This document shows, piece by piece, positions 1-64,000 of a stretch of DNA of 64,000 bases. Within the stretch, counting starts at the first letter, position 1, and the number at the start of each line of letters is the position of its first letter. Origin of the DNA: Moniliella sp. 'wahieum' (lineage: Eukaryota); assembly GCA_003971905.1 (NCBI GenBank), contig RSEE01000140.1:1-64000 (forward strand), written 5' to 3'. Both the position numbers and the translations under genes were made by a program. The notes under the pieces were generated by a model. The model did not search any database. It was not told where the DNA came from and saw only the letters and a program-made list of their open reading frames with translations.

Positions 1-140
1 ACCTGGCACCGCACCTAGACCTGGAGGCTGGTTCGGGAGCTGTTCCTTTGCCCTTGTCCGTGCCACTGGGGCACCCCCCAGGAGCACAGCACCCCTATTT
101 GGTTCGGCCTCTGAGTTCACCTGGGAACTGACACGCCGGC

Positions 141-1061
141 GTGGCATCCGAGTGCACCCAGTGCATCCGCACGTCTCTCGTGTCGACTGGGGCTGGTGCG
201 CATCCTGCGCCACCTCCTACGGCGCCCACCTCATCGTCTTTCTCGCGACTGCTTCTACTTCTACCTTCTACCTCTACATCTGCCTCTACTTCTACATTTG
301 GGCCAACGTCATCTTCTTTCGCATCTGTACCTGGGTCTGCATCTGGGCCTGGGCCTGGGTCGGGCCTGGGTCCGGGTCCGCACCTTCCTCTGGACCTGTT
401 CCGCGCGTGTGCAAATTTTTACCTGGCGGGCGACTGTCGTCGAGCGGACTGTCGGTTCAGCCATGATCGTTCGCGTGCGGTGTGCAAGTACTTTGTTCGT
501 GGGGACTGTTGGAACGAGCAATGTGGGTTTTTGTGCACCAGCCGTTGGTGGGACCAGAGGGACGGAAGAGTTTCCTTCGCTTGCACTGGGCTTGGCTCGT
601 GCCACTCCGCGATCACGACACGACGATCGTCGTCCGCACCTCCCCCCAACGTCCATGTCAACCCTCAACGTCGGCAACGCCGGCAACGTCCGTGTCGTCG
701 GCGGCGTCGACGCGGGTGGGTACGTGTCGGCTGCCTCGTCCAAACGGTCGCGTCGGCTGGCAGCAGGCCGAGCTGACGCACCGATCGTCGTGGGTAGGCA
801 GGACGAAGGAAGAGGCGGGCAAGAGTGCAAGTGAGAAACGATGAAGATGACCAGGACGATGACGAGGACCAGGACGATGACGAGGACCAGGACGAGGACC
901 AGGACAAGGACCAGGACGAGGACCAGGACAAGGACAAGCTGAGGCGAATGCACTTGCGGGGAAAGGTCTGGGTCGGTTGGGCTCCGTTATTGGATGTTGG
1001 CTTTTGCTTTCGGGGTAGTATGAAGCTAGAAGCTATGCGCTTGAAGCTTGAAGCTGAATGA
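141..1061 (+). CDS. Tandem CCCH zinc-finger protein with acidic tail (probably 5'-partial, frameshifted)
   Basis: CANFYLAGDCRRADCRFSH and CKYFVRGDCWNEQCGF(V)H, where the second His needs a 1-nt shift near 530; followed by a DQDE-rich tail at 847-938. Confidence 0.6.
847..938 (+). repeat. Degenerate GACCAGGACGAG-type coding repeat (DQDE)
   Basis: Repeats read directly from the sequence. Confidence 0.85.
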
Positions 1062-1703
1062 AGCTTGAAGCTGGGAAGGTCGACCCGGCTCGGGGACGTG
1101 CAGCTGGTATGGACATTGTAGACGGGAAAGGCAAGGGCAAAAAGCAGAGCAAAGGGAGGGGGGGGGGGGGGCGAATGAATAGGAATCCCGTAAATGAGTT
1201 GCATAGGAGAAGGAAATGTACTAGCGACCAGGATAACGTTTGTCTTCAAGCTTCAAGTGAAGCTTCACTGTCCAACTACCGTGGACAGAGGGACGACGTG
1301 AAGTGGACAAGCAGTGAACAAGTGAACAAGCGAACAAGTGAACAAGCAGCGAGTAAGTGGGCACGATGTGAACCTGAGGTGGACATCACGTGGACGACAA
1401 GCCTGGTGGCTCAGCAAGCCAAACCAAGGTCCGGAAACAAAGGGAAAGGGACCAACACCACCGATGCAACCCCACCCAAAACAAGTCAAATGACTAGTGA
1501 TTGGTGATTGATCAGTCCCTGTAGCGAACCTTCCATCCTCCATCCTTCATCCCCTATCTCATCCTCCTCAATACCGCAGCAAGGTCATGGGACCCAACCA
1601 CAGCCGGGGACGAAGAAGCAAAGGCAAAAAAGGACGAGGTGGGACATGGCAAAACCACCGCACCTAGTCCTAGTCATCGTCACGCAACCGCGTGCCTTTG
1701 GTA

Positions 1704-4068
1704 TTAGACCGACCAATCGTCCGCTCGGGGCCAAACGTGTGAACAACGTGGAGGATGTAGTCGCCACTTGCGCCGGGGAAGAAGAAGGTCGAAGGCAAAG
1801 GCGGAAGATCTTCGCCATTGCTCGTTCCGCGGCGACACGAGCAATTGGGCCGTCTGTCCCGCGGGGGAAGGAGTAAGATGGGATCAGGACTGGGTGTAGG
1901 GGCAGGGACCCAACTGGCATGTGCTAACAAGCCTGCGCGGTCATCCAGTGCCAAACTGGTTCGGCCCTCGGCCCCAGGCGCAGGAACAGTTCGCGCCAGG
2001 GAGCCGGGCTGTGGGTGTCAGCGAAGGGGATAACGTCCATTGGCGAGATAAGCCCCATGGACTGGGACTTGGACCACGTTCGGCCGGAGGGTGGGCAGCC
2101 AAGGCCCAAACGGAACGGGCGTCTCGCTGGTCTCGTCCGTTTCGGCCCGGAGACTGTGTCGCGCACGACTGGGACTCGTTGGTGAAAGTGCAGTCCGGCG
2201 GGGGAGAAGGAAGGACAAGCGAGGTACTGTCGGACAGATGACTGGTGGGACGGAACCCAGGAGCGGAGAAGCAAATGCAGATGTGCCGTACTCGTCAACG
2301 CTTTCCAGTGTGCTCGGCCCCGGGCCAGTCCGTCGTTACGTTGGTTCGCAAGTGAGGGGCTAGGGGGGAGGGGAGAGCAAGCCAGGACTAGTGCATCAAG
2401 CGACGAGCGCGCTTCAAAGTCAGTCCAGATCCGAGGTATGCAGTCCACGTGGACCGCGCCCAGCCACCAAAACGGCCGGTTGGTCCACCCCTTCCTCCGC
2501 TCCTTCTCCTCATCGTCAAACGTTGCCCAAGGAGCAAACCGTCGAGGCTTGGGCGCAACAGGTTGCGGCGCAGGACGCAAGTCCCGCGTTTCCGTCTCGT
2601 CTTGTGCTGCACTTGGCTTGCGACCCGAGGAGGAACGGTGGATCTGAACGGTCACCACACCCGCTAGGACGGCACGCTGGTGGTCGTTCAATTCGGGGTC
2701 TGTTGTACCAGCTCATCGGGCACCTCGGTAATGGTCGAAGGAGGGTGAGCATGGCCATCGCGCTGCAACAACTTCCCGGCCCATCCGCCCATTGCGGCCC
2801 GAGCTCCATAGCCGCATCACGGAACGTGCCCAAGGCCGATGCACCCGTAGCTGCGGCGGGGGCATCATACTCCGCGCCTGCTTCCGAGCTGGGAGCCGAG
2901 CTGGAGGCCGAGGCCGAGGCAATGGCAGTGGTAGGAGTAGGAGTGGGTTCCTCCGCAGCGAATGTGGATCCAGCAAGGTCGTCGGTACTGTCCTTGGTGC
3001 CCTTGAGCTCTTTGGCCTTGGTGATCTCCTTGGCTGGTTTGGCTTGTTTGACCTGCTTGGCCTCCTTGCTAGTTACCTCGTCCTTGTTCTCGTCCTTGTC
3101 TCCGCCCAACAGACGGGCACGCACACCGCCCACGTTCCCCAATGCCCACGCCAGCCAACCGTGGTCACGCCTGAATTGACCGAGCGTCCGCGCCGGAGGA
3201 AAGCGGTCATGGCCGCGCGCGTCTTGGGTACTGTGGTTTCTTCTCTTGGGACCCGCCTCTTCCTTGTGGGTCATTTCTTCTTCTTGTGTCGAGAGCGGGC
3301 GAACAGGTGCCCCCTCGGCGCCGAGTCGTGCGAGCGTCGGGATCGGTCGAAGCGGTAGATTCAGTCCGATCCACCCCATTGCTCCCGCCTCCGCTCCATG
3401 CGCCCGATACAGAGGAAGAGCGGGCATGCGAGTCGTCGCTAGCCCGGCCCAGCTCGGCTGCACTCGAGTGAGAACGAGAATAAGTGCCGCTTCGGCGGAG
3501 CGACAGCATCCGATCCGAGACCAGAGCAGGACCACTGTTCCCGCCTACTGCCGGACTGGTGCGACCACCGAGGCTGTTGGCCAAGGCGGGGCTTCACCTG
3601 TGGGCACAGTCGTTGGCGGAGCAGGTGCCACCTTGCGCGTGCGAGAGGGAGGGGCGGAGGGGGCGGCGGGCGGGCGCGTGCGGTAGGAGGCGGTGGCGGC
3701 GGGGCGGGGCGGACGACTTCCCAGGTCGGCGACGGGGCAGAGGAGCGAGGGAGGAGCGCGGGAGGAGGTGAGGACGTGGCAGTCGGCCTGCCATGGCCAG
3801 TTCTGTGCGAGAGGGTGCATGGCAGCGGCGATGGAGGCGGCCCAGTGGGGATGGAGCGGGCAAGGGCGCGGGCGGTGAGGAGGTCAGAGGCGCCGTCGGC
3901 GCTGGTGGCCGCAGTGAGCTCGGCGGTAGGTGGTCTGGGCCTGGCGAGGGCGGCGTGGGTGGAGGAGAGGCAGCCGACGGCGTCGTGGGCGGCGGGGTCG
4001 TTGCGGACATGCAGGGCGGCGAGGGCAGCGCCCAGGGCAGCGACGGGGTCGCCGAGCACGACGGCCAT
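1704..4068 (-). CDS. Hypothetical low-complexity protein (several frameshifts)
   Basis: Chain of overlapping minus-strand ORFs starting MAVVLGDPVAALGAALAAL and including a KEAKQVKQAKPAKE segment; no family recognised; ends uncertain. Confidence 0.4.
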
Positions 4069-5255
4069 GGCGAGCGGCGGGGAGATGGAGGACGCAAGGC
4101 AGGCAGGCGGTCGGACCAGGGATTGAACGTTGAAAGCAGCGGCCCTCGTAGACCATCCCATTAATCAGGCACGCAGTACGCAGTAGGGTTGCCTCCACCG
4201 GACCCCGCGGAGCAGTTACTTCATAGCCCCCACGGGCCCTGACGTACACCGCCCGCAGCGCCCCGCCCGTGCGCTCCGTGGCCACACCATAGGGAGGACT
4301 ACAGGGGAAAGGGGGGTCATCATGCGGACCAGGCAAGGATGCCGTGGGAAGTACGTGCCTCCCGTGAAACGCGGCCATCGCGATGCAACAGTACACAAGC
4401 CTTCGCCGGATGCGCACCTGACATCGTATAGGAGCCTTCCTATATTTTTTCCCGCTATAGTGCAAGCGTTTGGCCATATAATGCCCAGCCGGGGAATGAC
4501 GTGAAGCTTCCTCCTGTGCACGCGGTCGCTGTCGTATGCAACAAGGTGGTGTGCTGTCGTTTGTCGTTTGGGGCACTGGGCGCAGATGAACGGGTCTTCC
4601 TGGACTATATACCACTGGGAGAGGGGCTGCTAACCTACTGATACAAGGCAGTGTTGTGCCGATACAACTAGGTGTTATACCGGCGACCAAAAGTCCCACT
4701 CTGGGTGCGCGAATTGAGGGGGAGCAGCTGAAAACAGCTGTTGCTCCATCCCAGATGGTCTGTGAGACGAACGCCAACCGTGCCCCGAGACGCCCAACAT
4801 CGTTGCGATCCCTTGGCAAATGCGATGCGAAAAACTTACATGTCATCATGCAGTTAAGAAGCTGGGCGACGGGGAAGATGGAACAGAAGAGTCTCAGGGG
4901 AGGTAGGATTCATCGCCCGCGTCATGCCCACCGTTATCCTGCTGTTCACTCACGCTATACAGTCGGTTTGGAAACGAATGGATGAGCCAGAATGTGTATT
5001 TTTGACTTGCTGAGACAGCATGATTGGCCTTCTCACTGGGTGGGCACGAGCTGCCACTCACCCTCAGAGAAGCCAGCCGCGACGGCGCACCATTCCCTGT
5101 TGGTGCTCAAGTGTGGAAGGTTGGACAAAGGAGCTGATGATATGGATTTCGTTCGCTGGCCCATGCCCATCCCTATCTACCGGGCCTGGAGAATGCCTGT
5201 CTGTGGGCCTGAGGGGAGGAAGGACGACCGAGGTGGTGGTTTGATGGTACCTTCT

Positions 5256-5592
5256 CCCATCTCCATCTCTCTCCATCTCCATCTCCATCTCCATCTCCAT
5301 CTCCATCTCCATCTCCATCCATCTCCATCTCCTCTCCATCTCCATCTCCATCTCCCTCTCCATCTCCATCTCCATCCATCTCCATCTCCATCTCATCTCC
5401 ATCTCCATCTCCATCTCCATCTCCATCTCCATCTCCATCTCCATCTCATCTCCATCTCCATCCCATCTCTCCATCTCCATCTCCATCTCCATCTCTCTCC
5501 ATCTCCATCTCCATCTCCATCTCCATCTCCATCTCCATCTCCATCTCCATCTCTCATCTCCATCTCTCCATCTCCATCACCATCTCCACTCC
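5256..5592. repeat. (TCTCCA)n microsatellite, about 340 bp, just downstream of the DUS2 stop
   Basis: Hexamer tandem array visible directly. Confidence 0.95.
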
Positions 5593-5648
5593 CCATTCTC
5601 CTTACCTTTCTTGTTCCCCTTACCATCCTAGGTCCACAGTAGATGGGT

Positions 5649-7342
5649 TTAGGCGGGCGGAGGCGAGGGTTCCAAAGGGACGACACGCTCAGACGCAGCC
5701 GCCGCCGGCGCAACATTTACCGCTACCTCTGCCACCTCCTCCGCCGCCTCAGCCACCCCGGCCGCACCTCTTCCTCCGCGGCCGGCGCAGGGGCCGAGGT
5801 TGTGGCGTGTTGGGCGCTGCGTCCTCCAGTGCCAAGGTAGCCCGATGATGGGGTGGTTTGGCGCGCAGGACGTGAGCAGGGGAGCCAGTGCCTGTTCGGG
5901 CGTCTGGGCGAGCAAAGCGGGCAAATCTTCCACCCCGGCCAAGCGAGCAAAATCGTCGGGTTGTTTGCACTGTGCCAAGGCCTGGGCTGCTTGGTTGGCG
6001 TCAGCGCGGGATAAGGGATGTTCCTCTGCGTAGGGGAGGGAGAAGATGGGTTCAGAGCGAGCGCTTTGCTCGCATTGGCGTCGGCGCGGTTCAAGCGAGG
6101 TCGTAGTGTAGCGGAGGACAAGATCCATTTCGTGTTGCCGATGGGGTTGCGGAGCCAGAGTGCGTACCGGATAGCTTGGGGCCAAATTTTGTGGAGCACG
6201 CTCTGAGCTTGTGGGGCAAAGGCGGAAGGGTTAGCTTCAGCGCCGCGAGCGAGCATTGCACTTGTCACGCCTGTTTGGGCCATGAGCCGCTCAGCTTCGG
6301 TACGGTCCCATGCATCGCCATTGATCACTACGGCTACACGACCGTGACTGGCTTGTCGAATGGCGTTGACCACGTCGGCAAGCGATCGGGCAAAGCCGGT
6401 TCCCGAGGTCGCATTTCCTTCGTCCGACAATGCACTGTAATTGCATCAACGGTGCCACTGGCAACGATGGTACGTACCAGCGCCAACGTTTCCTCTTGCG
6501 AGGGCAAAAGACGGATCTTGCAACTGACCGAAACGTGCGGCGGGGCGGCTTTGCGCATGGCACGTAAGATGGCAACCAGCAACTCGGGTTGGGTCAGCAA
6601 GTTGCTTCCCATACCTCCCAGTGTCGAGAAAGGTTTGGGACAGCCACAGTTCAGGTCGACACCAGCCACGTCGTTGGCGACCTTTTGGATGGCAAGGTAG
6701 GCGATCGAAGGATGGGCCGAGCCAAGTTGAAAAATCACTCGCTCCTTCTCAACGGGTGGTGGAGAAGACGACCGTCTCCTCAACAGCTTTGCCATCGCGC
6801 GTAATGTAACTGACGAGACCAGTGTGCTGAGGCGCAACAAGACGGTCAGCAGCACATTCCATCCCGTTTCACTTTTGTCAATGCCAACGATCACAACGGC
6901 GGGGGCAAGGGGGCAAGGGGGAAGACATACGATCCACCACGCGTTCCGCGCTGAGCATTGCGCGGTCCACGACCTCGGGGGTCCAGACCAAATCGGCGCC
7001 ATACTGGAGCGCGAGGAGGCGGTTGACCACTGTACCAGATCGGACCATGGGAGCGAGGAAGAGGCCCCTACCAAAGTCGAGGGGCGAAGTGGAGATAGGC
7101 AAAGGGATATCGGGCACGTCGGTAATACCATTCGCATCCATCCAGGCTTGTTGGCGCGCCGCCGCATGCAACGCTTTTTCTTCGGCTGTTCGAGTGGGCG
7201 CAGGTGGGGTGCCTGGGGCTTTGACGTTGGCGTTGGCGTTGGCGTTGGCCTTGACCTTCTTGGTGGTGCCCGCTCCTGCACCGGCGGGGGGGGAGGCAGA
7301 GCGCATCCGTTTCTCTCCGTTTGTGGAGGTTGAGAGTGCCAT
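5649..7342 (-). CDS. DUS2: tRNA-dihydrouridine synthase, Dus2/Smm1-like (one intron, about 6820-6930)
   Basis: Motifs LAPMVRSG, YGADLVWTPEVVD, IFQLGSA, GVDLNCGCPKPFSTLGGMG, SCKIRLL, ITVHCRT, VINGD, MLARGAEANPSAF. Confidence 0.9.
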
Positions 7343-8369
7343 GGTGGTGCCGAGGGAAACTTGGATGGGGCGGGGGCGCGTGACGGCAGAAACGTGTCGC
7401 AAGAAGAGGGAGGCCGAGGAGGAGGACGGGACGAGGTGAACATGGGCTGCACCCGCCGCGCTGGGGTGAGAAAGGAGAAGGTGAAAGTGAAGGTGAAGGG
7501 AAAGGTGAAGGTTTAACCCAAGCCTGACCAAGCTACACTTCACCTGGGATGTCCGTTGGACGATGCGCGGTGGACGTTGGGTGTTGGTACAGCAGAGGAA
7601 ACCAAAGGGGCGGCAGGTGGGAAACCTAGGTCGGTCCAGACAGAGTCGATGAGCGCGGTCGCACCTACGATTCGATGCATGATGCCCTGTGCATGATGCA
7701 CAAAAAAAAAAAAAAAACGAAACACTAGGCCGTCGCCACCTTCGGCTTCCACGCCATGCTAACCGACCTTACTCTATATATTGTACCCACCGTCCTCCTC
7801 ACCACTGCATCGGCTAACGAGTAAGGGAGGGTGAGCGTTCACTTCGTTTGAACGTTGAGCATAGATGGTGGATGAGTACGGGTTACGCGTTTCGGGGTAC
7901 GTGTTACATGTTACGAGGCTGATTCGGGCCAGATCACAAATATTCGGGACGGGTTAAATGATGTATGGAAAGAGCGGGAGAACGAGGGATGCAAGAACAT
8001 GACGATTGATGAAAACAAACGAGATGGGGGGGTGGGCCAAGAGGATGCAAACTAGAACAAGGGAAAGAACGCCAAAGCCAATGCCAATGCATGCCCAAGA
8101 GGAGCGTGAGGGAACCAACCGCAAGCGGCTCGGACGGGCCACAGGCTCCTGACCGGTTGCCATGTAGGAAATCTCATGCGGGGAGTAGAGAATGCCGATC
8201 TCTTTTTGGGGACAAGGAAGTGCGTGCGTGCGTGTGGTGTGGGAGGGGGGGGGGGAGGGGGGAAGGAGGGTGGAGTCCATAACAACAAAAAAAGAAGATT
8301 GATAAACGAAGAACATGGTGGGAAAGACAAAAAGATGTACGAGTGTGGTACGGGCAGACCCGGAGTGGA

Positions 8370-9468
8370 TTACTGGTATCCCCTTCGACCAGAGGGGTAT
8401 TGTCTCCCCTCGTCGGACACTTGCTCAGGCTGGTACGAGGTGTAGGCGTACGCATAACCTTCCTCCGAGCTGGAACCCGGGGTGGGCATGTCGCGGTAGG
8501 GCGGGGCGGTATTCTGGGCAGATGCGCGGGCGCGGTTACGATTGGATCGCTGCGACCGAGAGCGAGCAGCCAAGCGCGCCGAGTTGGCCCGGCCCAACTC
8601 AACTTCAGGTTCGTCGGGCTCGTAAGAGCGACTGTAGCGCAGCGAGTTGCCCCTCCCGATCGACTGGACCCGCCTCATGTTGTTTGTGCCATGGGGTGCT
8701 TCGTCGGTGCTATGGAAGGTGGAGTTGGTGGTGGTGGATCGTTGGGACGGACCACGGTGGGAAGCGCCCCGGCACCCACACCCGGACCGTAGCGGGAAGA
8801 ACGACGGGGGTCACGCACGGCCGGAGGCGACCATCGGGACCATAGGACATGCGTGTCTTGTCTGGGTGCGAAACAAGGTCATGGTAGACGGCATGGCGGT
8901 TAGTAATCAATGGGAAGGGAAAAAAAGGAGGACGGAGACATACTTCTAGGGCCGACGGGCGGGATGGAGGGAAGGAGGGGAGCAACGATGTTTTGGCTGC
9001 TGGATGCAGCGGAAGCCGAGGGGGAGGAGAACGCGTACGGAGGCTGGAGCAAGCTCGCGTAGGATCCTGGCTTGAGCTGGGAGCGTGGGGAGAGATGCTT
9101 TTCGCCAAAGGGCGAGGCGGCGCCGAGGGGTTGGCTCATGGCAGGACCGGACTGGGAGGCGGGGGCAGAGGCACGCTGGAAGGGCAAGGTGGCTTCGGTG
9201 ATGGGGGCGTTGGTGCGGGCCAGGAGGCGGCTGAGGGCGACGAGCGCAGCAAACACAAAGAGCAGGCCGAGGAGGAGAGCGACAATGAAGATGAGGTTGA
9301 TGCCGGAGCGGCCGTCCCAGGTCCAAACGCGGGAGCCATGGACCTTGTGGGTGTAGGCAACATAGTCGCTGCCTGTGGCGGAGGGGCGGAGGAGGGGCTG
9401 GAGGCGGCGCTGATGAGGGTGGAGGATACCGAGGCGGGTGCGCGGCCTACAAGCGGCGGCTGCGGCAT
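8370..9468 (-). CDS. Hypothetical single-pass membrane protein (likely intron about 8870-8945)
   Basis: Hydrophobic INLIFIVALLLGLLFVFAALVAL followed by a Ser/Pro/Arg-rich tail ending GRRGYQ*; start uncertain. Confidence 0.5.
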
Positions 9469-12400
9469 GGGGAGGGCGGGCATGGGAGAGGGGCGGAGGG
9501 AGAGAAGAGAAGAGAAGAGGAGACGAGGAAAAAGAAAGCCGAAGAGTTAAGGCCCTTGAAGGCAAGGCAGTGCGGTGGGGGCAATTGCTGTGCCGGCCAA
9601 GAGCATGGCTGCCCGCAGCTGCAGCGCAACCCTACCCCCCACGGCGCCCCTGCGTGGCCGCGGTGGGCCGAACAAGCAGGGCGGCGTGCTGCCCCCCTGC
9701 CTTGCTCCCCGCTTGTCCCGCCCGCCGGCGGCGTGCACGGGGGCACAGCGCGCTGCACCCTGGCCACACAGCCTCTGGCCATGTGCCAGCGTGGCGCAGG
9801 ACGAGCGTGGGGGGAATCGGCCGATCGCCACCTGGCCAGCACTTGCGACGCACCCAGCCCACGCCGCACCAACCGGCGGCGCCAGCCTCCAGCAACTCCA
9901 ACACGCCGCGGCGCCCGCACCCCGCCACTGGCCACGCCGGGTCCGCAGCAGACTGGTGTGCTGCGGGCCGTGGACAGAGCGAGTGTGGCGGCGGGCAGGC
10001 AGGGCGTCGCAGTCCCCCCTCGCCCCACGCAGCTGCAATGCGCTCAGGCTGAGCGCTCGGGCGGAGCGCTGATGCGCTGGTGCATGATGCGTGCGTTGAA
10101 TGCCCCTTGTTTTTTGCCGATCGGCATGCGTACCTTGTGGGGGCCAGCGCGGGGGCAGTGTGCTGCGCTTTGTGCCCTGCGCAGCCAGCGCAGCACCCCC
10201 TGTGCCGATCGGTCGGGCTGGCTGAAGGGCTGAGCGTTCAGGCTGAACCGCTGAAGCGTGCAGCAGCCTCGTAAATAAAGTGACCAGTGACCTAGTGACC
10301 CCGGTAGGCAGGCTAGTGCCCGGGCGCATCGATCCAGTTGGCCCGGGCGAGCGGTGGGCAGCATGCTGCTTGCTCGCGAAATCATGCTTTCGCATGTGCT
10401 CGCCTCCACAACAATCTTGCGTCCACCTGGGTCATCAGCACGTCATCAGCATTATCATCGTCATCGCCACAGGCGTTGGCCTCAGCCTCAGCCTCAGCCT
10501 CATCCACTCATCCACGCGAACTCCTCCGCCTCGTCGATCATCGACCTCATCCACCCTCCCGTGCCTCCCACGATTGGCGCCGCTGACTGGCAGATCAAAC
10601 AAATCGACAGGTCCTGGGGAGCGATTAGTTCCAGTTACCACACGCTTCTCACCACACACTTCCTATGTGGGTTTTGTCTTCGCCACTGCATTTGTGGAGA
10701 GCACTGTGGTACAAGCTTCGGCTTTCGATCCCTCAGGCCTGCGCCGCGCGAGGCACACCCTGGCACATCACTCATCACTGTGCGGCACATCCTTGAATTG
10801 TCCATGCGAATGACACACAGATTGGCCTCAACACCTCGCCACAGTACTCTCCGAACCGCTCAATTCACTACAGCCACGGCGGTACTGCCGACGCTGTAGA
10901 ACCAAGTGGTGGCAATTTGGCATTTGTAGTTTGAAGCATGCGGCATGTGTGACATGCTATGTGCATGGGAAGTTGTGAAGCTTGAAGAGTTGACCGACAA
11001 GCCGGTGACCCGGTGACGCCGGAACTCCAGCACACACTACGCCCATCGGGCCCAGGCAGACCGACAGGGGCCAGCCCGGCCAGCCTATACTTGGGCACAA
11101 TGCTCAGGCTGAGCAACGCAGACGAGGAGAGGGAGGGTTAGGGCACTGGGCACTCCAGGACGCATCCTGCTACGTTCGATGTTGATCCGCCACTTAGTCA
11201 CCTGACCCTTGGGTTGCGGAATACCGCATACCCCCGGATACTGCTGGTACAGTTGCTAGGTACTGCGTACGAATTGCTGGTGGGCTCCATTGCGCCCAAT
11301 ACCAATGCCTTCTGAATCGGATCTCAGATCTCAGATTCCAGGCCGGACTTGGGCGTCCGTTGACGGCGTGGACGCTGACGGTCTGCGGTCTGCGCTCAAC
11401 ATGTCAATCCGGCCTTTGCGCCGCTGTACCCATCTCCCCCACCGGGGTTCTGGCCTCCGAGGAGAGGCTGTGGCGCCACCCTGGTGTAGTGGTGGCGGTA
11501 CCCCAAGCGCAGATTCCTTCGGTGCGTTCCCTTCAAATATTCCTTGCTGGAGGACAGAGGAATATTCTCTCTCTAGCCTCTCTGTGTATACAGCTCGTGT
11601 ACAACGCAACCCACACTGGTAACTGCCTCAACCCCAACTGCCTGCTCTCTGGCCTTTTGCAGTGCCAGATGGAAATACAATCACTCGAATACCCGCAACA
11701 CCCCCTGAAATCAAGATCCCCGTAGCCCAGCTTAGATCCCCACAAACGCGCAACGCCCCCCATCTCTGCTTCGCAAGAAGAGGGCGTTTCTTTTTCGTTT
11801 GAGCAAAGCCAGGCAGCTCAGCGACGCTGACTAGGCTGACTCGACGGTCAACGTTCAACGTTCAACGTTTGAGTTGAACGCTGGGGGGCTACATCGGCTT
11901 ACGTACGTCGACGACGCTTGGGTCGGCCGCCGCAGCGGAGACACGCAAGGCCGCCCCGGCGCTCAGTCCGAGGAGGGGAAGGAAGCGGGGAGGGAAGTCC
12001 TATATCCTAGCTACTAGTTCTGAGAAGGGGTCGATGATGCATGATGTTGAATGGATGATGGACGGTGCAATGATGCATGATGCATGATGCATGATGTCAG
12101 AGAAAAACGTCATCGAGGTCCACTCGATCATCGATCATCGATCATCGATCATCGTGACTCCCCACGTTCTGCTGCCCCAGCACCAGCCTCAGCCTCAGCC
12201 CCACACCTCCCAAACACGTTTGGTGCTGGGGCAGGATATAGGAGTGGGTAGCTGGGCCCGGGATGGTCGATAGTCGATGGTCGGTCGAAGGCATGGGAGA
12301 TGGCATGGGAGATGGCTTGGGACGGCAGTGGGCGCTCTGCTCGTCGGCCGATGGGGAGGGAAGGCTGGGGCGTAAGCAAAGTGTCTTGTAAGATCTAAAC

Positions 12401-13017
12401 CCCAGGTGTGGCAGGCTGTGGCTGGTCTGCTGCATCATGCATCATGCATCGTGATGCATGGTATCACATCTGCCATCTCATCCATCTCATCGATCACCCA
12501 TCCCACCTCCCGCCGCCCCCCGGTCCCCAGCCACGCAGCCACCCAGTCCGATCGAGCGCGCGCGCCGTAGCCCTCATTCGGCCGGCGCACGGACCGCGCT
12601 CTGTCCAGCGTTCAGCTCACCCGCTCAGCAGCGCTCCGCGAGCGCTGGGCACGTCACATGTCCGCACCCCAGCGCCCAGCAGTCCCCGTCCTGCGACATG
12701 TGACCTCGCCGGCCGACAGTGGTACCGCGCCAGGACGGAAGCGAAGCTGCTGGGAACGGGAACGGTGCGATGGGGCAGCTGGGGCACTTTTGAACCAGGG
12801 ACAGGGCCTGGGAAGAAGCCTGGCGCTCGCCCCATCCGCTGCGCTTGAGAACTAGATTCTCGCGCTTGACTTCAAGCTTGAAGCTTGAAGCTTCAATTCA
12901 AGCTAGCTCTGCCCAACTTGTTTTCCTGCCTCGTGTGCGCTGGTCACCGTGACTCTTCTTCTCTTCTCCTCTCCACGACCGCTCCCACCACTTTCGCTGG
13001 CGACGCGCATCCCAACC

Positions 13018-16000
13018 ATGTCTACCTTCAATGTCGTCTACATCTCTGCTGGCAACATCATTTTTGGCACGGACGGTGCGTCCCCTCCCCCTCTTTGCTC
13101 TGGCACTGGCTGAGCTGTAGTCTGACACGTGGACAGAGGGTGTCGGCCTCGCTACTACCACAGAATGTGAGCACTGAACGTCGTATTGGACTAAGAAGCT
13201 TCTGCGACTGACTCGTCCAGAACTGGTGCGAGCTCGGAAGGAATGAAAGCTGACTCACGTGACTCAGGTCCGCGCGGTCCTAGGACGGATGTCAACACCC
13301 CCGCTGACCGGAGGGCCCAGTCATGTGGACTGGATCCATCTCCTCGACGCGGAGTTGAGCAAGATGGCTTGTCAGGGCGGGACGGCCGAGAGGCTTGGTG
13401 AGGACGTCCGCTGGGTTCCTTTCGCGCGGGGATGTGTACAAGTATGGCCTCGCCCGAGTCCACGTGTTGCCGTACATTGTGGTACCGGATCTTCAGCTCT
13501 CGGAGCTTGCCGGTGCTGCCAAATTTGTGGGCGAGATCGACGACAGACTTATTGTCGCAATACCAATGAATGGGTGTACCCTCGCCGATGGCCCCAAGCT
13601 CGATCATGATGTTCTTGACATAGTTGGCGTCAACCAGTCCATCATATCCTGCCGTATATTCGGCGGCGGCGGTACTGGTAACGCTCTTCGGCTGAAGATG
13701 GATCGCCACGACACCGGCACACCGTACACCATCAGTAGGCATCCAGATGTGGAGCGTGCCTGGATGGGATCTCCCGCCAAGTCGGAATCTGTATACAGCG
13801 CAATGGCCGGTGCATCTGATGTTGGGGTCAACCTCAGGCCCTTTCCTCGAGTATGGTACAGGTAGCGAAGGAAGTCATCGACTGCTTGATGATGCTGCTG
13901 CGATGGGTCGGCAGCGGCTCTGCTGAGGGCCGTGATAGCGAAGAGGGAGTCAGGCCGGCCCATTCGTGCAGCCCACAGTCCCGATCCGATCTTCCCCTGA
14001 TATGCCTTGCGCAAGGCTGGGAGGGATGGGGGTTCAGGGTCGGCACGGGGCGGTATCATCCGTACGGATGTGGGAGAGTCCGGATCCACGGGCTTTGATG
14101 TGGTGCTTTGCCACCACTTCCTCGATGAACTTTGGTTGGCTCAGGTACAGCTCCCCACCGATCCGATCGTATTGGCATCCAGGTGGTAGTGAAGGGGACC
14201 GTTACCACGAACATCAATGTGTGTGTTTATCTCGGCCATAAACTCCTCGTACTTTTGGTGTGACTTGCATGCGAGGAGCAGATCGTCGGTGTGGACCGCC
14301 AGGAGGATCTGCTCACCCGGTGGTGCAGCGCGCACGAACAAGCAGGGCTCGGTCAAGCTTTGCGTGAAGCCGAGCTTGTCACGCAGCAGGTTCCGGATGT
14401 ATCGTGCCCAGTTTGCTCCGCTCTGATGTAGCCCGTATAGACTCTTCTTGAGACGCCACACGCGACCACCCGCTTCGGGGAAGTAGGGGGGTGGGCGGAT
14501 GTAGACTGCTTCTTCGAGGGGGGCGTTCAGGTACGCTGCATTGACGTCCGCCGAGAAGAGGCCAAACTTATACTTCTCGGCCAGCACGACGAGGGTCAGG
14601 ATGGCAGGTGTGCGCACCGATGGTGCGAACGTCTGGCCCCAAGTCTCGGCCGATTGTTGGTGTCCGCCCGCGACAAAGCGCGCGCGGTGGCGCAGGAACC
14701 GGCCCTCGGCGTCCGTCTTTGTGGTGATGCGCCATAGTCCTATGAGGATTTGTGCACCCGGTGGTGGGTACGTAGCCTCGTAGGTGCCGTATCGCGCGAG
14801 TGTGGCCACCTCGTCGGCCATAGCCTGCTTGACCATGGCAAAGGAGGGGTGAGTCTCGAGACCCTTGAGCGTCTTGGGAGCGAGGGGTACGCCATCCTTG
14901 GTGAGCTGAACCGTGTCCGGGTGGATGGGTGCGCTGAGAGCAGTCATGGCGGCGTATTCGGGAGGTTGAACTGTGTCGGCAAACGGGGGGGCGGATGTGT
15001 CAGGTAGGGGGCGGGCGATGCCGATCTCTGGTGCGGCGCAGTGGGGCGTGGCGGCTGCAGCACGAGCATGGTAGGTCGTGTCGGTGGGGTCGTCAGCGAT
15101 TGGGAGTGTGTGCAGGTCGAGGGAGGTGCGGGTGGGTGCGCTGAGGGGGTAGCGGCGCGGAGGGGGGGTGGTGGTGGGAGCGGGTGTCTGGGGTGTGGCG
15201 GCGGTTCGGGGCATGGGTGCTGCCGCGGCTGGCGGAGTAGGGTTAGCGTCTTTTTCACTGTCGATTTTAATTTGAGGTGATTTGGAGATGTCGGGTGGGA
15301 AGTGGTCGGGGTGGAGATGGGGGTAGATGGCGTTGCCCCATTTGTACGGTTTCGACCAGCGGTAGGTGAAGGTACCCAGGGATGGTTGGTATGTGGCGAA
15401 GAGCCATCCCTTTGATCCGCGCTGATGGTGGTATCCTACCAGCATACCTTCCTCTGCCCGCGCGCTGAGCTTGTGCTCGCGGCGTGACTCGGGCAGATGG
15501 AGGTATGCAACGCGGCCAAAGGGTTGCATCGGTAACGAGTATGCGTGGCCTTTGTATCGCTCAAATCGCGATTTGTTGTCTTCCCCGGATGTTTTGAGTG
15601 GCATTTGGTTTTGGGTGAAGCACGCAGCGTGGAGGCTGTGTTCCCACCAGTCCGACGTCGGAAGACCTGTACCCAAGAGCAACTGCCTTGCACGAGTCGT
15701 TATGGTTCGGATGGCACGCTCAGCCACACCGTTGCTAGCACTCTGCCCCGGGATTGTCCGTTCTGACGTGTGCCTTGCTCGTCCAGAAAAGGTTGCAGTG
15801 CGCTTGTCAATTCGGGGGCGTTGTCCGTGCGCAAAGTCCGCAGCAGTCTGTCCGGGCCGTAGCGTTGCTCCCGCAATATGAGGTTCCGCAGTTCCTTCGT
15901 TGCAGCGCCCTTTGTCGGGATCGCTGTGGTGAAGACGTACCGCGTGAAGTCATCAACGGCGACGAGGGCGTATCCGTGCCCCATGCCGGTTACCCGGGGG

Positions 16001-19000
16001 AGGTCTACTACGTCGACGTGGAGGACCTCGAAAGGTCTTTTGGATCGGAGGCGGTCCCGGCTCGGATGGGGCGATGCTGTCGCTAGTGCCACCGCGCATG
16101 TTGGGCAATCCCACTCTGAACGACAGAGGGAGATATGCTTGGCTGTGACGCGGAGGCCTGCGGTTTCCGATCGTGTAAGCCAGGGGAGGAGGTCGATGGC
16201 TGCGTGGTTCCAGCGTTTGTGGGCTTTAGAGACGTGGTCCAGGGCCAGGGATGCTGCGAGGGAGTTTGGGGTTGAGGGTGGGTCGGCCGGTTTGATCGGT
16301 TTGGTCGCCATGGCCCGCAGGGGTGTGGGTGGCGTTCGCGGGTTGTGTAAGATCGTGAATTGATAGTCACTGCCGGTTACTTTTCGTAGGGTGGATCCTG
16401 GGTTACCAAGCCAGATACCCTTCTGGTGTGGGGCGAAGTATGATGCGATTCCGGTGTTCGACAGGTGTGCTACACTGACGAGATTTCGGCTGAAACGGGG
16501 CATGTATAGGCTGTTGGGGAGTTTTATCTCCATTTGGTGTCCTCCTAAGCATCGGATACGGATTGTGGCCGTGCCTCGTCCTTCCGCCTTTACATGTGTC
16601 CCGTTAGCAACCTCTATCTCGTCGTCGCAAGGGGTCATGGATGTGAAGACGGATTTGTCTTTCCAAATGGATGGGAATGCCCCACTGTCATATAATGCCC
16701 GGATGATTCGCATTTCGCCCCCGAGTTCCTAGTAGTCAGCTGTGCCCGCATCAACGTCAATCACTTCAGACTCGGGAGAGCTCGCTCTCTGAGCGACGTG
16801 AGCGTTGGCTCGGCCTGGGTTGCGCGGAGGGACAACAGGTTTATTAGACGTCGCGCTGCGCCAGGGTTGGTTGGTGCGGTCTTGCCCCTTGGTCTTTGTG
16901 TCCGCGAGGTTGTCGTCGCCGGCTTTGCCCCCGCTGGAGTTTTTTCCCCCGCTGGTGGGTCGTCCCCCGCTGTCGGGTCGAGTCCAAGGCGTTCCTCCGT
17001 TGACCGGCTTGCCTCCGTTTCTCTTCCTTTCTCCACCGGGATACGTGGCGGCTGGTATGTCCATCACGGCCTGCCGTAACTTGTCTAGACTCGAGCGCTC
17101 TTCACGCTGGCGAATGCTCATGTCGCGTAAGCCGAGTAGGATCCCAGTGCGTTCCTGCTCTTCCGTAAGTGGGATGCCCGCTCGCGTCAGGCTTGCACTG
17201 ATCTCTTCCATGTAGTCGAGGTAGTCTCGACCCGATCGGTTTCCTTGGTCGGCCGAAAAGTAGCGAATGAGTAGAGGCCCTCTGTTTGCGGTAGGCGTAT
17301 ATCCATACCGCTGACGCAGCATGTTCAGCGTGTCCTGGGTGCATGATATTTCGTGGTGGGTGCGGATCGTCCGGAAGAGGGTTGACGGCATGGCTTCCCT
17401 AAGAAGGTTGTGCAAGCGTCTGTCGAGGTCCTCGGTGAAGTAGCGGGAGCTGCGACCATTCTGGACGACGTCGCTTGCGTGGGGGTGGGCATCTGTTATC
17501 GCGAAGAGAAATTCGTCTTCCCAAGCGCTGTAGGCGGACGGGTCTTTGTTCAGATCAGGCCACTTGATATTCTTGGTGGGAGACTCGCGTAGTGATCTGT
17601 AAAGGTCGTACTCGGGTCGCGAGGCTGCGCCTGTAGGTGCCCCCAAAGTTGCGTTGGGTTGAGTTTCCATTTGGTGGATGTTTTGCACCACAAAATTCGT
17701 AGCCCGTCGAACCCAGTTTGTCGTGATAGACGTAGGTTCGTCCTTCCATCCAAGCCACTCGGCTCTGTCGTGTATAGCTCTGTTGATCTTCTCTTTAACG
17801 ACATCGATGTCGTTCGTCTTCTTGAACCACAGGTGCGCTTCGGCGCAAAGCATCATGAGTTCCTCGTTGTCGGTGCCAATCGGTGGCGGATCGCGACCGG
17901 TTGGTGTCCAGTAATCGCGCTTGTTCACCATTGTGGTGTCGCTGACCGAGAGATCGGTGTTAGCGTTGGCGCCCATGGTTGTGGGTGTAGTTTTGGCCAG
18001 CTCAGGGATGAGCAGATAAGGATGTAACTCTGTCGGCCTCGCTACTACCACAGAATGTGAGCACTGAACGTCGTATTGGACTAAGAAGCTTCTGCGACTG
18101 ACTCGTCCAGAAGACTGGTGCGAGCTCGGAAGGAATGAAAGCTGACTCACGTGACTCAGGGTCCGCGCGGTCCTAGGACGGATGTCAACAGAGGGGCCTT
18201 GGAACCACTCGATCCGGCTGGAACGCAAGCTCGGCGACCGCCTGCGCGTCGTCGCTCTGATCGACCCAGCTACAGAGCTGGCCCAGAAGAAGATTGACAC
18301 CAAGCGTGCCAACAAGGAGAAGACTGTGGCTGCGGCGTATGCCAACACGGCCATCTTCCCTTCCTTTGACGCCTACATCCAGTCGGGTGCGGCCGAGAAG
18401 ACCAAACCAGAGTACGTGTTGTTCGTTGTTTTTGCTCGTGTAAATATGTACCTGTACTGTACCTGTACCTGTACCTGTACCTACCTGTACCTGTACATGC
18501 GAAGGGGCTTTGTGTGGTTGTGCCGAGCCAAGTTGGATGCGAACTAACGTGCGAACCGTTTGACAGTGCGGTCTGGATTGGTGCGCCGCCGGCGTTCCGA
18601 GGCCGTACCGAGCCGGGCCGGAACATTGAGCAGCTGGTCATGGCAGCGTTTCCCAATGTGGGCATCTTTATCGAGAAGCCCGTGTCGAGGGACCGGTGGA
18701 CCAAGCGCTTACCGTTGCGGACCAGCTGGAGGCCTACCCCGGTCCCACGGGGGTGGGGTACATGTTGCGGTACCTCAAGGTGGTGCAGAAGATGAAATCG
18801 ATTCTGGAGGAGAACAAAAAAGGTGATGGCGACGAATGCGCGGTACGTGATGGCGTATGAACACACGGCCAAGCGCCGGCGTGGTGGGACAAGAGCAAAG
18901 ATCTAGGTCCGATCATTGAACAAGCCACGCACTTTTGTGATTTGAGTCGCTACTTTGGTGGGGACGTGGTGTTGGATTCGATTCTGGCCACTGCATTGGA

Positions 19001-19452
19001 ATTTGATGAAGCGCCAGGCCACCTGTCCAAGGTGCCCGTCGACGAGAGTGTCATCCCGCCGGAACCGGATTCCTCGGGTGACAGCGGCCAATTGGACCTA
19101 CACCTCGGGCGCAGTGGGCAGCCTAATGCACTGCGTTGCTCTGCAAGGTACCGAGTACCAAACTGAACTGGACGTGTGGGCCGATGGGTACTCGTTGCGC
19201 CTCGTCGACCCGTACAACGATCCTACTCTCTACGTCCGCTCGCCCGGCTCGGACAAGGAACAAGTGTTCCGCTACGAAGACGATCCGTTCTATACCGAGG
19301 TGTCCCACTTGATTGACGATATTGAGAAGCCCGGCTCGGCACCGATCCTGTCCACGTTCAAGGATGCGGCCAAGACGTACGAATTCACTTGGGCCATCCG
19401 TCGCGCGTCGGAAAAGTCGACGGCAGAGCGCCGGGCCAAGCGCGCGGCCTGA
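13018..19452 (+). CDS. NAD(P)-binding Gfo/Idh/MocA-type oxidoreductase interrupted by a copia element; exon1 13018-13075, intron 13076-13136, exon 2 resumes 18192, intron 18412-18566
   Basis: Removing the element gives MSTFNVVYISAGNIIFGTD-EGPWNHSIRLERKLGDRLRVVALIDP; later IFIEKPVS, GPIIEQATHFCDLSRYFGG, DAAKTYEFTWAIR. Confidence 0.85.
13141..13297 (-). repeat. 3' LTR (157 bp)
   Basis: TGTCGG...GTCAACA; matches 18031-18190 except for a 2-nt and a 1-nt indel. Confidence 0.97.
13292..16728 (-). CDS. pol: Copia Pol (aspartic protease, integrase, RT, RNase H); several apparent indels
   Basis: PR LYDSGA; IN HKRWNH..CPTC, VLHVD, VDDFTRY, LRTDNAPE, NGVAER; RT RARFVAGG, DVNAAYLN, LKKSLYGLHQSG, VHTDD; RH YTDSDLAG, RSTSG, AEY, YCDNKS, NPADVLTKPL. 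Confidence 0.93.
13298..13305 (-). other. Short polypurine tract (AGCGGGGG) abutting the 3' LTR
   Basis: Minus strand reads AGCGGGGG-TGTTGACA. Confidence 0.65.
16729..17976 (-). CDS. gag: Gag (415 aa; no CCHC knuckle seen)
   Basis: Uninterrupted ORF from the ATG 54 nt after the 5' LTR to TAG at 16729-16731; copia-like YSAWEDEF and LRQRYG segments. Confidence 0.8.
   Translation of the reverse strand: MGANANTDLSVSDTTMVNKRDYWTPTGRDPPPIGTDNEELMMLCAEAHLWFKKTNDIDVVKEKINRAIHDRAEWLGWKDEPTSITTNWVRRATNFVVQNIHQMETQPNATLGAPTGAASRPEYDLYRSLRESPTKNIKWPDLNKDPSAYSAWEDEFLFAITDAHPHASDVVQNGRSSRYFTEDLDRRLHNLLREAMPSTLFRTIRTHHEISCTQDTLNMLRQRYGYTPTANRGPLLIRYFSADQGNRSGRDYLDYMEEISASLTRAGIPLTEEQERTGILLGLRDMSIRQREERSSLDKLRQAVMDIPAATYPGGERKRNGGKPVNGGTPWTRPDSGGRPTSGGKNSSGGKAGDDNLADTKTKGQDRTNQPWRSATSNKPVVPPRNPGRANAHVAQRASSPESEVIDVDAGTADY
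18031..18190 (-). repeat. 5' LTR (160 bp)
   Basis: Direct repeat of 13141-13297. Confidence 0.97.
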
Positions 19453-20671
19453 AGCAAGGTTGAGTCCCAGATCACATGTCACAGCAGAGAGTCCAAGGCC
19501 TGCCTTCTATGGATACACTTGGGCCGTCCACTTCCCCCACGGCTTCTCCACGCTCGCCAGCAATGAAATCAGCGTTGATCGTATTACTTCCTAACCACGT
19601 CCTGTGGCCTCACTTGCCCCTGGTACCCCTGCGGGGGGATACAGCCGTACTGCTCGCCCATTGTCCCGCACTCGTACACTCGTACAACGTAGCCTCGAGA
19701 GGATCGTAGTGCAGACGCGATGTAGCCATTCCCTTACGGACTCGTTGAACCTCCCCTGGATCCACAGGTCGGATTGGATCGAGTCAGTCGTTTGCTAGTC
19801 GGCTTGGACTTGTAGCAACGAAGCTCTCGCAGCTGTCCGGTCCATATTGAAAGTGACCAGTCCCTCGCCGCTGCAAAGGTGCCAACCCCGGCCCCACAGT
19901 CTTGAAGCAGAAGAGGAAATTGAGACTTGTGGGTGGTGAAAGGGCGGAGACAGAATACCGAACCCCACAGACATGCAGGAGGAATGCCAGGTGCACCGGG
20001 GGCAACCTGAGCATTTCGTCAATTTCATCGCTTTCCTCATCTAGTATCTACCCTCGACTGGTGTCGAAAGTAGCTGGAGATCTTTGGCACCCGGAGGATG
20101 GGGCGGGAAGGACACCCACGAACCAGGTTGGTTTCGCCCTAGTTTTAGACCGGTCTCGCACTGTCCCAAGCCCAGCAATTAAAATGGATTCTCTTTCCAC
20201 ATGCAGTACCATAGTTGGATCTGCAACACAGGTCCCACCATCCCGCCTCATTCGGACAGTCATGATTCTACCGGTTCCTATCTCGCTGGTTTCACCATGC
20301 ATGCCAACCACTAGGCGGCGTCAAGCTTCAAGTCTGGGAGCCCCGCTTGGGGAGGAATAAGAGGACGTTTGATTTGGAAGGCATAAGGGCGACGTGATCG
20401 CAAATACGAGAACCATAAGCGAGGGAAGGAAGGGGGCGGGAGCGCCAGGCAGCTTACCCCAGAAAAAAAAGTGCTATCGAGAATGGCAATCAAGTACAGG
20501 AGCAAGGCACGTCCAAAGCCATACGTTGCACATGATCCATCCCATCCAATCCAATCCCATCCCATTCCATCTCATGCAATCCATGTACTGTGCCAGGTGG
20601 GCGAGACGGCACGACCATCGCGCTCCCCGGGTGGCGCGGTGCCAGTGAGACACAACGCACGGGACACGCAC

Positions 20672-21255
20672 TTAGGCCGACTCGGCAAACGAGAAGACGA
20701 CGTTCTTGCCCGTCAGCTGCTTGTACACGGCGCTGAAGGTCTCCGTCTTGTACTCGAGGGCAGTAATGTCCTTGGCGTCGAGGAAGCACTTGATGAGTTT
20801 GGATCCGTCGACGGCAAAGCGGGTGCGGCGAGCGACAATGTCCGAGGGAAAGACAAGTCCTCGAGGATAGCATCGTGCACGGCGGTGAGGGTGCGGGAGC
20901 GCGGGCGGGGCTGCTTGGTGCCCTCGGCGCGAGCGGGCTTCCGAAGAATGCGGCGTTGGCCTACAAAGATCACATGGCGGTCCGAGAACTTCTTTTCGAG
21001 TTCGCGCGTAAGCCGGGCCTGGATCTTGTGGTACGCCTTGAGCTGCGGCATGGGCACAAAGATGACAATGGCCTTTTTGCCACTCTTGACTTCGACCTCC
21101 TTGACCGACGAGATCTGCAACGGACGCAGCTCGGCCGTCAACTCCGCCACGCTGCTCTCCAAGTCCAACAGGGCCTGCGCGACCGACGTTTCGATCTCCG
21201 AGGGCGGCGTGGTAGGCGCGTTGGCCGAACGGAAAATCTTGGTGGCGACCGACAT
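20672..21255 (-). CDS. RPS7: 40S ribosomal protein eS7 (one indel near 20853)
   Basis: [62 protein letters not shown]. Confidence 0.97.
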
Positions 21256-21260
21256 GACGA

Positions 21261-21453
21261 CTAGAGCAGAACCAAGGGGTCCAGGGTCAGCCAACTGCCC
21301 TGTCCGCATGGTCGGTCCAAACGAGGGAGGGGACTTCAGCTCTGGGGCCGGGCAGCAAGCGTGCGTGAGCGTGCCTCCGCACGGAGCACGGAGCACAAGG
21401 CACGCTGCGCCCGGCGCAGCCCTCGACGTTGTTCCATGCAGAAAAGGACTTAC
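21261..21453 (-). other. Probable 5'-UTR intron of RPS7
   Basis: GTAAGT donor at 21453, GCTGAC branch site, TAG acceptor 5 nt before the ATG. Confidence 0.7.
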
Positions 21454-21828
21454 CACAGGTAGATGGGGGCTGGAGGACAACAAAACCGACTGCCGCCTCG
21501 CATTCCCCGGGTGGAGCCAGCCGGCACGGCAAGCCGGAAAGTGAGAGGCGGAATAACGCCCCCTCGCACGGCAACACTGTGCCCCGCCGCAGCTCGGCGT
21601 AATCGAACGGTTAGGGTTGGCGCGTCCTTCGCCATGAGTGCTGGGACGACACTTGCAAGTTTCCTTGGTTGCAACTGCAAGAATCACATATGACACGTCA
21701 CATATCACACGTCACACCCAAATACGTAAGCACATCGCCGCCGTCAGCCTCAAGTGTCGCGTGGACGTGACGCGTATACGACCTCTGGGTTGCTCCACCG
21801 CCAACCGCATTTAACCCGTCGTTTACCC

Positions 21829-22387
21829 ATGTCAGACGTACGTCGCCATTTCTTCTACAGCAACATGGCGAACTGACTATCTTGCTTGCCCATATCACAC
21901 TACCTACCCCACCACGCGCTTGCCAATCAGCGTGTCTGCCAGCGCTGCCAGGAACCTGGCCACACACTCAAACATGCCCGCGCCCAATTGCGTCTTTGAA
22001 CGAGGATCCCAAGCCTGAAGCGCCCCCTCAAACCTCAGGTCCTGCACCTGTCGTTTCCAACGCCAAACCAGGCAACACTGTACGTTCGCGCGCTCCCTTT
22101 TCCTGTCTCCCTGGCTCCTTCGCCCCCATCCACGTATCCACGTATCCACGCATTCATGCATCCACGCATCCACTAACCCAGCCACGAAGCCTGCCCTTCG
22201 CCGCAGCTGCATTCGGTGCATGAAGTTTGGCCATACTTCGGCCACGTGTCCCATCCCGGTTGAGAGCTTCTTTGGAATTGCTCTTGGACCGAATCTGCCT
22301 CCCCCCGGCCCCGATTGCGATGAAAATGGTCGGCACCGCATCCCGCTCGAGATCATTCTGGATCCTACTCTTCCTGACCCGTGCTGA
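21829..22387 (+). CDS. Small three-exon protein with two CCHC zinc knuckles, divergent from RPS7
   Basis: ATG TCA GAC, intron 21838-21930, RVCQRCQEPGHTLK(T)C, intron 22080-22206, CIRCMKFGHTSATC ... TLPDPC*; indel correction needed. Confidence 0.65.
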
Positions 22388-23493
22388 ACGCTGAACATGC
22401 TGAACGTTGAACGTGCTGAACGTTGAACGTTGAACGTTCAACGCTGCGCGCTTGGTCGGCGGCGTTGGATTGAGTACGCATGTGATTTTGTTTTCCCTGG
22501 TTTTCCTGTACGTGGCGTCTTTCGCCGACATTTCGCCTGAGGCTCAGGCCTGAGGGTCGTGGACTATTTGATCAATCCGTAAACATTGTCCAGTGATTGT
22601 GTAGGGTGGAGGGAACGAGGTGGCACGACGAAGGAGCGTGGAGTGAGCAACGTGTACCTGGTTCGTGCTAGTAGCCGGCCAACGCAATCACACAGGTTCG
22701 GTCAAATGATGTATGAACGTATGAACGTATGAACGTAGGAACCGCTGAAGCTAAAGCTTGAAGCTTTGAAGCTTGAAGCTTGAAGCTTGAAGCTTGAAGC
22801 TTGAAAATATTGACTAGTGACTAGAGTTATCCATTCAGCCTGGGTGCCTGACCAGTACAGACGCACCAAACCGTCCGTGGAACCATGCGGCGCATACTCG
22901 TTCGGAGAGATTGGGATGCGGGGCGCACATGCCGGCAGTCCCCCACCCTCCAGCACACCCGATCGCGACATGAAGGGGATGCGTCTGTGTGTCTGCTGGG
23001 TGGCATTGGCTGGGTCCTGGCTGGTGGTGCGCCAGCGTGGCGCCAAACACGCGGTTGTCGCACATGCCCAACGCACCACCGCCCCCTCTCCCCCCCGCAG
23101 CAGAGGGCAGCAGCGCAGCAGGAGACAGCCACCGGAGCGTGTCTGGCCACTGGGTGTGTGTGGGATGGGTGGGGGCGGGGGCGTGCTCTCGTGGCACGCG
23201 TAGCAGGGGACCAGTGCACTGCGTATACCCTGGCAGCTCGGCCTCCCAGCACCGATGCCGCATCCGGCAACACCCTCCCCCTGCTCCCACGGGGGCAGCC
23301 TTGCCATCGACGTCCTACCAGCCGATCATGCACTGGCGCCGTGCCCGCGCGCCGCCGCCGCAGACGTGGCACCCCGCCCGTGTGCGGCACCACTTGACGT
23401 GGCCGGGCGCCGCACACACTACGCCGCCGTGCCGGCGCGGTGGAGCAGCACACGGCCGGAATGGGCTGCCGGCCAAGCCCACAGGTGGCAGGG

Positions 23494-23500
23494 TATATAA
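23494..23500 (+). promoter_or_regulatory. TATA box upstream of GH128
   Basis: TATATAA in GC-rich context about 250 bp before the ATG, followed by a CT-rich leader. Confidence 0.55.
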
Positions 23501-23743
23501 TCCCCCCTGCCCCCCCCGCCCTCGCTGGGCGAACCCTCCCACCACACACCGCTCTCTCTCTCTCTCTCCCCTTCTCGCCCACCCTCCGCACGGCTCGACG
23601 CTGTCGCCGCTGAAAGCAGGTTCTTTCCAGCGCACCCCCCCTCCACGCACTCTCTCATCTCTCTCACGTTACTCACGCCCCACTTCGGCACTTGCCCGCT
23701 CCACCTCCACCTCCTTTTGCCTTTTTTTCGCCTTCTCTTCACA

Positions 23744-25085
23744 ATGCAGCTCTTCCGCCTTCTCGCTACTGCCCTCGTCGCTGGCTCGACGATGGTAGCC
23801 GCCTCCACCCCGAACCAGGCTGGCCTTGTCGCCCATCCGGCCCACCTCCACGCCCGGCGGGACCACCACCGTGCTCACGCCGGCATCGCGCGCCACGTCC
23901 GCCGCCAACGCAAGTGCAGCAAGAAGCTCCTGCCTCGAGCTCAACCGGTGCGGACTCGTCGTCCTCGGGCTCGGGTTCGGGTTCGGGCTCGGGTTCAGAC
24001 TCGGCCCAGCCCACTCCGTCTTCCGCTTCGTCCCCCGCTGCGTCCTCTGACGTACCTCGCAAGTCGGCCCAGTCGTCGCAGGCTAGCCTGTACCGTCACG
24101 GCTCCTCGTCCTCGTCTCGCTCGGCTAGCGCATCCCCACCTCGAGTGCCTCTAGCTCTGGCTCGTCCAGCTCGGGCTCGTCTAGCTCTGGCTCGTCGGGC
24201 GCCGGTCTGGATGTGCAGAAGAACGGTCTTGCGTGGCCGAACGGTCCTTGGGTCAACATTCAGCCGTACAAGAAGACGATGGGCTGGCTGTACTCGTGGG
24301 ACGCCTATCCCGCCACGGGTAACCCGAGTGCATCGGCCTTTGTACCGGAATCGATCAAGTTTTCCCCATGCTCTGGAGCAATGCTGGTTCGCGCATTTCC
24401 AACTGGCAAAAGTACGTGCTGAATGACCGTAACGCTGCGCAAAACAGTGCCAAGGTCGCCATGGGACCCAATGAGGTCAACCAGGCCGGTCAGGGCGAGA
24501 TGAGCGTCGGCGATGCGTGCAATTTGTTCCGGCAGTACATTGTGCCGTTGAAAGACCAGGAGGATGGTCCATCATTGGTGCTTCGACCAACGGTGCGCCG
24601 GACGGAATTGACTGGATGAACAACTTCAAGTCCCAGTGCAGCGATGTGTGGAACAAGGTGCGTTCGCTTTCTCCCCTGCTTGGTTCGATCTGATGGATCG
24701 GATGCCTCCAGGGATATTTTAGGGATGTTACCAGAAACTAACAGTTGATTGGATGGATCAGGTTGACGCGGACAGTCTGCACTTTTACGGTACCGACCCG
24801 CAAAAGGCCATCGCCTACTTTGAAAAGTGGCACACCCACATTTGGCAAGCCCCTGTTTATTACCGAGACGGCGTGTATGAACTACGACGGCACGGCCGCG
24901 CCCTCGCTGGGCCAGGCCTACAACTATGTCAAGGAAGTCAACAGCTGGGCCCACTCGACCAGCTACGTCAAGGGCATCGCCTTTTACGGTGTGATGGAGC
25001 AGATTAACATCAACAGTGTCAATCGTCTCTCTTCTTCCAGCGGCTCCCCCACCGACCTGTTCAACTTTTGGATCAACAATCTTGA
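23744..25085 (+). CDS. Secreted GH128 beta-1,3-glucanase-like protein (signal peptide, Ser-rich linker, one intron about 24658-24761)
   Basis: MQLFRLLATALVAG signal; GLAW, WLYSW, PMLW, GPNEVN, LHFY, GKPLFITETAC. Confidence 0.85.
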
Positions 25086-26209
25086 TCCATCTCAAGCTCG
25101 TCGAATCGTCGTGCTATGGCCGTCAGTTTTTGTTGAGTCGACGCTGGTTTCGTCCGATTCAACACGGCCATCTCTTTTCCCTACTCCCTTCCCCCCCGTC
25201 TCTCTCTCTTTCTCGGCGTTCATCTGCCCCTTGCACTTTCTCTTTGTACTACCTCTCTCTACGTTGCTTTGAATGGAGGGTATCCCGTGTGACATGTAAA
25301 GAAGCGATGCCTACGCACGATGCAGTGTTCTTTTCTCACGTCCTATTGTTGGTTGTTGGTGACATGCGTTTCACGTCGATCGATGGACACTTTGTTAGTT
25401 TGCGGGCGTAGTAAAACGCATGTAGACAAAATCTCTCCGCATCAGCGGTTGGGTGTACCTTGCCGTTTTGTTCTGCACGATCATCGATGTTCTATCTGAT
25501 ACCGTCAATGCAGGCAGGTCGATCGTGTTGGTAGGCTGCCGGTGTTACTAGTTGCTGGGGAGGGCTGCTACTGAAGCTGAGCTTGGCTTGCTTCAGCTTC
25601 ACTGCCCTATTCCAACTGTGGGTGAGTTGGGCTTGATTCCCAGCATCTGACATTCTCAGGCTTCTCGACAAGCGCCTGATCCTGAGCCTGAACCGGAGAG
25701 CCGTCGGCTGCCTGTTCCCCACGCCACTGGCCAGCGTGGGGTGACCGCACTAATGATCGGTGATGGGCTTTGGCCCCAGTTGCAAGGAAATGCGCATCAC
25801 GTGCAGCACGCGTCAGCGCATGCTGTGGCTGGGGTCATGCATGGCGCTGCACTCTGAGATCGGACGGCCGTGGGCGCGGTCCGCGCGCGGGATCAAGCGG
25901 CGGCGGGGGAGGGGGGCAGTGTGGGCGCGGTGCATGCCGTCTGTGCTGGTGTGGGGCGCGTGCGGATGGGCGGCGGGGCATGAGAGCAGTGTGGCAGCAG
26001 GCGGCCCTCGCGCGCGCGCCGCCCCGTGCGGCAGGCCGTGTCTGTGTCTGGGGATGCAATGCAGGATGCGCCGGCAGGCCGTGACGGGGGGGTGACTTGA
26101 CTAGTGAGCTAGTGTGCATCCAGTCCCTATCCCCTCCGCCTGCATCTGCCAGACATTTTCGCTGCTGCCTCGCCTGCGCCGCTGCTTGTCCACCACCTCC
26201 TTCCTCCCC

Positions 26210-26958
26210 ATGGGCAACTGGCTCACACGCAAGCTGCGCCCCAAGGCGCCTCCCGCCGACACCCCCGCCACCGCCACCAGCCACCGCCAACCCGCCACCA
26301 CCCCACAGCCCTCCGCCGCCAGCCCCGCCTCCCCCGCCGCTGCGGCCCCCTCCATCACCACCACCCCTCCCGAGCCCTCTGCCGCCGCCGCCACGCCTCA
26401 GCCCGACCCCCCGCCTCGGCACTGCCCAAGTCGCCCAGCACCTACAGCGCCTCCGCGCCCCTTTATCCCTCGTTTCCGCAACCGCAGTCGCAGTCGCAGC
26501 AGCCACCCACCGGCCACTGCCGCTTCAGCCGCAGCCACCGAGACCAAGCCCGCCTCCGCTACCGCCGACGGCTCCAAAGACAAAGTCTCGGCGGCCTCAG
26601 CCACGTCGCCACCATCTACCGCCAATGGCGGCCCGCAGTCGCCACTTTTGTCCAGCAGCAGCCACGAGGCCCCACCAGCGTCTCTTAACCAGACCCAGGT
26701 GCAGGCGCCCGAGCAGCCGCAGCCGCAAAAGCAAGACCAGAGCGATCTGTTCCAGTTTGGGTTTGGCGGGGCACCCGAGGGTCTCGCATCCAGCTTGGTC
26801 ATCCCCAAAACGGGGGCCCATGTCCGGCCCAGCACACCACCGCAGCTAGGGAGTTGCCCTCGGTCCGTCCCCTCTCGACGGACGAGTTGATGGCCCAATG
26901 GTCCAAGCAGGCCAACGCCAACGCTAACGGCACGGCGGCCCCCGTGCAGGCATCGTGA
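26210..26958 (+). CDS. Hypothetical Ala/Pro/Thr-rich protein with an N-myristoylation-like start
   Basis: MGNWLTRKLRPK followed by a GC3-rich ORF; 3' end inferred through one frameshift. Confidence 0.55.
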
Positions 26959-27382
26959 CCTTCCCCCGGTCTTGGCCCCTCTGCGGAGGAGACACATTCG
27001 ATACCCCCCCTTGCTATCTTCCTCCCCTTTGCCCCCCCCCCCCCCGCCCGATTCCCCTCTAGCTCTTGCCTCTTTCATCCCACCGCGCTGTAGTAGGGCT
27101 TACCCCCGCTTCTTCCCTCTGCCCGCCCCCGTGGTGTGTGGTACACCCCGTCCTCTCTACTGCTGCCGACAAGACGGCTGCCCGTCATCCTTCCCACCCC
27201 AGCCTCTCTCTCTTCTCTGACGTTCTGTGCCTGGCTTTGTCCTGTGTCTGCGTGTCTGTCTTGACGTTTTGTTTTGCGGGGACTACTCTCGTTGCTGCTT
27301 TGGAAAAATACACACTGCACGCCCTGTGGATGGGTGGGGTTGGGCCGCCATGTAGTTGTGGTACAAGCGAAGCAGATGGGAC

Positions 27383-27480
27383 GGGTGGGATAGACGTGAC
27401 AGGTGGGATAGACGTGACAGGTGGGACAGGTGGGACAGGTGGGACAGGTGGGACAGGTGGGACAGGTGGGACAGGTGGGA
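27383..27480. repeat. (GGTGGGACA)n minisatellite with two 18-bp variant units
   Basis: Tandem array visible directly. Confidence 0.9.
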
Positions 27481-27761
27481 CGCGACGGCAGATGCGCGGC
27501 TGGCTGCAGCTGCTGCCCGGCGCTCATTAACATTGACTAATTGGCTAATGCAGAGGTGCGATGCAGTGCCTGCGGAAATCGAAACCCAGCGGCGGAAAAG
27601 GCAACTGCGGGTATACTACGACCCCTACTCCACCTGCTACTACTATTGCTACTGCTACGCGGCTGCGCCACTGCCACCACCACCACCACCATCGCCGCCT
27701 CCCCTTCGCCTCTCTGCCACGCTGCCCTTCGCTATTTCATTCCCTGGCCACACTTCCGCTC

Positions 27762-30670
27762 ATGAGCGCGATGGCCACTGTGCCCTACTCGACCGCCAAG
27801 GGCGCCTCGTGCGTCCGCACTCCCCCTTTCGGTGCGGGCAAGGGCAAGGGCGAAGACAGGACCTGTCCCTGGGCACGTCCGAGGAGATGGAAGAGCTTCG
27901 AGCCTTTCCCGACTACCCTGCCTACCTTCTCGTTGTCTTTACTCGAAATCACGAGGCCCAGATCCCCCCATACGCGAAGCGGTGGCAGGTCTCTTGTTGC
28001 GCAACCACCTCCTCAACTCGGCCCTGCTCTATCCTCTCAGCGGGCGCACGCTGGCCGACATCCGACAGCAAGTCCTGCCCCTCCCCGCTCCCCCACCAGC
28101 TCATTCGCCGAACAGCCGGCTTGGCTCTGGTCGCATTGGTCAAATCGTATCCTTCTCAATTGAGTAGCATGATCACTGGCCTCCGTACCCACCTCCTTTC
28201 CGCCTCGCTTACGGAACTGCATGCGGCCTTGTGTGTGTTGACCGAATTGGCGCAGGACGCGCCGCAACGGTTCGGGTCGCTGTCGAAGCAGAACTGGTTG
28301 GTCTCCGCTTCGGTACTGTTTACCTTCTCCTCCACGCTGCAGGTGCGCATTCTAGCCCTGCGCACCCTGCATGCGCTTGCTCTGGTCTCTTCACCTATCC
28401 TCACTCCGGATTTGGAAAGTCTGTTGGACGCTCTGATTGTGCGGACTAAAGATCCCGATCCGAGTGTGCGCACGCTCGTCTGTCAAACATTTTGTTTCAT
28501 GGTGCGTCTGCTGCCACAAAAGCTCCTGACGCACATGGACGTCGTGATGAAGTTCATGCTCGCCTCGACCCGCGACGCCAACCCACAGATTGCGCTGGAA
28601 GCATGTCGGTTTTGGCTCGATGCGGCTGAACACCCACGTGTCGCTACGTCTCTCTGTTTTCCTGCCGCACCTCGTCCCGGTTCTTCTCGCATCCATGGTC
28701 TACGATAAAACCGACCTGCTTGTCTTGGAGCGCGAGCAGAATCGCCGCCTCCCACTCTCCATTCGTCCGCCCCTCCTCGTTGCACATCCAACCCTCGCTC
28801 GTGCGCAGCCCCAAGGAGCTTGCACCACCTACTGCTGCACCGGCCTCCGCATCCGCACAGGACTCTTCCACCTCCATTTCCACTTCCACTTCCACTTCCA
28901 CTTCCACTTCCACTTCCACTTCCACTTCCACTTCCACTTCCACTTCCACTTCCGCTTCCACTTCCGCTTCCACTTCCGCTTCCACTACCACTACCACTAC
29001 TGCCTCCGGCTCCGCTTCGGGCCCTCCCAAACCTCCCCCCGACGTGTCGGAATTTGATCCGCTCAATGACTGGAACTTGCGCAAGTGCAGTGCCGCGACG
29101 CTGGACATGTTGTCCGTTCGCTTTCCTGCCGAGCTCTTACGTCCGCTGCTGCCGCTGCTGAGGCAGAAACTGCGCTCGTCCGAGTGGGTGGAGAAAGAGC
29201 TGGGGTATTGGCGTTGGGTGCGATTGCAGACGGTGCGTACGACGAGATGCGCTCTCACTTGCCCCATTTGATTCCGTTTTTGATCCCGCTGCTGGGCTTC
29301 AAACATGCTTTGGTGCGCAGCATTGCGTGCTGGACACTGGGTCGGTACGGGCGCTGGTGTTTGGCCGACGAATCGGAGCACATCTCCACGTACTTTTCCC
29401 AGGTCCTGGAGGGCCTGCTCAAGTGCACGCTCGATCCCAGTATGCGGGTGCAAGAGGCCGGGTGCAGCGCAGTGGCCACGTTAGCCGAAGATGCAGGGAC
29501 GGAACTGGTGCCGTTTCTGCCCATGGTGCTGGAAAACCTAATGCAGGCGTACCAACAGTTCCACAACCAGAGGGACAGCATGCTGGCCGTCTACGACGCT
29601 CTGGGCGCGGTCGTGGACGCTGTGGGAGATAGTCTGTGTGAGGCCGAGTATGCCCAGCTCCTCTTGCCGCCCCTCATGACACGATGGGCGGCACTTGCGA
29701 ACGACGACCCGGGACTCCCGCCCCTGCTGGAATTCTTGTCGTCTGTGGCCATCGTGATGGAAACCAGGTTCCAGCCGTATGCGCCAGCAGTGTTCCAGCG
29801 GTGCGTGGTGCTGCTGTCCGAGTCGCTGATGCGGTACGAGGTGTGGGGGCGAGGTACGCCAGCCACCTGGCCCGAAGCAAGACTGGTGGTGGATGCGCTG
29901 GATCTGTTGTCGGGACTGATGCAGGGCCTTCAAGGGAGAGCACAACCTTTGGTCCAAGCCATGGCATCGTCCATCCTGCCGCTCTTGACGCTCTGTTTGC
30001 GAGTGAAGGAGAGCGAAGTAAGGCAATCGGCATTTGCCTTCCTAGGGGACCTAGCTATCTTTTCCTTTCCCCATCTGCGCCCTGCGCTCCCCCCTTTGCT
30101 GCCCTACTTGATTGCCCAGATCGAGGACAGTCCCAAGGGCCCGAATGTGAGCGTGTGCAACAACGCGGCTTGGGCCCTGGGGGAAATCGCACTGCAACTC
30201 GGGCCGGATCCTGGACTGCAGCAGTGGGTGCCCACCATGCGGGACCACTTGATGCCCGTGCTACTCAATCCTAAATCCAGTCGCTCCCTAGCGGAAAACG
30301 CGGCGGTGGCACTGGGCCGACTGGGCCTGGTCGCGCCCGAGGAGGTAGCCCCGTACCTCGGTACCTTTGCTCTGCCCTGTGCTCGGCCATGTGGGACGTG
30401 AAGGATACAGAAGAAAAAGATTCGGGATTCCGCGGCTTTTGCCGCTTGGTCCAGCACAACCCGACTGCGATTCAGACCCCCTTGACATTTGCCGTGTTGG
30501 CCTTGGCTATTGCCCAGTGGTCCACTCCGTCGCACGAGCTGAACCAGATGTTCGCATCGCTCTTGCTGGACTACCGGGACCAAGTGGGAGCAGACCAAGC
30601 TTGGCCCGAGCTTCTCGCCCGTCTGCCCGTTCGCGTTGTTCGTCGGCTGCAAACACGGTATGGGATTTGA
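27762..30670 (+). CDS. Transportin / importin-beta2 (Kap104-like) HEAT-repeat protein, divergent
   Basis: IALEACRFWL, DWNLRKCSAATLD, GVLALGAIADG, LVRSIACWTLGRY, VQEAGCSAVATL, VRQSAFAFLGDL, SVCNNAAWALGEI, LAENAAVALGRL, DTEEKDSGFRGFC. Confidence 0.88.
28866..29000 (+). repeat. (ACTTCC)n coding repeat (Ser-Thr) inside the transportin
   Basis: Tandem hexamers visible directly. Confidence 0.9.
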
Positions 30671-31158
30671 TCTTGGATCTCCCTACCTTTCTATCTTCGT
30701 GCCAAAGCCGGTATGCCGAGCATGATATGGAGATGGTGTGAATGATGGGGCTGGATAGTTGAGCACGTGTGAGCCCGATGGTTATAACCTAGCTAGCAAC
30801 GCAGCAGCAGCACAGCACAGCACCAGAGATGGCAGATGGCACGCAAGAGCTACGAGCAGACTTCGGCTGTTGCTGTTTTGGCGTAGTCGCGAGACCGAAT
30901 CTGCGTTGGTGCTAGAGTGGGGCCTGGATGAATGGATGATCAGTGATCGATGATCGACTCGATCAGTGGTCTTGCGGGGTAGCCGTCGTTTCAAGGTTTC
31001 ATCCCCGGGCGGAAATGGCCCTGACCCCCCGTTCCGCTCCCCGCCAATTTTTGGGCAATTTTTCGGGGCGCCGCCTTGGTCTGGACTGCGGCTGGGCGGG
31101 CGGGTGTTGGAGTAGCATAGGCTGCCCCACCACCACCACCCGGATCCCCGTGCTCGCC

Positions 31159-34100
31159 ATGGCCTCTGCCTCCGATCCTCCGCCCAAGATCCGCGGGGGC
31201 AAGATGCTGTTCGTCTCGCGTCTTCCCTACAGCGTCACCACCGACACGCTCAACGAATACTTTGGTGACATTGGCCCTCTGCGCAAAGCGTTTGTCGTGA
31301 CCGACAAGGAGTCGCACAAGTCCAAGGTGTGGCCTATGTCCAGTATGCCTTGGCTGACGATGCGGAGCGGGCCGTGGAGGAGCTTGGAAACAAGCCCATT
31401 CCTGGTATTGAGGGTGCCCCCGCCCGATTCGTATCGAGCTCGCACGTACACGCGAACCCCCCACCGACCGCAAACGTCCCGCCGACCCCCTCGAGGCAGA
31501 CAGCAAGAAAGCCAAGTTCACCTCGGTTCGCCCTGATTCGGCTGCAGCGTCCGTCCCGACACCGAAGCAGGACAAAAAAGTGGTGCCCCTTGGGGCCTGC
31601 ACCTGTCCTGACCCTGTCTCTGTCTCTGCCATCCCATCTGCCTCGCCGGCGACGACCAAGGCCGCTAGGCCCGCATCCGCATCTGCGTCTGCGTCTACCT
31701 CTGCCTCTGCCCATGTGTCTAAGGAAGATCGTGCACTTGCTCAACGTACCCTGGTTGTCACTGGCCTTGCGCGCTGCAGCCCTCAGCCCGACACGAAACA
31801 ACTGTACAAGCGGGTGCGTAAGCTGGGGGATGTGGAGGAAGTGTTCTACCCTGCCCCAGGCGCGGACGTGAATACGGCACATGTGCTGTTCCGTACGCCG
31901 AACCATGCACAACTTGCTGTGCCCAAGCTCGATGGCCATATCTACAAGTCTGCCACGCTGCGTGCCCACCTCAAAGCTCGGATCGATGCGCGGTCGCGGT
32001 TGGAGAAGACGATTACCAACCCGAGACACGCGCTCGACGCGAAGCGGCCGCTGCTCAGACCAAGGCTGCTTCCTTGTTGGACGCAATTGCGGTTCTCAAC
32101 TTGCCCCATTCGTCGTTGCGCGTCCCGGGACAAGGTCCACTCGATGGAATGGAACTGCTTTCGCATGCCTCGGGCGGAGCCTTTGCCAACGGACGGATCG
32201 AACGGCGCAATCGGCTGATTGTGCGCAATTGCCCTTTGATGTATGTCCCCGTTCTAATTCTAATTCTAGTTCTAGTTCTACTGCTACGGAGGAGAAGGGA
32301 TCGGAACTGACTCGCTTGCCCAGATCACACCGGAAGACTTGAAGGCGTACTTTTTGCCGTTTGGACCGTTGTATGAAGTGGATGTACCCCAGACGGAAAA
32401 GAAGGTGCGGGTCCACAAGCGGCCTCGGGGCGCACACGCCACGACTACCACGGAGACGGAGGAAGATGCGATGAGTGGAGTAGAGGAGGACGAGGAGCGT
32501 CATCTGCTTCGGAGGGAGCATCGTCAGAAGAGGAAGAAGAGACGGCATCTGACAATGACGACTCGGACGATGACGAGGACTCGGACTCGGATGGTGACGA
32601 TGACGATGAGGAATCCGAGGCAGACGAAGAGGAGAAGTCCAACGCTGCGTCTGATGCCGAGTCGGACACATCCTCTTCGTCCTCCAAGGCCAGCGCGGCT
32701 GCTGCGACTGCGACTGCGAAGCCTGCCGCGACAACAACCCGTGGTCGTGGGTTCGGGTTTGTGTGGTTTGTGTCGTACGCGGATGCGGAACGTGCGCTGA
32801 GTCTGAACGAGACCGATATGCGGCATGGGGAGGCGGAGCGCGTGGCACTGCAGGCGGCCAAGAACTCGGGTCTGGGTGTGGTGCGGCGCAAAGCCAAGAA
32901 GGCACGGGATGTGGTGTTGCAGCATGCCCATCCGGCCCGCACGGTGACCGTGCAGTTTGCCGTGGGGAAGGACGAGTACGAGAAGACCAAGGACCAGGCT
33001 ACGGTTACCCCCACCTCTGACGGGGAGGATGAGGCGGAAGGTGCCAAGGACGCCAAGTCTTCCCGCGAAGGAGGGGAGAAGAGCCGTCCCCCACCCCCTG
33101 AGGAGGGCACCACCCTCTTTGTCCGTAACATCCCCTTTAGTGCTACCGAGGCAGAGTTTGCTCTCTTCCGTGGGTTTGGTCCGATGCGGTATGCGCGGCT
33201 GGTGATGGGCAGTGACAAGACGCCGCGGGGCACGGGCTTTGTCTCGTTCTGGGACAAGATCATGCGGATGCCTGTCTGGCGCTGGCGAAACGCGTCAGCA
33301 AGGAAGCCGCCACGTCGGAGACCAAGGCGGAAGGCCAACACTACTCTTCTGTCTTGACTGCCGATGCGGGGTCGGCCATGGCAGCGCCGCTGACGCTGCA
33401 GGGCCGTGTTCTTGTGGTTGTCCCCGCCATGGAGCGAGGGGATGCAGCGGCGATTGCTGCTGATCGGGTGGCAGCGCGGGCCAAGACGGATAAGAGGAAC
33501 ACCCACTTGTTGCGGGAAGGGGTACCGTTTGCCCATTCCCCACTGGCGTCTGAAGTTGGGGAGAAAGATGCGGAAGTCCGCATGGCGTCGTTTGGGTTGC
33601 GCAAGCAACAACTTTCGGCCAATGCTGCGCTGTATGTTTCGCCGACGCGACTGTCGGTCCGACGGCTGCCTCTGTGGGTAGGGGATGTAGAGCTGCGTCG
33701 ACTCGCGTCGTTGGCGCTGCGTGCGTTTGACCAGGAGGTCAAGGACGGTACCCGTGCCCCGCTTCCTCCCGCCGAAGCAGAGGCCAAGGGATACGACCCG
33801 GGCCACGTACCTGTCAAGGGTGTCCACGCCCGGATCATCCGGCAAAAGGACCGGTTGGACCAGCTGTTTGCGTCGCGTGGCCTGGGCCGTTCCCAAGGGT
33901 ACGGGTTTGTGGAACTGCCATCGTTGCCCATGGCACTGAAAGTGCTGCGGTACCTCAATGCCTGGCCCGAGGCCGTGCCGACGCTGGTCAAGCTGCACCG
34001 TACCGAACTGCAGGGCACCCGGAAGCATCTTACCGCTGAGCTCAAGCATGTTTCTCCGGCCAAACGCGAGGAGACGGAACTGTTGTTGAAGCGGATCGAA

Positions 34101-34391
34101 GCACGGTTGAAGGAGCTTGACACGTCCGAGCGAGGCGGGCGGTTGCTGGTCGAGTTTGCTTTGGAAAACGCTACCATCACGCGCAAACGCCGGGAACGTA
34201 CTTTGCAGCTCAAGGCCGGCAACGCACGCAAGGCGCGCGACCCCAATTCGACCCACGTACGTGAGGCACGGGAATGGGGCAAATTTGCAGCCAAGGCGGA
34301 TGGGTACGTGAAGAATGCCAAGAAGGATCGTGGACCCGGCAGCATCATTGCGCGTAAGCGGCGTGAGAAGAAGGCGAAGCGCAAGGCGTAA
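31159..34391 (+). CDS. NOP4: Nucleolar multi-RRM protein Nop4/RBM28 (intron about 32241-32323)
   Basis: LFVSRLPY, RLIVRN, RGFGFVWF, TLFVRNIPF, RGTGFVSF, DKRNTHLLREG, SPTRLSVRRLP, GRSQGYGFVE, RLLVEFALEN. Confidence 0.9.
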
Positions 34392-34624
34392 GGTACACGT
34401 TACATATGCATCTGTTTCTCCTCGACTGGCAACGACACTTGCGTCATGGTGACACCGACGCATAGATGGTGTTTATCGATATAAGTGGGGATGGTTCTAT
34501 GTAGGGTACAAACCGGCGCTCCTGCCTCCATAGGAAAGTGCGCTTGCTAGTCAAAGTAGTCCAGTCTGCTCTCATAGTATGGAGGGGCCCGTCAGGAACG
34601 GGTCGGCCAACAGGGCTTCCAACG

Positions 34625-36577
34625 TCAAGCAGGGTCTTCTCCCAAGTCGAAGAGGGTAGTGAGGTCGAGTGGGGGTACCTCAGGTGGACTTTCCATTGCA
34701 GTGGCCTGTGCCTTAGCTTGAGCCAGCTGCTCTCGTCGCCGGCCCATGAGGTTGGTACTGTAGGCTTGCATGTACTCGTCCAGCGCGCTCGAGCCGTCGC
34801 CCGATTGCTGTTGGCGGCGCAACGCGAGGGAGAGCAATTGTTCCAGTCGTTCGCCCGACAAGGAACCTTGTTCTTCCCATGGAATCTCCTGTTCGCTTCC
34901 CCGCCGCCCGTCTTGCAGCACCTCAATCGCACTCGTCACCAATGTTGCGCCTTGAGGCCGCAGCAGGAGGTCCAACACGAGCATCAGGCCCGCATTGAAC
35001 ACAGCATGGCGAAACGTCCAGGTACGATGCAAGACCTGGCCTGCGTGACTGCACTCGACACCAAGGCGCACCACGGCTTGCGCCTCCTCCACCCCGGGAC
35101 CCAACCCGCCAACCAAAGCGTATGGCATGTGCAAACTCACTTGAACCGAACGGAGCAGGGCGGTGAGCATGGTGCCCTGCAGCCCGATGAATGGGTAGGT
35201 GGTTAACAAGCGTTTGGCTGCATCACTTTTCACTGCCAAGGGTACTTCGGGGCTGAGCAGGTCTCCACGCTCTGCCAACAGCGTAGTTAACGCCGTGTCG
35301 GCCTGGCGTAGTTGCTCGGGCGTCACTCCGGCCCGCTCCGACGCATCGTGCAGTCCCAGCTCGCAGAGTTGGCGAGCCTGTTGGGCCCATTCAGAAGTAA
35401 CGCGGCCACGCCAAAGGCGACCAGGTGCGGCGCTACCTCTGCGAGCTGGGCGTGGGAGACGCCCTGCCATGAGTGGTGAAGGTACCAGGGTAGACCATGT
35501 AGCAGCCCTGGTACGGCGCCGCGCGCCAGTCGAACCACAGTGCCATAGCCCAGATGGCAGCCGAGATGTACAGTTCGGGTTTGAGGTCTTTGACGGGACC
35601 AAGGCGGTCCATGCGTGCTTGACGGGCGGCACGGATGCATGTGTCCAGCACACCCATGCATCCGGGCGGAATCGCAACACATAGGCTGGCGGTCAAGATG
35701 GCCAAACGGCCTGGATGGAGAGTATACTGGGACAATGGTGCATCGGGCACGCTGCACGCTCGGCCTGAAGGATGCTCTCCTGAAAGCAGATACGGGCAAT
35801 GGCGGTGAGCTTGCTTGCTTCCGCATGTGTTTCCGACCGGGCTGCGATCACGCCCCAGATGAGCAGGAGGGAAGGAGCGGCGAGGTGGTAGACGGTGGCG
35901 GTGGCCGCACACAGAAACGCGAGCAACGGAAGGGTCAATCCTTGGCGTGTGGCGAGATAGACCTCGTTGGGGGCAAGCGGAGGCAACGCATACAGAGCCT
36001 TGGCACGCTCCTCCATGTCGACGGGGTCGTACCAGGGGGAAGCAACCGCGACCTGGTCCCAGTGCATCCGGAGCACGTGCAGCATCTGATCGATGGTGCT
36101 GGGAAGCAGGGCACGCGCCTCGGCGGCCAGGTGCTCCATGGGTCGGGGGTGGCGCAAACAGAGGGAGGAGCGAAGCGAGGATAGGGCTTGGAAGGGGTGT
36201 GTCTCGCGTGGTTGGAGGGTGAGAAGGGAGCGGGTAAAAGTGTCCTGGCCCGTGGGGGCGGGCACGGGAGGCGCAGGAGCGGCGCCGGTGGTGGGACAGG
36301 GACAAGGGCTGGCGGGGGCCGTGTGGCCGCGGGGGGCGCAGCAGCCGTGGTGGTGGTGGTGGCGTGGGGGCGGGGGGGTCGCCGCTGCGGATCTGGGCGA
36401 GGGGCACGCCGCCAATGGTGCACTGGCTGGGGGGGCGGCCGTGGGCGAGGCAGGAGGAGCAGACGGGCGCGCGGCGGTCGCACTTGAGCTTGGAGGTCTT
36501 GCACAGATCGCACGACAGCTGCGCGCGGCGGCGGCGCTTGCGGTGGGCTCCGAGGGCGGGGTGGGCGTGTGGGCCAT
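34625..36577 (-). CDS. Zn(II)2Cys6 fungal transcription factor
   Basis: KRRRRAQLSCDLCKTSKLKCDRRAPVCSSCLAHGRPPSQC at about 36420-36540 (frame not in the ORF track), followed by a helical middle region. Confidence 0.85.
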
Positions 36578-36858
36578 GGAGGGAGGCGGTGGTGTGGGGG
36601 GCGTCTGACGCCCACTGGGCGTGCTGCCCAATACAGCCTCGGTGTACACACCGGCGGAGTTAGCGGGCTGCCGGAGGGGCTACTAGTTACTCGGTGCTAG
36701 TTATCCTAGCTAGCCAGTTACTAGTTACTGATACCCCTCGCATGAAATGTCGCCCGCTGCTGCGGCGCGGAATCCCCGCCTCTTCCGCCCCGCCCCGCCC
36801 CGCCCACCCTCCAAGGGACGCACCCCGGCCCACACCGCCCCCGCCGCCTTCCCCCCCC

Positions 36859-38319
36859 ATGAGCGCCGACCAAGTTGCCGCCAAGCTCGCCGACGCCTCC
36901 CTCGCCGCCCCACGCCGTCCCCGGCCTGGAAGGGGACGCCGTCAAGGTCGACGCGCCCCATGCCCAGCGCGTCACCCCGTGGGAGGTCGAAGGCGCCGTG
37001 GTGGAGGCAAGCCGCAGGCTGTGACTACGACAAGCTCATCAAGGAGTTTGGCACCCGCCCATCACCCCCGAACTTCTCCAGCGCTTTGAGGCTGTGACTG
37101 GCTGGCGTCCCCACCCGCTCCTGCGCCGCGGCACCTTCTTCTCCCACCGCGAGCTGGACCAAATCCTGACGCGCTTCGAGCAGGGCAAGCCCTTCTATCT
37201 CTACACGGGCCGCGGGCCCTCGAGCACCTCGATGCATCTCGGCACCTGATCCCTTTATGTTCACCAAGTGGCTCCAGGATGTATTTGCCTGCCCGCTGGT
37301 TATCCAGCTGACCGACGACGAAAAGTTCCTCTTCAAGCCCAAGCTCAAGCTCGACCAAGTCCGCCAGTTTGCGTTTGAGAATGCGCGCGACATCATTGCC
37401 TGTGGCTTTGATCTGAGCAAGACGTTCATTTTCAACGACTTTGACCATGTTGGGTAGGTCCTCTGTCTCGCAGCCAGAAATTATCACTAACACCTTTCTT
37501 TTCCTTTCCGTTCCTTTTCTTTTCTGTTATCTTGCCTAGCGGCGCCTTTTACCACAATGTCGTGCGCATCGCCCGCACCATCACCGCCAACCAGGCGAAA
37601 GGCACGTTTGGATTTACCGACTCGGACAACATTGGCAAGTTCCATTTTGTTTCCATCCAGGCCGCCCCTTCTTTCTCCAACTCCTTCCCCCAGATCTTTG
37701 GGGAAGACCATACGGTGCCATGCTTGATTCCGTGCGCGATTGACCAAGACCCTTACTTCCGTCAAACGCGGGATGCGGCGACGAAGCTCAAATACCCCAA
37801 GCCCTCCCTGGTTCACTCCAAGTTCTTCCCTGCGCTCCAGGGCCCGCAGACGAAGATGTCGGCCTCGGACGAGCTGAGCTCGATCTACATGCACGAGACG
37901 GCCAACCAGATCAAAAACAAAATCAACAAGCATGGCTTTTCCGGAGGCCAAGAGACGTTGGAAGAGCAGCGTCGGTTGGGGGGCAACCCGGACGTGGACG
38001 TGTCGTACCAGTACATGTTGTTCTTCGTGGACGATGATGCTGCAATGGAGAAGCTCGCGGCCGAGTACCGTTCTGGCCAACTCTTGACGGGCGAACTGAA
38101 GAAACTGGCCATTGCCACGTTGCAGCACGTTGCACGTTCCAGGAGCGCAAGAAGAACGTGTCGGACGAGTTGGTCAAGCAGTTTATGGATGCAACGAGGA
38201 AGATTGACCCGACGCCAGTTCCTCCCAAGACGACGGTGCACAAACAACAAGATCTTGGATTTGTCCTTCCCACCCTTCCAGAGTTGGCCCCGGCCAAGCC
38301 CAAGGCCCCCAAGGCGTAG
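36859..38319 (+). CDS. WRS1: Cytoplasmic tryptophanyl-tRNA synthetase (intron about 37454-37539)
   Basis: [56 protein letters not shown]. Confidence 0.96.
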
Positions 38320-38418
38320 CGGGATGTAATTCCAATCTGTGCCTGCCTCTGTCTCTCTCTCTCTTTTTCTCTCTGGGACTTTGTGTGGATTGCAGGATAG
38401 GGAAAGACGTACGGTTGA

Positions 38419-40523
38419 CTAGCACGTGTCCTTCAGCCGGTTCTTAGGCCACGGGAACTGGGTCTGGGGAAAGTAGTGTGGTTGGGATTCAGGTACAGGT
38501 CCAGGTGCTGAACCGTCCGTCTAGTTAGTATTTCTGCCCAAAGGAAGTCCAGAAGCGGACAGAAGCGGGTGGGATGGGAGCAAGACGTACGTTGTCAATG
38601 TACTGTTTGGTTGGATGGTCCGGTGGATCACAACTGACCCGCATCTCGCCCTCCTGTTGGTAGAGCCGGACCGAGTCCACTTGAAGCACAGCCGGGAACT
38701 TGATTTCGTTCCAGTAGACGCCCTGGAAGCCGGACGAGAGGCCCAAGTTCATCACGATGGACATGGGCTCGGTAGGCACGATGCGCTGAGAAATGTTGGT
38801 GTATTGGTTGGGCCCCATGGCCGAGCTCGGAGCCGACCAAGATCGTTTGCCGTCCAGGTACCATGTAATGCGACCGTTCCCGTCCTTGGTATAGTCGGGC
38901 TCAATCTCCACCCCAAAAGAGACAAAGCGGGACCCGGGGGCTTGGATGTAGGCTTCGGCTGGGATCTGCTGCGTTCCACTGATCGCTTCTTGGTACACCG
39001 AGCCGGTGTAGCTGTTGCGTTTGCCACCGTTGAAAAATTGCGCCTGATCAAAGCCCCAGGTATAGTTGGCATCGTACGGTCCCACCTGATTGATGATGGT
39101 GCATGCGCGTCAGTCCTCGCTACCTTTTCGAGCGCATAGTGACACCACAGCATATACGCAAGCATGCGCGCGTTAAAACGGACTCTCCACGCACCTGTAA
39201 ACTTTGGGAAGCCATACCGATCTTCTGGGCATTCTGAGCTTCTACCAGATCAATCTCGGGGGCAGAGCGACCAACGTTACGTCGGGGCCTGGATGTTCCT
39301 CCCCGGGACAGGTACAGGAAGAAACCCGTTGGCCAGGCAGGAAGGAGAGCTTGTAGTCATCCTGGTACGAGTAGGTGCCATGAGCGTGGATGGTCTGCTC
39401 GGGCGCAGTACCCTCGGGTTGGTCTGGTTGGGCAAGGTGCCCCAGTCGCACGCTTGGTACGAGTATCTGCATATAGATATCCGTGTTGGGTTTGGAAATC
39501 GTCAGTGTTCTTTCTTTTTGGACGTGGTATGGGGTGCAGCAGGACCCAAAACCAAGGTGGAGCGGGGGGTGGGGGGGGGGGATGATAGAGGGTTACGTAC
39601 GGCCACATTCCATCGGTCGAACCGAGGTAGCCCGGTCTACCTAGATTGCCCATCGTCCACAGCCCAGGCCAGAAGCCGCGCTGCTCCTGGGTGCCTGGGA
39701 GCTTGACGTTCATCTCCAGGTACCGCCTTGGAAGCAGAACTTGTTCCAGCTCTGAAGCATGCCCGATTGGAAGTTGAGGTTATGGTTGGGTTTCTGGACC
39801 ATGGTGAGCTGGAGCGCACCGCCAGTCGTGTTGACAGCCTCGGGCATACCATTCGTAGTCGTTGTAGCGCCATAGTAAATATCCACCGCTTCCCAAAATG
39901 GGTCGTCGCCCGGCCAAAACGTCCGTCCCTCCTTTTCAAACTCGTCGGAAAAGACGAGCTTCATCGTCTGTCCCGTTGCCTGGGACGTCCAGGTGTGCGC
40001 GTTGGCGGGCGTATCGGGGTCGATGAGCGAGGGCAAGGGCAAGTCAGCCACTTGGCCTGTACTGTTGAGGTGCTGTAGGTTGGGCCCGTGAGGACGGAGC
40101 GCGGTGAGGATGGGGTAGCCAGCAAAGAGCATCAACAGGCTGAGCAACAGAAGGCCCGTTGCCAAAACGTTGAGTATGCCGCGCGTGTCCGCTACGGAAC
40201 TCTGGATGTCCTTGTGGGGGTCGTGGAGGTCATCGTCGTCTTCGGGCAGGGAGCTGAAGAGGGCTACCGTCGGCTGCGAGGAAGCGGTGTACTTGTCCAC
40301 ACTCGAATGGGCATCGTGGGAGCTTGAGGTGGGAACGTAGGGGCCTGCATGGTGCGCTATACACAGCCAGTGGTGTCAACAGGAGAGGGGGGGGATACGG
40401 TTGTATATATAACCAGGTCTGTAGCAAACTGGGCGCAAGAGAGGAGGGACTAGGGCGGACGAGCGAGAGAGGCGACAGCGCACACATGTCTGGGCGATGC
40501 ATTCCCAAATAGGATGTGGCCAT
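38419..40523 (-). CDS. KRE6: KRE6/SKN1-family GH16 beta-1,6-glucan synthesis protein (several introns)
   Basis: Transmembrane segment, LIDPDTP, VFSDEF, FWPGDDPFWEAVD, SGMLQSWNKFCF, WTMGNLGRPGY, APEIDLVE, YQEAISG, CDPPDHPT, WPKNRL. Confidence 0.92.
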
Positions 40524-41395
40524 CGGCCGAAGGCGGTGGGCAGGATGGATGGATGACATGGATGGCGTGCATGACGGGGCGAGCGAGGCAGAGGGGCGCG
40601 GTGGCTGGGATGTGGCTCTCAGTCAGCCACCCAAACTCGGGGCAGCAGAGGCAGGCCAGCATCCGCCGCCCACTCGTCGAAGGCATCTCAGCAGGGAGAC
40701 GGGGACAGAGCGCCTGCGCATGTGTGCCTTGGCAGCGCGAGGCGGGGACCCAGCGAGGGAGCCAGCGCTTGGCCAGCGCCAGCAGCAGCGCATCCCTCCG
40801 GCCGAAGGGGGGAGGGGGATGGTGGGCAGGCTAAGCGCTAAGCGCTTGAACATTGAACATTGCAGGTGGCGCGGCGGGGATTGTTTTTCGCTGGTGAGAT
40901 TCTGAATTCGGCACGGATGGCAAGCTTCGCGCCCAGGCCGCCGAGGGTGGCAACGTGTCGCGGGGCACGGGGGGTGGTCAGTGCGTACTGCGCAGTGCGT
41001 GCTAGTGCGTGCTCGTGCCTGCCCTGGCCGCTCTTGTCTGTCGGGCGTCGGAGGCGGTGGGTGGCGACGCAGGCGTCACGCGTCGCCGGGCTGCCCTGGG
41101 TGCCGCCCCACCCAGCCCGCCCCCAAGCCCCGAACGGCTGTCTCTGCCACGCCACCCCCCGCCCGAAACAACTCGCCCCGTGGGGAAGCCATCTTCCCGC
41201 GGCGTATTCTCCAACGTCTCTTCTCTGCGTTTGCACCGCCCCATCCGCACCACGCGCGCTGCGCTTCTCCCGGTCTTGCCCGATCGCCTGCTCCGTTATA
41301 TACTCAGTACTGGCCTCCGCCTTCTTCCTCTTTCTTCTGCCTGTCCATCTTCTCTTCCTCCCCATCACCCCCCCACCCCCCACCCCCCACCCACT

Positions 41396-43165
41396 ATGGC
41401 TTATTACATGGTGTTGACGTTGGCACCGGCAGTGCCCGTGCCGCTGTGCTCGACGCCACTGGCCGCGTCTTCGGCGAGAGCACCAGGAAACCATCACCTA
41501 CCGTTGCCCTGACGACGCCACATCTTTGCACAGAGCCCTCAACATTTGGACCTGCATTTCCCGCGCCGTCAAGGAGGAGCACTTGCGCTCGCCAAGCTCG
41601 ACCCGGCCAGATCAAAGGCGTGGGCTTTGACGCCACCTGTTCGCTCGCCGTCGAGCGCAAACGGCCACGCCCAAGCATCACCCCCGCCGCCGGCTTTGGT
41701 CTGGGTGAGCGCAACGTCATCCTGTGGGCCGACCACCGGGCCGAGCAAGAGGCCAAACGATTAACGGCACAGGAAATCTGGTGCTGGACTATGTCGGAAA
41801 AACCATGTCGCTCGAGATGGAGATTCCCAAGGTGCTCTGGCTCAAGAAACACATGCCGGCCGATGTGTTTGCCCAATGCGAGTTTTACGATTTGCCCGAT
41901 TGGCTCACGTACAAGGCCACCGGCAGCAAGGCGCGCAGCAACTGCTCCTTGGTGTGCAAATGCTCCTACGTCCCCCCCGGCGTTGCTGGCAGCACCCTGG
42001 GCTGGCAGCCTTCCTTTTTCTCCAGATCGGACTGCAAGAGCTGGTCGACACGCAATTCCGCCAGCTTGGCGGGATCCCCGGCAGGCGGGCTCGTGCTCAC
42101 GGCCGGTCAGCCTGTCGGCCACGGTCTCACCGCCCAAGCCGCGTCGGACCTCGGTCTGCTCCCGGGTACACCCGTTGGCTCGGCGGTGATTGATGCGTAT
42201 GCCGGGGGGTCGGGACGGTAGCGGCGAGTGCGACGAATGCCAAAGCGGGTCACAACACGACGGTCGATCTGGCTCACTCGGGCCACCGACTGGCCGCGAT
42301 CGCAGGTACGTCGACGTGTTACTGTGTTCAAAGTCAAGATGGGATCCTCGTCCCAGGCGTTTGGGGACCGTACAAGAACGCCATCTTCCCCGACTTGTGG
42401 ATGAATGAGGGGGTCAGTCGTCAACTGGCCAACTCATCGATTTCGTCCTCAACACCCACCCGGCCATTGCCACAGTCAAGGAGGCTGCCAAGGAAAAGGG
42501 CCAAAACCTATTTGTCTATCTTGACGCGTACCTTCACCAACTCCAAGCGGAGGCCAAGGTCCCTTCCCTCTCGCACCTCACCAAGGACCTGATGATCTAC
42601 CCCGACTTTCATGGAAACCGCTCGCCTCTGGCTGACACGGCGATGCGCGGGATGATCGTTGGTCAGCGGCTGGATGCAGGCGTGAAAGACTTGGCACTCA
42701 AGTACTTTGCCACGCTCGAGGGCATCGCACTCCAAATGAGGCAGATTATTGGCGAGATGAACAAGGCGGGTCATTCCATTCGTGAGATCTACATGTCAGG
42801 CGGGCAATGCAAGAACAAGACGTTTATGCAGCTCATTGCCGATATCTGCAATGTACCTGTGCATTTGCCACCTTCAGCGGGGGGTGCTGTTGTTGCCGGC
42901 TCTGCCATCCTGGGCAAGTTTGCCGCCGACCAAGTGGCCAGCAAGGTGACCATTGCCTCCCAAGCGGATGCGCAAGCCGCTGCGGGCCAGTGGAGGGAGC
43001 ACCTATGGAACCTTATGCGGGACATGACCCCAAGGCGAGTTCCTCTACCCGCAGCTTGACCTGCACGGGGCCAAGCTTCTCCAGGCCAAGTTTGATGTCT
43101 TTATCGATATGATTGCGAGCCAGCGCAAGTGGCGCTCTACAATCTCGCAAGCGGCTACCCAGTAA
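41396..43165 (+). CDS. FGGY-family pentulose (D-ribulose) kinase
   Basis: GVDVGTGSARA, GVGFDATCSL, ILWADHRA, MSLEMEIPK, FYDLPDWL, IDAYAG, AIAGTSTC, PDFHGNRSPLAD. Confidence 0.92.
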
Positions 43166-43218
43166 AGCTATCGCCGACCCTGACAAATGCACCAAGGTAA
43201 GAACAGGAACATGAATCA

Positions 43219-44218
43219 TTATTTGATGAAGCGCTGTAGAGTAGATGGGATGTGTTAGTTCCTTTGACGTCGCACGTAAAGAAGAGAGAAGAGGAGTACG
43301 CACGTAGAGGAATTTCTTGTGGAACTCGGTGCCTACAAGAAGGGGGAGAGGTAGTCAGTATCCGCCCACCCACTGGCGTTCAGCCGAAAGAAAGAAAGAA
43401 GAAAAGAACGTACGCGTCATGTCGTTGATGTAGCTGCTCTTGTCCCGCTTGTCCACCCCGGCGGCCTGGTTCTTGAAAATGACATCTGCTGCACGTTAGC
43501 TTTCCTGTGGTCTTGCACGCCACCCACCAAAACGTAGTAGTAGTAGGACGTACCATCATCCCACCTGCGCTTGACCCCAAATCCGCCCGCCCCCACAGCC
43601 TGCTCCAAATTCAACAACGGATTGCCCCGTGCAATCTCCTCCCGCTCGCTCTCCGCTTGGGCCGCTGCGTCCCGTTCGAGGCGCGCTTTCTCCTCGCACG
43701 CTCCTTCTTGATCTTCTCCAACTCGGCCAATAACGCCGCCGTATCATCTTCGTCTTCCTCCTCGTCTTCCTCTCGTCCGACTCGGACTCGGACTCGGACT
43801 CGGATCCAGAAGCCGAGTCGGACGCTGCGTCAGAAGCGCGTGCCTTGCCCTTGCCCTTATCCTTGCCCGTAGCCTGGTCGGGCTGGGACGCTTCCTCCTC
43901 GTCTTCGCTCTCCGCGTCCGCCTGGAGAGCAGCTTGAATCAACCTCCTGCGCTTGGCCTCAGGTTCGTCATCAGCCTGATCGGTTTCCGGCTCAGGCTCA
44001 GGCTCGGGAGCCAAGCCCTTGTCAAGACGGCGCTGGTTGCGGGCGGTGCGCTCGGCGCGCTCCAGCTCCCGCTTCAAGTCGCTGCGGTCGTGCGGGGCCG
44101 TGTCGCGGCGGAGCTTGAGAACAGTATGGGCAGCGAGTGTCTGTGGGTTAACGCGGCTTCCAAACACGGCTTCGCCGCCGCGCGCGGGGTCCCACGTAGG
44201 CCGATGGGCAGATGACAT
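43219..44218 (-). CDS. CWC15: Pre-mRNA splicing factor Cwc15 (three short 3' introns)
   Basis: MSSAHRPTWDPARG, DDTAALLAELEKIKKER, GNPLL, VKRRWDD-DVIFKNQA, YINDMT, EFHKKFL, RFIK*. Confidence 0.93.
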
Positions 44219-44478
44219 GGGTGGTGGTCAACGTTCAACCAAGCTCCGTGGTGTGTTGGCCCGCCGCCGTGAAGGGGCGATGGGGGCAGGGACAGCCGCT
44301 GCTCTTGGCGGCCAGGCGGACAGATTGAAACATTGCCGCAGAACCGCTGGTTGCTGTCGAGCCGAGTCAGACTTCCGCCGCCTGCTGTTCCGCCCCGCCG
44401 AGGCACGTATAGCGTCAAGCGCGGGGTGGCTAATTGTGGCCAGTGGCCAGCGCCGTAATCCCCCGCCCGCATCCCACC

Positions 44479-45364
44479 ATGGCCGACCACGGCCCCTCTG
44501 GCCTGCCGCTCGACAGCTCCTACCGCCTCGTCCCTTCCTTCCGTCGTGCGCGCCACATTCTGCTGCGCCTTCTGCCGCCTCCTCGCCAGCGGCCGAGGAA
44601 AGCTCCGGGTCCGAGTGGGAGTACTCGGAGGACGAGGAGCTGGTCACGCTCGACCTCGGGCGGTGGGGACAAGAGCATAGCGATCCTGCTGGTCATGTGG
44701 GTGCGGGTGCAGGGGAGTCGAGTCAGTGTGCGGTGACTGGCTTGCACACCGCCACCCCCTGGCTGCAGCGGGGCGAGGTAGTGTACCAGGGCCAGTGGAC
44801 GCGGTTGCTCGGGACTGAGATTCTACTGGAGTGTACACGTGGTGCGTAGGGCGTCTTGCCGTGCCGCCCTGGATGCCGCCTTGGTATACTGACTGTGTGT
44901 GCTTGGTTGTCTTGACCCTAGGTATGGATGGCCGTCCCAGTATGCGACCTTTTGCTCAACGTCGCGCTACGACCGGGGAACCTTCGACGACGCGGTCTCG
45001 CATTCTCTTCACGCCCACTGTCCCGGTAGGAGAGACAGTGCCAGCTTCGGAGCCGAAGCCTGTTTTTCCGCATCTGCGTGGCCAGGGCGGTCGGATCGGG
45101 CCGACGACCGACGCGTCGGCAGGACGTAAGCCTCGCATGGACGGGCGCACCTATGCCCAGGACTGGATGGCCAAGGTGGAAAATGCGCTGGAAAGGCGAG
45201 AGGTGCTGTACAGCCGTGGTGAGTTGCCGTCCAATGGCAAGATGCGCATGAGTCAGTCTGAGCTAGCCAGGCGACGCTTACGCTCCCAGCCGGCCGAGCA
45301 GGACCGCCAGTCGGAGCACGAAGAACGGCCCGATCCCAAAGAGCGGTCTGCACCCGATGCGTAA
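44479..45364 (+). CDS. TFIIIC subunit 6 (GTF3C6/Sfc7)-like domain protein
   Basis: EDEELVTLDL ... VTGLHTATPWLQRGEVVYQGQWTRLLGTEILL resembles the TFIIIC_sub6 domain; probable intron about 44842-44922. Confidence 0.7.
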
Positions 45365-48300
45365 TGGGCCATGCATCAACTGTGGACCGTGTGTGGCAGG
45401 GCATACCAGATTCTGCCCTGTCCCAAGAACCGCGGGAAGAACTCTATTGGCTCAGCTCGCGGGGGGGGGGGGAGCAGATGGGGGGAAATGAGCGTGGTGG
45501 TGGGCCCTGCAATAGTAAGTCTGGAATCTCTTTCCGGCCTTCGTGCCAACGTTACGATCACCAATTTCCTTCTTCGGCTGCCAAACCACGCCCCATTCCC
45601 GCTGCTGGAAGCCATCGGGCTCAAGTCGCGCCTCCCTGGTCGCTCCTGAAGCTGGATCCAGGTTCGTGGCTACTATGGCTGCCGCTGACTGTTACCAGCC
45701 GCGGTACTGTCCCCATCTTACCTCCCGTTCTTGTGGGTATGAGTGGGGAAATGGTGAATTAGGAGGGTGAACACTCCCTGTTAACGCCCAGTGTCCTGAA
45801 CGAGGCATGCGACCGGCTGAGCCCCCCTCTCCGTCACCCGGCATTTTGGAGAGTACCAGATATGTTAACCATGTTGTGCATGTTGGCTACCATTTGAGCT
45901 CAAACTGAGTACCACGCCCCCTGATTGTAAGAGACTTGCGGAGGGGGGGTCGAGTGAATGAGCGATGAACGATGAGCACACTCTCTGGCGAGTCTACGCC
46001 CGATCTACTCCACCAGCCTGGACGAAGGTAGGATGTGGCAATGTCTGTTAGTGATTTGGTTTTGGAGCACAGCCGCGGCTTGACGGTCAGCTTTCGGCCT
46101 ACCTCAAGGAGCGCCCATGCCCCATCTACATTGTGACCTGACAGGATCAGACGCGGAGGTGCAACTCGAGTCGTGGAGCCTAGTTCAACAGTGCATCCGG
46201 CGATAGTACTCGATTTTTATTGGCCTGCTACAGTCCCCTGAACGTAACCCCATTGCACCTACCGGTCGCCTCCCACTCTGTACCCTTCCCACCTCTATCG
46301 GTCGATACTATCATTCGTCCGCCATTGCGACCGAGATGGCTTGATGGTGCACTTGCGTGTGCGCGTATTGCTTTGTGGCTGGAAGATGCGGGCAGCGTGT
46401 TTCCCTCATGTGCCAATGCCAACAAAAGAGTGTGTTTCTTCACCCCATTTTGATCTCTGCAACCACTTCTTTCTGCATTACGGTATCCAAAAAGACCACA
46501 TCTCTACCCAGAAGCATACCGACGATATAGAGAGCATCGCAATGCCTGTGGTCGACCTCACTTGGGCGTCAGCCGCATGAGGCCGCACACCTGTGCTCCT
46601 CACATAATTTCGGTGGCTCAGGGCCCTCTTCTTGCACGCAGCATGGACGAAGATGTCGGCGAAGATATCGTTCGCAGTGGAGCCCTTCAGCCGCCAACCT
46701 GTGGTGTCTTTTTGCTTCCACCACCACCCTCGACTCAACACACTCCTCCCTCTCTCTGCCACCCACATGTATACGCCCTGTTGTGGGTGGTTAAAACGTT
46801 GTTTGGCTACTGTGAATGCAAACCACGAACGAATAATCCTATGCGCCATGCCACAAACGCTCGACCAGCTTGAACCGTTCTTTGGGGGGGTTCGTCTCGC
46901 CACCGGTACTCCTCAAGGAGGGAAGGACGAGGTGCGGTAAACCAGCTCCCGGCCCCGTGCGAGGGAGGTGGTGAGTGAATAACCGTGATGCAGTGATGCT
47001 AGTGATGCAACATGCAATGGGCAAGGCAGAACATGTTGTGCCCATGCGAAGCGTGTGATGCATGATGCAAGTGACATGTGATATGAGCCAATTTCCCCCT
47101 CCCTGTAACATGTAACCGGATGCGGGTGACGTCATCATCCCCCCGCTAATGTAGGCTGCGAGAAGTCACTAATCTAAAACACTCCAAGAGATGCGATGGA
47201 ATTTTCACACGCCATCGGTTATTGGCGCCACAGGACTTCTGGTTGGGTTCATAACGCGCAACGTACGTACGTTGTCGACCTGAGAACCAACCGGCCACCA
47301 ACCCCAGCCCACCTTGTTTTCTTAGCTTCCCGCGTCGCACCGTCCACGTCAAGCGTCACGGAGTCACGAGCGTCACGCGTCATCGCGCCACGCGTCATCC
47401 ATCAGCCATCCTCATGTTGTCCTCTCTCTCTCTGCCCCCCACTGCTCTGGAGGTCCAGGGAGGCTGGATCCATCATGCATCCTATTCATCCATGACGTCA
47501 CCGACCATCGATGCCCTCCCCCCTCCTCCAATAAGCTCCACCCCAGCATCCACACACTGGAATTCCACACCTGTCGAACTTCTGATAAGGCTGGGGTTGC
47601 CGTTTGCCACCCAGTACCCATTTCCAAGGGCCAGCGTGGGCCGTGCTGAGCGATGACACAGATGGTGGCGGCAGCGCACAGCGCAACACCCCATACTGCA
47701 TGAAGCATGAGATCTGAGATGCATCGGGGCTGGCCACTCGCAGGCCTAGGCCCTCCTATAGGTCTGCCCTACGATAGACTTCCAAGGCCCACGTAGTTTG
47801 TGGTGGCCTAGCGTGTGGAGAGGGTGCCGGTGAGGGAAATGGGGAAAGCTTTGTCCCGGCCCGTGGGGGCAGCAGACCCTACCCGATCGCGTTTCCAGAG
47901 CTTGTGGAAGCGCTAAGGCTGGAGAGTACTCCCACAGTATTCGGACTGAGTGCCCTTCCAGGCCACTGCACCATCCATGATATTGCCACCTGGCGCCTGT
48001 CCCAGCGGGCTCTGCCTGAGCGCTCACATGCTCACAGTGATGGCCCAGCGCCCAGCCCCACGGTATTTTTGCGTTGTAACATTAGCATGTCAACCAAATG
48101 GATCGATCGTTCCAGTTACTGCGGTTATCGAGTTATCGGTTACCATTGCCCACAAAGTTGATTACAACACTCGGTGAGCGCGGGCGCGGCAGCCGAGAGG
48201 TCTGGCCAACCGAATCGGAGCGTAGCGCTGCGCGACGGACGCCAGGAGCTTCTCTGAGCGCTGCGCTTACTGGCGCCCACAGCGGCAGTGGCAGCCATCT

Positions 48301-48999
48301 GTGTGCATGGACCACACGCCACGGAGGCAACATGGCCTGAGCCTGAGCCTGGCGGGTTGCTGCCCACGCTGGACCACAATCTCTCTCCCAAGCCGACCCG
48401 GACGGGTTGGTACTTGAGTACTCGAGTGGCCTGCCCCGTACCCACCCGCGACCGGCATGGGAAGACCAGCGGGGGCACCCGGGTGGTGCCGGAGCCGTAG
48501 CCGGGGCAGCCCGGACACGGGCCGGGGCAGCGGCAGCGGGTGGGACGAGGCAGCAGGGCTGGGCTGCCGCTGGCTGCCCCCCTGCCTGCTCTGACGACCG
48601 GGGAGAGTAGGGTTGGGTGTGGAGTGTTGAATACGAGTGGGTCCCCAGTGCGAGTGCCCGGTGCCCCGAGCGCCTCAGCTGCGTCAGCGCGATTGGCGCT
48701 GGCCGGACGTTGGCTGGGTCCGATCGGGTGGCACGACCGGTCACCGATCACCCGTCATCCGAGCCTGGCCGCACGGGGGCAGTCGTCCCCCCGGCCGCCC
48801 GGCTGATTGTCTGGGGCCCCGCGGCCAGGCCAGCGCCTTTCGTGTGCGACTGCGTGGCTACTGATAGCGGCGGGGGTATATTACCGCCATGCCTTCCCCC
48901 CCCTCCTTGGCGTGTATCCACCCCCCTCTCTCCCTTATCGCCCTTGGTCCCAAGCTCTTCTGCCCCCGCACGCCCCTCTGTCTTCCCATCGTGATCCCA

Positions 49000-49229
49000 A
49001 TGCCTTACATCAACGTTGCTGTTGCTCCTGCCCCGTCGGAGGTGAAGGTGTGGGTGCCGTCGCAAGCGTGGCCGAGCAAGCTTTGACGGCGACCCAGAGC
49101 GGAACCAAGCGTCCTTCCATCTCGGCGCCCTCGCCTTCTGACCTCGGTGCTTCGGACGACGATGAGGCGTTCGTCTTTGATGACCGTGCGGCGTACAACC
49201 GTTTCCTGCTCAAGGTGCGGTCGGCCTAA
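49000..49229 (+). CDS. Small hypothetical protein (about 76 aa)
   Basis: TATATTA at 48877, CT-rich leader, MPYINVAVAPAPSEVK (one indel) ...SDDDEAFVFDDRAAYNRFLLKVRSA*. Confidence 0.5.
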
Positions 49230-50158
49230 CGCGTACCGTCTGGACCACGTACCTGTGCACGATGGATTGATTCCTCGCTTGCTCGCCCTGTTCGCGTTTC
49301 CTCGCTTGCCCCGCTTGGCTCGGGTCTCGGTCTCGGTGTCGGTCTCTTGCAATTATCATCTTGGGAGGCCGCCGAATCTCCTTCTTCGTCCCCTTGTTTT
49401 GAGCCTTGTGTTCGGTTCCCGTGTTCTGCCAAGTTGTTTCTCCTGCCGCCCCCCCCCTTCCTTCCCCCGGATGTACAAGTACATGTTGCTGGGGTGGGCG
49501 TGCCAAGATCGTGTTCTCGCGCATAATACGTTTGTGTGAAGCGTTGCCCTTGTCCTTGCTCCCCTTGTTTCTGCTCTGCTTGGGGTTGCTTCCCTATGCC
49601 TTCATCTCAATTTATCTCGGAATCGCATTGTTTGTGCAGTGGACTGGTGGGATAGTCTCTTCCATAGTAGTCTCTTGAAAGGATGCAGTGGTGTAAGTGC
49701 AGTGCCATCTATCGCATGGCATCGCATTGCAATGGCAATCGCATGGCCGGGTATGGTATGCCATGGTAGGATACGATCTCACGGCACAGCGCACTCTGAC
49801 GCCCTACCTCCCACCTTGTTATGCGCCAGCGAATCTACGGACTACGCACATGAGCGCTGAGCAGACCAAAGGCAGCCAGGGGGCAAAAAATAAGTAAAAC
49901 TAGCCAGTGGTTGGCAGAGGGAACGAAGGAAAGAATTAAGGAAGGTGGGATTAGGACCGCGACAGGCGGCAGAAGGAACGAGAGGGACAAGGGAAGTATG
50001 TGGGTAAGTACGGGTATGATGAACACGTGCAACGAACAAAAAGAGAGTAGCGGGTCTGTGCGGAGAAGGGGTGGGAAAAGGCCGGGGAAACGCGCCGGGA
50101 CCAGGACAGGGACAATGACAGGGACAGGGAAGGAACGGTAACAGAGCACATCCGCATG

Positions 50159-51707
50159 TCACCAGCCGTGCCGTGCGACACGGTACACGGTGGTACAAGG
50201 AACAGTGAATGCTCGCATCAAACAAAGCCCGTAATGGTGCGGGGTTAGGCGCCCAACCCAGCATGGACCGAGGTGCGATGGGATGGTAGGGTGGGGGCAC
50301 TGGCGTGCAGAGGGGGGTGGAAGACATGGGTGCGGATAGGGCGGGGGATGCGGGTGGGAAGTGGGGTCGTAAGGACGGGGCCGCGATCGCGAGGAGGCCG
50401 CGTTGGGTGTGGCAGGGTGAGAAACGACCTTGGCTGTGTCATTGGCGGTAGCGGAGGAGAGCACAGAGGAGGAGGTGGGGTCGGATTCCCAGTCAGAGTC
50501 GGGATGGGGGTGGAGATGGGGTAGAGAAGAAGGGGTGGGAGGTAACGGGGAAAACGCAGGATCGGGTTCGGGGTTGGGTTCGGGGTTGGGCTTGGTTTCC
50601 AAAGGCCAATTGGCCAGTGTTGCCCGCAACACTTCCACCGAATGATACGGCTGCAAATGCAAAGGACGGAGACAGGTACTGTTGCGCAGCGCCACGGCCG
50701 CTTGTGAGCTCAAGACCGGGTCCGCGGCGGGGGCAAGAAGAGCATGCAGGCGCGGAGGGGCTAGCTCCGTACCGACGGACGAGGCGAGCGAAAGTGGGCG
50801 GTGTTTGTGCACTGCGGTTCGCATGCCCAAGGGACTAGGTCCCGGCCGATGCAGCTTGATCCGTCGGTCGAGGGGGAGGTCGAGGTGCGAGGGACCGTAA
50901 GACGCGGGACGCGGGACTTTGCGGCTCGTCTTCCTCGTCCGCGGGGGGGCACGGTCATCGGATCCGACTTGGCTGCTAGGTTCCTGGGCCCATGGATCGT
51001 CCTCGTGCGCCGAACGGCGTTTGCGCAGTTCACGCACATTCGTCTCCCCCGCTTTCGCTTCGGTAGCACATGGGGACGAAGGGTGGGACGCGTTAGGCTG
51101 GGGCATGAGGACTGCCGCTGCGCTCTGTGGTCGATGGGGGGAGGCGAGGCGAGGCGGGCAACGTGCCGGCGGCGCAGCGATACTTGGGTTTGGACGTTGG
51201 TGTCGGCTGCGACGGCGGTGTCCGGCGGAGGATCCGCATCAGTGGCGGGATGGCCATCATTGGGTGTGGTAGGTGGGGCGATGGGCTTGCGCCACCACCA
51301 CCCCCATCGCGGCCGATCGTGGTCGGGGGGGGCGAGGCGGGAGGGGAGACGAGGAAGGCGAGGCTGGGGGGTGCGCCTGGGCACGATCTGCCTGGGGCGA
51401 GGGCGGGAGGATGCATGTGTCCTTGTAGCCAGCCTCGGCGAGGAGGTCGTGGAGGGAGTCGAAGGCGTCGGGGGAGGAGACGCAGGAGCGGGGCCGGTGT
51501 GGCAGGGCGGCGTGGAGGTGACGGCGGGGGAGGGTGGGGGGCGGCATGGGGGTGGGCGCAAGCGGCGGCGGGGGCGCAGGCAGACAGGGCGGGGTGGCGG
51601 CGGACGCACGGGCGGGTGGCGGAGGATGCGGCAAGGAACCGACTCCTGAGTGGCCAGGGGGGGCGGCGCGGGTGTGGAATTGCACACGACGTTGTGTTGC
51701 TTCTCAT
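50159..51707 (-). CDS. Hypothetical Pro/Ser-rich protein
   Basis: Chained minus-strand ORFs with one complex block, FDSLHDLLAEAGYKDTCILPP; ends uncertain. Confidence 0.45.
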
Positions 51708-52042
51708 GCGCGGCGGGTGGCGTGGTGCCGGGGCGGGGCGGGGGTAGTGTGCTGCCGAGGAGGAACGAGGGCGAATAAGCTTTCCGGTTCCAATTTCAAT
51801 TCTGCATGGGCCAACCGGCGTGACGTGTGACGCGTGACGCGTGAAGCGCGTGAAGCTTGGCGCTTGGAGCTGCAAGCTGGACGCTGGACCCTGGGCGCTG
51901 GATCTACGCGCGTCCCCGTTTCCACCAGGCACGCATAAATCAAACATTTCATTCCTGGGGCCGCTTGCCTTCTGTTACGTAACCCCCGCCACGCCCTGCT
52001 CCTTCGCTTCGCTTCCCTTGCCCACCACCCACGTTGGCCCCC

Positions 52043-52306
52043 ATGGTGCAGTACTTGATTGGCCGGTACGTCCTTCTGCCCCTCCCCTCCGGTGGTGCCG
52101 GCGGCCCCGTGCGCTGACACGTCCAGGTACGCCGACATGGCGTTCGGCGTGGCCACCGGCGCCTTTGCATACGTCCTGTGGGAGCGCGAGCCCTCCAGCC
52201 CCCCTCCCAGCCGGGCGGCCGTACCTTGGCCGACTTGTTGCAGTGGAAGATTCGCGGCGGCCCACCTCCCGGTCATGCTCAGGCTGGCCAGCAAGAAAAA
52301 CAATGA
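52043..52306 (+). CDS. NCE101: Non-classical export protein 1-like small membrane protein (intron 52066-52126)
   Basis: MVQYLIGR-YADMAFGVATGAFAYVLWERE..GRTLADLLQWK; GTACGT / CTGAC / CAG intron signals. Confidence 0.75.
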
Positions 52307-55300
52307 ACCCATCTCGTTCGGTTGCAATTAATTTTGCCAATGCACTTTGTTGAGCCACCGGGAGGGGGACTCGTGCGCTGGGGAGCCAAGAGTTTCTTCA
52401 GGCCCTTCTTAGGCCTAGGAGCTGCCATATGTTCTCACTTCTGTTGTCCTCGTTCCGTACCCAGGCCCGGGGGCCAATGGCTTGCTTAAGGGTTGTTTGA
52501 TGTCGCTGTAGGTGTCGTTGGTTAGGCTCTAGGGCATGGGTGGACCTCGTTTTAGGCATGCCCCACAAGCATGCGGAGGGGATCCGTCCTTTCAATGCAG
52601 GCCAATGTTGATGATCCGAACTACTCTCCATCAGGCTGGAACGCAAGGTGCATAGTCCTCTCCTGGCTTTTCTCCACTGCGATAGTAGCGCACTCGTCAG
52701 CGTCGGTGAGAGTGGGGGCTCAGCTTTGGCGCTGTTCCAGCGGTTATTGCAATGCTATGGTCATTATCCGTGAGCGACACGAGAGATTGCGCAAACTCGA
52801 CATGATATAGGCGTCCGCTTGAGACAGGTGTATGGAGTACTTCATTCCAAAATTGGGCAGAACCTATGATCTGTGTATGCTAAGGTGCCAGATACCCCCC
52901 TTCAGAGATGTGAACGTCGACTTTTACAACTGCGCAACAAGGAAAACAGACTTCCCAACTTAGCGGTCCACAGCTGCTCGCACGTATTGCAGTTGGCGCT
53001 ATTATCGCGGGTATTTTCTTTCCGCAGAGACTGGGAGCAGTGTGGGAGTTTCACTGAGCATCTGCCTGATACGCCCCTCCTCCTCAAATACACCAGCTCG
53101 ATATGGTCGTCCAGAACGACGGTCGGGTCGACGACGGCTGAGCAAAAGCCAGACGGGGGTGAACGACAAGCATGTGAAGGACGCCTCCTTTCTCCCGTCC
53201 AAGTACCCCAAAACAGTCTGGAGAACTCGGCAGAGGCAACAGTAGCAAGAAACGTAAGAGGCCACTTCCCGATTTCGTCTCCGGGTCCGGGAGCTGTTGG
53301 ATGAGTTCAAGGAAGACGGCTACGTGTTCAACCCCCTTCAAGTTTGACGGTCCGCAAATGTGGCAGGGGGGCTGCAGATTCTCGGTGGGCCAGAGCCTGG
53401 CGACCGACGTCATACATACACACGGTTCTCTTTTAGGGCCAGTAATAAAGACCTCTATCGAGTTGCTGACGGACGCGAACTTCGACAAAGAGCCCTCGCG
53501 AGCGCTGTGGCTGAATTCTCTCAACACACGAGGCATGGAATTGGTAGGTCGAGACAGCTCAACGGCGCCAAAACGTGGTTCACAGCATGTGCGCTCATCC
53601 GTAAGGGGGGGGTCGACTGCAAAAGACATTATGCTACACTCTCCCTCTGGTGCTGCCCAACTTGCTGGCCACTCTGTGGTTGGACTCCGCCAAGCCTGGC
53701 GTCGGGGAAGCGGTAAGACAGAGACTTCTGAGAAAGGTCGAGAAGCTGGAGAATATCGTGGCCGCCGCGCGCCTCAAGCGTTGGCTTTGCTACGACTCGA
53801 TGGTTTCGCTTTTCATGTCTGGGCCACATACGGCGTATACGTCTGAGCCTAGTGAAACTCCTATACGCATGTGATCGTCTTTTCTACGCTCGTCCAGAGT
53901 TAAAGCTGACATCGTACTCCCCCGTATTGTGCCTGCAGTGGCAGGACCTGCTTGACAAGCCGCCGTAATTCAGATTTTCATGGCCATCGGCGCCATCGAT
54001 CCGGCCATGCTCGTCCGTCGCCCCAAGTTCCATCTTCTGACCCGCCTATCCAAGCAGGCGCTGCTGTGAGCCCCCCTCAAAAACACACTGACAACGTGAG
54101 GAGGGTCCGCGTTACGCGCAAGGCGGACATGTCTATTACGAACGTATAAAGATTAGTACCTGCCCTGACTTGAACTATGATACAAAGGTAGTAGCGTAAG
54201 AAAATCTGCAAAACCTGCTATGTGAAGGGGGGCGATCGACATGCCCGAGGCAAAACTGGTGATCCGCGAAACAACCCCTCACGACGAGAAGGGGAGGGAG
54301 ACTCAGGGCCAGCCCGGTCGGAATACCAATAAGAAATTGTCCGCAGACGCCTGGATACTGCAGTGGGAGGGACCGAGCAGTTGTGCTATCGACTGTTCCA
54401 CCGCCTCTGGCTGGAACTACGCTCCATCTCTTGGGCCAAGGGCTACTAACTGGAAGCGTGTTGCAAGTTCCTTCCGTACCCGGCACGAGCCGCAATAGTC
54501 CCTCGAGCGCTATAGATTGTGTCCGGTTTCGATTCAGACTGTGGCTCAGGCCAAAGTCATCTCGGTGCATGACAAGGTTGGACTTCCCGAACCAATGGCA
54601 GCCGAGGCGCGTTATACTGTTCTCCGTGCGCCACCGGATGATTGGTCGAAGATATTGTCGAAATATCGCCGGCCCGCGTATTACATCAGTACCGTCAGGT
54701 TTGCGCCAAGGGAGACTGGGTGCTTGTTGCCCAAACGGATTATATTATGAGGTGCCCCCGCCCACAGCCATGCCCAGCCGATTCCTGATGTCCCGCCCGT
54801 TTCCATTGGCCGACGGGGATCGATCACATTAAGTTGCGGCCCAACTATTACCCGATATGTGGCTGTTGTGCACCGGCAGGCCAAGGCCGGACCGACTCGC
54901 GACGGAGGGTTAGAAGCAGTGAGGACTGTGGTTCCAAAACATTTGCGTTTGTTTAAAAGAAGCCCTCTCGGCTGCGTTCCTAGTAGTACACCTTGTCTAT
55001 ATGTCGCTTTCTTTTGCTTCCCTGTCAACCCTCCTATTCGCTTCCCGTCCGAAATACACCATCATTGAAACCTCATCAATCGTCATTGTATTGATCGTCA
55101 GACCCAGGTCAGAGCAAGCCAAATCAAGTCCCGCGGGTCGGGGCGGGGTATTGGATGAGCAGGCACGCGCTTCTCGGCTGAGCACCGGGCTCAGTGGTAA
55201 TAATGTAGATACGGAGATGTCGAGGAGCTGAGAGCTGAGAGGAGAGAGCAGAGAGCGAGACAGTGGGCACAGGAGGTGGCAAAGCAGGAGAAAAAAACCA

Positions 55301-55504
55301 GAGGTCGAAGGATCCTGGACCAGCCAGAACAGAACCGAAAAGAAGAGGAAGAGGAAAAAAGAAAACGGAACCAACATGCCAAATGTATCCACAGTCATCT
55401 CTTCGATTTTTTGCTCCAATAAGTCAAACCAAACAGTGGGGAGAAAATCGCTGTGGGGGCAGTGTCACGAACATGAACGTAACAGCCCAATGAAGGGGCA
55501 GTGT

Positions 55505-58500
55505 AGTATGCCTATGGTACGCCTCGTTTAACGCCCTTTTCCAGAACAGATGAAAATTCACAGGAAAGATCGGCCATGGCCTTTTCGCGGCGACCCATTT
55601 GATCGTGCCTCTCCCCGAAAGACATGCGAACCGTGGATGGGAAGAAAAAGTAACCAAAGACAAAACGAACGAGGGGTACGATGGTAAGCGGTGGAGAGCA
55701 CGCCGTATCCGGAGCCCCCACCCACCCCCACATGCCGCGGGACGTGCCCCCCCCCCCCCCCCCTTCTCCCCATCAAACCGAAAAGAAGTTAAGAAGACAC
55801 CCGCGGTTTAATTGAACACCAGTTCAAAGATTTTTGCTCGTCGTACCCTGGTATGGAGGAAGGCATCTGTTGCCGCACCAGGATGGGTTGTGGGGCATCG
55901 AGGAAAGGTGAGGGAGCCTGTGCAGGTTGTTTGTCAAACTCACGATGATTGCCGCTCTGCGTGTTCTGTGTGCGAGGCATCACCACCACATCGCCCGAGA
56001 CGAGTTCCCAATTACCGGCCAAGGCCTGCATCAAGTCCATCGGTGGTGCGAACCTCAATCAGTTGCGGGCTAATGGCAACCAAATACTTGCCTCGCTGCA
56101 CCACCTCCTTGGGCCGGCTTTCCCAGCGAAACGCACGTTCCAACCGCGTAGGCGAACCGGCACGACTGTCCTGTTCTTCCGACAAGACGTACACCCCATA
56201 TTTTTCGTACACGAGCAAAATGTCATGTCGGGCGCGAGACGCGGTATTGTGAGGCACGGGGCGGGGAACCGAAAAGAGACAAAGAACTTGACTGCCTTCC
56301 AACTCGTTGCGTACCACACTCGCTTTCGGCACTCGTCCTAGCCCATCCACCGCGACTGCTGAACCATTGTGCATCTCGGGCCGCGCACCTTGCGCTGCGT
56401 CGACCAGGTCTTGGTGCGCATCGGCGTCAAATGTAGTAAAGTTCGGCAAGGAGATCGCTGGCTGCCTCGCGTCCAGAGGGTCCATAATGTCCACCCCACC
56501 CGCATCGATCACTGCCACGTCCGATCTGTACAGTTGGAATGTACGGGGGTTGTTCTTGGTCGAGTGCAGATGGTGCTCCGCATTGACGCGGAGGTTGGCG
56601 CAACGCCATTCGCCCGTCGGGATGAATTTGCGAAAACGAGAAGAATTGGAGGAATGGGCAGGCGAGGTGTCGGGGGCGACGATGAGATGACGAAAGTCGG
56701 AGGTTTTGCGGTGCTGCTGGTATATCAAGACAGCCTGCCCCCCTTCTGCTTTGCCCACTCGCATCATCCCCACGTCGTCATCTCGAGGATACCGGCTGAT
56801 GCATGCCTTTCGTGTTCCATCCTTCTTGCATCGCGGGACAAGACTGCGTCCAATGGATACACCCACAAGGTAGTACCCAGCTGCAACACCAGCGTTCCGG
56901 CATAGTACACGTCCCCCACCGTGGGTGCAAACAAGGCCATGTTGACAATGTTTTCCGCCGGCAGGACCAATGCCAGCTTTTCCCATCGCTCGCCGAGCCA
57001 TACCCCCGATTTGGTCGCGACGGCAACCCAGTTTACCCCCGTGTTGGACTGAAAGACAAGCGCTTTGACGATTGACATGTCGGACTTAGGGTCCATCCGA
57101 CCGGTAGAAGGAGGTGTGGTAGGATTAGTAGCCACGTTGAAGATTTGCTCAGTCAGCAGGTTGATCTGCATTGGCACATCTTGCGACATCTGGATACTGC
57201 GTATATTATCCACCTCCCTCTGCACCGTCTCTTCAATCTCATCTCGCCTCGAGGCAGAGGTGGCGTAGAGATGGATGGGGCCAGTGTAAAAGTGTCCGAC
57301 GCTAAATGGATACAAAAACTCGTCCTTCCCGCACGGTAGAGCAGGCTCATCAAAGCTCCCTATCTCCAGCGCTTCCAGAGGGATTGGCTGTCGTAGCCCC
57401 AGCGAGAAAGCACGAGAGAACGTCAGTACCTTCCCTTTTCCCCCAAATTGTGTCTCCCAAACATCACACAAGAGGAAACCACAACAAGAGAAGCACGTAC
57501 CCTCCAACTCAACTGAAACGCTGGGGTCGGCAGTAGCTTCTTGTCCAAGCTGGGATCCGATTCGGCCAAGGCACGATCCGCAACGTAGTACGGATCGTCA
57601 ATTTCAGAGGTTCGCGTAGAATAGAGGATGAGGTGTTTCACCGATACCTCTACGGGTTTGAGCAGCAAGAGGAAAGTGTCGGTGACCACAAGGCGTAAAG
57701 GATCGGTCAATCGGGGCTTAGCGTACACTGCCTCTTTTTTCCATGCCCAGCTTGACCTTGCGGCGGACGGAATCCAACGCCATGGCGGAAACCATGGTGG
57801 CGTCCCCAATGCCGACATTGAATTTCCAAAGGAGTGTTTGTTGGAGCTTCAACGCATTGCTTCGTGAATTGATGAGGTCCGTGCAGCGATGTAATACAGA
57901 GGCGATGCCTTTACACTTGCTCAAGGCACGCTGCAAGGATTCCTGTTCCTCCTTCATATCCACCTTGGTCGGCCCGTCAGCTAGACTAGTAACGACGTCT
58001 GTAGTCACGTCCAGAAGCTTTCTGATGAGCTCGGGGTAAGCTTGACAAACTAACGATCCTCCCCGATCGAGAAACGATATAAGATCATTCTTGTGTGTCT
58101 GCGGAATCCGGCCAAGGTCACTCCAAAATGCGTCAAAGTGAGGATTGCAAAGACGGTCCATCCTCAAATCGTCCACGAACCACATCATCCCGATATAATA
58201 CGCCTGCATCACGTATATGAACGGATAACTTTTCAAATGCTCCTTCATGAGATTGCCCACATGGGTAATGTACCCGTCGCGCGCTTCCTGGATGCGCTTT
58301 ACCAGTTCATCCAAAAACGGTTGGTGGAGTTCGATCACCTTTTGCGTCGCCTTGATCATCTGTTGGCACAGTTTCTCGTCCCGGCTCGGCGATGGCTTCA
58401 ATCCGGTTTGCTCCTTCGCTCCGGTCTTGGGGCGGGTGTTGAGGGGTAAGACGCCACCCTGGAGAGAAGGCAAGAGGACGTGCCTTAGCAACCGCATTCC

Positions 58501-59720
58501 AGCAACAAATCCGGCTTGGACCTGGCATAGTTCTGTGAGCACGTTTTGTCGTTTCTCCTCTTTCTTCTCCATTGTGGTGAAGTCTGGTCGCGGCATGGGG
58601 GGAGGAAAAATTATTTGGCTCCACGAGGGTCGGTGCTTAGTGTTGTCCAACTTGTACGCCAGTATATCTTCCATCGATGCGAGTATGCGCTCGTTCGGCC
58701 TCGGTTTTACTAAGAAATATCATCGCTTTGTCGTGGAGAGGCGATGTTGGATTGTGTGGCGGACAGAGGAGGGACGAAATACTCAGATGAACTCGAGTAG
58801 GAGGACGGATTGGGGGCGGCAAGGGGGTCCGGGAGGTGGCAAAGGGGAAGAAGTGCCGCTTACAGCAGAGGTGCCGGCGGTTGCATGAACTGATTGAGAG
58901 CCAAAAAAAGACGGTGGTCGCATCCTCGCGGGAGCTGGATCAGTCGGTAGAGAGGGGTTGCTGCGTTCTCTGCTTCTGTCCTGCCCGTCAAGCATGGAGG
59001 AAGACAGAGTAGTGCTGTCCTCGTCGTCCTCAATTGTTTGAGTGGGGGGCTGGCTCTCGCTTCCCGGAATCAAAAAGTAGGGCGAGGAGGAGGAAGGATG
59101 TGGGCACTAGCTCCATGACATCAGGATTGAGGACGCGGAGGGTGGCAGATGGGCCGGCACGGCAAGGGCAAGTGGGGGAGTAGCAGCCATGTATATAAGA
59201 GGGGGGGGAATCGGGGCTGCGAGAGTGGGATGTGAGACAGGTGAGTGCATAGCAATGGGCCAAGGCGGGCATTATAGCGGTGGGCTCGGTGCCGCTTCGG
59301 GGCTGATATGATGGTGGGAGCTCCCAGAGATTCTGGCAGTCGTTGTGTGGGTCCGACAACTCGGCCATGAGTCTCCCCTTGACGCTGGAGGCGGAGGGTG
59401 TAGGAGGTGGGGATAAGAAAATCTGCATCGGCCATTGCACAGAGACGCTCAGCAGCGTACCCACGGGGGGCCTCGTTGACAGTGGCAGGATCGCGGGATC
59501 CTCTGCGGAGGCTGCTTGTCCAACTTGGGGAGGACCGGCGGCACGGGCGAGGCTGAAGGTAGCGCCGGGTGGGACGACGCCAAAAAGAGACTGATGCTGT
59601 GGCTTGATGGCTGCGGCAAGAAGGTCGACAAGGCGCAGTGCCGTGATTGGCTGCGGGCGGTGGTGGCGAGGATAATGGTGAGGTGGGAAAGGAGGCAGGG
59701 GTTGGTTTTCATAATGCCAT
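55505..59720 (-). CDS. Rom2/Rgf/Tus1-like RhoGEF (DH-PH-CNH), strongly divergent
   Basis: CYSPTC motif; EKRQNVLTEL..FV; YITHVGNLM; PH-like TDTFLLLLKP, RQPIPLEAL, LYPFSVGH; CNH-like FRWESRP, YLVAISPQLIEVR; both ends approximate. Confidence 0.75.
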
Positions 59721-62249
59721 CAGAGGCGGTATGGATGCCGGGAGGTCGTCATCCTGGGCAGCAGGCATGGCGGCGGCGAGGGAGGGGTGGCGGCGAGGCG
59801 TGGAGATGGAGGAGGAGGAAGAGGGGCAGACGGATGAGAGGTTTTTGCGGAGGGGTTGGGATTGAGGAGAGCAGGAACGCTGCGGCTCGAATGGACTACG
59901 AATGGGCGCAGCAGCTACGTGCTAATACGTCGTATAGGTACGAAGTATATATACAACAACACACACGCAGCCATCACTGGCTGCGCCAGACCGGCGCATC
60001 TGCTCTGCCCTGCTGCGCCCCTGTGGCTGAGAGTTGGGGCGGATCCAGAGGCAAGGGTTTTCGGATCCCTCCTGCCAACACACAAAACCACTGTCTGGAG
60101 TGGCATATGGGACTCTATCGTATATCATCCATCGTGTGCCTGTCACATCTACACGTCGCGATGGGTTTATGTCGAGCCGTGCTGCCGCCTGAGGCCCTCT
60201 TCCCGAAAGGGGAATAGGCTTCGTCATGGTTTGCCCAGAAACCTGTTTAATGTTTAACGTTTATATGGGCATCGCCATCAGTATATACTCTGTCGGGGTC
60301 TGATGGCGGTCTGTATATAGTTTAGTACATACGCAGCGTTCATACGCAGCACGTTTAAGTCAGATAAAGCTGATCCGAGTCCCGCTTGCATCGGCCACAG
60401 CACATATATGCCCTTTGTGGTACACGAGATCCACACACACCCGCTGCTTCAGGGGGAAAAACGGCTCTTGAGTGCGTCCCGGTACTTGGCGTTCTTGTCG
60501 CATTCTGCTTGTTCAAGCAGCCGAAGCAGCTCTTTCTCCCGCGTTCCATGGGAGTTGCGGTGCTCTCTTCATGCACCACCCTCCGATACGCGCTCTGCGC
60601 TTCCAGCGACCCCGTGTCGCGCAGCGTGTGGTCTACCTCCATTCCTGATCCTCCGAGTGCTCCGGGTCCCACATCACGCGGTAGTCAATATTATACTCTT
60701 TAGTCTTTTGACGCTTGAGCACGCTCCACGGGGCACATCTGTTGCCCCACCTTTCATAATACAACTCGTTTTGTCGACAAGCCTGCAGCCAAGGCTGTTG
60801 CGGAGAAGCTGGGAGAGAGCGTTATAACCGAATAACCCTCTCCTGACTAGTAGTAACTGAAGCTTTGTGCCGAGAGGAAGGCCCTTCAAGCTTCAAGCTT
60901 CACAGTCCCTCCGAAGCCCTGATGGGATACCCTGCACACAGGAGCTCTCTGTGCTGTTTTATATCATTTCTCGCTTCTCTACTAAATGATGACTTTCCTT
61001 GTTTTGCAGCTGGGCCCGGCGGGCCTTCTGGCTCGTTGATACCACTGTAGGTGTGGCGGATTGACAGAGATTGAACTACAGTCGCCACCACAATGAGTTT
61101 GCACCCCCTCAAAATGAGAGAGGGCTATCATCGAATATCATCTACTCTCCAAGACCTCACTCAACTCATCCTACTATCGGTGTTACAGCGGGTTGACGCT
61201 GCAATATGCGTGGTCACACACAGTCCACGCTCCCTATCCCTTGTCTGTACCCTGATGAGACCTGGAGTCCGGATGGTCCTCGAGGGTGATTATGCAATCG
61301 CACTGATGGTGGAGGTGGTCTAAGCACCACAGCAACGCTTACTGAGGAACATCAAGCAGCGAGTCGCCACCAGGGGTTAGAGTACTGCTGAACAAGGAAA
61401 ACAGGGAGAAAAAACAGAGCTCCCAGGCATGAGAGGAGACTGAAGCGACATTGGCCAAAGCACGAGCCACCCGGGGCTCAACATCCCCTTGCCTCTCTGC
61501 GTTAGTATAGTGGGGGGTTATAGAGGACAGGGACAGCAGTGTAATATCGTGTGCAAAAGCCTCCATAGAAGAACAACGGTGAAGCAAGAGTATGGAGCGC
61601 TGAAGTACACTGTGAAGTGTGACCCTGTGGGAGAGTGCCCACAACTGATTGGCAGCCATCAGCTATGCAATTTCTAGTTGTGTGGCGCTGATTTCGAGAC
61701 ACAGAAATGCCGATCCAATGGGAGTAGTGGCTGCGAGAGGGTTGGGCGATGGGGCAGGCCGAGGGCCCGAGGCGGGCCGAGGAGCGATGATGGTGCCCCC
61801 GTCTGGGTTTTGGATGTGGTGCTGTTGGGGGCGAGAGCCGAGAGGAGAGGGGAGGGAGGAAGTGTCGTGGCACAAAAAAAGAGAAGAGCGACAGTTTGAG
61901 TTGGCCTGCGGATGGCTTCCAATCAAATCACTGGGGCTGGGGGCTGGTGCGGGAGCGGCGATAGGAGTGGGGCTGGACAGCATCGCTGTCGCCTGGCCTG
62001 TGTTTGTCTGGTACTTGGTTGCCCAAAGAGATCACGGGAGTGATACATGATGCATGATGAGGATCGCCACCTGGTGTTATCCCCGCCAGGGCCGCTGCAC
62101 GGAGGCAGTGTGGGGACAGCGGAATTAAGCATGCTGCCTGCCTGCTGCGGGCTGGGGCCCTGCTGCCTGCTGCCTGCTGCCTGCTGCCTGCTGCTCCACC
62201 CTCGGGCACCGGCGGCGGCGGCGGGTGCGGCGTGTGCGTATTATACGCA

Positions 62250-62255
62250 GTATAA
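62250..62255 (+). promoter_or_regulatory. TATA-like element upstream of ACL (a second, TATAAAT, near 62313)
   Basis: TATAA motifs about 90-160 bp before the ATG. Confidence 0.4.
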
Positions 62256-62405
62256 GCGAGAGGACCGCATTCGGCCTTCCGTCCGGGCTACTGGCATGTG
62301 CCGCACCAACCGTATAAATCCACCCGCCCACGTGGCGCCCAGCCCACCTGCCCCGCCCCCACACCCCTCCCGCACCCGCCTCGCCTTCCCCGCCACCGCA
62401 CCGCC

Positions 62406-64000
62406 ATGTCGTCCAAGGGTACGTCCGCCCCCTCCCCCCCCTCCCGCATTCACACTCACACCCGCCTTCTGCGCCCCCCGCCACCAGCCATCCGCGAGTT
62501 TGACGCCAAACTTCTCGTCAACTACTGGCTCCCGCGCGCCCCCATCTTCAGCGACCAGGTCGCTGTATCCCACTCCTTCCCTCGCCTCCGCCCAGGTCGC
62601 CCAAGTCGCATGGGACCCGGCCACCGGCGCCCTCACCCCCGACAACCAGCTCCCGTCCTGGGTCTTCCACTCCAAGCTCGTCGCCAAGCCCGACCAGTTG
62701 ATCAAACGCCGCGGCAAGGCAGGCTTACTCAAGCTCAATGTCGACTGGCCCGCCGCCAAGCAATGGATTGCCGACCGGGCTGGCAAGCCTCAAAAGGTGC
62801 GTCTTCTTCTCTCTTTCTCTCTCGTATCTAATGCGAAGAGGGGTTCTGACACACACAATCCCCACCAACAGGTTGAATCGGTCGTCGGTACTCTCAACAA
62901 CTTATCGTAGAGCCCCTTTCCCCCACAAGCCCGAGGAGGAATACTATGTCTGCATCAACTCCACTCGCGAGGGAGACCGCATCCTCTTTACTCACGAGGG
63001 GGGTGTGGATGTGGGCGATGTCGATGCTAAGGCGCTTCAACTCCTTATTCCCGCCGATCCTCAACTTCCTGTCCCCTCGCGGGAAGAATGGACATTGACC
63101 CTTCTCCCATTCGTGCCTGAAAGCAAGCAAGAGCTTCTTACCGACTTTCTCATTCGCCTTTACTCGGTCTATGTCCAGCTCCACTTTGCGTACCTCGAGA
63201 TCAACCCCCTGGTTTGCACTTCCGACGGAACCATCGCTTACCTTGACATGGCTGCCAAACTTGACCAGACGGCCGAGTTCCTTGTGGCCCCAGCTGGGCC
63301 ATCGCGCGTGACCCGGCCATCGTACTCGGAACGTCGACGGGCACCACCGCCAAGGGGGAGGAGCGAGGTCCACCCATGTTTTGGCCTGCTCCCTTTGGCC
63401 GTGACTTGACCAAGGAGGAGGCATACATTTCCAAGCTCGACTCGGGCACGGGAGCTTCGCTCAAGCTGACTGTGCTCAATGCCACCGGCCGCATCTGGAC
63501 CATGGTGGCCGGAGGGGGAGCGTCCGTGGTTTACGCGGATGCGATTGCCGCCCATGGCTTTGCTCATGAGTTGGCCAACTATGGCGAGTACTCGGGTGCA
63601 CCGACGGAGACGCAAACGTATGAGTATGCCAGCACCTTGCTTGACTTGATGACCCGTGGTGTCCCGCATCCCGATGGAAAGATTCTCATTATCGGGGGCG
63701 GGATTGCCAACTTTACCAATGTTGCGGCTACGTTCAAGGGCATTATTCGTGCCCTTAAGGAGTACCAGCCCAACCTAATTGACCACCAGGTTCAAATCTT
63801 TGTGCGTCGCGGTGGCTAATTACCAAGAGGGGCTAAAGAACATGCGCCTTTTGGGCGACAATTTGGGGGTGCCCATTGCCGTCTTTGGGCCTGAGACCCA
63901 CATCACCGATATTGTGCCTTGGCCCTTGGTCTAAAGTCACTGGAGCAAGTTCAGCTCGGAATTCAAGCCGTCGAGCTCCCCACCAGCAAGCCGGCCGGGG
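62406..64000 (+). CDS. ACL1: ATP-citrate lyase (3'-partial; introns about 62419-62488 and 62797-62871)
   Basis: [87 protein letters not shown]. Confidence 0.97.

Follow-up and report, generated by a model that had tools for sequence, protein, structure and literature searches.

A single in-frame UAG between gag and pol in a Ty1/copia retrotransposon of Moniliella sp. 'wahieum': a candidate for low-level readthrough

INTRODUCTION

A copia layout in which gag and pol share one reading frame and are parted by a stop codon is already described, in the published accounts of Tca2 and VdLTRE5. In Tca2 (pCal), a Ty1/copia element of Candida albicans, gag is followed by UGA and then pol; Pol is described as arising from an LTR-driven gag-pol RNA, and the 300 nt around the stop gave background readthrough only, in S. 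cerevisiae (PMC2194720). As readthrough there stood at background, it is unproven in the closest precedent as well, and how Pol is produced past an in-frame gag stop is open even for Tca2, the best-studied case. VdLTRE5, a Ty1/copia element of Verticillium dahliae, likewise has the order gag-UGA-pol, without CARYYA, and its authors call the layout very rare (PMC3441728). In the fission yeast elements Tj1, Tosmo and Tcry1, an in-frame stop has been read as programmed readthrough, and for Tj1 the stop is reported to be essential for transposition (PMC10085805). Here we describe a copia element from another fungus in which a single UAG stands between gag and pol. An earlier note on this DNA had compared the layout with that of Tca2, a precedent that the account in PMC2194720 bears out.

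RESULTS

A complete Ty1/copia element

The window, that is, the whole stretch of DNA analysed, comprises 64 kb (64,000 nt) of contig RSEE01000140.1 from Moniliella sp. 'wahieum'. Its minus strand holds at 13141-18190 a complete Ty1/copia LTR retrotransposon, the parts of which are listed from the 5' end of the element.

18191..18195, minus strand: target-site duplication CCCTC, 5' copy
18031..18190, minus strand: 5' LTR, 160 nt, TGTTG...GACA
16732..17976, minus strand: gag ORF, 415 codons from ATG, context ACCATGG
15700..16728, minus strand: protease (Pol_BBD) and first part of the integrase (rve), in the gag frame, open for 342 codons
14141..15949, minus strand: C-terminal part of the integrase (SH3_retrovirus) and RVT_2 reverse transcriptase, in another frame, with a break near 15770
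13298..14140, minus strand: end of the reverse transcriptase (RT) and RNase H region, divided into several frame pieces by breaks near 14165, 14090, 13697 and 13426
13141..13297, minus strand: 3' LTR, 157 nt
13136..13140, minus strand: target-site duplication CCCTC, 3' copy

The ends are direct TG...CA LTRs with a 5-bp duplication, and Pfam places the protease first, then the integrase and then RT. On the LTRs, the duplication and an integrase ahead of RT, the earlier assignment to the copia type stands. The Pol_BBD match covers residues 13-93 of the ORF at 15700..16728, and a purine run follows the RNase H region and precedes the 3' LTR. Between the two LTRs there are 0 substitutions and 3 indel bases. 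The element is present once within the 64-kb window, in which no tRNA genes were found, and phage records gave no match to it. Among the flanking ORFs, the sole Pfam family is an oxidoreductase C-terminal domain at 18946-19452.

Apart from the TAG that ends gag, the ORFs of this copy are broken by one-base indels, which look like assembly errors. A search of sequencing runs returned no RNA run with the element and one DNA run, X1 (0.13 share of words), whose contigs differ from the assembly by one base at 15770 and at 13697, with an extra base after 15770. The in-frame stop that appears at 14141 belongs to a mis-framed stretch, where a second frame reads like the related protein P0002, and P0002 runs unbroken through the stretch matching 13298..14140. 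As the remaining breaks are all frame shifts, the TAG is the sole substitution-type break; together with the one-base differences in X1, this agrees with the earlier view that the visible errors are indels. The contigs of X1 to X3 match the element at 13206-13983, 15667-15858 and 16121-16373 only, with the TAG outside these segments, and the matches of X2 and X3 are of 33 nt only. The element is a recent and probably autonomous insertion, of a small and poorly sampled fungal lineage. It would be marked as a probably active retrotransposon, with the frame breaks in pol put down to assembly errors and not to decay.

Gag and pol lie in one frame with a single UAG between them

The gag ORF is contained in a stop-to-stop ORF at 16729..18372 on the minus strand. 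It lacks a CCHC knuckle and is without a Pfam match; its residues 184-415 align with the gag part of two fused copia polyproteins, P0015 and P0024, both of which carry Retrotran_gag_2. The strong context of its AUG makes leaky scanning past gag unlikely, and with 415 intervening codons in addition, leaky scanning to Pol was rejected. Three features mark the junction with pol.

16729..16731, minus strand: in-frame TAG ending gag, the single stop between gag and the protease-integrase part
16718..16722, minus strand: GGGGG run, after the stop and ahead of the protease motif; if miscalled, it would alter the frame relation of gag and pol
16711..16713, minus strand: first ATG past the stop, in the context GAAATGC, with the catalytic Asp 8 codons farther on

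On the minus strand the junction reads GCT GAC TAC TAG GAA CTC GGG GGC GAA ATG CGA ATC ATC CGG and continues with GCA TTA TAT GAC AGT GGG. Five codons separate the TAG from the ATG at 16713; LYDSG begins at 16695, and the DSG of the protease is found at 16689-16681, 13 codons past the TAG. The earlier note had quoted this sequence and claimed gag and pol in one frame with a single UAG between them, an ATG five codons past the stop and LYDSG in frame. The sequence is as quoted, these elements are seen at the positions claimed, and the ORFs at 16729..18372 and 15700..16728 share a frame, a result that depends on the correct calling of the GGGGG run at 16722-16718 in an indel-prone assembly. The in-frame TAG count is 1 in about 1560 codons, by which a changed genetic code was ruled out.

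Were the GGGGG run or a nearby base miscalled, gag and pol would truly lie in different frames and Pol would be made by programmed frameshifting, which we consider very unlikely. There are at least 7 places with one-base indels in the 5050 nt of assembly, and the run falls inside the critical 36 nt; yet an indel would fall within 36 nt with a chance of about 5% (an estimate, at about 0.14% per base), and 0 indel places were seen in runs of 5 or more. Taking one G from the run leaves the pol frame open for just 2 codons before the gag stop, and adding one leaves it open for 10 codons; neither open stretch holds an X XXY YYZ heptamer.

A related gag ends at the same column

A HMMER search of 1.84 billion protein representatives gave 1509 matches at E<=1e-3, with P0002 alone at E<=1e-30. 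P0002 is a pol, 58-65% identical. P0008 is a 410-aa gag that is 28% identical and homologous to the gag ORF (BLASTP E 9e-25), and it too has no Pfam match. Each of these proteins is encoded on one contig, 5089 nt in length, so P0008 and P0002 probably come from one element. The BLASTP alignment of P0008 and the gag ORF reaches within one residue of both C-termini, and in a MAFFT alignment the last 26 gag residues are gapless against P0008, with 9/26 identical. The gag of this relative, the only close one in the search, ends at the same column when compared as gag alone.

No protein among the representatives covers the relative's protease, P0002 beginning inside the integrase. Among proteins of near length, gag alone as query found no match, and a profile of gag and P0008 found P0008 only; among longer proteins the profile found none, which is weak evidence against fused forms. 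A metagenome scan gave 80 loci, all merely 24-37% identical, and no relatives were found in scans of prokaryote genomes or among viral contigs. A GAA-TGA-CT context is present in two unrelated copia loci, L001 and L002.

The stop falls after the final gag residue and before the protease, exactly at the gag/PR boundary as had been claimed, and this position, together with the same gag end in P0008, puts its placement beyond chance. The in-frame stop is thus very probably an inherited design feature, and the co-terminal gag of P0008 and the LTRs without substitutions favor the earlier judgment that the stop is genuine. It is extremely improbable, in our estimate, that the TAG is peculiar to this copy, as a nonsense mutation or base-call error, and the element dead. 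The element was seen in a single copy, with the TAG outside the matching X1-X3 contigs; against this, P0008 ends at the same column at merely 28% identity, a chance nonsense change is very unlikely to strike just that codon out of about 1560, and the LTRs are substitution-free and the other breaks all indels.

Folding beside the stop does not exceed that of shuffled sequence

As in Moloney murine leukaemia virus (MuLV), the stop is followed by G (UAG GAA). However, no stable structure of the MuLV type, beginning about 8 nt past the stop, was found by pseudoknot-free folding, from which all z-scores given here come. The 60 nt and the 100 nt past the stop fold worse than their shuffles (z +1.05 and z +0.82, respectively), and scan windows starting at the stop, with z +0.56 to +1.1, are no better than shuffled sequence. 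As the fold beside the stop does not exceed that of shuffles, a MuLV-type stimulator is not seen. The earlier note had suggested that CUCGG...CCGGG pairing just downstream might aid readthrough and had proposed folding the downstream RNA as a check. The pairing amounts to an unremarkable helix of 6 bp, two of them G-U, and the check, with both the 60- and the 100-nt stretches folding worse than shuffles, went against the suggestion. The hexamer after the stop, GAACUC, is neither CARYYA nor CUA(G), the motifs for comparison being CARYYA and UGA-CUA(G) as they are given in PMC3441728 and PMC10085805.

Farther downstream, one stretch does fold well.

16492..16611, minus strand: 120-nt stretch, 120 nt past the stop, with a more stable fold than its shuffles

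Its fold has z -2.76, and 1/200 shuffles was as stable. Readthrough may be driven by this structured stretch, 120-240 nt past the stop. It appears rather unlikely that the UAG is passed without a local recoding signal, be it by an intron of 36 or 69 nt, by reinitiation at the AUG or by readthrough from such a distant structure; if true, signal-free bypass would also bear on the stop bypass of Tca2.

Reinitiation, internal transcription and splicing

Pol might instead be made apart from Gag, starting at the AUG at 16713 either by termination-reinitiation or on a minor internal transcript starting close to the junction, an arrangement that we find distinctly unlikely. The AUG lies 15 nt past the gag stop with a purine at -3, and its product would keep the entire Pol_BBD match. 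Stop-restart coupling occurs in fungal viruses and non-LTR retrotransposons, but reinitiation after an ORF as long as 415 codons is generally inefficient. Free Pol would also require another way into the particle. Further, P0002 starts inside the integrase, and if that protein was called from the first ATG in a long ORF, the relative may have no ATG near its gag stop. As regards an internal transcript, Tca2 has a weak promoter at the junction which, according to the account in PMC2194720, was not regarded as the chief source of Pol.

Splicing of a small share of the RNA would remove the stop with an intron of either 36 nt (16764-16729) or 69 nt (16797-16729), each in phase, and so yield an mRNA for a Gag-Pol fusion; this too is highly improbable. 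A branch look-alike, CTGAC, is found 7 nt ahead of the AG in TAG, with GT dinucleotides in phase at 36 and 69 nt upstream. For the 36-nt intron raised in the earlier note, the GTGATT at 16764 is in phase 0, the length is 36 nt and the branch and AG look-alikes are present, whereas the donor is weak. In fungi, the donor consensus is GTRNGT and introns are usually longer than 36 nt. The donors here are GTGATT, GTCTGA and GTCGCT, none of which fits GTRNGT, and among the GT...CTRAY...AG candidates of 30-70 nt within the element, 0/10 have a GTRNGT donor. In addition, the 11 codons that the 36-nt candidate would take out are aligned to the C-terminal residues of P0008 (EVIDVDAGTADY vs EILSVDLALSDK), which shows that these codons are coding. 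Splicing was also raised for the stop of Tca2, though its authors thought it unlikely (PMC2194720).

DISCUSSION

Low-level readthrough of the UAG, yielding Gag-Pol, is the most likely route to Pol in this element, and we give it about an even chance. With readthrough at a low level, most ribosomes would halt at the UAG and release Gag, while a small share would read on to give a Gag-Pol fusion, and the bypass would both set the Gag:Pol ratio and bring Pol into the particle. The UAG would be decoded by a near-cognate tRNA, without an adjacent stimulatory hairpin, and distant sequence or host factors would possibly help, as has been left open for Tca2. We infer each of these three parts, namely, the bypass of the stop, readthrough as its means and the fusion as its product. 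Programmed readthrough has reportedly been documented in relatives of the host, by Stiebler et al. in 2014 (cited in PMC10085805), and relatives of the host are transformable.

Several described systems share parts of this arrangement. Like Tj1, Tosmo and Tcry1, the element has an in-frame stop between gag and pol; unlike it, those three are described as Ty3/gypsy elements with a conserved GAA-TGA-CT, a context absent here. With MuLV, as described in PMC2194720, it shares a UAG followed by G and a gag and pol in frame, but MuLV requires a spacer and a pseudoknot directly downstream, whereas the RNA here is no stabler than shuffles. VdLTRE5 is alike in its in-frame stop, its likewise short LTRs (159 bp, against 157-160 nt in this element) and its lack of CARYYA, a likeness by description, and differs in having UGA, where this element has UAG, and an ascomycete host.

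Like Tca2, this is a fungal copia element with gag and pol in one frame and a single stop at the gag/protease boundary, as far as the accounts in PMC2194720 and PMC7175516 describe that element; the likeness is one of described layout, and the host of Tca2 is an ascomycete yeast. Tca2 has UGA, a purine-rich spacer and a predicted pseudoknot, whereas the element described here has UAG and no stable fold adjoining it. An unrelated-looking fungal lineage with a UAG and no adjacent structure thus provides, alongside Tca2, a further system for the question of how a gag stop is bypassed.

The gag-protease junction

The junction sequence quoted in the earlier note was found on the minus strand where it had been placed. 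As that note had read it, gag and pol lie in one frame with a single UAG between them: the minus-strand stop-to-stop ORFs 16729..18372 and 15700..16728 share a frame and are split only by the TAG at 16731-16729. The second ORF matches Pol_BBD (residues 13-93) and rve in Pfam. The gag-TAG-protease arrangement in one frame is thus confirmed.

Features of the junction and of the element's ends
16764 onwards, minus: phase-0 GTGATT; the distance to the G of TAG is 36 nt
16731-16729, minus: in-frame TAG, read from the window sequence
16722-16718, minus: GGGGG run between gag stop and protease motif
16713-16711, minus: ATG after the stop, with 5 codons between TAG and ATG
16695 onwards, minus: LYDSG, read from the window sequence
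18190-18031, minus: 5' LTR, 160 nt, TGTTG...GACA, from repeat alignment
13297-13141, minus: 3' LTR, 157 nt, TGTTG...GACA, from repeat alignment

The element spans 5050 nt (13141-18190), is flanked on both sides by CCCTC and is present in a single copy within the 64-kb window. Its direct repeats, 4890 nt apart, align as LTRs with 0 substitutions and 3 indel bases between them. Either the insertion is very young or the assembly has introduced these differences, and both may hold. The domain order of gag, protease, integrase, SH3-like domain and RVT_2 is that of copia. Gag has 415 codons from the ATG at 17976 (context ACCATGG). Neither gag (16732-17976, minus) nor the gag-like protein P0008 has a Pfam gag family match or a CCHC zinc knuckle; gag residues 184-415 align with the gag portion of two fused copia polyproteins (P0015 and P0024) that carry Retrotran_gag_2. 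Both gag and P0008 have Gly/Ser/basic-rich tails followed by a conserved acidic end.

Directly after the 5' LTR (17995-18030, minus), the bases read GAGTTACATCC..., without the usual TGG start of a primer-binding site and similar to the LTR's own first bases, GTTGACATCC. The window holds no tRNA genes and hence no match there for a primer-binding site. The nearest recognisable host ORF (18946-19452, plus) encodes an oxidoreductase C-terminal domain (PF08635, E 2.1e-17); no family was assigned to the remaining flanking ORFs tested.

Inheritance of the stop

A 758-residue gag-X-protease-integrase query, with X for the stop, was compared with 1.84 billion representative proteins, of which 1509 matched at E<=1e-3, 57 at <=1e-10 and one at <=1e-30. 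This last is P0002, a 1004-aa pol protein whose identity is 65% within integrase and 58% where it aligns to the element's RT piece. P0008 (410 aa) matches gag residues 86-413. P0002 and P0008 are each encoded on one 5089-nt contig, from which we infer that a single element, near ours in size, is the source of both.

The BLASTP alignment of gag and P0008 (E 9e-25, 28% identity) runs to one residue short of either C-terminus, at 414 in the 415-residue gag and 409 in the 410-residue P0008. In the MAFFT alignment the two proteins share their end column; no gap falls within the final 26 residues, of which 9 are identical. That so diverged a protein should share its end point with gag is a strong argument that the gag stop dates far back in this lineage. 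The earlier contention that the stop is real and not an error is thereby upheld, and it is very probable that the stop was inherited as part of the element's design. P0002 begins inside integrase, and no called protein spans the relative's protease. A profile of gag and P0008 found nothing further at near lengths and nothing among longer proteins, the latter being weak evidence.

The pol region (13141-15949) is in frame pieces, with one-base indels near 15770, 14165, 14090, 13697 and 13426. Low-coverage contigs from one food-metagenome DNA run cover 13206-13983, 15667-15858 and 16121-16373, and differ from the window at 6 substitution and 5 indel places. They carry an extra base after 15770, which fits the size and side of the shift between the protease-integrase and RT ORFs (16728 mod 3 = 0, 15949 mod 3 = 1), and another after 13697, between the last two pol pieces. 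An apparent in-frame stop at 14141-14143 falls where a second frame reads GCQYDRIGGELYLSQPKFIEEVVAKHH, matching GCQYDTINGKLYLSQPKFIEESIAKHE of P0002; it probably stems from two indels close together. The visible errors are indeed indels, as had been noted, which leaves the TAG as the only substitution-kind break. Together, the pol frame pieces and LTR indels suggest errors left in the assembly, not decay of the element.

Routes past the stop

The evidence on folding, splicing, reinitiation and frameshifting leads us to put first low-level readthrough, by which the UAG would be passed to give a Gag-Pol fusion; we hold this to be roughly an even call. The CUCGG/CCGGG pairing proposed as its aid amounts to a 6-bp helix with two G-U pairs, and does not stand out: RNA from the stop folds at -11.3 kcal/mol over 60 nt (z +1.05 against shuffles) and -22.2 kcal/mol over 100 nt (z +0.82). 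Nor do the 80 nt downstream, which the earlier note had proposed to fold, as 50-, 80- and 120-nt windows starting at the stop give z +0.56 to +1.1 and no stable fold. Next to the stop comes the hexamer GAACUC, which fits neither CARYYA nor CUA(G). One stretch alone folds well: the best of 33 windows scanned round the junction, it covers 120 nt within the protease coding region (16492-16611, minus; -37.1 kcal/mol, z -2.76, 1/200 shuffles as good). Lying 120-240 nt downstream, it is too distant for the usual kind of stimulator.

Three other routes rank below readthrough. Splicing could remove the stop with an intron of 69, 43 or 36 nt, from donors at 16797, 16771 and 16764, but all three are weak, and the codons that would be lost have aligned counterparts at the C-terminus of P0008. 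Across the element there are 13 CTRAY motifs; of the 10 candidate introns of 30-70 nt (GT...CTRAY...AG), none has a GTRNGT donor. The 36-nt intron of the earlier note thus keeps its phase-0 GTGATT and exact length, but not a convincing donor. Reinitiation would use the AUG that was correctly placed five codons (15 nt) after the stop; it has a purine at -3, and its product would retain the complete Pol_BBD match, but nothing further favours it. Finally, the gag and pol frames might differ, with a frameshift hidden by a miscalled GGGGG run. The run lies within the 36 nt on which the frame relation depends. The element's 5050 nt contain at least 7 places with an indel, a rate that gives only an estimated ~5% chance of an indel in 36 nt. 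Removing one G would leave the pol frame just 2 open codons before the gag stop, and adding one would leave 10; no slippery heptamer was seen in either stretch.

Distribution and known systems

Among the 150 matches listed, 27 span the stop at 416 in a single aligned segment, which starts at query position <=408 and reaches >=438; judged by these alignments, such remoter copia proteins carry a fusion at that point. Ten of the 150 start no more than about 15 residues from the stop; as gene-caller starts or fragments, these carry no weight as evidence. A metagenome set supplied 80 distant loci (24-37% identity), 63 of them with a protease match.

Gag-pol layout at the 63 loci with a protease match
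Fused, D[ST]G preceded by at least 200 open codons: 38
In-frame stop, ORF of at least 100 aa upstream in the same frame: 2 (L001, L070)
Long upstream ORF in another frame: 2 (L038, L077)
Unclear: 9
D[ST]G not found: 7
ORF runs off contig: 5

With 38 fused loci against 2, the in-frame stop is a minority layout among copia elements, in agreement with the literature; the available text on VdLTRE5 terms it very rare (PMC3441728).

At L001:2690-2770 and L002:76-153, from one metagenome, gag ends just past a CCHC knuckle, followed by GAA TGA CTAGCCGGCAG; pol continues in frame, with the stop 61 codons ahead of DSG. These two distant copia loci share all 11 bases that follow the stop but differ in the gag bases ahead of it. 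Their GAA-TGA-CT equals the 8-base context reported, in the portion available of PMC10085805, as conserved in fission-yeast Tj1/Tosmo elements. At L038:1160-1360, a 449-codon upstream ORF overlaps the pol ORF, in another frame, by ~94 nt, 32 codons before DSG, which looks like a frameshift-type gag-pol junction.

The gag-stop-pol layout is already known from fungal copia elements, and the element here is a further case. Going by the available text of their reports, Tca2 and VdLTRE5 are the closest known cases, both with gag-UGA-pol in one frame. For Tca2, the text available describes only background-level readthrough in S. cerevisiae from 300 nt around the stop, its authors leaving remote signals or splicing open (PMC2194720). 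In contrast to both, the element here has no adjacent predicted structure, its stop is UAG, its host is taken to be a basidiomycete, and its lineage is so far represented by one other element.
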